A stretch of DNA of 64,000 nucleotides from Guillardia theta CCMP2712 (lineage: Eukaryota > Protista > Cryptophyta). A program made the translations under genes and the position numbers. Shown in pieces: positions 1 to 64,000 of this stretch; the first letter of the stretch is position 1, and the number at the start of each line of letters is the position of its first letter. The DNA lies in assembly GCF_000315625.1 (NCBI RefSeq), contig NW_005434532.1, positions 98,703-162,702 on the forward strand, in the 5' to 3' direction. Below the pieces are notes generated by a model, which searched no databases, was not told where the DNA came from, and saw nothing but the letters and a program-made list of their open reading frames with translations.

Positions 1-518
1 TTTTTTGAACTTAATCGATTTCAATCCCCGTACCGTCGACGTCATAAACTCAGCTAGTATGGTAGTGTGACAATCCCTTCGTACCGATACTGTGGGGTCC
101 AGCTCCGAGCACATACTATCTCCTTCCTCACTACTTATGTCGTTCAGCGTCTTCGGCCGTCGACTGTGAATGACTGAGTTAGTCAGTCACACAACCCAAT
201 AACACTATCTCCTGGTGGGTTAGGTGTACAAGCGTACCGTTCACTCGGTGTAGTCGCGTACACACTCCTCTCCTACACTACACTATGAGTGTGTTGTCCA
301 TGCACCTGCGAAGAGGTGTTTTCATCTACACACACAAGCAAATCTTTGTAGTTCGGATTTGGTGATCAAGATATTGTTGTGATATTTTCCTATTCCCTTT
401 CCCCGCCCGGACAACAATCTTTTTTGCTTCCGCAGGAAAAATAAGAGATATACACAACAAACAAACATCATATTCTTTGAGGAGAATCCCTTTTCCTGAG
501 CTGTCATTGTAGTTACTA

Positions 519-1086
519 TTACCGTGATCCTCCCTCCTTGTTGTCTTTAGGTGCCGCCTCCAAGGCTGTTGAGTTTGTAGAGCAAAACATCATTGTGTTG
601 GGCGGCACTAGGTGGTGGTGGAGGAGGAGGAGGAGGAGGGGATAGGGTACCTTGGATGAAGTCGAGGATCGGCTTGATAGACTCCTTGTAGACATGAGGG
701 ATGATGGTATTTCGCTTGAAAGCATCGTTCTGGTGAAGACAATCAGAAGAGAAAGAAATACAGAAGAAGAGCAGGAAGAAGAAGAAGAAGAAACATAGCT
801 CAGACGAGGACGAGGACGATGCTAGTGTAAGGTACCTTGTACATGATTGATGGGTTCTCCAGGAAGGATTTAATCTTGTCATATCTGCAGGAAGCAAGCG
901 TGAGCGCATGGGGGAGAGGGAGCGATGGCAGCCACAAGAGGAAGAGCACGAACACGAGCACAAGGGTGGGAGCGACGAGCAGAGGACATGTTCGTACTTG
1001 AAGTTGATATGGTCAAGGAAGAGAGGCTCGGCCGGAGCGAGGCGGAAGGAGGAGACTTTGTCCTGCGTGCACTGTTTAGTAGGATA

Positions 1087-1132
<46 letters not shown>

Positions 1133-4100
1133 TCAGGACGAGGACTAGGGTGTCTTTCACCTTGCCGGGAAGTGGCACTCCCCTGAACACTCCTTCAATG
1201 CTCTTACGGTGGTCCAGACCTGACAGAAGAGTGAGATGCCGCGACCGACTGCTCTCTATGCAGAGGAGCAGAGCGAGGAGGAGGACGAGGAAAAGGAGAG
1301 TGAGGAGGAGAAGGGGGAGGGAGAAGAGAGAGGAGGAGGAGCGGTGTTAACGTACCAGCCTGAATGATGAGGATGGATAGTCCGATCATTTTACGGATCT
1401 GATGATACATGAAGCCCTTGCCCTGCGTCATGGTTATGCTGTCGCCAAGATACCAGATAGTTGTCTTCCTTGTTCAAAACAGGAGGAGGAGGATGTGAAG
1501 AATGTAGAGAAAGGAGGGTGGAGGGGGGGCTGGAGGAGGAGGTGAGAAGGAGGAGAAGGGAGGAGAGGAGGTGAAGAGGTGAAGAGGGAGAGGGAGGATA
1601 CCTCAACTTCAATGACTGCGTATTCAATGTTGTTGTTGTAAACAAGCTCCTTGATCTTGAACGATGAGACTTCTCGGGTGGTCTGAAGATTCAGTGTCAT
1701 GAGAGATTAGCAAGAAAGGGAGGAAAACGATACAAACAACCAAAAACAAGGGAGGAAGGGTAAGGCGAACAAACCGTGAGAAGAAATGAGACAAGGAAAG
1801 GCAAAGAGGAAGAAATCAGCGAGATGTCAACACAACAAGAGCGGTAAAGCATCCAGACTACAAGAGCAGTAATCATGTCAACCTCCTTGTATTTGTCTGC
1901 CTTCGCCTCGTCCGTGAAGGCTACGAAGTTGTCCTTACGTTGGAAACAGCTCAAGACCTGCAGGAGAGAAACAGTGAGAGATCAGACAGCAAGACAGAGG
2001 ATGAAGACGAAGAAAACATGCAGGTGAGCGCAGAAACAGGTAAAGTTTGCTCCTTCTCTCTCTTCCTCACCTGTTGCACGTGCTCCAACTCCTCCGCTGT
2101 CAGTCGAGCTGTCCTCATTCGCGCATACAGCTGTTGCGAATTGGCAGCGACCTCCCGCTGGAGGGGGGCGAGAGCGAAGGCGGGGATGATGTACTGGTAG
2201 GTGCGACTGCCGACCAGTCAGAAGATAGATGAAAGAGGAGGAGGGGGAGTAGGAGGAGGAGGAACAAGGGGAGAGGAGGGGAACCAAGAAAAAGAGGCTA
2301 TTACCTCCTGATGAAATAAGGAGTATACAACCACATAGTGTCTAATTGTGTGTCGAGCTTTGAGCCTGGATCGATCTGACGCATCGCTATGACTTCGACT
2401 TGTTGTTGCTTCGCCTTCATGGAACTTTACATGGCATGTCAATGTCAGCATCTTCAAACCCCTGCCTCTCCCTTCCCCTCCCTTCCATATTCCCGCTCTC
2501 TACATCTCCTCCTCCCTTCTTCTCTCCTCCCCCTCCCACTTCCTTCCTCTTTGATCGCTTCTTTTCTGCGATCTTCTTACCGATTCAACTTTGCGATGAA
2601 TGCTGCGATTGGACTCTGACATTGAATCTTCTTCATGGTCACAACAACCTGCACAGTACGATCAGCTCCTTCACCACAAGACGTCTCTCCGGCCCCCTTG
2701 CTCTTGACTCATCAGCCAGCATCCTCCTCCTCCTCTTCCAACTCCACAACAACCACCATCACCACCACCACCACCTTCTTCTCCTCCTCCTCCTCCTCCT
2801 CCTTCTCCTCCTCCTCCTCCTCCTCCTCCCCAGCCCGCCCCCTCCCCCCGCCTCCCACCTCTCTCTCCTCCCTTACCAGAGACTGCGCGGCGTGCACTCC
2901 TTTGTCTGTCCTACTGGCGATAAGAAACTCTTCGACCCGATCCTCTTCGATCGCTCCCAGCAAGACCCTGAAGAGCAAGAAGAGTGAGAAATGTCCTGTT
3001 GTGTGACCAAGACTACACGTAGTTGAAGGCAGAGGAAGAAGACAAGACAGAAGGTAAGACTTCAAGAGATAGCGAGAAGGGAGGAAAGGACAGGGAGAAG
3101 AGATAGGGGAGGAGGGAGAAAGAAGAGGAGTGGAATGTAGCTAGGAAGGATACGCACATGTGCTCAACCAAACATTGCTGCACCGTTGGCCCGTACGGGT
3201 TCCTTTGAATCCCAAGAAATTTATGTCCGAGGTAGGAAAGGTTGACTAGACACTGAGATGCAAAGTGAGAAGTAAGAGGAGAAGAAGACGAAAATGTCGT
3301 GTGATACAGCACGTGGAATGAGCCGAGGGATTTGAGAAGAGGAGGGGAAGGAGCAGGTGCAGGACGAGATGAAAAGGAAGAGGAGGATGAAGGGGGGAGG
3401 GGAAGGCAAAAGAGGAGTCCAAACCTTGACGTAGGTATCCTCAAATTCGACGGGGGTGGCAAGAAGTTCAGTTTCGAACTCCTGTTGGTCAGAGATCAGG
3501 ACAGACTAGACCAATAAGAAGAGGAAAGTTGAGAAAAGTTGAGAGGGAGGTCGAGAATCAAGGATAGGATCAAGAGAGAGAAAGGAGTGATTCAGTAAAT
3601 GGGAGGAGGGAGAGGGGGTCAGAGAGGAGGAGGGAGGAGGAGCTTAGTCGTAGGCTCTTACCACACTGCCTTCCGGCGAGAAGCGAAACTCGGTCTCGCA
3701 GCAACTCTGTTGGCAAGAGGAGAAAGGTGAGCACCAACAGCAAGCTCCACAACCACAACCACTGACACAAGCACTGACACAGAACCACAACCTCCTCCTT
3801 CTCACCCATCTTGACGAGGTGCAATCTCCCGTCGTAGACGTCTCGCTTGGCACGCTGACCTCGGACCCATCGACACTGGACTGATACCGCAACGTCAAAC
3901 CCTTCCTCCTCTCCCCGACTGCGCTTACCAGCTCCTCTCTCTCTTCCTCCCCCCAATACGCTGCGTCCTCGTACTCCTCGTACTCCTCGTACTCCGCATA
4001 CTGCTCGTACTCCGCATACTGCTCGTAGCTCTTGTCCTCGAATTCCTGTCGATGCTCCTCGCACAAGTTGTCTTGCAATGAGGGGAAATTGTATGCGTTC

Positions 4101-5521
4101 GCTTGCAGCTCTCGATTCACGGGAAAAGGGCCCGGCAGGTAGTCAGACCCGACCCCAGCGGCGAAAGAGCTGACAGGGGGGAATGCAGCTGGGGTAAGAT
4201 CTATGGTGCAATCGTCATCTGAGGCAGCAGTGCGTGAAACAGGCGGAGCTGGAGGGGAGCTGGAGAATGGAGGCGACGGAAAGGGCTCAGACTTCTGAAC
4301 TCCCCTCATTCGATTCCAGGTCGACGACTCCCGGGAAGTCACAGCAGAGAGAGATGGCCATGCATCCTCTGAGGAGACGGGTGGAGGAGAAGGGTCTGAC
4401 TGTGCTGGCAGCGCCGGAGGAGCAGCGGTCCTAGCCTCGACCTGTACCACTGTCGCCGCATACGAGCTCCTTGGAGGGGATGAAGTAGGGGAGACAGAGC
4501 GCGGGAGAGGAGGAGCAGAGACGGAGCTTGGGGGAGGAGGAGCAGGATCAAGCCTGCTGGAAGGAGGAGAGGAAACGAGGCGGTTGTCACCAGGCTGAGT
4601 CCGTGGAGGCCAGGAAGGAACGCGGAAGGCTGGGCCATCATATCCAACTGAGATCGGCATGACGTCGGTGCTGAAGGTCTCGGGAGGCAAATGAAGGTGA
4701 AGTAGATCGAATTCGTTGTGCTCCAGGCGAACGAGCAGTGGGGTGTAGCTGTTCCCCCGCTCGGTGGGATAGAACTTTAAGAGAGTCTGCGATACCATCA
4801 GGAGGGGATGCTGGCAATAAAAGATAAGTTCAGACCTCCCTGTCTTGTTCCAACAACATTCTTGCCCCTTTGAGTGTGATGCGGTTATGTGACAGGTGTA
4901 CCTCGGTAATAGTTCCCTCGCAGAAGATGAGCAGGCTTAGAAGCTGAGCATGAATGCAATCAGTTGAAGGATCTAGAGTTGTGTTTTACCTCTGGCATGA
5001 CTGCATCCGTCAAATTGAGATGGTGAAGGTAAAGTCTGTAAACGTCTACGAGTTGTTGTTCGACAGCCTGCCAAGGTCAGGTCACTTATGGTTATCATAA
5101 TAACACCCTCCTGGCTTGACTGTTGTACCTCTCGCAACGCATGAAGGATTGAGATCACATCAATGTCTCTCGCATTTTTGCAGAATTGCAGTTTGAGGCT
5201 CAACCTGTACGTCCTGCGTTTGGGTCTTGATTGGGTGTATGCATGCTTGATACACGGGAGAAGCTGTTGATGAGAACAAAGTCAGCCTCGCGTTTCGCAG
5301 CCCCGCCTTCTCTTGCTTCTTCTTGGACTCACATGCCTCGATGCTTGTCGGAGATCTGCATCTGTTGCATTGCTATGAGTTGGGGCCAAAACTAACTCGC
5401 TGGGGTTGTTGGTAGCTTCACGTTTCCAATACGAAGAGTGTTGGTACATTTTAGGAGATTCTGTGGACTTAAGGTGTCGATAAGGTGTTTCTGGGATGCT
5501 GGAATAAGCGTGTGAGGCCAT
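519..5521 (-). CDS. PUS1: Multi-exon tRNA pseudouridine synthase (TruA/Pus1 family) with long N-terminal extension (LRR-like segment, Pro/Ser-rich and Tyr/Glu-rich linker)
   Basis: Exons encode CLVNLSYLGHKFLGIQRNPYGPTVQ (~3255-3160), ASRTDKGVHAA with catalytic Asp (~2920-2885), GQGFMYHQIRKMIGL (~1425-1370), RLAPAEPLFLD (~1050-1010) and FKRNTIIPHVYKE (~720-680). In-frame GT-AG joins link ORF 3644..4798 to the TruA exons. The 5' end is uncertain. Confidence 0.85.
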
Positions 5522-7545
5522 AACAAATCAAAAACTCATTGAAGAAAAACCAAAGACGCGGAAATGTGCAGAAACAGAAACAATAATGCTCGAAAAATGA
5601 CAACAACGAATCGAGATACGAATTGGGAGAGCAGAAGGAATAGGAGCGATTGAACTTTCAAGAGGATCAAAACTAATTTGGAAGGAAGATTTCGAACCAG
5701 ATGAGAAAATGAGGAAGAAAGTCAAGATGGAATCAGGGATTTCAACAATTTCGAGGCAGAGGACATTGCACCAGGAACTGCCTCTGAGATCGAGGAGGAG
5801 GAGGAGGAGGAGGAGGAGGAGGAGGAGGAGGTTGTCAGTGCGATGCAGGGCATTGAACTCGAAGAGTATATCAAAGAGAGTCATGCAAGACAGGGAGAGG
5901 AGGAGGAGGAGGTGATAAGGCGAGCGGGGGAACAGCACAGGACAAGGCGTGTTGTGCTGGGCATGGGGGGGAAACTGTATGTACGATTCGGTATCCAGAC
6001 CCTCTAAAGGGAAAGAGAGTTCTGAAAAGGGGGGGTAGGGTGGTCATGGGGCGGGTGGGTTGACCACAGCGTATGTTTCAAGCTGCCAACAGGGGGTAGC
6101 AAGATGCGTACTGCCTAATTCAGGGGGGTGGGGGTTAATTTGGGTTCTTGGTATAGTGTCTCTTTGGTCAAGGGTAAGCGGTATGGTGATAAATAGATAG
6201 GCATATAACATTGATTTAACGAGATGAAGATATGCTATCTGGAACAGAAAGCAGAAGGTAGGAAAACGATGATTGAAGAGGTAGATCATAGGGGGGTAGG
6301 GTAGGGCTTGGGGGTGGTACATGTCGAAATGTTTGCTGGAAGGCTGGTGCAGCATGGCGATTGGTTCACCCACGAACCTGCTTTACGAAAGAATAGGGTA
6401 GGGTACTACAATAAGGGTTACAATCAATGGGAAAAGTAGGGGTACATTTGAGAAAACAAGCACATGGTTGGCAGGGTAGGGTGGAGCTTGTATTAAGTTG
6501 GTCCACCACTAGAGTACCGGTACTTCGCCAGGGTAGTACAAAAAGTTGCATGCCCATCGCAAGGGTTCCGAATAAGTCGTACAGGGTAGGGTAGTCTTGG
6601 ACCACTAATGACCCCTTGAGTACCCCTTTGGGAGACATTTTTGTACTGCAAAAGACGAGTATGGGTAGGTAGTGTAGGGCATTAAAATGCAAAGCGAGCT
6701 CATGGGGTGGGTACTTGCCTTAAGGGGCGAAAGATGAGTAAACTTAAGTACCGAAGCCGTACTGAATCACGGGATTTGATGTCATTTTTAGAGTCATTGT
6801 TTTACGATGTTGAATTCGTCTCTAATAATACCACTCAGACCGGTAGTAAAAAGTTAACCGTAAAAGCACTAGTGATGGCCCGGCCCGGCAGTGCCGGCGG
6901 TGGTGGCCGGGCCACCTGCAGAACCAGATTTCGCGCAATGGGTCTCCATCCCTCATCATTGTGGACGACTCTTCGAATTTATGTCAAATCACATCAAATT
7001 CTGCTTATATCATTCAAACTTTTAAAAAACAATTTAAATTTTATCTTCTCCTTGGAAAATAATTCTATTTGTCAAGCTTCGTTTGGAGAATTGGGCACAT
7101 GCCTCTAGACGGAGGGGTCATATTGACTGTACTTGGGAGGGTACATGGTACATGGAGATCCACGGGTGGTTATTAAGAGGGTCGATGGGGTAGGGTTCTC
7201 CAATAGCGGCGTGGCTCTTCGCGATGGTGCAGGCCGAACATTGTGAGGGCTACGGCGCTGTGCCGGGCATGTCGAGAAGAAAAATGGTGGGAGAAGGAGA
7301 GCAGAAGATGGATGAGAAGAGAGTGGTAAGTTACATTGTTATTTAAACTCTTCTTCTCTTGTTTTTTCATGATGAACTTGTAATGGCTGCGGTTGATGGA
7401 ATGGTTATTTCTGGTGAATTGAGGTCAAAGTGCGGTTTTGTTTAGTAGTATGCTCAGATGTTTTGATGAATTATGCCTATTCATTGTCATGAGAACAATT
7501 TTTTGCTGTTTTCGTTGAAACAACACTTACGGCCCTGTGGGTCGC

Positions 7546-8411
7546 ATGGAGGTGACGTGGTGATTGTTGTGGGTTTGTGTGAATTTTGTTTTCATGTTTG
7601 ACTGGATGATTAATGGTGGTCATTTTACATGCAACATGTTACACCATTCTGATGTGTTTGCTCTGAAACTTGACTCTACTGATGTGATACTGGTTACCGC
7701 GCTTGACTGTGCATGGCAGGGAGTCACCAGGATTGCAGCTGTCATGGCCATTGCTCTCACCGCCGTCATCTGTGTTGGCGTCTTCTCCCGCCACATGGGA
7801 GCAACTTCCCTTGAGGCCACCAAGCTCCGTGCTGACTCCAACTTCGACGTGGCCGATGCCATCTTGAAGAGCGCGGGGGTCAAGGACAAAGAAGGTTCTA
7901 TCCCTGCCTCCATCGCCGCGCTGGCTGCGCAGGCGGCCAAGGAGAAGGAGACGGGAAGGCTGTCAGCCACTGTCGAGCTCCCTCAGATCCCCAAGAAGAT
8001 CGCGGCCATGGCGGCTGAGGCCAAGAGGGAGATCATGATCGAGCGATCTGTGGATCGCAAGAAGAAGCAGCAGAAGGAGGCGAAGAAACTTGCTGAGGAG
8101 AAGAAGGAGAAGGCCGAGAAGGAGGAGGAGGCTGCTGCCAAGCATGCCAAGGCTGCCAAGAAGCATGCTGCTGCAGAGAAGACCAAGGCTACCGGTAAGG
8201 GCATTGAGAGGGAGTTTGAGAGGGAGATGGTGGAACGGAGGGAAGCGGGCAGGGCGTGTGGGAGTGGTGGAGGATGAAGAACTGATGTTTCTGCTCAGTT
8301 CATGACGTCAAGAAGATGGCGGCCAAGGCCAAGTTGGCGGCCAAGCATGCCGCTGCTGCTGACGCCCATGGCAGCAACAAGCTTTTCAAGCGCATTTTTT
8401 CGAAGAAGTAG
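7546..8411 (+). CDS. Lys/Ala/Glu-rich protein with N-terminal signal/anchor (3 exons)
   Basis: ATG GAG|gt at 7546, acceptor cag at 7717-7719 giving MEGVTRIAAVMAIALTAVICVGVF; donor gtaag ~8194; last exon ends TAG ~8411; strong codon bias. Confidence 0.7.
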
Positions 8412-8485
8412 AGATTCTAGAGAGATCTATTCTTGCCTTGTCACGTTCACATTGCTATAAAGAACCAATTCCTTCCGTGCTGATA

Positions 8486-9460
8486 TTACAACATCGAAGC
8501 CAAGGCTCGGAGGATCCCCTCCCCTGTTCGATCAGATGTCAGTAGCGAGTGGCAGCAGCCACGAGGGTGAAGAACAAACTCAGACCTTGGGTGTCTTGCC
8601 TCGTAAACATCTCGTCCATCATTCTCTCCATGTGCTGTCTCGCATGTCAGCTCAGCGATGAACACTGCTGTGACCACCAGCATCGCTCGCCCAAGCTCTC
8701 CGTCCTCCTCGTTCGCCTCTGCTTCCTCCTGTCACCTTCAACCGGCCAAGTCTCCTTCACCTCTCTTCCGGCAAGATGCGACGAAGCAAGACTCGCGGGC
8801 GGGAACGAAGGCTTGTTCCTCCTCGCGACCTCGCCTGTGAAGCAGATGAGGACAAGATACGGCAGGAGAGGACAGGAGACGACCTGAGCTCCAGCAGCGC
8901 CGATGTCAAGTCTGTCGAGTCCCGGCAAGCCCAGGTGTCACACGAGCAGCACGAGAGGAGCAACTGCCTCACCCTCCGCCATCTCGTCGCCTCCATGCTC
9001 AAGGCAGAGCTCTCGTGCTGCCCGGCAAGTCAGCAAGGAGGAGAAGCCAAGGGGGCAGGAGACCCGAAGCCGCAAACTCATCCAGCTGAGCGAGAGGAGA
9101 GGATCTGCTGAGGGCAGCACTGCAACAGAGCTCGAAGAAGGCAACGAGGAGGAGGAGAGCTACCGGCTCGCGACCTTGAATCGCTCCTGCTCCAGTGATC
9201 ACCCAACCAGCTCGCATGCGCTCACATGCTACCTTGTCGCTGTCGGGCAGGACAGCATAGAGGGACTGCGCAGACGTGAGGAGCAATCGGGGAGGAGGAT
9301 GAGAACGTTACAGCCAAGGCCTTGGCTGCTCCGCTCTTGACCCGCTCCCCCTGCTGCATCCAATGAGAAAGGAGTGGATGGTCAGTGGGAGGAGCAAACA
9401 GCAGTCCCGTCGACTTCGTGCTCGAGCAGCTGCCACCGACAGACGTGAGAAGGGAGGAGG
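8486..9460 (-). CDS. Hypothetical multi-exon coding region, possibly the 3' continuation of the adjacent methyltransferase gene
   Basis: Series of GT...CTGAC...CAG intron signals on the minus strand between short open exons (SLYAVLPDSDK, ERFKVASR). Confidence 0.35.
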
Positions 9461-9469
9461 AGGAAGCAG

Positions 9470-10987
9470 GTCAACTGACTTCCGTCTCAGTCACTTGCCA
9501 GCGAGACGAGGAGGAGGCGAGACGATGTGCTCGACGAGTGTGTGAGATGCTGATAAATCTTCCACCTGCCAGCACAAGCTCAGCAGGTGGCGGTGGGTGC
9601 CGAGAGGAGGAGCCGGACTTGGAGGAGAAAGAAGGAAAGAATCAAGATGAGGATACAGGAAGGAGGGAGGAGGAAAGAGGAGAAAGGGGAGGGGGAAGGG
9701 AGGGGGAAGGGAGGGGGAAGGGAGGGGAGGGAGGGGAGGGGGAAGGGAGGGGGAAGGGAGGGGAGGGGGAAGGGAGGGGAGGGAGAGAGGAGGGGAGGGG
9801 ACGCAACCAGGTTTGAGCGCATTGAGAGCATGTAAGCAAGCAGACGTGAAGTTTGACTCGCTCTGTCCCCCGCACAAGATTGTGTCAAGAGTTGCTTTTT
9901 CGACGACCAGGTCGAAGCTGGACGTCAGCTGGTCAGACCCGCGCCTTGTCAAACCTCCTCACCTCTCCCTCCGTACTGGCAGGCGCAGGAACCTGAGGAG
10001 AGTGAGCTGGGGGGTGCAGTAGGGCCCTGAAGTCTCACCCGCTCCTCCTCGTTCTCGCTGCCTGGAGCACCGCGATAGGGGAGAAGTCAAGGCTGATCAC
10101 TCGACAACCCATCCCCTCCAACGCGCTGATGAGACAAGCCGAGTCAGGTAGACGAGGCGCAGCCAAGGTAACGCATGTAGGAGGAAGAGGGAAAACGAAG
10201 AAGAGGAGGGAGGAGACAGGAGGGAAGGAAGTGACAGCAGGAAGGAGGGAGGAAAGAAGGAGGGAGAAAGGAAGGAGTTCACGACGGAACAAGAAGCTAA
10301 GAGGAACAACAACACGGAGAGAGTGGTAGGGAATCAGCAATGTAGGAGAAGGAGAAAGTGATGAGAGGCTTGTTCTTACCTCCCAAGATCCGATAACCCG
10401 CAGCCAAGCTCGAGCACAAGAAGACCCGCACCCTTCTCCTCCTGCATGATGTGCTTGGCAATCGCCTGCCCTGAGCTGTACCAGTCCCTCGTGTAGACTT
10501 CCTGCTCGCACACTTATCAGCTCCTCCACCACCTCCTACTCCTACTCCTCCTGTCCCTTCCCTTCTCCTCCTCCTCCTGTCCCTTCCCTTCTCCTCCTCT
10601 CACTCCCACTCCTCCTCCTCCTCTCGTTCTCACCGCGAACTTCATCGGGTTCCCATAGTAGGAGTTCCAGTACCTCCTTCCTCCCCCGAAGCGATGGATC
10701 TTCGCGTCCTCCTCCCTCCTCCGCACCTGGCCAGCAGCTGAGGGTCGAGCTCAGCAAGGAGTCAATACCTTGTCTGCCGCCTCTGCACGCTCCTCCTCCC
10801 ACTCTTCTCTCCATTGAGGGAGTGAGAGACCCTTTGGGCCCACGTGCCCGTCCTGCGTCCCCGTCTGGGCCTGCACCTGCTCCTGCTCTCCCTCGACCTG
10901 GTTGATGTCTCGAGGACGGACGGAGAGGAGACGGTCTCCCTCCTCTTGTGCATCGAAGGAGCTGTAGAGACATGAGGAGAATGAGAA

Positions 10988-11019
<32 letters not shown>

Positions 11020-11333
11020 AGGGGCAGGAGCAGGGGCAGGAGCAAGGAGAACCTTTGAAAGGAAAATGAGGCGCCTCTTCCATCCTGCACAAGCTTGAGC
11101 ACGCAGCATACAGAACGAGGCACCGGGTACCGTGGGCTGCTGCTCGAGGGGAAGGGGGGCAAGGGAAGGAGGGGAGGAGGAGGAGGAGCCGATGTCTCTC
11201 GGTCGAGCAACCATCTCCCTGCCTCCTTCCTGCAGGCGCGTGAGCATCGCAGGCGAGAGCAGGAGACTCCGCTGCTACCTCCACCGTTGAGGAGTGTGTG
11301 ACTGAAGAAGTTCCCGTCGAGTGGCTGGGCATG
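9470..11333 (-). CDS. SAM-dependent methyltransferase, METTL13/EEF1AKMT4-like (multi-exon)
   Basis: Exons: YWNSYY (~10670), DWYSS...VLELGCGLSDLG motif I (~10490-10385), VISLDFSPIAV (~10100), SFDLVVEKATLDTILCG...ALNALKPG (~9920-9810), GGRFISISH (~9565). Both ends approximate. Confidence 0.8.
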
Positions 11334-11688
11334 CTGGTGTAGAGTGAGCGAAGATGGCAGCTGAGGAGGTCAGAGCATGCTGCCTTGCCCTGCCCTCCCT
11401 GCCTCCAACCTCCACCTCCCTGCTCTCCTACTCCCAGTTCCTGCTCTCCTCGCCTTCTTCTTTTTGAGCTGCCTCTACCTCCCTCGCCGTCTACCAACTT
11501 GTCTACCCTCCTCCTCCCCTCCCTCCCTACCTCCTCCACCTCCTCCCCTACCTCCCTACCTCCTCCACCTCCACCCCTCGCCGGGCCTCTGCCACTCGAG
11601 TGATCTCCTTCCGTCTGCGCTATGATGTCAGGAGAGTGGGAGGGGGGGGGGGGGAGGGGGGGGGGGGGGAGGGGCGGAGGCGACGTGG

Positions 11689-11788
11689 NNNNNNNNNNNN
11701 NNNNNNNNNNNNNNNNNNNNNNNNNNNNNNNNNNNNNNNNNNNNNNNNNNNNNNNNNNNNNNNNNNNNNNNNNNNNNNNNNNNNNNNN
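11689..11788. other. Assembly gap (100 N) preceded by a near-pure G tract
   Basis: 100 consecutive N; G-runs at 11637-11674. Confidence 0.99.
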
Positions 11789-12223
11789 AAACCTTCAGGC
11801 CTTTGTCGGCGCAAGGAGCAGCTCCTCAAGCGGCCATAATCCTGGCAGGGGCTTGGCATTTGCACAAGGGGAGGAATTGGGAAAGATTCTATCCAGTAAC
11901 AGCCCGGGAGGGTGAGGGAGAGGAGGACGGAGGAGTTGTGAAGGAGGGTCGAGCCAGAAGGGACAACATGACATGTAGGAGCAGGAGCAGGAGCAGGAGC
12001 AGGAGGACTGAGTCCTCCTGAGAATGATTGTGGACTGTAAGCCATGAGTACGAGGTGAAACATGCGAAGAGAGCAAGCATTGAACAGGCAGTGGCAGGTA
12101 TGAGTGAGAGAGGAGGAGTAGCTGGACTGGAGCTTTTGATTAACAAATGTTAAGAGATGAGCCATGGACTAGTCTGCAGCAGGTAAGACAACAAGTTGAG
12201 TTTCTTGACTGTTCTGCCCATCA

Positions 12224-13541
12224 TTACAGCTTCGGTAGGCCGGCAGACCTGAGGGCTCTGCTTGTCAGGAAGGGGAGGGAGCAAGAGCAAGGAGAGGAGA
12301 GAAGGAAGGAAGGGGGGTGTGACAATCAGGAGGAGAGGGGCAGGGCATGCTCAGAGGCGGAAGAGAAAGGAAGGGAGCAAGGGGACGGGGGGTGGATGCA
12401 AAGAATGGGAGGAAGAGCTGAAGAAGGAAGAGCCTGAGGGGAGGAGCTGACCCTAGCGCGCTGTTGATCTGAGGCTTCACTTGAGGCCAGTACTTCTTCC
12501 TAATCTCGGGCATCGCGCCGTAGGCGAAGACGCACGCGAGCGTTCCGACAGTCGCGCCGACGGCCATGTGACCGAAGAGACCCTTGCCTTGGAGAAGAGG
12601 GTAAGATGAGGAAACAACCTCCTCTAGAGCATCTCACCTGCCATGCTGCGACCAGAGACCAGAGACGCCAGCTGGAGGAGAGTTGATCAGTCAGGAGAAT
12701 CGCATGCTCTTGCCCATCACCATTCCTGCAGCGACGAAGTCGTTCTGCTTCTGCAGATTTTGATTCTAGAAGCCAAACAATGAGCTGGCAAGGTCGACAT
12801 TCGCTCCATGTACCTGAGTGATTCTGTAGGCGCGATCATCGACCCCATCAACGGTCAAAGGAACGCCATTGCGCATCTTCGTTCCTGCGAACTGAAGGGA
12901 TCCATCAGCTCCACGCCTCCCGGAGCCTACGGACTACCGCTAGGACGGTGATCGCTCCTGCGCCAAACAAATAGCCTCCGACAAAAAAGGACCTTGACAG
13001 GTTCATGTCAGGCAAGCATCGTCGACAAGCTTGCGTGCTTCTCACCCTCCAACCCTTGGCATGACTACAGAGAAGAGCTTCTCTTTTCTGCCCTTCTGCA
13101 TCCTAACGATCAAGTCAGACACTTGAGCACGGAGATCAGATCTTTGGGCCTGTACCATCGCAGTGGAGCAATGATGCCACACGCTAGAATAGATCCGACC
13201 TTCAACACACAGTCGTCATGTCAACGCACAGGCGTCAGGAGCCAAGATGTCCGCATTTGATGTCAAGAGAAAAGAAAACTCCTCGAGCAGTTGAACTCAT
13301 ACCTGTGCTGTGCGAAATCCAACATGGTTGACGAACACAGCACCTGATTGCGTTGAATACCGAGACATCTCCACATGCCCGACACTCACCTGGATATTCC
13401 GGCATGTTCGGATCAGTATACTTCGATCTGTCTACTTTCCTACAATTGAGAATGCAAGTAAGATCAACCTCAAGCTGACGTTCAGTGCAAAACCAACCTG
13501 CGAGGATCAACCGCTGCAAGCCTATCAACTCCTGTGGACAT
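12224..13541 (-). CDS. DUF1757-like membrane protein (about 10 exons)
   Basis: Spliced product MSTGVDRLAAVDPRRKVDRSKYTDPNMPEYPGAVFVNHVGFRTAQVGSILACGIIAPLRW...GVDDRAYRITQNQNLQKQNDFVAAGMLASLVSGRSMAGKGLFGHMAVGATVGTLACVFAYG...LPKL*. HVxFR/KxxQxGSxL and DRxYRxxxN motifs match this family as recalled. Confidence 0.65.
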
Positions 13542-14879
13542 CTGCCCAGAGGTGTCAACATTAGATCATGTCGGTAAGCTATAGCATGATTTCAGGTTTT
13601 TCTTTCCTATAGCATAGCCAACTAGCGTGATGTTCATAGTGAAAAACTACAGAAAAGAGTTTGCATTATCTTGCTCTATTTAAACCACAGTGATCGGTAA
13701 AGGAAAAGAGCTTTAGATCAAGTACGAGCGTTCACTAGACACAAAAAACTACATCGACTATAAAAGCATTGATCAACGGCAGTTCAAAAGGAGCCATATA
13801 ATGCTAACCACACGAACCACATCAGACAAGAGTATACATGAATCAAGAAGCATTCGTGTCGGAGTGAGAGGTGAGGAGAGAATGAACAGCAGCATCTGAC
13901 TTGACTAGAAGCGACTAGGTGCATTGGAAGCTTGAGAAGCATCAGGCCATCCTCGTGACATCAAGTTGCATGAACACTAAGCAAGTCCTTCAGCATGGCT
14001 GTGTTTGACCATGGCTGCATATCATGTCGGCTTCTCAGTGTCAGGAGCATGTGCGGCTGATGCGAAGAACATTGGCTTCGTGGCAAAACTTCGCCATTTT
14101 AGCCGCGGAGGAGGTAATGTGAAGTGGAGGGGTCGTAAGCAAAGGGGGAGGTGGAGGGGGAGTCAGATAGGCCATGATGGGTAGGGTAGTCATCCATGGT
14201 AGGTAGAAGCAATGATGCAAAGGTAAGATGATGATGTGATGATATTATAGACAGAACTGAATAAATACTGAGCAAGAGAGGTCAGAAGACATACCCAATG
14301 TAGAGTATGGGGTACAGTTTGCTTGTGTGGGGGTGAAGTATTGTGTTAGGGGGTGGGGGGTTGTTGGAGCGCATAATGATCATACCTAGTCTAGAGGAAG
14401 GGCACATAAAAGTACTCAAGGGTGAAACTAAGGGTCTTCTTGACTCTAATATGGTGGTAGGGGTCATAACCCCCACCCACTCACACCAGTCTCTCAGTGA
14501 AACGTTACTACATAATATAACTAGCTGTTTGTCCCGGCAATGCCCGGAAAGAATTTAGGAGATATCTCGGCCCGGACAGCCGCTCGCCCGGCCGGTCACT
14601 GTGACACTGATGGGACTCCCGGGCCGGGCCGGGCCGGGCTTCCTCAAACCCAACTGACAACCTTTACACTGACAACTGTCGCTTGATTATCTTGTTCTCA
14701 ATGTGACTCGTCACTGGCACCATGACTAAGTTGCCGCCGCACCGTCCGACTGGCTGCCAGACTGGCAGTGCTGCGTTGCCAGATCGAACTTCGGAAGCGT
14801 CACTGTCTCGCCTCGTCTGGCAGCGCCCTCCCCTTGTCCACCCGCCAGTGGCTCCAGCGCTTCCGAAGTTCAAGTCAAG

Positions 14880-15586
14880 TCACCACCCTGGGTAGACTTT
14901 CTCCGGTCCTGGGGAGGTCAGCTGGTCAGAGAGCTCAACGAGCAGGTCGCCTCCTACGAGCATCGCCTTGCCGAGGAGGTCTCGTCGGTTTGCCGCTGCC
15001 TGCTCCTCCAAGGCAGAGACTGGCGATTCTAGGAGCGAGGTAAGAATGATGAGCTGCCGCGTGTAGCGGAAGAAGACGAGGAGGAGCACAGGAGGGGGAG
15101 GAGAAGGGGGGGGACCAGGAGGAGGAAGAGGAGAGGAGGGAAAGGAGAATTTTTGGGGAGAGGAGGAACGAGAGGAGGATACCTTGAGTCGGCGGTGTCA
15201 TCTTGAGACCACTGGCCCTGCAACACACGACGGTGAGGAGGAGACGAGCGGGGAGCTGGACTTTACCTTGACGTCCGGGACTTCCCTGGAGGAGCTGGTG
15301 GGGCAAGTCAGAGATCAGCGCAGTCGCGTCCGCCATGTCCATACACGACGAAGTAGGAGAGTGGAAGAACTTCAGCCGACAACTCCTGCGCCTCGACGTT
15401 GAGCGCTTCTGGGTACGCGTCCACGAGCAGGTCCACTACAGCTGCCAAACAAGATTCAGCTAGAAGAGGAGGACGAGGAGGACGAGGAGGACGAGGAGGA
15501 CGAGGAGGACGAGGAGGACGAGGAAGAGAGGACGAGGACGAGGACGACGAGGACGAGGACGAGGAGGACGAGGAGGACGAGGAAGA

Positions 15587-15646
<60 letters not shown>

Positions 15647-17850
15647 GACAAGGACGACGAGGAGGCAACAGGAGCTTAGAGGAGAGGGGCCGTTGCAGTA
15701 GATGACGAGAGGGATCCTTCGAGCCAGGAGTCAAGACGCGCCGCTCCCTCCATGTTTGCGTACCTTGCTGTGGAATCTTTCAACCTCGCGATCTCAGGCG
15801 TGAGAATTCTCCTGACGTTGCCGGCCATGGCATGAGGAGAAGAGCAGAGGACGTGTAGAGGCGTCCTCCTCCTCCTGCAGCGCCGGTGAGCTCAGGAGAC
15901 AGGCGGGCAGATTGCTGCTGACCGATCTTGGACGCAGATGGGGGAGGAGGGGATAGAAGTTTGTAAGATGAGGTTGCAAAGGTGGGATACAAGCTCCAGA
16001 GGATGGTTGCGCTGGAGCAGTAGCTGGGCCATCTTGAGGTGGAAGGGAGGTGGGAACGTGCCCTGGTATCTGAGGTAGAAGTCGACGAGCAGAAGCAAGA
16101 TCCCTTCCGCTCTCTCGTCCTGATGGCAGAAGAAGTTTCAGATGGCCAGCAGGTCAGGAGCGGCGACCTGCCTTGTCGACCGACAGCCTTTCGAGCTCGA
16201 GGTTCAGCTCGATATGGAGCATCTTCCAGGTGGAGGTGTACTGGGAGACAAGCACGTCACGCAGGTGGTCAGCAGCAGGACAGACAGCATGCCTCGCCCG
16301 ACCTCTCCTGGCAGAGGCGGTACACTCGGTCCACAGCAGCCTTGACCTCTGAACCCTCCTGCTGGAAGGCATGCTGGAAGTAGGAAGAGAGGACTTGGTG
16401 GAGGTCTTCCTTCGCTGCTGACCTGTGGAGCTTCTTCTTCACCGCTAACAGCATCTTCTCCAACGCCGCCTCGTCCAAACTTTGACAGGCTCAGTCAGCA
16501 GACCGACCCGTCCAGCAGCAAGTGGCCACTCACGTCTCTTGTGCTGGGCCGGCTGCCCCGGGTGATGGAGACGTCGAGGCTCCCTGCTGGCAGGTGAGGT
16601 GGAGGTGGCTGTTTCTCAGCTCGTGGCCTTACGGAGCTGCGGCGGAGATTCGCTATGGAGGATTTCCGACGGTTTGCAGCGACTTTGCGGATCCTGACAG
16701 GCGGTCACCAGGGGCCCAGCTGGGGTGGGGGAGAGAGCACTCAGTCTCCTTCTGCTGCTTGTCGACAAAGTCCTTCATCGTCTCAGCCTGCTCGAGGACG
16801 GAAAGGAGGGGGCAAGGAAGAGTTTTGCGATAGACCTGCACGTGGGTGAGGAGAGGAGAGGGAGAGAGGGCAAGCAACGGTCGCCACGCCGAAGTTCTCC
16901 TGCACTCTCAAGATGTAGAAGATGATCTTGAAGGAGATCTCAAGGAGCTCCTCAACAGATTGAACAAGAACAAGTACCAGGTCAAGAACGTCGATGTGAG
17001 TGCAGATAGAGTTGGAACAGACTTGATGCAGGATGGTCTGACCTTTCCTTTACCAAACGTGAGACAGGACGGTCTTCTATGAACAAGGATCAAGTCATCA
17101 AGTCACCTGTTCAAGGACATAACGGACTCTGGAAAGGCCTGGGAGCCGAAGAGATCAACGTGGAACTATAAGGCTCTCGTGGGGGACCTCGAGAAGGATC
17201 TGGAACATCTGCCTGGTCGCTGACACGTTGCTCGCGAGCAGGTGAACAGGAAGGTCTCCCTCAAACGATGAGAGCTTTGCACTCCTGAGAGTGACACGTC
17301 GACAGAAGTAAGGAGCAATGAAGCATGTTGAGAACGTGCTTGCCTCTTGTGTGAAAACAGAATGATCTCGAGCAGCGACAGCTCCAAACCTGTGTGCAGC
17401 ATATCAGACATGTGAAGATACAACTGAGACACTGACATGGGTTGGTACACAGATGATGTAGAGGCGTCATGCCCAGGTCGTCGGGGATGGCGCACTGGCA
17501 GGAGCGTCAAGGAGGAGCTGGCGGATGCTGGTCGGGCTTACGGCAGTCGGAGATTTCTCGACGAGCGACTTGAGACTTTGAGCCTCGACCGTCCGGTTCC
17601 TACAGAGATGATGGAGAGGGAGGCGACCCCGCCCATCGCATCTGGAAGGTTTTCTAAGAGGACGAGAGAGAGAGCGATAGCTACCTCATGAGATCGTCGG
17701 GTGATCGGACAAGTTTGTTGAGGAGCTGTTCGAGGTCTCGCATCGAATCTTGTTTGTCATCGTCGCTGTTGATCTTTCTTGCTTGAGTTTGACAGAGGAT
17801 GTGGAAGACAGAAAGATTTTGATCGTCTTCCCATAAGACCCCTGCAGGAA
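14880..17850 (-). CDS. Hypothetical multi-exon helical protein; may be continuous with the MORN/IQ 3' half upstream
   Basis: Chain of open exons (VYRKTLPCPLLSVLEQ, DEAALEKMLLAVKKKL, LLLVDFYLRYQG, LTSLLESPVSALEEQ) separated by GT-AG introns. Confidence 0.45.
15470..15665 (+). repeat. GAGGAC/GACGAGGAG compound microsatellite (intronic)
   Basis: Direct reading. Confidence 0.95.
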
Positions 17851-17921
17851 ACATGGAAACAAGATGCTCTGATGACGACGAGTAAAGAGGACAAGGATAA
17901 AATCATGAGGACGGGAAGAGC

Positions 17922-17952
<31 letters not shown>

Positions 17953-18168
17953 TGTCGTGGTGATCGAGGAGGAGTATCATCAAGACGAAAAAGGGGAGGA
18001 GGATGGGGAGAACAAGTTGTACAGTTCAGTTTCTCTAGAGGAAGTTCCAATGCCTACCTATGATCTTGTTGCTTGCACAGTTGTTTCCGCACAGATCGTG
18101 GAGGGGGATTCGGTTCCATCGTGATCTACAGCACTACGTAAAAAGCTTGCCGGAAAGATGAGAGGTTG

Positions 18169-19824
18169 TCACTTGTTCTTCGTAGTTACCATCACATGCG
18201 CTGAGGGGTGCGAGCAGATGAGAATCATTCCCTGCTCATGAAAAGCAATCACACCATCAACATCCCCTCTCCCACCCTCTTGGAACGCAGACTTCCCTCC
18301 TACGTCCCTACTACTTGCCTCGTACTTCCCTCCTACAACCCTCTCGTCTTCTCTCTGCCTGCTTGTCTCATCGTCCTCCTTGTCTTTTTCTCCTTTCCTT
18401 TCTCCTTCTGCCATCTTCAAGTCTTGTTCACTTGCCTTGAGGGTAATCGAAGGATTCATGCAGTAGACATGCAGCGGATTCAACTTCTTATCCCGCGGGC
18501 TCTTTGAGCGTGAAGGTAAGCCAGTCTCAAGGAGAAGAGTGAAGAGAGGGAAAAGAAGGAAAGGAAGGCACCAGCAAAGGTATGAGAGAAGAATCAGAGA
18601 TGGAGATGGAGATGGACACTGACTGACTGACTGACTGACTGACTGATTGACTGACTGACTGACTGACTGACTGACTGACTGACTGACTGACTGACTGACT
18701 GACTGACTGACTGACTGACTGACTGACTGACTGACTGACTGACTGACTGACTGACTGACTGACTGACTGACTGACTGACTGACTGACTGACTGACTGACT
18801 GACTGACTGACTGACTAAGACAGAGATAGAAACAGAGATAGAATATCGACAAGTGCGAACAAGTTTCACCTGCATCATCTCGAGGCAAACTTCATCAAGA
18901 AGCTCATCTTTGTCCACCAAACAAACCCGTGAGCAAACTGAAACAAGCATCTGCAGAGTCATCACCCAGCAAGCTCAGCGAAGGAGTAGGGTCGACGATG
19001 CCACATTCCTCAATCATCTTCTGATATGACGAGCTTGTTGTCTTCAAGACCATCCTCATCGCAGGTGAGACGACCGAGGGCCATGCCACGTCCTGCTCCT
19101 CGCTCCCCTGAAAAAGAGCGACTAACTTCTCGACTTCAGTCTGCTCCTCTTGCTTCATGGACTGATCAGAATCCGAGTCCGACCGGTTTAAGTCAAGAAA
19201 ACCCTCGTCCTCTCTTCCTCCTCCTGGTTTCACAGGCAACTTCCTCCTACTCCTCGTCCGCCTCCACCATCTCTGCAAGAAAACAGTCGACTTGAACAAT
19301 TTGTCCAGCCTGCTCGAGTCCCTGAACTCTCTTGTCTCTACCAGATCCTCTCTGATCTGTTTGCTCTCGGCCAGCTGCGCAGGGACGTTAGCAACAACAT
19401 CGCAGGCACCCGAGGTCTCACGAGAGCTTCAAGCTTCTCCTCGGCGATCAGCTTCTCTGCTACCTGGAATGCTGCGGGTGCTGATCAGCATGGCTGTCCT
19501 CTCGCTCTCTGCACACCTTGTCTCCCCGCCATGATCGCCTCCAGCACGACTTTCTTGGTGCGCTCCAACACGGCCACGTCGTCCTGCTCATGAAAGAGCC
19601 ACTGTGTCTGCGAGGCTGCGATCAGGAGGAGACAGGAAGGAGCTGAGGTACCGTGAACACCAACTGGTCGTTGACGAACTCGACAAGGGACTCTGGCTGG
19701 AACTGGTCAACGAAACTGGCGTCCAAGTCCTTAGCCGACAGGACTTGGTTGAGGTCGAAGAAAGGTTTCCCTGTAGAGCCAGTCCCATGCTTCTTGCCGT
19801 GGGACCATTCCCCGAAATAGCACT
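18169..19824 (-). CDS. 3' part of MORN-repeat/IQ-motif protein, lacking its native 5' exons in this orientation
   Basis: YFGEWSHGKKHGTG (MORN) followed by exons leading to STVFLQRWWRRTRSRR (IQ-like); 19330-19824 is an inverted copy of 22303-22797. Confidence 0.65.
18618..18816 (+). repeat. (GACT)n microsatellite, ~49 units, intronic
   Basis: Direct reading; one GATT variant near 18645. Confidence 0.99.
19330..19824 (-). repeat. 495-bp inverted repeat copy A (partner 22303-22797)
   Basis: Reverse complement matches 22303-22797 almost perfectly (one mismatch seen, AAAC/AAGC); the ORF track gives identical peptides on opposite strands. Confidence 0.97.
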
Positions 19825-20194
19825 GATATATCAGAGTCTGCGGACATTCCTTGACTTTTGATCGCATTCAAGTCGGCGGATTAGGCTTTAGGATGAACTA
19901 CAAGACATTTCGCAGCATGAATTATCATCAGTCTTGGTTAAAGTTCCAAATTAGACCAAAGAACGTGCATCTAATACAGAAGCATACTGTCCAATCTACA
20001 ACTTATCTTACACTTCAATTCGAAGCCTGAAAGTCTTTTATAACGTCTGACATCGCTATCACTTGACCAGGTGTGTTGAGGATTTGGACTTTACAAACTA
20101 CTTTATCATATCTTTCCTGTTTGTAGATTTTGCTTTGATTCACAGGTTTATTGTTGCAGATGAAATCGATTTGACATATTCGCTCCTGATTGTC

Positions 20195-20569
20195 TCAGGT
20201 CTGTGAACGAACCGGCAATGCTTCTGTACACAGTGTAACATCGGTATACGACGAAGATTTCTCCAACAACCCCTTCTCGCAAAGCTCACTTGTAGCCGCA
20301 GTTGGACTTCTAGGCGACGTTATTGTTTCTATGACTTCGCCCTTGCCTTTGAGCGCTGCTTGCCGCTTCTGAACTGCCGCAGACACGTTGGCAAGAAGTA
20401 TTGCTCCATCGGCAAGCACTTGGATCCTCTGAGAGGATAGGACTCCTCCACGACTATCCAGCAAGGAGCGACGTTGCAAGCGACAGGCGTTGGCGTCCAT
20501 GTAAGCCAGCTGACTGGGACTGAGAGTGAGCCTTGGAGATGGAGGATGGGGACGCCGAGTCGCAGGCAT
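20195..20569 (-). CDS. Hypothetical protein (MPATRRPHPPSPR...)
   Basis: Open frame from ATG 20569, divergent from the MORN gene; no recognisable domain. Confidence 0.4.
   Translation of the reverse strand: MPATRRPHPPSPRLTLSPSQLAYMDANACRLQRRSLLDSRGGVLSSQRIQVLADGAILLANVSAAVQKRQAALKGKGEVIETITSPRSPTAATSELCEKGLLEKSSSYTDVTLCTEALPVRSQT
20414..20568 (+). repeat. 155-bp direct repeat copy 1 (partner 22802-22956)
   Basis: aagcacttggatcc...cgcaggca identical except one substitution seen. Confidence 0.97.
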
Positions 20570-21174
20570 ACTTGATCGAAACTTGGACGAAGCTAACAGA
20601 GGGACCGATGCTGATCGCAAGAGGAGCAAGGGAAGGAGGAGGGAAGGAGGAGGGAAGGAGGAGGAGTGTTGGGAGTCGGGAGACTTTCAGGTCACGAGGA
20701 GAGGAATGATTTGTATGGGGGATGAAGGGTTTGCTCTCTGGCTAGGGTTACGGGGGAATGGTACGAAGAAGGCTTATCGGTCACGAGGTCAGGTCTCGTG
20801 ACTTCAGCCCTCTCAACAGCTTACAGTGCGGCTCCTTCCTACCCCACCCCCTCCTCGTCCTTCACCTCAGGACTCTCCCTTACCCAGGGGGTACGTGAAC
20901 ACCGTGACTCCAGCCGGTCAAACTGTGCCAGTGACTTGAAGCCTGTATCACTCAGTGAGTGACTGAGGCCCTTGACTGAGTTAAGTTAACCGTGACGGTC
21001 GGCACTGCAAGAGACCCTCACAGCTTCTTCAGTGTGACCGCCAGGTGAGCTCGTGGGCCAGACCAGTGAGTGTCCACGTGATACCTGATCCCCCTTACAG
21101 CCTGAGTTCAAAGTCACACTGTGTACACACTGTCACAAGTTCAGTTCAAAGTATTAAAATCTAAAAAAAAATCT

Positions 21175-21600
21175 AGAACGAGGCCCGTGACAATCACTGT
21201 CAGGATGGGCCCCCGGCGTCCGCTGTGACGGCGTTTGACCCTTTCACATTGAAACGTGGCACCGTTGAATTCAATGTGAGTGGCAAGAGGATTCCGATGG
21301 CCGATCGGATGCAGTGCCATAATCATGACCGTACCCGGGCCGGGGGCGCCGGGTACGGTCACTAGTACCGTAGTAACTTGGCCGGCTACCCGGGCCCGAT
21401 CTGACAGAAAGCCGGGCCGGGCTCGGACGACCGTGACTGTCGGACTGAGAGTCCGGAGTCCGATCAGCCGGAGGCTTCCGAGGCCGGGCCGTGCCAGACT
21501 GAGTGACCGACACCGGGGACCTGAACTCAGTTGGCTCACAGATCATCGGATCGGACTCCCAGGCTCCCGGACCGTTGGCCCTGGACGGAGGATGCGGCCC
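21175..21600. promoter_or_regulatory. GC-rich palindrome-dense intergenic island between divergent genes
   Basis: Dense CCGG/CCCGGG/GTAC/TGAGT words; 10-bp inverted repeat tcacattgaa (21244) ... ttcaatgtga (21270). Confidence 0.5.
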
Positions 21601-21711
21601 TTGTCAAACAATAATGAAGGGGGGGACGATGATGTCGGATGGAGTCAAGGGCATGCGAGGAACTTAGAGGCGCTCGCCCGCCGCCCTTTCAGACCTCTAG
21701 CCTTCCACTAG

Positions 21712-22797
21712 ATGGCAGAGGAGAGCCATGCATGGACGGTCGATGCCGTAAGAGGAGGAGGAGGAGGAGGAGGAGGCGAAGGAGGGGGAGTAAGAAATCT
21801 TGTTATGGTCCATGACATGGCATCCGCAGGCTTCCTGTCCGTTGGAAGAGATCGTCTACTCTCCTCCTTGCAAGTATGTCGGTCAGCTCCACCCGCAAAC
21901 GAGGATGTGGCATGGTCATGGAAAGAGCGTCAACAGCGACAGCAGACAGACGGTGAGGAAGTGATCGCCGACCTTCTTGTCTTTTTGATCCGATCCGATC
22001 TAACCTGACCTGACCTGACCTGACCTGACCTGACTTGATCTGATCTGATCTGATCTGATCTGATCTGATCTGTTTGTTTGATCTGTTCTTGTTTTCTCAG
22101 ATCTATGGCCGTTGGTCAGACGGAGTTCTAGTTGGTCCTGCTGTGATGGTGGACTCAACGGAGACGGCGTCCTCCGAAGGATTCAGGACGCGAGTCCTCT
22201 GCATTGAGATGGGGGGTCAGCACGCGCAAGGACTTGGAGTTGAGATGGTAGAGGTAGGAAAGTGCGAGGAGGTGGCAGGGAAAGGAAGTGTAGCAGAAGG
22301 GAAGTGCTATTTCGGGGAATGGTCCCACGGCAAGAAGCATGGGACTGGCTCTACAGGGAAACCTTTCTTCGACCTCAACCAAGTCCTGTCGGCTAAGGAC
22401 TTGGACGCCAGTTTCGTTGACCAGTTCCAGCCAGAGTCCCTTGTCGAGTTCGTCAACGACCAGTTGGTGTTCACGGTACCTCAGCTCCTTCCTGTCTCCT
22501 CCTGATCGCAGCCTCGCAGACACAGTGGCTCTTTCATGAGCAGGACGACGTGGCCGTGTTGGAGCGCACCAAGAAAGTCGTGCTGGAGGCGATCATGGCG
22601 GGGAGACAAGGTGTGCAGAGAGCGAGAGGACAGCCATGCTGATCAGCACCCGCAGCATTCCAGGTAGCAGAGAAGCTGATCGCCGAGGAGAAGCTTGAAG
22701 CTCTCGTGAGACCTCGGGTGCCTGCGATGTTGTTGCTAACGTCCCTGCGCAGCTGGCCGAGAGCAAGCAGATCAGAGAGGATCTGGTAGAGACAAGA
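21712..22797 (+). CDS. 5' part of MORN-repeat protein, truncated at the end of inverted repeat B
   Basis: Exons MAEESHAWTVDA | ...KYVGQLHPQTRMWHGHGK... | IYGRWSDGVLVG...CYFGEWSHGKKHGTG; homology to copy A stops at 22797 where an unrelated duplicated fragment begins. Confidence 0.7.
22004..22072 (+). repeat. (CCTGA)n/(TCTGA)n pentamer array in intron
   Basis: Direct reading; lies just upstream of the acceptor at 22100. Confidence 0.95.
22303..22797 (+). repeat. 495-bp inverted repeat copy B
   Basis: See copy A. Confidence 0.97.
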
Positions 22798-22801
22798 AAG
22801 T

Positions 22802-22956
22802 AAGCACTTGGATCCTCTGAGAGGATAGGACTCCTCCACGACTATCCAGCAAGGAGCGACGTTGCAAGCGACAGGCGTTGGCGTCCATGTAAGCCAACTG
22901 ACTGGGACTGAGAGTGAGCCTTGGAGATGGAGGATGGGGACGCCGAGTCGCAGGCA
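22802..22956 (+). repeat. 155-bp direct repeat copy 2, abutting inverted repeat B
   Basis: Matches 20414-20568; starts 4 nt after IR-B ends. Confidence 0.97.
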
Positions 22957-23052
22957 GCAGCTGGACACACTAAACCGCATCTGGGACTCAGCTGGGACTT
23001 GTAAGTTGAGAGATTGTGACTGACCGAGCTGGGAACAACGCTACAAGAATGA

Positions 23053-26000
23053 TTAGGGTTTGTTTCCGTAGCATTTCATTATCATACATATTGAACAAGT
23101 CTCAGCAAAGGGCTGTGGGCTTCCATGTTCTTGTCCCTTGTTGACAAAATTAAGAGCAATTTGGGGAGAGAACAAGGGGAGGAGGAGCAGAGAAAAGAGA
23201 GGGGGGGGAGAGGAACGTAGAGGGAAGGGGAAGAAGAGCATATTGGAAGAGAGGGGTAGGAGATGAATCTGAGATGGAGCAGAAGAATCACCGAGTTGCT
23301 GCTTCATGATGTTGGCCAGAGCTCGTCCGCTATGCTCTCTTGCCTTCCACGTCCCGTAGATTCCCAGGGACCTTTCCCTCCCGTCAGACGACGGCAAACG
23401 CTCTCTTGCCTTACCTCTGCCCTGCAGTGATGGTCGGATAGCCACTGAATCTGCTCATTTCAATCCATCAAAGAGGTTTGGGAGGAGGAAGCAACAAGGA
23501 CGTAGGACGAGAGGAAAAAGGGCGGAAAGTAGGAGGTAAGGAGGAGGAGGAGGCGAAGAAGGTGTGGAAGGAGGACAAGAGAAAGGTTTACCCTTGCGTC
23601 GGCTGGACGCGTCTGTGCGCGAGCTTCCAAGCTTCATGTGCGTTGCTGAGGAGGATCAAACAAGGAGGAGGCGACGAAAGATCTCACGGGACTGACGCAG
23701 CCTCCCAGAATCGCTGAGTGACGGATCCATGGACAGAGATAGGAGGCGATCTGCACGAGCATCAGCAGCAGCAGGCGGCACGTGAGCGGGAAGGTGAACC
23801 TGCTCCTCTCGTTTAGCGTCATCGCGTACGAAGAGCTGCGATCCAGTGCCATATCTTGGGCCATGTCATCCAACAGCAGCAAGAAGGAGAGGAAGAACCA
23901 GGAGGAGGAGGAGGAATTGAGAAGAGCACGAGGAGGAGGAGGAGGAGGAGGAGGAGGAGGAGGAGGAGGAGGAGGAGGAGGAGGAGGAGGAGGAGGAGGA
24001 GGAGGAGGAGGAATCAAGAGGAGGAGGAGGAATCATGTGAAGGAGCCATGCTCACCTTGACTGGCCATCGTCAAACCCGGGCGCCAAGTTTGAGCTGGGA
24101 AGAGCATCAACAAAGGTGGGCCTCAGCTGGAAAAAGCAGTTCAGTCACCTCCACTCCTGAGGAAGGAGGAGCTGAGGGATCGGGTGGTCGGCTTCCAGCT
24201 CCTCTGAGTTGCCATCGTTTGCAGCAGCCTCTTGGTCTCGTGCTGATTCTTCAGGACGTCGCGAGTGGTGAGCGGCGGCAGGTCGCCCTGCACCATGACG
24301 TCACCATGCCAAGACCGCGCAAGTTCTCCTGCTTCTCGACCTCCAGACTGTCTGCGCTCTCCATGGGAGGAGGCGTCGGAGCTCGCATGAGCTCGTGCAG
24401 CAGATCGACAAGTGCCGGCCTGGGACGTCGGGGAGACTCAGAGCTGGAGAGCAGCAAGAGCAGAGGACGGGACCTCTTCTGAATGGCCTGAAAGCCCTCG
24501 ATGGAGGAGGTGAGATTGCTGGAGATTGTGTCAAGGAGGAGGGAAGACAAGGAGGAGAATAGGTACCCGATCAAGCAGGTGATGAACTCTGTATCCTCGT
24601 CCTTCAAGGGCGACCGCAGCTTCTGCTCAACGAACCGGAACATCGCTTCATTCTCTTCCTCCATCACTCGCACTAGCGACTGACGGCAAGTCACTTCAAC
24701 GAAACATCTTCCCTCTACTGACTGGATGAGTCGAAGAGCGAGACGAGACGTTTGCCAGCGATCGCATCGCTGCCTTCTTCGCCTCTGTTCCTGCCACTGC
24801 ATGATACACAAGCGATCGGAGAAACCCTGATAGTAACAGTCACCCTCCTCCTCCTTCTCCGCTTCCTCCTCCTCCTCCTCCTCCTCCTCCTCCTCAAGCA
24901 CCCGGTCGATGGAGAGCGTCGAGGTAATGAGCTATAGGAGCACTTTGAACCTCCTCGGAGGTCTTGCATGTCATGGTCTCATGTATGGAGCAGAGGCGGG
25001 CGACAATTGCTGAGGTCGGCGCGTCAGTTTCTGAGGTCTCAAGGTCGCGAGGCAGTCTCGAACCGCAAGCGAGTCTCGTCGTCTGAGCAGATGGGACGCG
25101 GAGCTGCAGGTTCAACTTCGGCACGTCCGATCGCAGTGAAGAGACGCTCGACTCCCTGAGGTTTGACGCGATAGAGTTGGTCGACTTCTTCTTCATGAAC
25201 CTTCTGTTCATAGACGAGGCTGAGGTCAAGGGAGCGAGGAAAAAAAGACGTCAGAAGCAGCAGGGGTCATCCGGCAGAGCTGACCGTTATCCAGCGAGAG
25301 GTTTCTCATGACCGGGGGCAGCGACATGTCCAAGATGTCGATCAACATGGCGAAGTTGGACGGAAGCAACAAGAACTGCTCCAACGTCATCCACTTTGAG
25401 GCATATCACTCAAGACTCACTTGCTCCATCGCCTGCCCTCTGGCCTGAAGATTCAAAGGTAAGGCTCGCAGAGAGACATCACGTTGACATACAGCAAAGA
25501 TTCGCAGCAGGACTTCTAAACACATCTCCGCCACTGAGTCCGCCTGTCACAGGACCGTTAGACCTCTCCCAGACCTTCACTGCTCTGCTCTTCTACCGGA
25601 GTACTCAAAAACTGAATCAAGCCTGCAGGCGTGAACAGGTTCACCTCATTCACGACAGCTTCGCTACCCATTTGCTGACACAAGCATCACTACCTCCCTT
25701 TGATTTAACTCACAAGGCACCATGGCGTAACTGCTGACCTTCACTACCCGGAGAATCAGAGCCAGACATTTTTCATCTCGATCTGTTTGTGTGTTGTCAC
25801 CTTCTGTAGCCCAGAAATTTGTTCGAGATGCTGTCAACGAGAGTGAGTATGAGCGAAGGAACACTTTGACTAGCTCAAGTTCGTCTCTACTCACCATCTG
25901 TCCTTGGGCTCTTGACACTCGTGCTACCTAAGGACGACAGTCTTGAGACACTTGGGGCTGCCTTGCCAATCGACTTCCTGTTTGGGTCTTGCAACAGGAT

Positions 26001-26583
26001 CCTCAAAGCCTGCATGGCCTAAGCAGCCAGTATCCAGAAACAGAGAGTGTTACCGAGTATTTCCTTCTCTTGAGGGCTGCCCACAGGATATGTGGTTGTT
26101 CTTCGGTCAGGAACAAGATCGCGCTTATGACATCATCACGGAAGGACGGAGGGACTGTCGCGTCGTCACGAGGTTCCTCTCTCTACCCTCCTCACCGTAT
26201 CCTTCGTTGGAGATACCCAACAGACCGCAGAGGAGGTCGATCGCTGTGCCTCGAGGGCCCAGGTGAACTTTCTTGATGGGCACCTGCTGGGAGAGAACGT
26301 GGGCTCGATGACACGAAGACGTGCCGGCAAAGTCGAGGAGGAGCCGCAGGTTGATCAGCAGAGTCTCAGTGTGCTGATGGTTACATTCTGCAACATCGAA
26401 GGCTCACAGACGTCCGAGGTGAGGGGAGAGGGAGGAACTTCTCAGACGTCAGGTGAGGGGAGAGGGAGGAGGCTCACCGTCTCTCCGTAGGACCAGCAAC
26501 GCAACCATCGCTGCCGCTGCCTCTCCTATCGCTTCCTCCCCGCTGTCTCTTGCCTGCCCTCCTTCTGCTTCCCCTACAACCAT
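23053..26583 (-). CDS. Large hypothetical multi-exon protein (helical)
   Basis: ATG 26583 MVVGEAEGG...; exons DELELVKVFLRSYSL, WMTLEQFLLLPSNFAMLIDILD, EAMFRFVEQKLRSPLKDED with GT-AG introns; 3' end uncertain. Confidence 0.5.
23930..24012 (+). repeat. (GGA)n microsatellite, ~27 units
   Basis: Direct reading. Confidence 0.99.
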
Positions 26584-26795
26584 TTTCAACCGCCTTGTCA
26601 AACGGCGTGAATAACCGTCAAGTCATTCTTGTTTGTAGAATTTCAAGTTCTTCAGGAGCGTTTCAGTAACTTTGAGCCGCTTGAAGCGGCGGGCCCTGGC
26701 CCGGAGTAGACGGTGGACCGCCGCAATGGAGGACGTTGTAAGTACCAAGTAAAGGTATGAGGGTATGAGAAGGCTAGAAGTTTTATACAAAAGAA

Positions 26796-28755
26796 TCAAT
26801 TCGACGCGTAGTTCATGACGTTGTTCACTCGTTGCAACGTCCCGTCCATCCTACTTTCCTCGCTCTGAATACGATCAACCTGACGTTGAAAATTCGGTGC
26901 AAATACACAAAAAGTCGTCTCGCTCACCTTCTTGGCTAGTTGCCTCAGCATCGCCTGCATGGAAGAACGTCTGCTATCCCTGAAACAGCAAGCATGACTA
27001 CACCCTTCAGTTTCCTGCCTGACTATCTCACCCGGACACGTCTTCGTCACTCCTCCCAGATTCGTTGTCTCGCGCATCTCGCTTACGGAATTGCGCTGCA
27101 TCTCTCTGAAACAAAGCTGGAGGAGGGGGTCAAGGATCGCAAGCATGAGATCTCAAGATTACGGCTCTGTTCTGCTGCCAACAATCCTTTGCGGAGCCGT
27201 GAGGATTCCTTGCTATCTCCATACGTCTGGCAATCACGTCATCATGCGTCCAGCAACAAGACATGCATCTCGACTCGCACACGTCAAGCATGAAATATGG
27301 ACAAGTTTTCATGGTGACCCACCTGTCTCAAAACTTCTGGAACTTCGGTCTTGAAAGGTGACAGCTTGTTCCTCAGACGCCTCAACGTCGACCCGTACCT
27401 GATTGGGCCAGTCAAATCGCACGCGATTACAGGAAACACGGTACGGAATCTTGACTGCAACATCCGACGGATACCCAGGCTTGGGGATCAGATAGTCCGG
27501 ATGCAGGAGGTCCCACTCTCTGACATTTTGGCGTCAGTGTGAATCAAGTAGCTGCTGCAGAACAAGGTCGAGGCGACAACTCACTGCTTGCAGGTAAGTG
27601 TTCCATCAAGTACCAAACCCTTTTGCTGCCATAGCACTCACTTACTCCGAATCTCCAATAAACATCCTCACCTTGTCAGGCCCAAAAAATTCTAGCAACT
27701 GCCTCAGCATCGCCTCGGTCCTCGCATCGCCCGCATACACAGGAAGTCCCTCCAAAAACGTTCCCTTGGCCGTCACCCGCAGGTGCCTGTACAACTCTCC
27801 TCATCAACACTGGAATGACCATTAAAGTAATGAGATTACAGTGGTTTAGTGTTGCAGCCGTTAAGGTCCTTCGGCTCAGCGTTTCTCTCCGGCACAACTT
27901 CTTGGACGTCACTGTGCAGAGGCTCATTGAGTAGAAGCATCGCAGGGCATTCATCGCTTACGGCTCATCCTTGTCAACTCTGGTCACAGTGATCACCCCC
28001 GAGTAGTAGACACCGTCCTTCATCCCTCCGACAGGAACCTGAGAGAAGGTTGACTACACAGAGCCATGATCAGATCAGACCCACCTCGCACGGGCAAGAT
28101 GCAAGCTGAGAAAATCCCTTTTGAGTGAAGCCGGTACTGCCATACATGGTTGACTTTGGCCGTAAGCATACAGAAACAAAACTCACCTGTGGCACTGCTT
28201 GCATTGCATGTGCTTCCCGACGCTGAGCAACATCGGACCATTTGCTGTATTGATTTTCATTTTCCCTCCAAGCTTGATCTCCACCAACTGAGAACAAAAT
28301 CGGTCAGAGAGCCCTGACATTGCTCGCACAACATTCAACACCAGATCTGGCAGGTTCGAGCTGGACCGCTCAACGACAGCTATGTATGCGAAGGCCACGA
28401 AGAACTGCACTCTTGTCATGAGCGAGAAGAAAAAAGTTTAAACTCTACCAGCAGTGATGAGCTTGCCAGGGTGACGACAGACATAACCTGTTTGTGCTCT
28501 TGTCAGTGAAGTAAAGACATCTCAGCTATGAAATCTGAAAGGTCGCCTGTGCACCGCACAATCGTCTCATCAGAGCACTTTCGTTTTCTTGTAGGACGCA
28601 CAAATATGGCTTTTCCCTTTCAGTTCTCCACATTGTCTCTTCTGCTCCTCTGCTGCTTCTTTGTCATTGTATTGCATTAACCTTCTCTCTACCTCCCTTC
28701 TCTCCTCCCTCCCTTCGCCTCTGCGTCCTTACCGGCTGCCGACCATCTCCAGCCA
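26796..28755 (-). CDS. Hypothetical multi-exon protein
   Basis: MAGDGRQP|gtaag start near 28755; exons DGVYYSGVITVTRV, LYRHLRVTAKGTFLEGLPVY...MLRQLLEFLGPDKV, WDLLHPDYLIPKP; ends in ORF 26796..27146. Confidence 0.45.
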
Positions 28756-28804
28756 TGCTGACCCTTCGCTCTCAAACCGTTACTCAAGATCAGCTCTGAT
28801 GTAA

Positions 28805-29820
28805 CTGTCACTTGCCACCGTCACTGTTGAGACCGTACCGTCCGACGGTGACAGTGGCCCGGCCGGCGGCCCGGTGTCGGACTCGGCCCGAGCGCCCGGC
28901 CCGGCACGCCACCCGGCCGGGCCGTCGGACTCGGCCCCCGGCACTACGCTACTAGCTACCGTACACCATTACTATACGTGTGATCCAGCGGTGGTGACCG
29001 TGCAGTGCCTTGCCGAAGTTGAGCATCCGATGATCCGCTCACTGTGTAGACCGTGCGTCTGCATACCGGGGCCTAAAGCAGGCTTCGCCCGGCGGGCCGG
29101 GATAGCAGTCGGCCCGGCCCCGCGGCCGACTCCGCCGCGCGGACTGAGTTTGTCCGGGCCCTTGAAGCCCGGCGCGCCGCACTCCGGCGAGCAGCACTGG
29201 ACGGCCCCCGGCGGCACTGCGGCACCGCGGGGGTGCCGCACGCACTGCGGCAGCCTGAGCGGCCGGCCCGGGGCCCCGGCTTGGGCTGTCCAATCGCGGC
29301 GCACTGCGGCAGGCCGGGCCCGGGCGCCCGGCGCGCCCGGCCGTACTACTTAGTATGGCATACCGGGGCCCGGGCGCCGCGCGGCGAGACTCAGTGACTC
29401 GGAAGCCTGCCAGGCTGAGAAAAGACAGCGAGAGCCTACCCGGGCCTCACCCGCCGGGCCGGGCCGCGGGCCGGGCCCGGGGCGCGCGGCCGCGGCGAGC
29501 CCACGGTGAGGCTCTGCCGTGATCCGCCGGGGACTCGACTCGTCACTGAGTGCCAGTGACGGACTGGGGCTCGGACCGCCGCACGGCCGGCCGGGCGGTG
29601 CCAGTCGCGGCCGTCAGGCTCCGAGGCTCAGTAACCCCGGCGCCCGGGCCGCGCCACGGCGCGGCACACGCCGGGTGAGCCTCGGAAGTCAGTTCAATCT
29701 AGGCTGAGTAAAATAACTTAAATTAGTCACTAGCGGGCCCCTTATTAGCCGCTAATAAGTGTACTATCAACTAAAAACTTGCTCACAGCGGCGGCGGCCC
29801 TACAACATAGAGCCTCGGAC
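28805..29820. promoter_or_regulatory. 1-kb GC-rich palindrome-dense intergenic island between divergent genes
   Basis: Very high CCGG/GGCC/CCGCGG/GACTC density; perfect hairpin cttattagc-c-gctaataag at 29741-29759. Confidence 0.5.
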
Positions 29821-30046
29821 TCATGGGGGGGGATGATTGCAGAGGGAAGGGCAGATTTCAAAAAGTTGAATGAAACCAATGAATTGACTTTTTACTATTC
29901 GGCGAGTCACTAGTACAAAACTTCACTATTTCAATTTCACTATTGACAGTCACCGTGCCGGATAACCTCCCCCACCTGAACTCTTGCCCTGTTGAATGAT
30001 CGCCCTTCATCAACAGTTCAGCGCAACATAACGGGATGCCTACCTT

Positions 30047-31033
30047 GTGATGCTGGCGAGGAGTGAAGGAGAGAGCTTGAAGACAATGCTGAGCAAGTTT
30101 TTGCTGATGGTGGTGCTTGTAAGCTCCGTATGCCCGCAGTCAGAGGCCGCGGACTGTAAAACCTGCACATTTCGCAATTCGGATGGTGTGTTGGTGCGGG
30201 AGGGCATTTGTAGCGGTGACTGTGGGATTGATGTTGTATGGGTGTATGGTAGGAAGAGTTTGCGCTTGAATTCCCTGGTACCACCCTTGCGGTACATAGC
30301 GAACAGTTCCGTCTTCGATGGGCTCTACAGCTTGGAGGACCTCCTCCTCCAGCACAACGACCTTCAGAGTCTACCTGTTGGTGTCTTCGACGGGCTCTCA
30401 GGCTTGCAGAATCTATATATTGGAGTCAACAGTCTCAAGAGTGTGCCAGTAGGAATCTTTAGTCAGCTCTCGACTTTGCAGCAACTTTCGCTTGCCATTA
30501 ACAAACTGCCAAGTCTTCCTGATGGATTATTCGACGGGCTCTCAAGCTTACAGATCCTAAACCTTCGAGACAACGAGATCTCCTGCATTTCTTCTCAGGC
30601 TTTCGCTAATCTAACTTCGCTTTCCACTTTGTATCTTACAGGCAACAACCTGACGTGCTATCATACGTCTTGGCCAAAGTTCGCTCAATTAGATGCGAAT
30701 CTGGAACCGTGCCAAAACGAAACTCATTGCGACGAAAACGGACAAATCTCTTCTCTCGGAATCAATTTCGAAGCAACAACTATCCCACTGGCACAGCAAA
30801 ATTGGACGGTTTACCCTGACTACCTCACTTGCCAAATACAGCATGGTTGGCAGGAGATCGTGGATGATGAGCCTGCGCTAAACAATACCATCAAGACCGG
30901 TGGACTCGGGAAGCAGATGGTGGTAGGCCGGTTCGAAGTGTGGGTATGCAGCTACCAAGATCATTGTGCGAGGCCTGGGAATGCTTTCTGCTACGTGTAT
31001 GACGAGCATGAGGAGACCTTCGTTCCCTGGTGA
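30047..31033 (+). CDS. Secreted/surface leucine-rich repeat protein (24-aa typical LRRs, Cys-rich caps)
   Basis: Signal peptide MLSKFLLMVVLVSSVCPQSEA (ATG ~30086); repeats LxxLxLxxNxLxSLPxGxFDGL; uninterrupted frame, may splice further 3'. Confidence 0.9.
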   Translation: MMLARSEGESLKTMLSKFLLMVVLVSSVCPQSEAADCKTCTFRNSDGVLVREGICSGDCGIDVVWVYGRKSLRLNSLVPPLRYIANSSVFDGLYSLEDLLLQHNDLQSLPVGVFDGLSGLQNLYIGVNSLKSVPVGIFSQLSTLQQLSLAINKLPSLPDGLFDGLSSLQILNLRDNEISCISSQAFANLTSLSTLYLTGNNLTCYHTSWPKFAQLDANLEPCQNETHCDENGQISSLGINFEATTIPLAQQNWTVYPDYLTCQIQHGWQEIVDDEPALNNTIKTGGLGKQMVVGRFEVWVCSYQDHCARPGNAFCYVYDEHEETFVPW

Positions 31034-31119
31034 TGTGTCTGCTTCAGTGTCACCTATTTTGTCCGGGCTGATGCTTTTCCAGGGGCCTAGAAGATGAACT
31101 TATGCTAAGCTAAGTGGAC

Positions 31120-31900
31120 TTCGCCGCCGGTGTCACAGTGCGGCGGTGCCGACGGAATACGTGAGGCCGCGCTCTGAGTCGGATCGGCTGAGACGGACCA
31201 TCGACACTCAGGCTTATCTGAGAGATTCAAGCCTTGAAGATTCAACCGAGATTACTAAAAGGCACCGTTGAAGTGGAGACCTAGAGTATCCACAGTGATA
31301 AGTTTCAATCCGTTGAAGCAACTCAGGGTGGCCGTTTTGAATTTCGCGGCCGGGTTGTAACTTCTAGCCTGTCCATCCAGCCTTAACACGCCGGGTCCGA
31401 TCGGTTTTGGCATTTGGCCTCAACTGTTCTGTGACTCAGGATACTGGTCCGGACGGTTTATTGCTGATAGCCGGCGGCGCCGCTGGCTGCCGCCGCGCCG
31501 CTGGCGGTCACTCAAAGTTCCGGCGCCCGGCCGCCGGGCCGCGTTTCGGCACGGTGCCATGGCCCGCGGGCCGGTCACCGTCCGATCACCCGGGCCGGGT
31601 TGAACTTGATGGCCCGCGGCAGTGACCGTCCGACTCACTGGCCCCCGGGCCGGGCCCGCCACTCAGTCACCCGACTACCGGCGTACACGCCGGTACCGCC
31701 GTATCGTACGGTACCGTACCGTACCGTGGCTAGTACCGGCGGCGGTCTCAGTGGCCGGTGACTGAGTGATTGGCATACGAGCCGGGCTGCAGGCTGTGAG
31801 CTCTCTTTCTTTACTCAAAGTTAAGTGAGCGGCCATCATCCGATGATCGCCGGACGCTGAGTAACCGATATCAATATCGGTAACGGAAGGCAGATTTCCT
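31120..31900. promoter_or_regulatory. GC-rich palindrome-dense intergenic island
   Basis: CCGG-rich, (GTACC)n run at ~31705-31727, TTGAACTT motif. Confidence 0.5.
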
Positions 31901-32171
31901 CTGATTGTCCTCGTACCGATTTTTAACTTAACTTTGAGTAAAGATAGGTCTTGGTTTTGGGACCCCATGGAACCTGCAACCCATTACTACCCCCTCCATC
32001 CTTCATTTCCTACAATCGCCTTGCGCCCTACCCTCCTCATTACACACTACTACCCCAGAACATGACCTGGTTGATACTACAAGGGTGACCCCACCCCTAC
32101 AGACCCTACCCTTCGACTTTTCACCCCTACTACCCGTGCTGTTCGATCCCAATTTTCGATTTGATTCCAAC

Positions 32172-33097
32172 ATGGCAAAAGAGACGCGGCTTTCGTTCTC
32201 CGGGGTTGAGGGGCGCATGCGGTATCGTTCGATCGCTAGAGCCATGCTTGAGCGTGCACAAGATGCCTTTTCACATGGCAAGATACTTGATACTTGCGCA
32301 AAAGTAGCTGCAGAGCTAAACGCAACGGATTTGTTCAAAGAGAACGGAGTTGGGAAGTTACAACCTTACACCCTTCAGAACAAGTGGAGGCAAATCATAA
32401 ATGATGCCCTTGTCTTCTCTGACCAGATACAGAGAGGAAGAGTCGTGGACAATTGGGGTGAATGGGAGCATATTCTAGATCAAATAGCGCGCGAGAAACA
32501 GAAATATGACAAGAGTAAAGGAAACAGGCCTGAACACCGAAGACGAGAATTTCTTCATCATCTCTTTTCTGGGCAGGCTGGAGGACTACCTTCACCTCCA
32601 AAGATATCAGGTCAGGAGGTTCTGATATGCTCTTCTCTTGTTTTTGAGAGGCTTCAACTGTTTCCTTTCATGGATATGCTCACACCTTCCATGCAGGCAA
32701 CGCCAGTCAAACCTCGGGAAACCTAACTGCACGCGCTCAGGGCAACTCTGAGTTCCATTCGATTCAGTTCGAAGGTTTTGGGGACGGAGTGGAAGGAAGA
32801 GGTCTGAGGAAAACTCCAAGTGAACATCTCGAAGGAGCGCTGGCGTTGAAACGAATGAAACTTTCTGGCGAACAGGGTACAGTAGACGCCATGGTTGATA
32901 GTGACAACCCCAAGATTCAGACGCTTCAGGAGTATACTCTGTTGCAGAATCAGTACATTGACTTTGTGAAAGCCATGAAGGATTGCGCAGACGAGGACGA
33001 CAGGGAATTCATGGCTGCGCAGAAGAAGAAGATCAAGGGGATGTTGCAAAGTTTGCAGTCAAAAGTGGAGGGACTGTATGAAAACGAGCACTCATGA
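32172..33097 (+). CDS. Myb/SANT-like (trihelix-type) DNA-binding protein with C-terminal coiled coil, 2 exons
   Basis: Intron 32611-32696 joins ORFs 32085..32726 and 32789..33097 in frame; KVAAELNA...TLQNKWRQI pattern. Confidence 0.6.
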
Positions 33098-34184
33098 TGA
33101 TGGAGGGTTGTATGAGCAAAATTCTGAACATGATGGTTTGAGGGGTGAGACTATTGAAAGGCCTCGACTTGACGTGCAATCGGAAGTTTACTGAAGGTGT
33201 CGAAGAGGATTCGACCTCTGAAGCACCGGGCAGACTTGTGACCCTGTGAGTCATCGGCCATCACCTTGTTGTGCATGTTTCAGCTGTAAAATACTATCTA
33301 ATACATAGAAGATATTATGTAATTCAAATTGCCTCCTCTGTAATTTCTCATCTTGAAAGCTCGTCTCAATATTTGAACTCTCACTTCGATCGTTCCATGT
33401 CTACATTGCACCATAAAAAAAGAGCCCTACAATGTAGTTCATCTCACTCGGATTCTAGATAATATTTTCCAACTGCGGTGAAATACTCTATCCGACATCA
33501 GCATTGACCCGCATCCGCGTTTGCTTTCAATGCTGTCCTTGCCGATGCTTCAGCAATTTGCAGATTCTTCCTCCTGCCCCTTCTGCTCGTTCCCTCCCCC
33601 TCCCTTTCTCGCTCCCCCTTCCTACCTCTTCACCATCAAACCGCTACAAGACTGCCCGACAAGACGAGTTGCGGATATGGGAAACGATTTGATCCTAGGA
33701 GGGTGGGTCCATAAATTTAATTGTGAGGGTACTTTTAAGCTCAAAATTGTGGGTGGAGGTAGTGTGTTGATGGGCGGGCTGGGTAGGGTTGTGCCGGGCA
33801 GGGGGGGCGGGATGGTAGGTCGGGTGTCGCTGAACGAAGAGCGAAGATGCTTGACATGTGCGAGCGAACGAGGTGAGAAGGATCTAGATATGATGCTGGT
33901 GATGCTGGTGATGATGGCGCAAATGTTGAAGATCTAAATGTAAATGTTGATGTTGATGTGAATGTGAATGTGCGTAAACACGGCGTAATCAGTGCAATGT
34001 TGGAGTGAACACACGAAAGTGCACTGTCGGCTGAGCAGTAATACATATTGTCCGCACATATGTACTGCCATTACGAATGGAATCTAAATTCTTCAGTGAT
34101 GTATGAGGTGTGCCAAAACTTTCAACCGTGCAGACATGTGTCGCAACTTCAGATGTTGCAAAGTTTCAGTCACGCTCCTTCTGG

Positions 34185-35805
34185 ATGAATATTCACGTGT
34201 ACATCATGACCTGCGTGAATTATGCAAATGGGTTCTTTTTCTTGGTTGAATCAGCATTATGCTTACATTCATGCGTATCAATCTTTTGCCTTGCGTTTCC
34301 CTCGGGTTTGAAAGTGCTTAAATTTGAACGTGCTCATATTTTTGGTCAATTTGTGCTTCCTGCATTCATAACGAGGAATAGATCACTGAAACTTGATGTC
34401 AGGCTATGGGATATATCTCTCTGTTCCACTTGAGCGTTACTGTTGGAGATCATTCGCAGGAGGAGGCTTCTCCTTCGCTGAGCTCTTCGGGCAGTCGCGG
34501 GTGCTGGCGCTGGTGGGAGGAAGGTGCTTGCTTGATGCCTGCAAGGTTCTCGACTCTGACGAGGAAGATGATGTGTAGGCCCTCGCCGTGCGGCTTCTCG
34601 GAATCTTCCATCGTCTTGTGGGATGACGAGTCAAGCCGGCGGCTATGGGAGCTCAAGTTGTTCAGCCCCATCGTAGGCGTCATCACGCGGAGAGGGTTCC
34701 TCGCTGCGGTGCTGGAGAACAAGCTGGTCTTGTATAGGATAGCGCATGACTTCTCCTGGGTGAGGCTAGAGCGAAGTCTCGAAACCCTCGCCAACCCCTC
34801 GGGCATATGCACCATGAGCAGCCCTACGACCCTCAGCGCTTCCTCGGTGGTGGACAAGAACATCCCATGGCTGGTTGCTGCTTTCCCAAGCCTCAAGGAG
34901 GGAGGCATACGCCTTGCTCTCCGCAAGATGGACAAGGGGGGTGAGGGCGAAGTTTCTCTTCCTGCTTCCAGAGGCTCCAGGCCCGAGGAGGACAGATGGT
35001 TTGTTGTCACGCACGATGACGCCCACAAACATCCCATCGCTCACCTCGCGCTCAACCGAGACGGAAGTTACCTGGCATCTGCTTCACGGAGCGGCGAACT
35101 CATACGCTTGTGGGGAACTCAGCAAGGAACTTCGCTGGTGCTCATGCGAGAGCTGAGGCGAGGGTCTACCGCAGCTGCGATCTACTCCATCTCTTTTAGT
35201 GCCAAGTAGGAAACCCCCTTTCCACTCCTGCTGCTTTTTCTGCCTGGCATGAGAATGTTCTCGCAGGTCTGACATTCTGTGCTGCTCGAGCGACTCTGGG
35301 ACGGTTCATCTCTTCTCCCTCCAACCTGCTCAGAGCTCTTTGCATGCTCGCAGCAACTCGTATCTAATGCAGGTCAATCGCTCCCGTCCCCTTGTGCCTC
35401 CTGACTGGTTCCTCGCAGGCCGTGAACTCTGTGCAAAGTGGACAGAGAGGTTTTGCACAGGTGGCGTATCTTGTACTAGGATTTTCACCTGTTTGCTGAC
35501 CTTTTTGTTGCACTTCAGACGGAGATGAAGACAGGAGGAGCTCCAGTGCTCTGCGGGATCGGGAACTTCACGATAGAGAGGAGGCGCAGAAACGTCGTGA
35601 CGGAGAGACAGGAAGAGCGTCTCATCGTTGTGACGTCAACAGGAGAGGTAAGTTGTTGCGACCTCATCTATTCCCCTCATACCCACACGTACAGGTTTGC
35701 ACCTGCCTCCTCCCGCCGTCGACGGATCGAGACGGTTTCTTCAAGTTTGACAGCAGGAGATCAATCAACTTCGGCACGGAGGATATCTTGAGGTTCGATC
35801 GCTGA
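34185..35805 (+). CDS. ATG18: PROPPIN WD40 autophagy protein (ATG18/WIPI3-4/Hsv2-like)
   Basis: LALVGG...IVLWDD, LETLANPSGIC, AHKHPIAHLALNRDGSYLASAS...LIRLW, ELRRG phosphoinositide motif, CSSDSGTVHLF; stop TGA 35803-35805; start uncertain. Confidence 0.88.
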
Positions 35806-36330
35806 ATGATCTGAGGGGGGAGAGGAGCTGACTGGTGAAGGGCAGCGACGATGAGTTTGTATCGGATGAGAGCGACGACCAAGAAGATGATGATTGAAAC
35901 TTTTCCCTCCTGCTCCTGCTCCTGCCCCTGCCCCTGCTCCTGCTCTTCTTCTTTCTCGCATCCACATATTGTTTTACCTTGACGTCTCCTTAGGACGAAG
36001 AGATTCACTTTGCTGTATTATATTCTGTCGAAAATTTACATTGAAACACCCACGTCCACAGACCCCCCACCCCAACTTTCTCCCTGAGCGCGATCGACAT
36101 CGCACAGTTACTGTTGGAGCAGACGTTGCATGAAATCATCTGGAACTGCGAAGCCCTAAGGCAGCGAGGTCAGCAGCGGGGCGAGGAAGGGAAGGCAGCA
36201 CCTGTTGTCTTGCTTCCATCAACCGCTCGATCATCGTCGCTCGCGCTTGCAACAGATCAGCCTTGGCTTTCGTCTCCTCCGCTGCCTGCAAATTTCGTTC
36301 AGCCCTCCACCTCCCCTCTGAGCTCCAAGC

Positions 36331-37440
36331 CTACAGCTCGCTTCTCTTCCGCCACAAGTTTGCGCTCTGCCATCGCTCTTGCTTCCTGCTGGGAGTCAGG
36401 GGGAAACCTGCCAGGCCGGCAGCTCTGCTCATCACCTCTCGGTCGAAGATGGAAGGAGGAAACGAGAGCGCGTCGTCCACCACTGGTCTCTTGGATCCAC
36501 AAGGCGTCAACGGTGTCTGAAACACCTGCAGCTGTGTCATCATTTCTCGCCCCCCCTTGTCCTCCTGCACCTGGCGCATGGCGTCTTGACTCCGCTGACG
36601 CTGCTCTTCCCTACTCGGCCGTCCTCTAGCCGGCTCCTAACGGTGATACGTGAGGGGAAGCAGGAGAGACGAAGCTGCTTACGTGGCTCTGATGGTAGGC
36701 CTCCAACGCAACACACCTCCTCCATAGGCTGAAAAGAGGATCAAGACAGATAGAGCAAACGAGGATGTTGGACCCGTCCATCTCAGTCTCAGCAGGAGCC
36801 GGTTCTCCTGCCTCCATTCTCCGTCTCGACTCTTCCTATCCGCATGTGACCAACAGACAATGAGCGAGTCTGATTCAACCTTCCAGGCCTTGAGCCCTTC
36901 GTTAAACTTCTCCTTCGCTGTCCCGATCTGAATGCCGTACATCAAGAAACTGCAGTTTGCACACAGCGAAACCTTGAGAGCTCCTTTGCCGTGAATCTGA
37001 AAGATTTCCTGCTGGTTGAGACTTTCAACGAGGTCTGTCCATGCTTTCCCCTTGCCATCATGTCAGTGAACAAGTCAACCCCACCAGTCCAAGTCACTTG
37101 TTGGCCATGCTCGAATACTCTGCCATCGTGCGCTACTGCTCTCAAGATCTCCAGGAGCCTGAGAAGAGAAACAAGGGAGTCAGGGAAGGTCACAAGAACA
37201 TGGTCGTGCTGTACACCTTCTCCGCCCTATCTCTCTTTCAAATCGCTGATCGAACTATCAGTCTACTGACACAGGCAACTCCACCCCCTCACCAGTCGCG
37301 GTTCAACCAGCTTCCCCCCAGGAGCATCCTGTCAATGACTTCAGCAAGACTTTAACACAAGCGTCCAATGTTCTTCTCACCATGGATCCCTGCACGTACG
37401 CTGGTTGCGACGGGCTCTGAACATACGTAGCTTGCTGCAT
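36331..37440 (-). CDS. Hypothetical multi-exon protein
   Basis: Open exons (MQQATYVQSP, LLEILRAVAHDGRVF, ILVCSICLDPLF) with GT-AG introns. Confidence 0.4.
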
Positions 37441-37731
37441 GGAAGCAGATAGTTCGAAACTTCCAGTAGTATGAGGGCGATGAGTGAAAGGCCGGCAAAA
37501 CCCCTTTTCAAACAATTAAATACAAATCGGCGGATTTCATTGCTGTGCGCGAAAATGCAAGGACGGGGAGATAGGAGGTGGGCGCGGCAGGAGAGAGGGA
37601 GGGAGGAGATCATGTGAGATGATACTGTCGATGAGAGAAACACTGAGCACGAGATGATCTGAAGTCTGACAAGGAGCCAGAGACATGCAGTCTGAAGAAG
37701 GTGACCTCGTTTGCTTCGACTGCAGCAACTG

Positions 37732-40700
37732 ATGTTTGCCTTGAAAGGATCAGGTAGCACGCGAACCATTGGTGAAGCTCAGCTACTGTTCTGGGTTCAG
37801 GTTCGAAGACTTACGACAACTCGTAGCAAGTGACTCTCTTGCAGCGAATGATGGACTTGAAAGAGGAGCCTAGCGTCGACATGTTTCGAGACGGCTCTAT
37901 GTTTCTCAGCATTCTACGTCGCATGCTGGGCGAAGACGTTGGTATGCGATGCCTCCTATCCCGTACCGATTGTTTACTGCAGGACAACATCATTCGCGCG
38001 CTTGAGGCAGGGGTCAGCTCTCCTGCCCGCACGCAAGAGCAGGTTCTGCAAAATCTGCTAATGATAGAGGCGATGCTGCGAGAGGAGATAGGACACGTCG
38101 ATCAAGTCGAGGTGATGGAAGTCTATCAAGGAAGACGAGAAGCGATCGCCACTATCCTTCTTGCACTCTACCAGCTTTACTGCAAGAGATGCACCACTGA
38201 AGTGAAACGCGTTCGCGTGCGATCAAGAAAAGGTATCAAGCCGCATGATACCAGTATTAGCCGACAGGCGGAGCCGGCATGGGACGAGGCGGCAGAAGGG
38301 AGTGCACTGAGCTTACCGGCGAGTTTCGCATCCTCCCTTGGCTCTGACCAGACGCCTGCTAAGATTCTTGCTCATGCTCGCTGGTCGACGTCATGGCTTG
38401 CTGCATGCTCGCCAAAGTTTCAGAGGTCGTTTGTGATCGCGCGTGTTGCTCTGACTTGCCTCTTCTCAGGTCCTTATGTCCTCCTTCCATCATGACCCTG
38501 TGGGATCACGTGAAAGATGATGTTCACCGCGATCACTTCAACTTGCAGAGCATGCAGGGCAGTGACTTGCAAGCTGTGTGGGGGGAGGGCCGCTGGTTCT
38601 CCCGAGCCTGCATGTCGGCAGCTCTATACGCCGTCTTGCTTCACTCGCTCGGGGAAGATGTTGATGTCAGTGAGGCTGAAGATCGAGGAAAGCTGAGGCT
38701 CGTGGTCAACCACTTGCAGGCTTGCGGTGTCAAGGTTCGACTGCTCGTTTGCTCACTTGAGCGATTCCGCTAGCCTGACTGCCGGCCCCAGGTGAAGCTG
38801 GTCGCGCACGCCGACGTTGAGGAAGAAGAAGTATACAAGTCTGCGGGGGCTCATGCGGCGATCCTGGACGGAGTCGCGATGATTTTCATCCGATCGTTCC
38901 TGTCAGTCGAGCAGATCCACCAGCAAACGGTTTCACTGTGGAAGAATTTCACAGAGAACCACCCGCAGGAGGCGAGCAGGAGTGAATTTCGAGCTGAGAA
39001 ACCTTTGGACCTTGAAGACGCGCTTGCCATGTGGATGTCTTGTGAATTGCAACTCTGCAGACATTCAAACCTCCCGGTAGTCCGCCAGCTGTTCGACCAG
39101 CTGTTCAACTCCAACACTTCGAGCACCGTTGAGGAGCTTCAGATGGACATCAGCGACGGCAAAGCTCTTCTTCTTGTCTTGTCGTCTCATGCTCCTGACC
39201 TGGTCACGTCGGCATTACCTTCTGACATGCTCGCAAGAGGTGAAGAGGAGGGAGGAGGAGCTGCCGGGCGGTCGACAAGGACCAAGTCTCTTCTTGTCCT
39301 TGCCTCCCTCAAGGTCTGTGCGAAGCTGCAGCTTCTGTCTAGCAGCGTCTTTGATAATGTGAACACGCATGCTCCTCCTCACCTGCATGTTCTCCTGCAA
39401 GCGCCAGACCTTGTGTTCGTCTCCTCCGCCATGAAGCCGCTGGTTCTTCTTTTCCTTTCGCTCCTCCATGTGAAGCTCTCGGGAAATCGACAGGCGGAGG
39501 GGAAGAATGAGTCAGCAGCAGGGCCCTCAGACAGCGGCAGAAAGACGCAAGATGAGCTTCTGCTAGGAAGCACTATCGGGGGATCGAACTTGGTCTTGCA
39601 GCCCCTGCAGATGTCAAACTCGTTGCGAACGCCGCACAAGCAGTTGACGTCTGCGATTGAGAGTGTCAGCAACAGCTCTCAGAGTCAGAGCTCTCCTGCC
39701 AGCCTGCGAGGCGCGGGAGGTAGCGGATCTTCTCCCTCCTCCCAGCAGAGGACCAGCAGCGGGTTGTCGGAAGTTCTCATTATCCAGAGCCCGACGCAGA
39801 GCGAGCAATCGGAGCCCTCAGCCTCTCCCAGCTACCTTGACGAGTCATCCTCCTCCCCTTTGCCCGCTCCCACCTGGCGCACGTCATCTCCCTATCTGCT
39901 CGCTGGTGGAGAGCAGCAGGAGAAGTCAAGCGGCGCTCTCGATCAATCGGGAGGAAGCTCGAGAGCTGGAGGAGTTGCTCCGGTTGAGCTGGAGGAGCAG
40001 CTTAAACAGCAGCAGGACGAGAATGTGAACGTCAGGAATCAACAGAAAGAAGAGGAGGAACAGGAGCGGGGACAGGAACAGGAACAGGAGGAGTCTGGAA
40101 ATGGGCAGGAGAATGCAAAAGAGGAGGAGGAGGAGGAGGAGGAGGAGGAGGATCAACAGGATGGGGAAGAAAGGTTGGAAGAAGCGAAGCTGATTGCCAG
40201 AAGAGAGACTTGGTCGCCTCGACTTGATCTCAGCAGAAAATCAGACGGGGGGGAGCAAGTGGTGCAAATGAGAGCCAGCGAGGAAGGAGGACACGAGGAG
40301 CCTGAAATAATGCGACAAAGTTGGAAGATCGAGGAGTTTTCAAATGAGCAATGTGATGACACAGAGAAAGAGTTGCCGTCACTGTCTACTTCCCTCAGCT
40401 CATCGTTCAAAAGTTCGAGATTGGCGTCTCAAGACTCGAGCTCTGACGTGCGAGACCTGATGCGTGCACAAACGTTCAACCAACACAAGACTGACGGAGG
40501 TCAAGATGAAAGTAGAAACCATGACGACGATCGTGATTTTGACAACAAACATTATGATGGTGGTGATGAAAATGTTTCTTTGGTTCGAGATGGTGGAGAT
40601 TCGACAATTGACAAGCAAAGAGATACGACGAATGTGTTGGATGATAATTACCTTTATGTCCAAGAAGACAGCATACGACAAGACGAGGAGACCTCAAAGG

Positions 40701-41699
40701 GTCTCCGTACCAGCAGAATCGGTGGAGAGGAGGATGTTGCAGATGAAGGACAGGAAGAAAGCAACATTAGAAGTGACATGAAGGAGACTCTTGAGACTTC
40801 AGGGCCTACAGTACAGGATGAAGCAGCTGATTTGACGCCACCGAGCCGTCATCCTCCTAGGGAGCAACACGCATATGACGATAGCGCGAGGATCTCAGGG
40901 AGCCTGGAAGGCAAGGTTTGTTCCGTTGCTTTTGACGATGATCGGCGACATGGTGAGAAGCATGTGTGTGTCTCATCAGAACAAGAGGAGGAGGAGATGG
41001 ATCAAGCTCAAGATAACGAGAATGATGTTGATACACTTGGCAACGTCCCTACCACGTTCGAAGCTGTGCAGGAAATCCAGACAATACAAGATGAAGATGA
41101 AAAGAAGAAAGTTTCTGCACTTTCGAGAGAGCTAGTCGTAGCTGATGACCTTCAAGGGCTTGATGGTGAAGGCAAAGAGACAAGTCAAGTTGACTCTTGT
41201 GCGGACATATCAGCGGATGTTCATCAGGAAGGGAAGGACGAGGGCAACGACTCGCTGCTGTCGGTTTGGAATTCGCAGGGCAACATCTTGAAGGACCTTC
41301 AGCTCACTCGACTGTCCCTGCGCTTGTCCGAGGCTCCTCGCGATGTTCCGCGGACTTTCGAGGATGTAAGAGAAGAAGGCGAAGTAGAATCGAGCGAGTC
41401 ACCTGCCGTCCTGCCGCCTTCCGACACTCTTGCGACCATGGACGGAGAGGAAGGAGGATCATACAGCGATGAAGGACAGGAGCAAGATGAAGCGCTTGTA
41501 AATGAGGAGGAGGTAGACGACGGTGATCAAGGCCGTAAGGAGAGCGCTGGAAAAATTGCGGAGGAACAAGTTACGACGAAGGCGGAAGAAGAAGATGAGG
41601 AGGAAGAATTGAACTATCAAGGCCTTGATACAGAAGTGCAAGAAATGGTCAAGGAGGAGGAGAATGAGGAGGAGGAGGAGGAGGAGGAGGAGCAGGAGG

Positions 41700-41731
<32 letters not shown>

Positions 41732-42628
41732 CAGCAGCTTGAAGTGCCTGTGGAGCTATTCGACGAGGGCAAAGGAGGGAATGGAGAGGAAATGGACGAG
41801 GGTGACAGATTGCTTCATCAGGGTACTCCTAGGGAAGAGAGAGATTCCGTGACAGAGGAAGAGGAGGAGGCGGAGGAGGTGGCAGCGGTGGCGGGGAGGA
41901 GGAAGAGGAAGAGGCAATGGTGAATGAGGAGGAGGCGGGGAGAGGAAAGGAGGAGGAGGAGGAGGAGGAGGAGGAGGAGGAGGAGGAGGAGGAGAGGGAA
42001 AAGGAGTATGATGCACGTGATTGTTCCTCTGCGCATGAAGCCTCGTTGACCTCAGGAAGGGATGATAAGGTCGAGTTGCTCCTTCTACCTCAGTCTCCTC
42101 ACTTGTTGTCTGCAGTCGCAAGTCAGGGAGATGGAGATTGAAAGTCATTCTCGTAGAGACCTGACGACGGAGGACTGGCAAGCAAGTCTTCACGTCGAGG
42201 AGGGGGAGGACGAGGAGGAGGAGATAGTGAAGAAGGAGGACACGGAGGAAGAAATGGAGGAGCAGGAGGAGCAGGAGGAGGATAGGCAGCGAGTGCTCTC
42301 CTCGTATGGACGGCTTGCTACGGATGTGTCAGGAGGTGCCGGCATGGAGCAGAAGCATCGAGCTGAGGAGGGAGATGCGATGCTGAGCAAGCAAGGAAAC
42401 GCTCCTCAGACCCCAGAGATCAAGAAGCGACATGTTGGCGCAGTCAGGGAGACCAAGAGGCAGCAAGAGTCTTGGATCGGCGAGTGTCAGCTAGTTATGT
42501 GATAGGATTGTGATTTTTCGGTTGACAGGAGCTGGAGCAGATCGGAACGATACTGTCGCTCGTCCATCCACCGCTCCCGGGAAAGTTTCTTCAGCACACA
42601 ATGGGGCAGAACAGGTAAAACTTGCCAG

Positions 42629-42699
<71 letters not shown>

Positions 42700-45595
42700 T
42701 CTTTTCTTCTTGTTTTTTCGTGCTCAAGCTGAAATCTCGCATCAGGGATCTGTGCTTCCTGGAGGAAAAGATCAAAGGAAGCTGAGACTTGAGCTACAGC
42801 AGGAAAGAGTTTTCTTGATTTTTCTTGAATACCATCCCTCTCTGTCCTTCGAGCTCTCTTCGCCTGATGCCGTCAGTGTCTCACTTTGCTGAAAGCTGAG
42901 ATTCGATTGCTTTTGCATATAGAGTGATCAAAGCACATGATGTTGTTGTTTTCCTTGTGATCTTTGAATGTTGTTGTCCTGGTGTTGGATTCTGTAAACC
43001 CTTATCTTGATTTCTCCTCGAGTCTGTTCCATCAGTTTGTGAAATCTTTCTGTCAGGCGCAAAGAGACATCGAGAGATCTCGAGCTGCAGCTGAAAAGGT
43101 TTCTGTCCCCAGCTGACTTCCAGTTGCTGAACCCTGTCTCAGGAGCGAGCAGAGCTGCGCAAGAGGATAGGACGAGAAGCCTTCCAGCTCCTGCTGGGCA
43201 TGCAAGAGGAGGCCGGCCAAGATGTGCGGGAGGCGCAGCAGGAGAGTCGCTGCCTTGATGATGAGCGAGAGTGCGAGGAGATGGAGGCAGGGGAGGAGGA
43301 GAAGGCAGGGGAGGAGGAGAGAAGAGGTCAACTGATCCCGATGTTATCATCCGAAGCTGGAGATGACGACAGAGCACGGAGCGTACGACAGGAGCGTGAG
43401 ATGATAGAGGAGGAGGAGGAGGAGGAGGAGGAGGAGGAGGAGGAGGAAAAGGAGCATGAGAAGGGTTTGGATAAGGGGATGCATGCTGCCAGAACAACAA
43501 CCAGATTCGAAAGACACGAAGAAAACATCAGTGAACGCTCTCCTCCAAGCTTGCTGCAAGTATGTTTCTAGATGTTTCTTGAATAACTTTGTCATTACGA
43601 TGTACATGTTCTGTTGATTAATTGATTTTATGATTTCTTACAGGAATCGTCCCAGATGCATTCGTCACATCAAAGCGAAGTCAGTGAAAGAATGTCGCCT
43701 TCCAGAACTTCGCGAGTAGCTTTGATCACTTGCTTTGTGTTTGCAAACTCAACTACATGTCAGAACCGTATCGATCATGACGTCACTGCAGCTTCTGGTG
43801 ATTGTCAAAACGTCTTCTTTCTTTTCCTGCTTATCCTTGCTCAGATCGTTTCCTGTCGCTGAGCTCCATCCGTGAAGAGCGTGAAGGACACAGGGAGGAT
43901 GAGCTTGTGTCGGAGGAGAGAGGAGGAGCAGGTGAAGGGAGGGAGTCCAGCCGGCCCGCTGCTCATGGCGCCTCAGGCTCGCGTCAGTTGTCGGAAAGGT
44001 CGAGCTCCAAGTAGGAGGAGCCGCATGAGTCTCGCACTGACAGAAGCTCGCGCAGGAAACAAGCTTGGTCGCAAGAGATTCTCCTCCCTCCCCAACCTCG
44101 AGATCAGGATGAAATCGACAAGTCAAGGTCCTGGAGGATGCAGCTCAAAAGCATTCTTTCCTCCTCCTCCTCTCCGTGTGCTCCTACAGACGCCTCCATC
44201 GGCTCTGCAGCCCTGCCACGTGCTCCCAATGTTACGGAGCCGTTGATGGGGTCAGAAGCGAAACAGAGCAGGCGAGCATGATGATGTCCGAGCAAGGCTA
44301 TTTCTTGCAGGGCGCAGGAGCCTTCGAGATCTGAGCGAGGGGAGGAGGAGGCGACTGAGAGCGATAGCGTGGAGGAACGCAGGCTGCAGAAGTTCCTTGC
44401 GCTGAGGAGGAGGAGGGAGGAGGACGCGCAGATGAGAAAGCAGAGCTCGATGACCAACAGCTCGGGCCCGTCGGTGAGCAAGAGGACCGTGACTCCAGCA
44501 GGAGCCTCCGCCAGCAGGTCTGTCGGTGAAGTTGGGGTGCAGTTGGCGAGGTGAAGGAAATGTTGGCAGGCATTCAAACAAGAAGATCATTCGCAATGCC
44601 ATCGCTCATGTCTGTCTCGTCGCGGTTCGCTTCCACTCCCTCTCTCTTGGTCTCCTTTGAAGCTCTACCTATGTTCTATCTCCTTGACACTTTCCTCGCT
44701 CTCAACCCTTCCCCTCCTCCTCCTCCCTCTCAACCCTTTCCCCCTTCCTCGATCTGAGACCTGCTCTCCTCGCGGTCTCAATGTCTCCTCGATCCTCTGC
44801 TCGCTGGTTCAAAGGTCTGACTCGATCGCAGGTCGTGGAGCACAAGAAGCGCGATGCTGTCCTCGGCCTGCTGGACTCCTGTGGCAGCGAGACCGCAAAC
44901 TTCTGCATCCTCCTCGTGCGAGACCCAAATCTCCGATACAGGTTGAGATAACATGTGATGATGAGAGGCAGAGGCAGAGGCAGATGGAGTGTGAGGACGA
45001 GGAAAGGGTTTCAAAGTGATCGTTCTCTTGATAGAGGTCTCTATTCCGTCGATCTTGTGGAGAGCCGAGCACAGCTTTTGAGTGGGACAGGTCCCAAGGT
45101 AAAACTCTGAGGGTAGAGGAGTTGAAGGGGTGCAAGGGAGGGCGGGGGGAGCAGAAGGGGAGCAGGAGGGGGAGCAGAAGGGGGGATTGGGGGAGGGGGA
45201 GAAGAAGGGAGAGGAGGAGGGGGAGGAAGGAGTGGAGGTGTTGTGGACTAAGTTGCATGGCAAGTTCGTTACAGTCGACATGATACGCGAGTTCCTCAAG
45301 TACGACTCAGGTGAGGGGATGTGAAGGCGAAGAAAGCATGAAAGTAGACTAGAGAAAACAGAGGTCATGGTGAACGAGGCAGAGAGGGAGGGAGGGAGGG
45401 AGGGAGGGAGGGAGGGAGGGAGGGAGGGAGGGAGGGAGGGAGGGAGGGGAACTTAAGTTGGAGGGTCAGATGAGGAAGGAGTGAAGCTGTGCTGCAGGTA
45501 CCAAATCGTTCCGGGTGCTGGAGACGAGAGACTTCAGCTCGTCTGTAGATGGAGTAGTTTTACATCCGATGACTTACAAATCAGTTAAGATATAA
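37732..45595 (+). CDS. CAMSAP: CAMSAP/Patronin-family microtubule-binding protein: extra CH + CAMSAP N-terminal region + CAMSAP-CH + acidic linker + CKK
   Basis: LLFWVQ|...FRDGSMFLSIL (CH); AKILAHARW; AHAAILDGVAMIFIRSFLSVEQI; KPLDLEDALAMWM; DISDGKALLLVLSSHAP; C-terminal SNKKIIRNAIAHVCL...NFCILLVRDPNLRYRGLY...GTGPK...IREFLKYDSGTKSFRVLETRDFSSSVDGVVL (CKK); stop 45593-45595. Confidence 0.88.
42628..42698 (+). repeat. (GCTCCT)n hexamer microsatellite, intronic
   Basis: Direct reading. Confidence 0.95.
45385..45447 (+). repeat. (GGGA)n tract in last CAMSAP intron (G-quadruplex/H-DNA potential)
   Basis: Direct reading. Confidence 0.95.
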
Positions 45596-45656
45596 GGTTT
45601 TAGTTTAGCAGGAAGGAAACGGAGAGGCATCGCTGGCTACAACTCTACCTCTTTTA

Positions 45657-46921
45657 TCAATCTCCATGTATAGCTTTCAGAATTTGTCTTGTGAATACTG
45701 CTGGGTCGGCATGATGAATGATGCTCCTGGTCAGCTCGTCACATATCAAACAGCACAGCAATCATGCCCGCTCACCTTCCATACACAAGACCTGCGGCAC
45801 CCATCTCAATGAACTTGCGCGCGTCTTCGATCATGCCTTCTTCATCTCCCTTGTCGCTTCCTCGCAGCAGAACCTGCGAGGGCTGGCACACGTGCAAGAT
45901 AGTCTTGACGTCCTGGATGTTGACAGGAGGGTCGCATTTGAGGATGTCGCCTCCTAGCTCGCAAGCCAGCCTTGCTAGCGGCGCTGTGATGCTCATATCT
46001 GTCTCCAGCACAAAGGAATCCTTGTTCTCATTCCACTTCACCGCCAGCACCTCGACGATGAGCGGCATGTTCCATTTCGTGCAGGAGTTGCGCAGCGTGC
46101 AAACGTTCCGGACCGTCTGCTTGTGAATCTCGACGGCACCAGGCGCGTCCTCGGGGAGCTTGAGGAGAGTGCAGATGACGCCTGCTGCATCCAGCCGGAT
46201 CGCCTCCTCAATGATGTTCTCGTTCTGCAGCTCGCAGAAGGGCAGGCAAGGGAACTTTGCGGTGTACACGTTCGAGACATCACAGCGCAGGATCAGCGCA
46301 GGCACAGGACATCCTGCAGCCTGCGAGGCTGTGAGGAGGAGATGTGCTTGGCCAGGAGAGAGCTGAATGGAGTTGGGATGCAGCTGAACAAGAATTTTTA
46401 GCACGTCAGACATTGACCTGCAATGACAGTCAGGAACGAACAGGCAAGAAGTTTACTCACTCGATGCCAGCAAGGAAGCGGCCATCATTGAAAATTCCAT
46501 GATCCACTGCTATGTTGAGCATGCGTCCATCCCTCGTGTTGAACAGCCGCTTGGCGCGAGCAGAGCGGTCAAATATGTGCAAGGAACGAACATGTGTGGG
46601 AGCTGTAGAAGGATCGGATAGCACTTTTGTAGCTTGGTTGAGCTTGGCAATCCTGTTACGAACTGATCGCTCGTCTCTGATCGGCTTTCCCGTCATTGTA
46701 CACCATCTCTCGTACAAGTCTACCACCGTCTTCCATGCCCGAGCCGTCTGGGGCTTGATCTGTGAGAAAATCTTGGCAAGTTCTACATCCTCTTCATCCT
46801 GGTAGTTAGGGACCCCTCGCTTCCTTCCTCCTGACGCCTTTCTCTCTCCCTTGTCCTGCATCTTGTCGCCCTGCCCGTCTCCATCGTCCATCTTCCTTTC
46901 ACTGTCTTCCATCTCTGCCAT
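45657..46921 (-). CDS. Fusion: Myb/SANT-like N-terminal domain + class I aldolase (DhnA/FbaB-like, DeoC/LacD TIM barrel), 3 exons
   Basis: Exon 1 (46921-46461) runs without a break from RKRGVPNYQDEEDVEL...AWKTVVDLYERW...RDERSVRNRIAKL into RAKRLFN...IAVDHG; introns 46460-46418 and 45775-45727; MPLIVE, ELGGDILK (Schiff-base Lys), VLLRG and GAAGLVYGRSI motifs. Confidence 0.88.
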
Positions 46922-47099
46922 GCTGAGGAATGAGAAGGTAGGGTTGGGTAACGGTTGACACAGGGGAAGGGGGGTGAAGGGTGGCACAAGTCCTAGTTCC
47001 AGCTATAAGCTTGAGAGCCAAGGGTCCCTCCACCCCCCCTCCTTCCCAATTGATGTTCAAACAGAGACGTAACGGTCAAACCAAGGACCTCATCCCCAT

Positions 47100-47560
47100 A
47101 CTCGGATAGACTCGGCGGCGGCAGCGGCCGCCCGGCGGCGGGCAGCGGCCCGGGCCGGGGCTCAGCTCGCTCGGAGGCCCGGCTTTGATGAGGCCGCCGC
47201 GGCCCGGCGCCGCCACTGTGGGGACCGTACTGTAATGAGACAGAATGTTTCTGAGCCTCGGAGTCTCGCGGCGGCGGGGGGGGGCTCAGCCGCGACAGTG
47301 TTGGGGCTGCGACAAGCGGCAATCCGATCATTCGGAGGCGGACTACGCTGAAAGTTCACTGCAGACGGCCCCGGGTACCGACGGTCGCTCGGATTCCCGC
47401 TGGAGTCCCCGGAGCAGTGGTGGACCAGTGAATGGCACGGCTCGGAGCCTCCGCTCACTGCCGCGTTGTGCCAGTAACTTCAAGTCACACGACTCGTCTG
47501 ATCCGACTCGGACTCCCGGACTCCGGAACGCCGGTCGGCCCCCCGGGGTTTGCCGTTCTA
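47100..47560. promoter_or_regulatory. GC-rich palindrome-dense island between divergent genes
   Basis: Same word content as the other islands. Confidence 0.5.
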
Positions 47561-47715
47561 GTGGGGGTGGGGTGGCCTGAGGTTTGCTGCTCAAGGTTCT
47601 AACTTTTTAAACCAGCCCAGGCTAAAGTTTCAATTTTAGTAGCGTAGGGTCATGGCAGTTGATACCGTCAGAAGGGGGTGGGGTCTATTCGGTCAAGCTA
47701 AATTCTTTTGCGCTG

Positions 47716-50450
47716 GGCTTAGTCAAGTCCGCGGTATGGCAGAATGTCGCTGCGTGATCTTGAAGGAGGAGGAGGATGGCGAGGTCAAGTCCTCAGCATG
47801 TCCTAACTCGAGCCGTGCAAAGCTCCGACCAGTGACCTAGGGCTGGCACCTTGGTAAGCTCCGAGGATTGAGCTGCCGTGGCCTTACAAGGAAAAAAGCC
47901 GGTCGCGAGCAGCAGAGGACGTTGAGCAGTATTTGAATCAAAATGAAGAGCATTCTCGACCAGCTGTTGGAAGAAGCTCAAGCAGGTTTTGATGTGCAAG
48001 ACAACGAAGAGCTGGAAGCTGCCCTTGCTGCAACTCTGGTATAGGCCAGTTCAGCATGCGAACATTTCTGACATCGTGTGGTTTAGCCGGCACATTACCA
48101 GAGGAGTGTCCTTCATAGACCGCATGATGGTGAAGATCTTTCCTCACTCCTTAGCATCCATCTTGTCTCGTGTAGCCATGACCTTAGCATCCATCTTCTC
48201 TTGTGTAGCTATGATCAATAACCCGGTGATTATACAGCTTGTGAGGAGGGGTTAAACGGGCGAAACGAAGGTATTCATCTTGACCTGTCTGAAATGGGGC
48301 TCGCTCACATTCTTGGACCAAGACGCAAACAATACCGTAGAGGATGAATCTCTTCCTCACTCCAACCTAGAGTGGGGACAGAGCTACCTTTGCGACGTCG
48401 ATGGTCTTTCAAGTCTTTATCGTTCGAGTGTCCAACGCTTCATGATAGGTTCATCAGCCGCTGCCAAGTTTGGAGGAGGAGGAAGCCATGATGTCCCAAC
48501 AGTTTGTAGCTGTGGGGAAGTTATCCGAAAAGGAAGAGGCTTGTGGAAGGTGATCCTGAGCGTTTATCATCACAGTGTTTCTGACAAGGGAGAGGAAAGA
48601 TTCGTTTTGATCGCAAGGGGAGGGGGTTGGTCAAGGTAGGGCATGTCTTGTGGATTCCTTTAGGATCTTTCTCTAAAGTATCGGCAGGTTGGATTGGCGA
48701 AATATGCTGCACAGGAGAAAGGAATCGCTGGGATCGAGCTGGGACAGAACTGGAATGACAGGTACAAGGGTTCATTCAACAATTAGGTTGCATCGTAATG
48801 TGTGATTGGCAGAACTTGTGTTGACACCACATGGTACGTTGACAGTGATGGAGATGTGTTTGAAGGAAACAATTGCCTCTGCGAATCGGCGACCGGAGAA
48901 GGATTTAGAGTGATCACTTTTAATTCGACCGCAAGTTGGTTGCTGATGTTATGTATCTTATAGAGTGGAGATATTGTTACTGTGGAAGTCAAAGATGCTC
49001 TTGCAGCATTTTCTGTAAACGATGAGGTGCATAGATCATCGATCAATTTCTGGAATGATTCCTGTGTTCAGACTCTTGTAGAGAACATTCAGATCAAAAG
49101 CTGGCCTGTGAGATTGGCAATTCTGCTTGTGTTCAAGGTCGTGGAATTTTCACATGATATTCCTTGTTGACAAAGTTATTGCTACAGGGAGATAGGGTGA
49201 CGTTATTGCAAGAAGAAATCATGGACGAGAAGGTGTATTCATAATCTCTATCAGTAATACGACACATTTATTCACTGCGACAGCAATATGAACGATGGAA
49301 GCACGAAATCGATAGAAGACTGAGGTAAGTTTTCATTATGGCTAGGCTTGGCACCGAAGTGATAGGCACCTCGCAAGGTGGGAAGAAATGGAAAAACACA
49401 ACAGGCGCGTGTTCTCAAATAGCTTGAAACCAAACGCTGACTCCGTAAGAGATGTTCTCATTTATTTAATTCACCACTCGTTGACTGACTGTCTTTCTCT
49501 TGCAGACTCCAAAGATTCAACAATTAGACCCCCAAACACCTCACAAGAAGGATGCAGAGTAAGAGAGATAGAGTATTCTAGACCTCTTGCATCTTGATGT
49601 TCAAACAGAGGCATGATCGACCCGTCCATCACAATCACCTCAACTCCAGTTATGGAACATTTCTCTTCTCGTCAGCTCAACCAAGACATCATGAAGTTTG
49701 ATAAGGTGACGTATCCACTGAATCCCCTCTTGTGAGGTTGCCATGTAGGAAATGTCTGCCACAGAGGATGTGGAGCTAGAATTGGAGGAGGAGAGTCCTA
49801 TGGAAGTATTGATGTTTCACTCGTGCTGGGTGCGAGATGCTGATCGATCGCAGCTGGTACTCCCCGGCAACGATGACTCCGACTCGATGTCAGCGTCGGA
49901 GTTGTCTGCAAGAGACAACAAGTAAGTCGAGACCGATTGGATATGGTTATCACTCCCTGCTGTTCTTTTGACCTGCTCTTCTAGCAATGATCATTTCTTT
50001 GAGTCAAAGAATCTATTTGACACGAGTGCCCGTCCCGAAATATCCCAGCACGAGGTGAGATACAGTCAAACGGTTCTCCAGGCCTGACTTTCTGGCAGGC
50101 TGCATATCAGCCTCCGATGCAGACTCCCATGCAGACTCCCATGCAGACTCCCATGCAGACTCCCATGCCTGTCCGAGCGGATCCTCCGATGACAGCTGGT
50201 TGCTCGAGTCGCAAAGAGTCGCAGACAGAGGAGGACGAAAGTCAGGGGTGCTTTGTAGTTGATGTTCCGTCCATGGAACAGACGGCCGTGAAGGTGAGGA
50301 GCAGAGCGGCGAGGGGATGAGGGGATGACTGCGATTGACAGGCAAAGATTGAAACAGAGCGACCTTGCAGAGAGAAAACAGAGATGAAAGTAAGACGAAT
50401 GACTTGTATTACTATCAACAACATGTTTTACATCGATTTCCTTCCGTGAC
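47716..50450 (+). CDS. Hypothetical multi-exon protein, possibly with a SPRY-like beta domain and an MQTP repeat
   Basis: Exons TWYVDSDGDVF, SGDIVTVEVKDALAAFSVNDE, WPVRLAILL, GDRVTLL; 12-bp repeat atgcagactccc x4 at ~50116-50164. Confidence 0.4.
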
Positions 50451-50675
50451 TCTTATGATGCGCAGAGCAATGGAAGCCAAGGAAATCGATGCTGTCTCGT
50501 GCAATGACGGCAAAGATGTTATTTTTTTTCTTTGTTTGGTTTGCAGCAAGAAATTCTAAAACAATATTCTGATGTAAAATTATTGAGACAACAGGCAGAG
50601 AATAAACGAAGAACTGCTGAATAGAACTAATACGTGAGTTCGGACTTTTGTCTTTTCGCAGTGATCACCTTGAGA

Positions 50676-51671
50676 TTACAAGAGACAAGTTGAGAAGGAG
50701 ATCGCGTCTCTCTTCGGGCTCCAGCCTTGCTTCCACTTGAGGTCGTACTCAAAGTCTGCCTCAACCAACTTCGTTTCCCATGCTGGCCCGCTCTTGACGT
50801 ACTCGAGGAACTCGGGGGTGCCGGGATAGATCACGTTGTCAGCTGCGATCACTGTACCTTTGCCGACGATGTTCAGCTGCTGCAAGCGCTTGAGGTCAGG
50901 GAGGTAGAGGGACTTGTTGTGGTCCAGGAAGACAAAGTCCGCGTGCTTCACTCGGTCGGCAACCTTAGGGATGACGTCACCTGACAGGCCCACGACTATG
51001 CTGACCGAGTCTTGAAGCCCAGCGTAGCGAATAAGCTGAGACGCGACGTCAGCGTGAGCTGGATTGTACTCTATACAGTAGAGATGCCCTCCTGCTGCCA
51101 AGTTTCTTGCTGTCCGCATGGCAGAGTAACCAAAGAACGTGCCTATCTCGAGAGACGTCCGGATACTCAAGCCCCTCGTCTTGATCTCCTCCTCCAGTAT
51201 CTTGCCTTTCTCTGACCCGAGCTTGTACATCGGATAGAACTTGCCAAACTCGTCCATGGCCGCGAGGATCTCGTCTATGTTCCCCTCCGACGCGTGCGAG
51301 AAGATGAAGGGAAGGATGTCTGAGGGCTGAGCGTACGGCCATTTCACATAGAAGTCACTGCTCGAGTCAGTCGCTACTGAGGGTCTTGCGGGAGGAGCTG
51401 CGAGCAAGGAGAAGATAGAGAGCACGGAAGTCGCCGAGGAAATGAACTTTCTGCGCCGAAAGTCCGACGTCGTCATGGTTATGCGCTCCTTCCCAGGTCT
51501 GGGAGGGCGAGGATTGCGAGGAGAAGAGAAGGAGTAAGAGGAGGAAGAGATCTGCGACTGTGTGCTTGATGATGTTCCGACATACCGACATGGTGGCGAG
51601 AGGAAGGCGCCAGACCCGAAGGCTCCTGCTCCCGCCAGCCCCACCATGACTCGAAGCCACCCTGCCCCCAT
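50676..51671 (-). CDS. COMT: Catechol O-methyltransferase-like protein with plastid/thylakoid-type leader, intronless
   Basis: LEIGTFFGYSA (SAM motif), FVFLDHNKSLYLPDL, IAADNVIYPG (D-D-N metal ligands). Confidence 0.9.
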   Translation of the reverse strand: MGAGWLRVMVGLAGAGAFGSGAFLSPPCRYVGTSSSTQSQISSSSYSFSSPRNPRPPRPGKERITMTTSDFRRRKFISSATSVLSIFSLLAAPPARPSVATDSSSDFYVKWPYAQPSDILPFIFSHASEGNIDEILAAMDEFGKFYPMYKLGSEKGKILEEEIKTRGLSIRTSLEIGTFFGYSAMRTARNLAAGGHLYCIEYNPAHADVASQLIRYAGLQDSVSIVVGLSGDVIPKVADRVKHADFVFLDHNKSLYLPDLKRLQQLNIVGKGTVIAADNVIYPGTPEFLEYVKSGPAWETKLVEADFEYDLKWKQGWSPKRDAISFSTCLL

Positions 51672-51741
51672 GGCTAAAAAGATACGGAGGAATCACACAG
51701 GTTGAGGGGTGGGGTACCAAGAGTGTGTCGGGGGGTCGGAA

Positions 51742-54179
51742 ATGGTGAAGAAAGGGGAGGAGATATGGCGGGGGCAGGCGATATGCGGGCAAGAGACAGT
51801 GAGGATGGAGAGACGATGCCTTCGATGCTCTCATTGTGGGAGGGAGGCGGGTGACATGAGCCAGCAGCTCTCCGTCGCTCTTGGGCAGGGAAGGGTTTCG
51901 GTATGCCAGAAACCATGCAAGACCTTGCCAAAGCTTGGAGGAGGTTACGATGCTGAGCAAGCCTGCTGCTGCGAGCGAGGGGGCTGCGATGAGGTTTACT
52001 GCAGCAAACGTTGCCGTGAAGATGATCGGCAGCGCCATCGCATCTCATGCGGTGGTCGAGAAAACGAACACTCGAGAGATCTGAGGAGATTCGCACGAGG
52101 AGCTGGAATGGAACACCTCCTGCTCCTCTCCAGGTTGGTTGGTCTCATTCTTGACCGCCAGGCAGACAGCAGCAATGGCATGGAAGAAGCGCTGGAGGAG
52201 GCGTGCACGCGTCATGATCTAAGCATGCTTTCTGTTGGGTGCGAAGCCGGTCTTGATGTTCGTGTGTCGGGGGGTCACGACGATGATAACAAGGATCACA
52301 AGGAGGATTGCAGCGACGAAGAGAGCGAGGCCTGGGTCTTGTTTTCATCTCTGATAAGGTTTGAAGTCGATTGTCGAAGTCACGAGCGAGGGGAAGAAGC
52401 CGGTCGCCAATACCTTCAAGGTGTAAGAGATTTGTTCATGAACAAACCTTGCTTCCTGAAGTTCTTGAGATTGGTGAAGCAGCTCATGGTAAGCGTTTTC
52501 GTGCCGAGCCCTTTGATTTCCTATTGTCAAGACTTGATCAAGACGGACGTGGAGGACCAGCTTCGGGAGGAGGCAGAGGCAGCCATGTCCAGCTTCATCG
52601 AAGGAGTGATGGCTAACGACGGAACGGACGCATACCATCCCAACGATGCGAATCCTTGTGGGGACGAGAAGCAGGACGGCGCTCGAATATTGCGAGAGCG
52701 AAAATTAGCTCGTCTGGCCCAAAGTGCGCTAGAGAAAAGCTCGTCGACCAATCCCTTTGGAGACTCGTTCAACATAGTTCATGCATTGATTCCCGGTATC
52801 TGCTCCTGTGCTCACTCTTGTGTGCCGAATGCCCTGGTAGAAGCTGCGTATGACGAGCAAGGGAGGAATCTGATTCGGGTTGTTGCTCTCAGAGACATCG
52901 GGGATGATGAAGCAATCTCTATCTCCTTCATTGATCACAACCAGCCGATAAATGAACGAACCGCAGCATATCGCGAGCGGTTCGGGCTGAAATTTTGTCC
53001 ATGCATGAGGTGCAACTATGAGCGAGGATCTGTCACGGATCTCAACGTTTCTCAGCTTCGAGCTCTTGGCGATCTTGCGATGCAGCAACATCGTTATCAA
53101 GACGCCTACGAACTTTACGGGAATATTTTAGCTCTGCACCCAAACGAGCCGGAAGCCTTGTTTGCTCGTGGTGGGGCTCTGCTGGAGGCTGGTTTGTGGG
53201 TTCATGCGCATCAAGCCTTTCGAGAAGCTGCTCTCCTAGCGCCAGGGCATGAGCGACTGACTGCCCTCCACCTCAAGGAGATGGCGTATTCTCTTGAGGT
53301 AGGGTCAGACCCGGAGAAGTGGGGTGACGAAAGGGAACACGGAAAACAGTCGTGTCCTCGCTTCCATCCTGTTGTTGAGGGCAGAGCATTTGTTACATAC
53401 GGTGAACATCCCGTCGTTCCGCTCGCTGAGTGTCAACTGGCTGTGGATATGGCGGAAGCAGCCGCATCGCGAAGGGGTGGATGGACTACATCTCGACATT
53501 ATGCGGTTCCTACGACAGATCTGCCGGTCCACGAACATGATGAAATTCTTTGCTGGTTTCGAAAACATCTTGCTTGTAGGCTGGGACCACTGCTCGCTCT
53601 TCAATATGGTAAGCTACATCTGACTGTAGTTTGAAGCCAACATTGTTTTTGATTAGGAGCGGATATGGTCGGGGAGAAGGGGTGTTTTGTGCGAATATTT
53701 GACGCGTTCATAGTCAAATACGCTGCGTCAGGTGGACAGGTTTGAAGTCCTTGATATGACTTTGATTTCGACTCAACAATCTTGTTCCCCGCAGCGACAT
53801 CTTCCTGTTCACAGAGATCAATCGACTCATTCATTCACTATTGCATTGAATGCTAGGAGCTGCTATGAAGGTGGAGGCACTTACTTCTGTAAACTTTCTT
53901 CCATCTTGATAGACATCTTAAACTGATGACATGCCGTCAGGTGGTCTCGGAACAGCGATAAAGCCCGAGCAAGGACATGTCCTGTCATTCGAAGGCGACA
54001 TGTTGCATGGAGGAGAACCCATGTAGTAATTTCGACCTACTCTCGAATTGATGTTACTCTCGAATTGAGTTTTGCTCAGTACGTCGGGCGTCAGGTACAT
54101 CCTGGCAGCGTTTACGTACATCGACGTGCCATCACCGGAACGATCTACATTTTCCGTCACATCGTCTGACTGGCCGTGA
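51742..54179 (+). CDS. SET/MYND-like + TPR + 2OG-Fe(II) oxygenase fusion
   Basis: CLRCSHC...YCSKRC...H (MYND-like), AHSCVPN...ISISFID...CPCMRC (SET/post-SET), TPR helices, WTTSRHYAVPTTD, LPVHRD (HxD), YEGGGTYF, LHGGEPITSGVRYIL (distal H, R); three short 3' introns. Confidence 0.85.
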
Positions 54180-54233
54180 GTGGTCTGTGTGATATGTTTG
54201 TGTGTTGATGTCGTTTGTTAGCGACTCTTCTCC

Positions 54234-55849
54234 TCACTCTCGCAACAAGAGGACTCGAGATGAGCAAGCACAAGATAGCCGGATGCCGAGAGCAAAGATC
54301 GACTGGCTGGGGGAGTCGAATACGGAGGCTTCATTCTCATTCAACTTCAGCTGATTGTTGGTGGTCGCATAGCACTTTTCATAGGTAAAGGCATCAAGTC
54401 TCAGAATCATCGGTACAGTCATTAAATCTTGCAGTTCGTCTTCTTTCAATGAAAATTTCTAAATGCAGTCAGAATGTGATGTTGGCTGCCTATTGCGATT
54501 CTCCAATTTGCCACCAAGGTATTCCTTTCGGATTCCCTTCCTCATCAAACTTGTCCCTCCAAGTGGTCTTGACAACAGGTTCCTCTTTCTTCATTCTCAA
54601 AGTCTGATTGGAAGTGAGCAAGGAGGAATCACCGCCTGTACCTTACCTGCACCAATGCCTGGCTTATAGCCTTGATTCGAGCCGGGCTGGCATCCCATGT
54701 TCGTAAGGCTGGCGCGCGACTCAGAGACTCCTGGCTCTTGTCGTGTTTGAGTGACAATCAAAGCAAATCGCGTACCAAACCTTGTGGCTTTTCTTTGGAG
54801 TGTTCGATACCAATCTCTGATCTGCCTTCAGTTCCGGCATACAAGGCAATCGCAACCTGGTGTATTCTTTCAACCAGAAAGCAATCGTCACCCATGTGCT
54901 ACCTTACACAAAGATTTGTGTACATCCGAAGGCAATCTTTTCTGACCTCCCCTTCATCCATCTCATCATCTCGATTTGAGCTTGATCGTCGAGGGTTTGA
55001 AATCAAACTTTCCAAGTATTCGGTTTCTTCCTTGCGGGTTCCTTTTCATGGAGCATCAGTTGGCAATACGAAGAAATGTTGAAAACTCGCCCCGTGCAGA
55101 GACTGTCTTGCCAGTGATGTTGTTGATCTCTGCCGCTGTCTCTTGAAGTAGTGAAGCATAATTCAATTCGTTTACATCTGACATTTGTTGTGAGACATCG
55201 CGCAGCTAGTTGAATGTGTTGTCATTTGTCACCCAAGGATCTTTTTGAGGTTTCGTCTCCAAGGCTATCCTGCAAACTCATTCATTGACCCTCAAACCTG
55301 CAAGCACATGCAGTTTGTGTACCTTTTTGTGGAGTTTGTATCGTGACGACACAGCTTCCTTTTCTCGCGTGCTCGCTTTGTCTTTTGAATAATGGAGCAC
55401 CAAATCTAAACTTCTGTTTGGATTTGAGATTTAGTACAACAAATTGAATCGACCTCGGCGGTTTTGACGGTGACGTTGATTTATACGGGTTTGTAAATGA
55501 TGTTATCCATGGTGAACTTTAAATCACTGCAATCAGATGACATTCTGTCACATGCTATACTCACGTGCGATAGCCAAAGGTCTGTTCTTCTTTGTTCTTG
55601 GCTTGGTTTGATCTGAGATGTTTACCTTTCCTTTATGCATTTTTCAGTATACAAACATCGATTTTTCCTCGGAATACAAGCATCGAATTCAATATGTATC
55701 AAGATAAACTTATTTAATCTATTCGATTTCAGGCAACCACAAGCATTTTTTGTTACAGTAGCATAACACGCAATCAACATCCCCTGGGGTATGGCATGAG
55801 GCGTGACTTGCCTGGTGCTTGTTCCTCGCTGTCTTCGGCGATCAGGCAT
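54234..55849 (-). CDS. Hypothetical multi-exon protein
   Basis: Short open exons with GT-AG boundaries (IEMMRMDEGEVRKDCLRMY, AFWLKEYTRLRLP); ends approximate. Confidence 0.35.
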
Positions 55850-56512
55850 GCGGGGAGACAAGGGAGGATCCTCGAGGTGTGACCCGAGGAGTCAGTTGGG
55901 CGAGGAAAGGCGGAACCCTCTCCCTTCAGCAGTAGAAGCAAGCTAACGGAGGAGCGTTGTAACCGCCTCGGGGTCCCTACAGTAGGCCCTTCCGAAAATC
56001 GTCCGATCAGCTCAGGCCGCTAGCCCGGGGGCCCGCGCCAGCTGCCAGCATACTGACCTACTAGTCGACTCAGCTAGCAGCTGCAGCCTTCACTAGCCGC
56101 ACGCGGCAGCACAACTTGGCAACGCTTCAACTTATACGTTTGGCACGTGACGGTTGCGGACATAACCGTCAGGTTTACATCAATTTAAATTGATCTCTCT
56201 GCTCTGCTTCGGATGACAACTGCACGCTCCACATAGTACCGTACCGACTATCATAGCATGGTGAATCTAAGAAACTATGATACTATCATAAGCATCAATA
56301 CTTGACGATTTCAAGTTTTCCAGTACACTACCTTACCATACTGTACAGTGGATATATGAATCGGAAAAGGATAAGGATGAGGTCACTGAATGGTCATCCA
56401 AAATTCTAGATGCGTGCATTGAAGAATAGGAGAAATGCAGCAGTTTTACTTTTGGAACTGCTGTTAAACGATGTCGTACTTTGATTAAACAAGAATTTTA
56501 CTTGCGATAACT

Positions 56513-57062
56513 TCATACCTCTTCTCCAATCTGATTGCAATACCAAAAGATCCATGATCTGGACAAAGGTGTCTCCCAAGTGTCAGTGTTGTTTTCCTCC
56601 ATTGCATCCTTGCTTGCTTGTATCATTTTTGAGCGTCTCATAAACAACAAATGTTGCTCTATTTCCTCTTGATTCTCCAGCTCGATATCGGAAGAGTCTT
56701 GGTCTCTTTCATCTTCATTTTGTATCGCACCATGCTTTCTGTATGGCCATCGAGCTATACCAAGCTTTCTACAGACTATCTTCAGAGTGGTTGAAGAGAT
56801 TCCCTGTTTGAAATCAACAAAACTACAAATAACAGAAGAGTCAAGGAAACTTTACCAGAATTTTTGCTGCTTCCACTTGCTTCATGTTGAAATATTGTGA
56901 GATAGATTCAACACTCAATTCAAGTCGTTGCGGTTTGTATCGGAAGGTACAGAAACGCTTAGGTTGCACGACAACTGACTGCTGTTTGTCGCTGACAGAT
57001 ATCATTGATGTTGAATGTGTCACAGTATCGCTCGTCGCTTTGCTGAGATGAGATTGATCCAT
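56513..57062 (-). CDS. RWP-RK transcription factor, 2 exons
   Basis: ISQYFNMKQVEAAKIL|GISSTTLKIVCRKLGIARWPYRK across intron 56855-56804; C-terminal LSRSWIFWY; stop 56513. Confidence 0.92.
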
Positions 57063-57264
57063 TTCTTGATGCAGGAAGAGCAACAAGACACAAGGAATGA
57101 GGACTGAAGGCTCCTCTGCAGTATCTTCTGACGGAGTGTGAATATCAAACTGTTGAGCGGGGGCGTCATGACGAGTGTTACGAAAAGGTATTTTTTTGGG
57201 TGGGAGGCTTATCCGATTGCTGACGGATACAGTTCAGAAACGCAATGATTCAGTGGGTAACCAA

Positions 57265-58520
57265 CGCCTGCCGCCGGGGTAACCAAGCGACCGAAAAAAA
57301 AATGATCCAGCGGTCGCAAGCCTGCCGCAGTGCCGGCGAGCTGAGCCGGGCCCGGGCGCCGGGCCGCCTCAGGGCCGCACACGGCCCGGCCGCCGGAACC
57401 GCCGCGCCGTACCGGGCCGGGTCCGTTGAACGAACCTTCCGAAGTTCGAGTCTAAGTTCGCCGGGAACTTCAAGTGAAGCCCGGCCGGCCGAGCCGTAAG
57501 GCGGCAGTTTTTGCTCAAGACCAAATTTAATTCAACTAACCAAACATAAGATCAACATGATTGAGCATGTAATCGAGGCTCATAACCGACGGAACACAAG
57601 TTTGTTAGACTTGTACTATGCCAACTTGCAAAGTCACACAGATGTCACATAAACCTTAGTTGTCACCCGTAACAAGACAGTTTTTGCTCAAGACCGAGTT
57701 TAATGCACACAAAACCAGAATTGAGGAGCCGCCTCGGAGCACTGCGCCACATCATTCGGAGAGATAGACTGTACTATATTTGCGGCAAGACAAGAGAGGA
57801 CCTTAGCACTGAAAGGCGAGGAAAGCCCCCTCTGCGTGAGAGTCATGGCTACATTGGCCGCCCTCCCACGTAAGTCGTCTTGGTTACTGGCCGCGCAGTA
57901 TGCGGGCCCGGGCCCGGCCCCGGGCCTGCGCAAGTTCAATCGATGATCATCATGCCTGGCATCGCGGCGGCGGCACCGTCAGCTTTTTACCTCCAATCAA
58001 GGCTTGCCAAGTTGGCGGTTAACTTAGTCTGAGTTCGCGGACTCGGGAGTCCGGGCCGCGGGCCGACCGGCACCGTCACTGGCCTCAGCGTTCGGTACCG
58101 GCGGGCCGGGGCCGCCGGCCCGCGGCCCGTCAGGGCCCGGTGTCACCGTCACACAGGCTGGCAGGCTGCCAGTGGCCGCACTGTGACTCAGTGACTGTCT
58201 CAGGCTCATTCAGAGTCCGAAGTTCAAGTTCTCCACTCCGGGCCGACCGTAAGGTTTTCAACTTATTGACAGCCCGGCTTCGACCCGGGCTGCGGGCCGG
58301 CCCGGCCGCCGGCGCCGGCGGGCTGCGCGGCGGCGGCGGCCCGGCCGCGTTGCCAGCGGCGACCCGCCGGGCCCGGCGCCGGGCCCGCCGGGGGGCCGCA
58401 CGGTCACGGTCGGCCCTCGGCCGCGTACCGTACGGTACCGGCCCGGTACCGGGTCGGACGGACGGCCCGCCGCCGCCCGGCGATGCCGGCCCCCCCCGGG
58501 GCAGCCGCGCCGCGCTATCA
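57265..58520. promoter_or_regulatory. Bipartite GC-rich palindrome island (57265-57500 and 57885-58520) between divergent genes
   Basis: CCGG/GGCC saturation, ccgtacggtaccgg nested palindromes (~58425-58452), AAGTTCAA motifs. Confidence 0.5.
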
Positions 58521-58576
58521 GAGTCGGAGAAGCGACTACTGGATGGGGTGAAGGGTATAGCTTCGAGCGATCGGAA

Positions 58577-61500
58577 ATGCTCTACAGCTTGAAGTTCAAG
58601 AGAGTGGTCGTGATGGCACTGGTCCTCTGTTGTGGTAGCATAGGTGACTCCATGGACCGAGGATCTCAAGGTTCCACTTTTTCCTTGTCGCGATCAGGCT
58701 CCCCAGCACATGGAGACAACGACTGGGTGTCACACGATTCGGGGAGGGACGAAGATATGCTGAAGAGAATTGTATCAGATGCCATGTCGAAAGTGAAGAA
58801 GGAATTGAACTCATCGATCTGCTATCTGTGAAATTGCTTTTGCAGGTCGCAGAACAGAGCAAGCCCCATACACAAAACGACGAGCCGGAAACTTGGGGAC
58901 CCCGAGGCATGTTTCACACGAACGCAAGGACTGCTGTTCAACGAGTAAGATGGTTGGTCTTCGGCTTGGAGTTGAAGATTGTCTTGTCAGGCTCGTGATC
59001 TTAAAACTATCTTGTTTGTATACATACCAGATGATTCGGAACAGAAACAGGAGAAGAGCTCCGTGCATCTTGAACCGTTACTACAACGACGAGATGTTCG
59101 ACTGCTGCTATCTTCCGAATGCGTCCTGTTGTGTCTTTTCCCTGACACTCCGGATTCTGCCTGGCTGTTTCAACTTTATGGGTTGCCCAAGTCCCTTCCA
59201 TCAGGTATGGGGTTACTTTGATGTGTTGGGATAGCAACTCTAAAGTAGAATAAGTTTACATAGTCATGCCAAATGGAACACTTTATGATGTCATTGAAGA
59301 AATCAACGCTCCTGCTGTAAGAACTTGATATCATCTGGTTGACAAATTGAGAATTTCACAAAGATTTTTCGTTCTGTGGATAAGGCTCTCCTTGCTATAC
59401 ATAAGGGTAAAATTTTGCATTTTTCGCAAATTCTTACCAGCAACAGGCCAAAAGACAGCAAATTTGCTTGCAAAGTTCCGCAAAAAAGAGAGAAGGAGAA
59501 AGAGTCTGAGCAAGACAATTGTACAAAGTGTGCCACCCAAAGAGAAGAAGCGCAGGCCATTTCATCTCAGACCCAGCTCTTTACGAAATGTGATTGCCTC
59601 GTTTGATTACGCACTCACCCTGACACTTTCCTGTTTGAATGTTTAGAATGCGCTCAATCCAATCAGTTTTGGCGAAGGCTTCTTCACTCTTGACGAGCTT
59701 GATGCAAACTTTGATGACGTGTATTTGAAAGAATCTCAGGTCAACCTTTCGAATATGTTGAAAGGGTTCTGACATATCTTGAAGTATCACAAGAAACTTC
59801 TTGACGCTTTGCCCTTGATCGATGAATCCAAACCAACGACGAATATTCGTGAACATGAGCAGGAATTCATGCCTGTTAAGGTTGATGCTAATGCTGTCCG
59901 TATTCCACAATGATTTCGGTGTCTTTTCAGACTGTCGGGCATTTCAACGAATTAGAGAGCTGCATTGCCCGTTGTATTTACCGCTTGGAATCTGAACCAG
60001 CCATTGAAAACATGACTGTCACGATGAACGGTGGACAGTACATCTGGCGTTGGGACCTCGAGGTAAGGAGTATAATCTCTTGATAAACACTGAAGTGCCT
60101 TCACTTTTTGCATGAAATCAGATCTCTCCTACGATTTTACAGAGAAAAGCTTTGGTTCCAGGAGGGACATGTTTTATTTCTGAGTGGGATGCATATATAG
60201 TAACAAGATTCTTTGCCTGCCATGCTCTCTGATAGTCCTGTAGTGTCAAGCAAGAATGGAGGCTTCTCCGTGGTTCCAGATATCCAACGTTGAAAACTAC
60301 ACCTTCAAGGGCAAAGAGGTTTGTCTGTGGCCGCAGCTTCAATGTAGTTGAGTGTCAGCAGATTGGTGTCTTGAACTTCCGATCAGATGGAGACTGTCAA
60401 ATGAGAGGGAAGTGGTGGCTCAAGCCAGGAGTCGCGGTCTGATAGTTGAGGTTGTTCAATGCAAGTGCTCAACATCAATTAGGGAACCTTCGAAGAGATG
60501 AACTTCGAGCATGAATCTCATTTTTCTGAGCCTTGTCCGCACACTGATCCAATCACTTGCAAGTAAGTGTTTGGCATTACCTATGAATATTAGGGAGGAA
60601 AGTATTAGAATGATTGTTATTTGACGAGCTCATAAGAAAGGATGAGGCGATTCAGTGTTGGACATCGAACTGCAGTGGAATTGCAGTTGCAGGAGTTTAC
60701 GAGGTATTTGTCTTCAAAGTGCATCTCGAATTACATTCTGCTTTGCAGATGCGAGACGAAGAATGTCCTTTGATAACAAGTCAAAGTCCTATCATATCCT
60801 TTGATCCCCTGGTATGCTAGTTTGTAATGCATGGAGTTTGAATTTCATTCTTCCTCAGAAAATGAAGAATGAGGAGGGGATGAGCTTCACAGCTCAAGGG
60901 AGGTAGTAGTTCTTGACTTCATCTGCTCGAGTCTCAACTTTTGGACTACACTGATACAGGTGGGAAGGGTCTCACTCAGGAGGAAAATGGGAAGGAAACG
61001 TTTGGGTACCGAATATGCTTGAAGTCCACAACTCTCTGGTGGACAGATTGAAATACTTGCACACATCATACTTGGCCAATATACCATACACTTTTCAATA
61101 CTTCACTTGTGAGTTCTGCAAGGACAGGCAATTCACACTTATCAAGTTTGACACTTTGTTGTCTAAAAGTTTTTATCAACAGAGTGAAGAATTTGTTCAA
61201 CATTATGGGAGGACCATGGAACTTCAACAAATGTCATTTGCGAGGAGGTTGAAAAATTTCAAACATTATTTGTAATTTTTCTCATATTTCTTCAGCAAAG
61301 ATTGTTCTTGTCCGATTGACATACAAGAAGGCGAGAGTCAACTTGGACAAATGCTACATTGCAGGGATCAACGGACTTGACGACGGTTTGTGAACTTTGT
61401 GTGTAGCCATATTCAAACAAATTACAGCGGGAGAAGACAAAGGACATTCCTTTCATTTTCAAAAAGGTCAACCTTCCCTTTCCTAGTTTAATGTCAACTC

Positions 61501-61758
61501 GAACTTGCAGTTAAGGACGAACAGACTGTCCGTACCTGTCAATCCAAATATTCAGAGTCTGACCTGAGAGCTCATCTAGCAGTATGCACTATTGAGTTCC
61601 CTTCTGTCCATGAATTGTTCGAGCAGTTAAGTGCAGGAAGCAAAGGCTGCAAATTCAAAATCACAAAATGCATGATCGAAAATTGCGGGTGGAGTCAAGC
61701 TGCAAATAAGTTCGTGCAGGTCACTTCGTCTGCAGGTGGGGTGGAGGTGGAGGAATAA
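58577..61758 (+). CDS. Large hypothetical multi-exon protein with N-terminal hydrophobic leader
   Basis: MLYSLKFKRVVVMALVLCCG; consecutive GT-AG exons (GGQYIWRWDLE, MRGKWWLKPG, CKFKITKCMIENCG); stop 61756-61758. Confidence 0.45.
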
Positions 61759-61809
61759 TTTTGAAAGGAGCTTCTTGTACCGTAGAGAATACAACAATCA
61801 GAAAGTGCA

Positions 61810-63770
61810 TCAGGTTGCGAAATAAGCGCCTGAACGCTCTCGCTGCTCACGATCCGAATACAGAGGAATTGGGTTGATTGACGGCGCAAAAATCAGATTG
61901 GACACGTGTTGTTTGTTCAAGAACAGGTTGTCTCGTTGTAATTGAACTTCAGGACTCATGGATTCCAACAGCATTTTCAACTTTTTCAGCAAAGGAGAGG
62001 AGGTCTCGACACTTGACATCACAAATTCATCCATTGAAGGCAAATTTTTGATGGGAGACAACACGAGTGAGTTAATTTCTAGCATTGAAATTTTCGTGAC
62101 CAACGCAACGATTTTAATGACCTCTCTCATCAGATAATCTGAGGATTGTACAGTCCAGAAATTCTTTTATATGAAACAGAAAGCGATGTATAGCATTTTT
62201 AATTAGTATACACATCATCATGACATGTTATTATGCAAATTCAAGCAAGTCTTTTCTGTAAATTGCCAGACTTTACCTTCCTGGCACCTTTTCAGTTTCA
62301 AGATGCAGAAGTTTCCCTAACCAAAACGTCAGAGCGAGTTGGAAAGAATCATTTACTGCCTCCGAGAAAGCTCCTGGATAGATACAAGGAAGTCCATCAA
62401 ACTCAATCAAATGTGTTTCTTTTAAGCGCCGCAAAGGGAGATGGTGTTTGTTTGCCACCTTCCCTGCGGTTTGCATTACTGTTTGTGAACCATCCTCCAA
62501 AATTGACTCATCTATGCCAAACTTTGAGCACGTTGAAAGCTCAGATGAGTAGACCTTTCATAGTGCAGTCTCCATGTTTGGGGTCGTCAGATCCGAAACA
62601 AATAAGCGAGAATTTCGCTGAGAAATCTTGTTTCTGGTCGAATAGATCAGACTCAAATTTCATGTCACGGTACTGAGGTGGATTTGGCACCTTTGAAATT
62701 ACGTTCGTCCAAGAATCAGCAAGATGTGGTCTTGTTGGAGAACTTCCAATTTGATCCTCAGCTGCAAGAAAATATTAAAATGAAACAGCCGATGGATGAA
62801 ATGGCACCATCATGACTGATGTTGCAATTAGACAAGATGACAACGCTATCTCCTTGCATGATAAAGTCTTGTCCCATCCTTGAGGTTAAGCACATGAGGC
62901 TATTCATGTCATTCTTGTGACAATCACATCCTTCTGCTTACTGCTGTTGGTTATCAGAACCTTCTTTCTGCTGCAACGAATTCTCCGCATTCATGTGTCT
63001 TTCTATCTCTGTCATGGGCATCTGTTTGTGATGTCATGAGGAGACAAATTCATTGTCTTCAACCCCTCCCCGCTATGCCCAATGTTTCACCTTGCCATAG
63101 TCGAAGCCCAACAACACGAGGTCTTGAGCAATCCTCAAGCAGCGATGATATAGATTGCATGAGTTTGATGTTAGACGCGGCAGCTGAGACCCGCTGCCCT
63201 GTCATCCACACGTCATCATACAAGAAGCCCCTTCAGCACTCTTGCCTGAGTTGTAGGCGGGTCGTGACGCCCAGGGACGTAGGCAACGCGGCATTGAATG
63301 TTCTCCAGTGCTACACTACAAGTCATGAAGAACGTATGCAGTCAAAGTGAGACTGGAACCAGAAATGATCGCACTTGTGTCCCCTTCGCTCGCTGACAAC
63401 ATCTCTGGCTTCTGCTCATGGATAAGTTGAACAGCATTTCTACAACAAAATACATGGTCGCTATTGTCCAGGAAGATCAAATTTCCAGTCACCCAAATCA
63501 TGTCGACATGAATAGATTGAGCCTGTCAACTCGACTCACAAATGTCTTCAGAGAGGAGTCAACACGCACCGTAAGAAACTCAGCGAGCTTGTGGATGTTC
63601 GAAAGGTTACTTTTAACATCCGAAACTAGAAGAACCTCAAAGAGCTTCTTAATCGAGCTCCAAGAAATATTGTCTCACCAAGAGTTCATCAACGTGCGAG
63701 CGATAATCGTAAAATGCTGGATAGATCTGGAGCAATTTGATTCGAATGTGTGAACAATAATATCATACCT
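61810..63770 (-). CDS. Hypothetical multi-exon protein, probably starting near or beyond the window end
   Basis: Open exons IRIKLLQIYPAFYDYRSHVDELL, DMIWVTGNLIFLD and terminal ORF 61810..62130. Confidence 0.35.
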
Positions 63771-63803
63771 CACACATTGTTATCAGTTTGCTTTCGGCAG
63801 GCA

Positions 63804-63853
63804 GGTTCCAGGTTTAGGGTTCCAGGTTTAGGGTTCCAGGTTTAGGGTTTAGG
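63804..63853 (+). repeat. Interstitial telomere-like repeat (GGTTCCA-GGTTTAG)x3 + GGTTTAGG
   Basis: Contains TTTAGGG units alternating with a TTCCAGG variant. Confidence 0.8.
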
Positions 63854-64000
63854 CACAGAGAACAAGCCTGAGCACGAAGGATATGAGAAGGCTGGCAGAC
63901 GACAGGGTAAAGACCAACGAGGACAAATCAAAAGGGAAGCCTCAAAAGCAAGCAACCAGGATCAGCATGGCAGGGAAGGGGCAAGGACACAGGAGACAGT

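What the first reader, a model, noticed from the sequence alone, without database searches (positions are those of the whole stretch)
45657..46921. SANT/Myb-like DNA-binding domain fused to a bacterial-type class I aldolase: candidate one-component sugar-phosphate-sensing regulator
Seen: a single exon encodes a basic NLS-like RKRG, then a three-helix pattern (NYQDEEDVELAKI...P...AWKTVVDLYERW...RDERSVRNRIAKL), and continues in frame into a complete TIM-barrel aldolase, so the fusion is not a splicing artefact. AVDHG Asp, IVE Glu, Schiff-base Lys (DILKCD) and YGR are kept; the usual RGG loop reads RGS. Knowledge: DhnA/FbaB/LsrF-type aldolases are mainly prokaryotic, and Streptococcus pyogenes LacD.1 is a precedent for an aldolase repurposed as a metabolic sensor. 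Inference: a horizontally acquired aldolase, since given two spliceosomal introns, was joined to a eukaryotic DNA-binding module (DUF6818-like as recalled) and may couple a metabolite to transcription. I know of no described protein with this architecture.
Basis: partly seen in the sequence, partly recalled or inferred. Interest (0 to 1): 0.85.

Follow-up and report, generated by a model that had tools for sequence, protein, structure and literature searches.

The report
Transposon DNA-binding domain fused to aldolase
In the alga Guillardia theta a sugar-splitting enzyme of bacterial ancestry carries, at its front end, a DNA-binding module that comes from a "jumping gene" (PIF/Harbinger transposon); the fusion is real, expressed, kept by selection and found only in Guillardia and its sister genus Hanusia. 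What it does on DNA has not been tested.

Summary
On the minus strand, 46921..45657, a three-exon gene (GT-AG introns of 43 and 49 nt) encodes a 390-aa protein. It is identical to the annotated Guillardia theta protein GUITHDRAFT_166179.

Transcriptome-derived proteins of Hanusia phi and G. theta carry the same fused reading frame.

Residues 30-128 fold (AlphaFold2, pLDDT 94-97 over 40-100) into a basic Myb/SANT-like helix bundle. The best structural matches are the Zeste, TRF, GT-1 and Sap1 DNA-binding domains.

By sequence this region is a divergent relative of DUF6818. I show that DUF6818 is the Myb-like accessory protein of PIF/Harbinger transposons: it lies next to DDE_Tnp_4 in three of three loci examined, and two of them show terminal inverted repeats with 3-bp target duplications.

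Residues 113-390 form a complete DhnA-type class I aldolase barrel. Asp140 and the Schiff-base Lys314 are kept.

Other cryptophytes (Hemiselmis, Rhodomonas) have the same aldolase without the extra domain, so the fusion is a young, lineage-specific event. The aldolase part then evolved about three times faster, and both parts are now under strong purifying selection (dN/dS about 0.02-0.03).

A metabolite-sensing regulator remains plausible but is unproven. The scan had already noted this same stretch (s1-430566).

The parts
46461..46921 (-). Exon 1 (codons 1-153 plus 2 nt). It encodes the acidic tail, the Myb-like domain, the junction helix and the first strand of the aldolase with Asp140.
   Evidence: identical to P0209
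46418..46460 (-). Intron 1, 43 nt, GT..AG, phase 2.
   Evidence: the splice is confirmed by the transcript-derived proteins P0001, P0210 and P0211; 41/43 nt conserved in the environmental Guillardia-like contigs L029 and L030
45776..46417 (-). Exon 2, the bulk of the (beta-alpha)8 aldolase barrel.
   Evidence: Pfam PF01791 E 1.3e-12; PDB MJ0400 E 6.6e-7
45727..45775 (-). Intron 2, 49 nt, GT..AG, splits the codon of Arg368.
   Evidence: the splice is confirmed by Hanusia P0210 and G. theta P0211
45657..45726 (-). Exon 3, the last helix of the barrel (SIIHHADP...HGD) and the stop codon.
46835..46921 (-). Acidic, low-complexity N-terminal tail, residues 1-29 (net charge -4, pI 4.4).
   Evidence: pLDDT about 60
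46586..46834 (-). Myb/SANT-like domain of the Harbinger Myb-like (DUF6818) type, residues 30-112. It has the basic arm GGRKRG (46814-46831) and helices 42-55, 60-77 and 84-100. Net charge +6, pI 9.9.
46538..46597 (-). Junction helix, residues 109-128. Helix 4 of the DUF6818-type domain runs without a linker into the N-terminal helix of the aldolase.
   Evidence: Predicted as one helix. DUF6818 homologues match up to about residue 124, and aldolase homologues match from residue 113-119.
46502..46504 (-). Codon of Asp140 (AVDHG), aligned with Asp33 of MJ0400.
45937..45939 (-). Codon of Lys314 (DILKCD), aligned with the Schiff-base lysines Lys184 of MJ0400 and Lys177 of the Thermoproteus tenax FBP aldolase.
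45850..45867 (-). Phosphate-loop motif LRGSDK. The second Gly of the otherwise invariant RGG is Ser341; Lys343 is kept.

Best explanation
This is a real chimeric gene, expressed and kept by selection, and restricted to Guillardia and Hanusia.

Shown:
- The cryptophyte orthologue of a bacterial-type DhnA (archaeal-type class I, Schiff-base) aldolase gained the DNA-binding Myb/SANT-like domain of a PIF/Harbinger transposon accessory protein (DUF6818 type) at its 5' end.
- The domain is joined without a linker to the aldolase's first helix.
- After the fusion the aldolase part evolved about three times faster.
- Both halves are now under strong purifying selection.
- The standalone gene is gone from G. 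theta.

Inferred:
- The basic arm and the basic third and fourth helices bind DNA, as Harbinger Myb-like proteins do.
- The barrel keeps Asp140, Lys314, Lys343 and the Gly-Arg loop, so it still binds, and probably still cleaves, a ketose phosphate.
- Solved relatives of this aldolase type are decamers (my knowledge of the MJ0400, T. tenax FBPA and LsrF papers). The protein would then display many DNA-binding domains on one metabolite-binding scaffold.
- The most likely working mode is therefore a DNA- or chromatin-tethered aldolase whose occupancy or conformation links a sugar phosphate to a DNA-bound function, such as gene regulation. An acidic tail precedes the DNA-binding domain, as in many activators.

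My confidence in the anatomy and origin is about 0.9. My confidence in the DNA-tethered, ligand-coupled mechanism is about 0.4. The single figure given (0.5) is for the statement as a whole.
For: - Gene model and identity to the annotated protein.
- Fused frame present in transcriptome-derived proteins of two species.
- N-domain fold: pLDDT 94-97 over residues 40-100, with four helices. Best structural matches are the Zeste DNA-binding domain (Z 8.7, rmsd 1.9 A over 65 residues), NgTRF, GT-1 and Sap1; most of the top 50 are Myb/SANT domains. Foldseek's top hit is Sap1 (prob 1.00, E 0.06).
- Sequence kinship of the N-domain: 63 hits in total at E <= 1e-3 among 1.84 billion representatives, most of them over query residues about 20-125 and a few to the aldolase start. 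Of the 57 aligned sequences, 41 carry PF20681 and 4 carry Myb_DNA-bind_6. All five near-invariant positions (G36, N39, P57, W63, R82) are kept.
- Harbinger link: DUF6818 genes lie tail to tail with DDE_Tnp_4. In L036 the pair is bounded by 52-nt inverted repeats and a TTA duplication. In L035 it is bounded by 23-nt inverted repeats and an AGT duplication. In L037 the neighbouring transposase gene is split and not annotated.
- Role of Harbinger Myb-like proteins (bind the transposon ends and the transposase; nuclear import): PMC9392472.
- Aldolase: model pLDDT 89.6, pTM 0.90; Foldseek top hit MJ0400 ADH synthase at E 4e-17, then T. tenax FBPA and LsrF. The catalytic Lys and Asp align.
- Phylogeny: the cryptophyte clade has 100/100 support. 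The fusion is sister to the Rhodomonas-like P0070 (90/89), with a stem of 0.9 against 0.29 substitutions per site.
- The aldolase is single-copy in G. theta.
- Selection: Myb-like part 9 synonymous to 1 non-synonymous change (omega 0.03, Fisher p 1e-5); exon 2 14 to 1 (omega 0.02, p 2e-8).
- Charge pattern.
Against: - There is no direct evidence for DNA binding, nuclear location, oligomeric state, catalysis or ligand response.
- The N-domain does not reach Pfam's own threshold for DUF6818, or any Myb family, on its own.
- Structural Z scores of 7-9 are middling for small helical domains (note).
- SANT-type domains can bind proteins or histone tails rather than DNA.
- About 17 positions that are invariant in bacteria and in the standalone cryptophyte enzymes are changed in the fusion (G341S in RGG, Asn to Ser in GRN, Pro to Val next to Glu276, and others). 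Catalysis may therefore be altered or lost.
- The equivalent of the proton-shuttling Tyr (Tyr146 of T. tenax, Tyr153 of MJ0400) could not be aligned with confidence.
- The selection test rests on few substitutions from two very close environmental relatives.
- RNA reads could not be examined.
Confidence: 0.5

Rival explanations
1. Enzyme first. The protein is still simply the cryptophyte catabolic ketose-phosphate aldolase. The captured Myb-like domain serves protein-protein contacts or localisation, in the way Harbinger Myb-like proteins bind and import their transposase, possibly with a transposase-derived partner. It plays no part in transcription or metabolite sensing.
For: - Harbinger Myb-like proteins bind their transposase and mediate its nuclear import (PMC9392472).
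- G. theta has at least 16 DDE_Tnp_4 loci.
- The aldolase is the only copy in the genome, so the ancestral enzymatic job would have to be done by the fusion.
- The catalytic Lys and Asp are kept.
- Bacterial relatives sit in sugar-catabolic clusters with DeoR, a Lyx_isomer cupin, a PfkB or FGGY kinase and GFO_IDH_MocA.
Against: - The domain keeps the basic arm and basic helices 3 and 4 (net charge +6).
- It keeps all near-invariant residues of the transposon-encoded family, which fits retained DNA binding.
- The threefold acceleration of the aldolase after the fusion suggests that its job changed.
Confidence: 0.25
2. Pseudoenzyme scaffold. After the fusion the barrel lost catalysis. It now serves only as an oligomerisation platform or ligand-binding platform for a transposon-derived DNA-binding protein.
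For: - About 17 otherwise invariant positions are replaced, including in the RGG and GRN loops and next to Glu276.
- The stem branch is long.
- There are precedents of aldolases used as regulators: LacD.1 of S. pyogenes and the FBA of Francisella (PMC5636795).
Against: - The Schiff-base Lys314, Asp140, Lys343, the Gly-Arg loop and Glu276 are all kept.
- Omega of 0.02 over the barrel is as expected for a working active site.
- Ser in place of the second Gly of a phosphate loop is compatible with phosphate binding (my inference).
Confidence: 0.15
3. A neutral or artefactual chimera. The N-terminal region is an exonised transposon remnant that is not translated or has no function, and the working protein starts near the barrel.
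For: - Standalone orthologues start just before the RLFN helix.
- One G. theta transcriptome protein (P0211) has an artefactual 5' end.
- The environmental contig L030 carries G36W at a near-invariant Gly.
Against: - The first ATG of the open frame is at 46921, and there is no in-frame Met between residue 76 and Met132 that would give a complete barrel.
- The Myb-like part has 9 synonymous to 1 non-synonymous change (p 1e-5).
- It differs from Hanusia at only 3 of 83 residues, as conserved as the barrel.
- Transcript-derived proteins of two species include it.
Confidence: 0.05

Closest known systems
DhnA-type (archaeal-type, class IA) Schiff-base aldolases: M. jannaschii ADH synthase MJ0400 (2QJG), Thermoproteus tenax FBP aldolase (1OJX), E. 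coli LsrF (3GKF)
   Same: Residues 113-390 give a complete (beta-alpha)8 barrel. Foldseek E 4e-17 to 1e-14, TM 0.72-0.84. Sequence E 4.6e-9 to MJ0400. The Schiff-base Lys, the Asp on strand 1 and the Gly-Arg loop align.
   Different: Identity is only 18-24%. It belongs to a separate subfamily that is otherwise bacterial (45-50% identity between the standalone cryptophyte enzymes and planctomycete, verrucomicrobial and Gemmatimonadota proteins). RGG reads RGS. The catalytic Tyr equivalent is unclear. It carries a 110-residue N-terminal DNA-binding-type extension that none of these enzymes has.
Standalone cryptophyte orthologues (Hemiselmis andersenii A0A6U5AYN2 = P0067, Hemiselmis virescens P0035, Rhodomonas-like P0070/P0014)
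   Same: Same aldolase clade (100/100 support); 50-55% identity; nuclear genes with introns (L012; retained intron in P0014).
   Different: They are 277-305 aa with no N-terminal domain, and an in-frame stop lies upstream of the ATG in L008. They keep RGG, GRN and VEPL, which the fusion has changed.
Myb-like accessory proteins of PIF/Harbinger transposons and their domesticated descendants (NAIF1, MSANTD family, Arabidopsis ALP2 and HDP2)
   Same: A homologous (DUF6818-type) trihelix domain with conserved aromatic residues. The gene now lies outside any transposon, with no DDE_Tnp_4 on its contig, and is under purifying selection. This is the signature of molecular domestication (PMC9392472, PMC5339849, PMC9710019).
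   Different: Known domesticated Myb-like genes are stand-alone proteins that pair with a transposase-derived partner. Here the domain is covalently fused to a metabolic enzyme of bacterial ancestry.
SETMAR-type chimeras (a host enzyme domain fused to a transposon-derived DNA-binding part); from my own knowledge, not tested here
   Same: A lineage-restricted fusion of a host enzymatic domain with a DNA-binding module captured from a DNA transposon.
   Different: In SETMAR the captured part is the transposase itself, at the C-terminus of a histone methyltransferase. Here it is the accessory Myb-like protein, at the N-terminus of a sugar-phosphate aldolase.
Aldolases that moonlight as regulators: S. 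pyogenes LacD.1; Francisella FBA (PMC5636795)
   Same: An aldolase fold used to link sugar-phosphate status to gene expression.
   Different: Those proteins have no DNA-binding domain of their own (LacD.1 acts through other regulators), and they belong to other aldolase families. The analogy is not a test.

Membership tests
DeoC/LacD class I aldolase family (Pfam PF01791), DhnA-type branch | Sequence match above Pfam's gathering score over the whole model | tested here: met
   Exon 2 alone scores 48.3 bits; the Hanusia orthologue scores 62.6 bits over model positions 4-224 of 229; the cut-off is 23.8.
DeoC/LacD class I aldolase family (Pfam PF01791), DhnA-type branch | (beta-alpha)8 barrel fold | tested here: met
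   AlphaFold2 model: pLDDT 89.6, pTM 0.90, alternating strands and helices. Foldseek: MJ0400 E 4e-17, TM 0.75-0.82; T. tenax FBPA and LsrF next. This is a predicted structure, not a solved one.
DeoC/LacD class I aldolase family (Pfam PF01791), DhnA-type branch | Schiff-base lysine and the strand-1 aspartate | tested here: met
   Lys314 aligns with Lys184 of MJ0400 and Lys177 of T. tenax. Asp140 aligns with the Asp of the MJ0400 MDHG motif.
DeoC/LacD class I aldolase family (Pfam PF01791), DhnA-type branch | Phosphate-binding loops (GG-x-K after strand 7, G-R after strand 8) and the proton-shuttling Tyr | tested here: inconclusive
   G-R and the Lys are kept. GG reads GS, and GRN reads GRS. The region of Tyr146/Tyr153 aligns ambiguously.
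DeoC/LacD class I aldolase family (Pfam PF01791), DhnA-type branch | Aldol cleavage or condensation activity | not testable with these tools
   Needs an enzyme assay or borohydride trapping.
DUF6818 (Pfam PF20681) | Match to the Pfam model at its gathering score | tested here: not met
   No hit at E <= 1 for exon 1. No hit in the whole G. theta genome. The model covers only the part from helix 2 onwards.
DUF6818 (Pfam PF20681) | Significant sequence similarity to bona fide members over the domain | tested here: met
   phmmer E 9e-9 to 1e-3 against 1.84 billion representatives, over query residues about 20-125. 41 of 57 aligned sequences pass PF20681. The matched regions coincide with their Pfam domains. 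The ESM Atlas feature search also leads to DUF6818 clusters, but at a score of 0.80 that is a lead only.
Myb/SANT (trihelix) DNA-binding fold | Three-helix bundle with conserved aromatic core, similar to solved Myb/SANT domains | tested here: met
   Helices 42-55, 60-77 and 84-100 at pLDDT 94-97. Zeste Z 8.7, NgTRF 7.9, GT-1 7.3, Sap1 7.1, and c-Myb, TRF1, LUX, DMAP1 and ISWI SANT in the top 50. Four homologues hit Myb_DNA-bind_6, best E 2.3e-5. The Z values are middling for small helical domains.
Myb/SANT (trihelix) DNA-binding fold | Binds DNA | not testable with these tools
   Only indirect evidence: net charge +6, a basic arm and basic helices 3 and 4.
PIF/Harbinger Myb-like accessory protein | Encoded beside a DDE_Tnp_4 transposase, inside terminal inverted repeats with a 3-bp target-site duplication | tested here: not met
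   Met for the homologues: L036 (52-nt inverted repeats, TTA), L035 (23-nt inverted repeats, AGT) and L037 (split transposase). Not met for the G. theta gene or its paralogue: none of the 16 DDE_Tnp_4 hits is on contig C142 or C95. The domain is therefore transposon-derived, not part of a transposon.
One-component (sensor plus DNA-binding in one chain) transcription regulator | Ligand binding changes DNA binding or transcription | not testable with these tools
   Only the architecture (DNA-binding-type domain, rigid helix, ligand-binding barrel) is shown.

The most novel reading that the evidence does not exclude
A eukaryotic 'one-component' regulator that arose recently from three sources: a bacterial-type aldolase acquired by an ancestral cryptophyte, a Harbinger transposon's Myb-like DNA-binding domain, and spliceosomal introns. 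In this reading it works as a decameric, multivalent DNA-binding protein whose binding or activating capacity is gated by a sugar phosphate held, perhaps covalently, at Lys314. It would be a natural example of a metabolic enzyme converted into a metabolite-gated transcription factor by capture of a transposon domain.
Probability: 0.2. Interest if true: 0.85.

Novelty: new variant of a known kind. Interest (0 to 1): 0.58.

Why it matters
Domestication of transposon proteins and moonlighting of glycolytic enzymes in gene control are both known. A covalent fusion of the two has not been described: my searches for DUF6818, for this protein's accessions, and for a DhnA aldolase in Guillardia found no paper.

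The case is unusually clean for three reasons:
- The ancestral standalone enzyme survives in sister lineages (Rhodomonas, Hemiselmis) and can serve as a control.
- The donor domain family can now be tied to PIF/Harbinger elements, which also gives DUF6818 a biological identity.
- Both halves are under selection.

If the protein binds DNA in a ligand-dependent way, it would show how a new metabolite-responsive regulator can arise in one step in a eukaryote. If it does not, it is still a documented example of a transposon domain grafted onto a gene of bacterial ancestry.

Tried and rejected
Transcript support therefore rests on transcriptome-derived database proteins.
- Direct Pfam and NCBIfam assignment of the N-domain: nothing significant. 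PF20681 finds nothing in the G. theta genome, and it also found nothing in the control genomes, so that blank is weak.
- An alternative 5' exon suggested by P0211 (different first 16 residues): rejected. Those residues are encoded on the opposite strand at 46905-46940, so they are a fold-back artefact of that transcript assembly.
- Full-length structure prediction with a combined alignment (A4): abandoned. MAFFT placed the DUF6818 fragments against the barrel, so the two halves were modelled separately. Nothing can be said about how the domains pack together.
- The idea that the bacterial subfamily is a sulfofructose-phosphate aldolase of the sulfo-EMP2 pathway: dropped, because SqiA is a class II metal-dependent enzyme. 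The substrate of the subfamily stays unknown.
- The metagenome scan for further fusions found only bacterial relatives and one intron-bearing Hemiselmis-like contig.
- Searches for papers on DUF6818, on the protein's accessions, or on Guillardia with DhnA found none.
- Joined spliced model: I did not hand a self-joined spliced protein to any tool. Searches were made exon by exon by reference. Whole-protein work used the database record P0209, which equals the model.
Full report
**Organism and locus.** The window is contig C142:98703-162702 of an 87.1-Mb, 669-contig assembly. I confirmed this: the protein encoded here is letter for letter the NCBI record XP_005821588.1/EKX34608.1, 'hypothetical protein GUITHDRAFT_166179 [Guillardia theta CCMP2712]' (P0209).

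**Observation.**
- On the minus strand the first ATG of an open frame is at 46921.
- The coding sequence runs 46921..46461, 46417..45776 and 45726..45657. The two GT-AG introns are 43 and 49 nt. The product is 390 aa.
- Exon 1 alone holds the acidic tail, the putative Myb-like region and the start of the aldolase up to ...AVDHGIFNDGRFLAGI. The fusion therefore does not depend on any splice.
- Following the operators' rule, I searched the model exon by exon by reference (window:46463-46921:-, window:45778-46416:-, window:45660-45725:-). I never handed a self-joined protein to a tool; that joined step was left out.
- For whole-protein work I used the database record P0209, which contains the three exon translations contiguously.
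- Both junctions are confirmed by transcriptome-derived proteins: Hanusia phi P0001 (365 aa, 96% identical, reads ...FLAGIESMSDVL...), Hanusia P0210 (reads ...VYGRSIVHHADP...) and G. theta P0211.
- P0211 differs in its first 16 residues. These are encoded on the opposite strand at 46905-46940, so they are a fold-back artefact of that assembly and not another exon.

**The aldolase half.**
- Exon 2 matches Pfam DeoC/LacD (PF01791) at E 1.3e-12, and the Hanusia protein matches at 5.5e-17 over positions 4-224 of 229.
- The nearest solved relatives by sequence are the M. jannaschii ADH synthase MJ0400 (E 4.6e-9), the Thermoproteus tenax class I FBP aldolase and E. coli LsrF.
- In those alignments Lys314 (DILKCD) sits on the Schiff-base lysines Lys184 and Lys177. 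Asp140 (AVDHG) sits on the Asp of the MJ0400 MDHG motif.
- A model of residues 105-390 has pLDDT 89.6 and pTM 0.90 with the strand-helix alternation of a TIM barrel. Foldseek ranks MJ0400 first (E 4e-17, TM 0.75-0.82), then T. tenax FBPA and LsrF.

**Where the aldolase comes from.**
- The gene is single-copy in G. theta.
- A search with the closest standalone relative (P0002, 278 aa) found more than 3,000 proteins at E <= 1e-10.
- The nearest are cryptophyte proteins of 277-305 aa: Hemiselmis andersenii (P0067), H. virescens (P0035), a Rhodomonas-like transcript (P0070, which shares its N-terminus with the Rhodomonas salina record P0014), and environmental relatives.
- Next come bacterial proteins at 45-50% identity (Lacipirellula, Opitutaceae, Pedosphaera, Gemmatimonadales).
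- None of the other cryptophyte proteins has the N-terminal domain. In the transcript-like contig L008 an in-frame stop precedes the ATG. A related environmental contig has introns (L012).
- In a maximum-likelihood tree the cryptophyte sequences form one clade (100/100). The Guillardia/Hanusia pair is sister to the Rhodomonas-like sequence (90/89), in line with their classification as I recall it. The stem of the fusion pair is 0.9 substitutions per site against 0.29 for its sister.
- So the bacterial-type aldolase was already in cryptophytes. This is consistent with one old transfer, but the donor and the root are unresolved. The fusion came later, in one lineage, and was followed by faster evolution.
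- About 17 positions that are invariant in the bacterial sample and in all standalone cryptophyte proteins are changed in the fusion. Examples are RGG to RGS, GRN to GRS, VEPL to VEVL and NVYG to NVYT. The catalytic Lys and Asp, Lys343, the Gly-Arg loop and Glu276 are kept.
- Bacterial relatives lie in sugar-catabolic clusters with a DeoR regulator, a Lyx_isomer cupin, a PfkB or FGGY kinase and a GFO_IDH_MocA oxidoreductase. This points to a ketose-phosphate aldolase of an isomerase-kinase-aldolase route. The substrate is unknown.

**The N-terminal half.**
- Pfam and NCBIfam give nothing significant for exon 1.
- An exhaustive phmmer search of 1.84 billion representatives gave 63 hits at E <= 1e-3. 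Most cover query residues about 20-125. A few short ones cover the aldolase start (113-153). Only the Guillardia/Hanusia cluster has both parts.
- Of the 57 aligned sequences, 41 carry PF20681 (DUF6818) and 4 carry Myb_DNA-bind_6.
- The Pfam model starts only at helix 2. The family in fact also shares a basic arm and a first helix, with consensus GGRxxGxxNY...LL. The 'NLS-like RKRG' is this arm.
- With that alignment AlphaFold2 gives pLDDT 94-97 for residues 40-100 and helices 42-55, 60-77, 84-100 and 109-128.
- A search of about 48,000 PDB representatives puts the Zeste DNA-binding domain first (Z 8.7, rmsd 1.9 A, 65 residues). NgTRF, GT-1, Sap1, DMAP1, Cdc5, LUX, ISWI SANT, TRF1 and c-Myb R1 follow. 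Foldseek's top hits are Sap1.
- The Z values are middling for small helical domains. However, the list is dominated by one fold class, and the weak Myb Pfam hits of homologues agree with it.
- The domain has net charge +6 (pI 9.9). The arm and helices 3 and 4 are basic. An acidic tail (net -4) precedes it.
- DUF6818 homologues match up to about residue 124 and aldolase homologues match from residue 113-119. The model draws 109-128 as one helix. There is therefore no linker between the two parts.

**What DUF6818 is.**
- No paper mentions DUF6818.
- In three of three loci examined, a DUF6818 gene lies tail to tail with a DDE_Tnp_4 (PIF/Harbinger transposase) gene. The loci are an environmental eukaryote (L035), Trametes cubensis (L036) and Trametes maxima (L037). 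In L037 the transposase is split into two ORFs and is not annotated; each piece is below the Pfam cut-off on its own.
- In L036 the pair is bounded by 52-nt, 98% complementary inverted repeats that start GGGCCTG..., flanked by TTA on both sides. In L035 it is bounded by 23-nt inverted repeats flanked by AGT. These are the hallmarks of PIF/Harbinger elements.
- Such elements encode a transposase and a Myb-like protein that binds the element's ends and the transposase and brings the transposase into the nucleus (PMC9392472).
- G. theta has at least 16 DDE_Tnp_4 loci. None is on the contig of this gene, or on that of its only paralogue: a 385-aa ORF on C95 with a Cys-rich region, the domain and a coiled coil.
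- The N-terminal domain is therefore transposon-derived and now part of a host gene.

**Selection.**
- Two environmental contigs from very close Guillardia-like relatives (L029, L030) carry the same gene with the same introns.
- Against L030 the Myb-like part (codons 30-112) has 9 synonymous and 1 non-synonymous change (omega 0.03, Fisher p 1e-5). Exon 2 has 14 and 1 (omega 0.02, p 2e-8).
- Against Hanusia the Myb-like part differs at 3 of 83 residues and the barrel at 10 of 256.
- The counts are small, but both halves are clearly constrained. The single non-synonymous change in the domain, G36W in L030, hits a near-invariant Gly and may be an assembly error or a real variant.

**How it probably works.**
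- Shown: the architecture, its origin, its expression at the level of assembled transcripts, and its constraint.
- Inferred: the Myb-like part binds DNA, as its transposon-encoded relatives do. The barrel still binds a ketose phosphate through Lys314 and probably still cleaves it. Aldolases of this type are decamers in the solved structures (my knowledge of the MJ0400, T. tenax and LsrF papers; not tested here). The protein would then carry many DNA-binding domains on one metabolite-binding particle.
- The rigid junction helix and the acidic tail fit a regulator, but they do not demonstrate one.
- I rate a DNA- or chromatin-tethered, ligand-coupled function as the most likely reading (about 0.4). 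The rivals, as scored in the Rival explanations section, are an ordinary enzyme with a protein-binding or localising appendage (0.25), a pseudoenzyme scaffold (0.15) and a functionless appendage (0.05).

**Comparison and novelty.**
- The barrel is a member of the DeoC/LacD family, DhnA branch. The fold, the threshold and the catalytic Lys and Asp are met. The phosphate loop and the Tyr are inconclusive. Activity is untested.
- The N-domain works like, and descends from, Harbinger Myb-like proteins. It fails the Pfam DUF6818 threshold and is not in a transposon.
- Known domesticated Harbinger Myb-like genes (NAIF1, MSANTD, ALP2, HDP2; PMC9392472, PMC5339849, PMC9710019) are stand-alone proteins. 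Known regulatory aldolases (LacD.1; Francisella FBA, PMC5636795) have no DNA-binding domain.
- No paper names DUF6818, this protein, or a DhnA aldolase in Guillardia. The databases call it hypothetical or 'fructose-bisphosphate aldolase'.
- I class it as a new variant of a known kind: domestication of a transposon domain by fusion to a host enzyme.

**Surroundings.** The next gene downstream was noted by the scan as CAMSAP-like (37732-45595). Upstream there is about 3.6 kb without long ORFs. Beyond that lie an ORF at 50676..51671 (-) and a Cys-rich ORF at 51709..53634 (+). Nothing suggests a functional link, and I did not annotate them.

Noticed in passing
L002:1132-2289 (+) = G000:C95:45511-46668: The only paralogue of the N-terminal domain in G. 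theta. It is a 385-aa intron-less ORF with a Cys-rich PHD/C1-like region (weak Pfam hits), the DUF6818-like domain (28% identity, E 1.2e-8) and a C-terminal coiled coil. It is not next to a transposase, so it is probably a second domesticated Harbinger Myb-like gene.
   Followed up: partly
L036:6499-10782; L035:6840-9752; L037:6001-8974: DUF6818 genes are the Myb-like ORF of PIF/Harbinger transposons. They lie tail to tail with DDE_Tnp_4, inside inverted repeats (52 nt and 23 nt) with 3-bp target duplications (TTA, AGT). In L037 the transposase is split and not annotated. This gives a Pfam 'domain of unknown function' an identity. Only three loci were examined.
   Followed up: partly
Pfam PF20681 relative to window 46586-46834 (-): The Pfam DUF6818 model begins at helix 2. 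The conserved basic arm (GGRxxGxxNY) and helix 1 of the family lie outside it, which helps explain why divergent members such as this one are missed.
   Followed up: yes
window 46905-46940 (+ strand), protein P0211: The UniRef G. theta transcriptome protein A0A7S4P037 has an artefactual N-terminus. Its first 16 residues are translated from the reverse complement of the gene's own start region (a fold-back in the assembled transcript).
   Followed up: yes
L030:199-663 (codon 36): An environmental Guillardia-like contig carries Gly36 to Trp at a near-invariant glycine of the basic arm. It may be a real variant or an assembly error.
   Followed up: no
L011, L031, L032, L033, L034 (bacterial contigs): Bacterial members of this aldolase subfamily sit with a DeoR regulator, a D-lyxose-isomerase-type cupin, a PfkB or FGGY kinase and a GFO_IDH_MocA oxidoreductase. 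This looks like an uncharacterised isomerase-kinase-aldolase sugar route in planctomycetes, verrucomicrobia and relatives.
   Followed up: partly
G000, 16 places listed: G. theta carries at least 16 DDE_Tnp_4 (PIF/Harbinger transposase) matches, several in long open frames (up to 504 aa). No DUF6818-type Myb-like partner was detected beside them by my searches.
   Followed up: no
P0014 (Rhodomonas salina) versus window 46418-46460: A Rhodomonas transcript with a retained intron places an intron within one or two codons of G. theta intron 1 (between FLPG and IEDM). The intron is possibly shared; this cannot be resolved from the protein alone.
   Followed up: no
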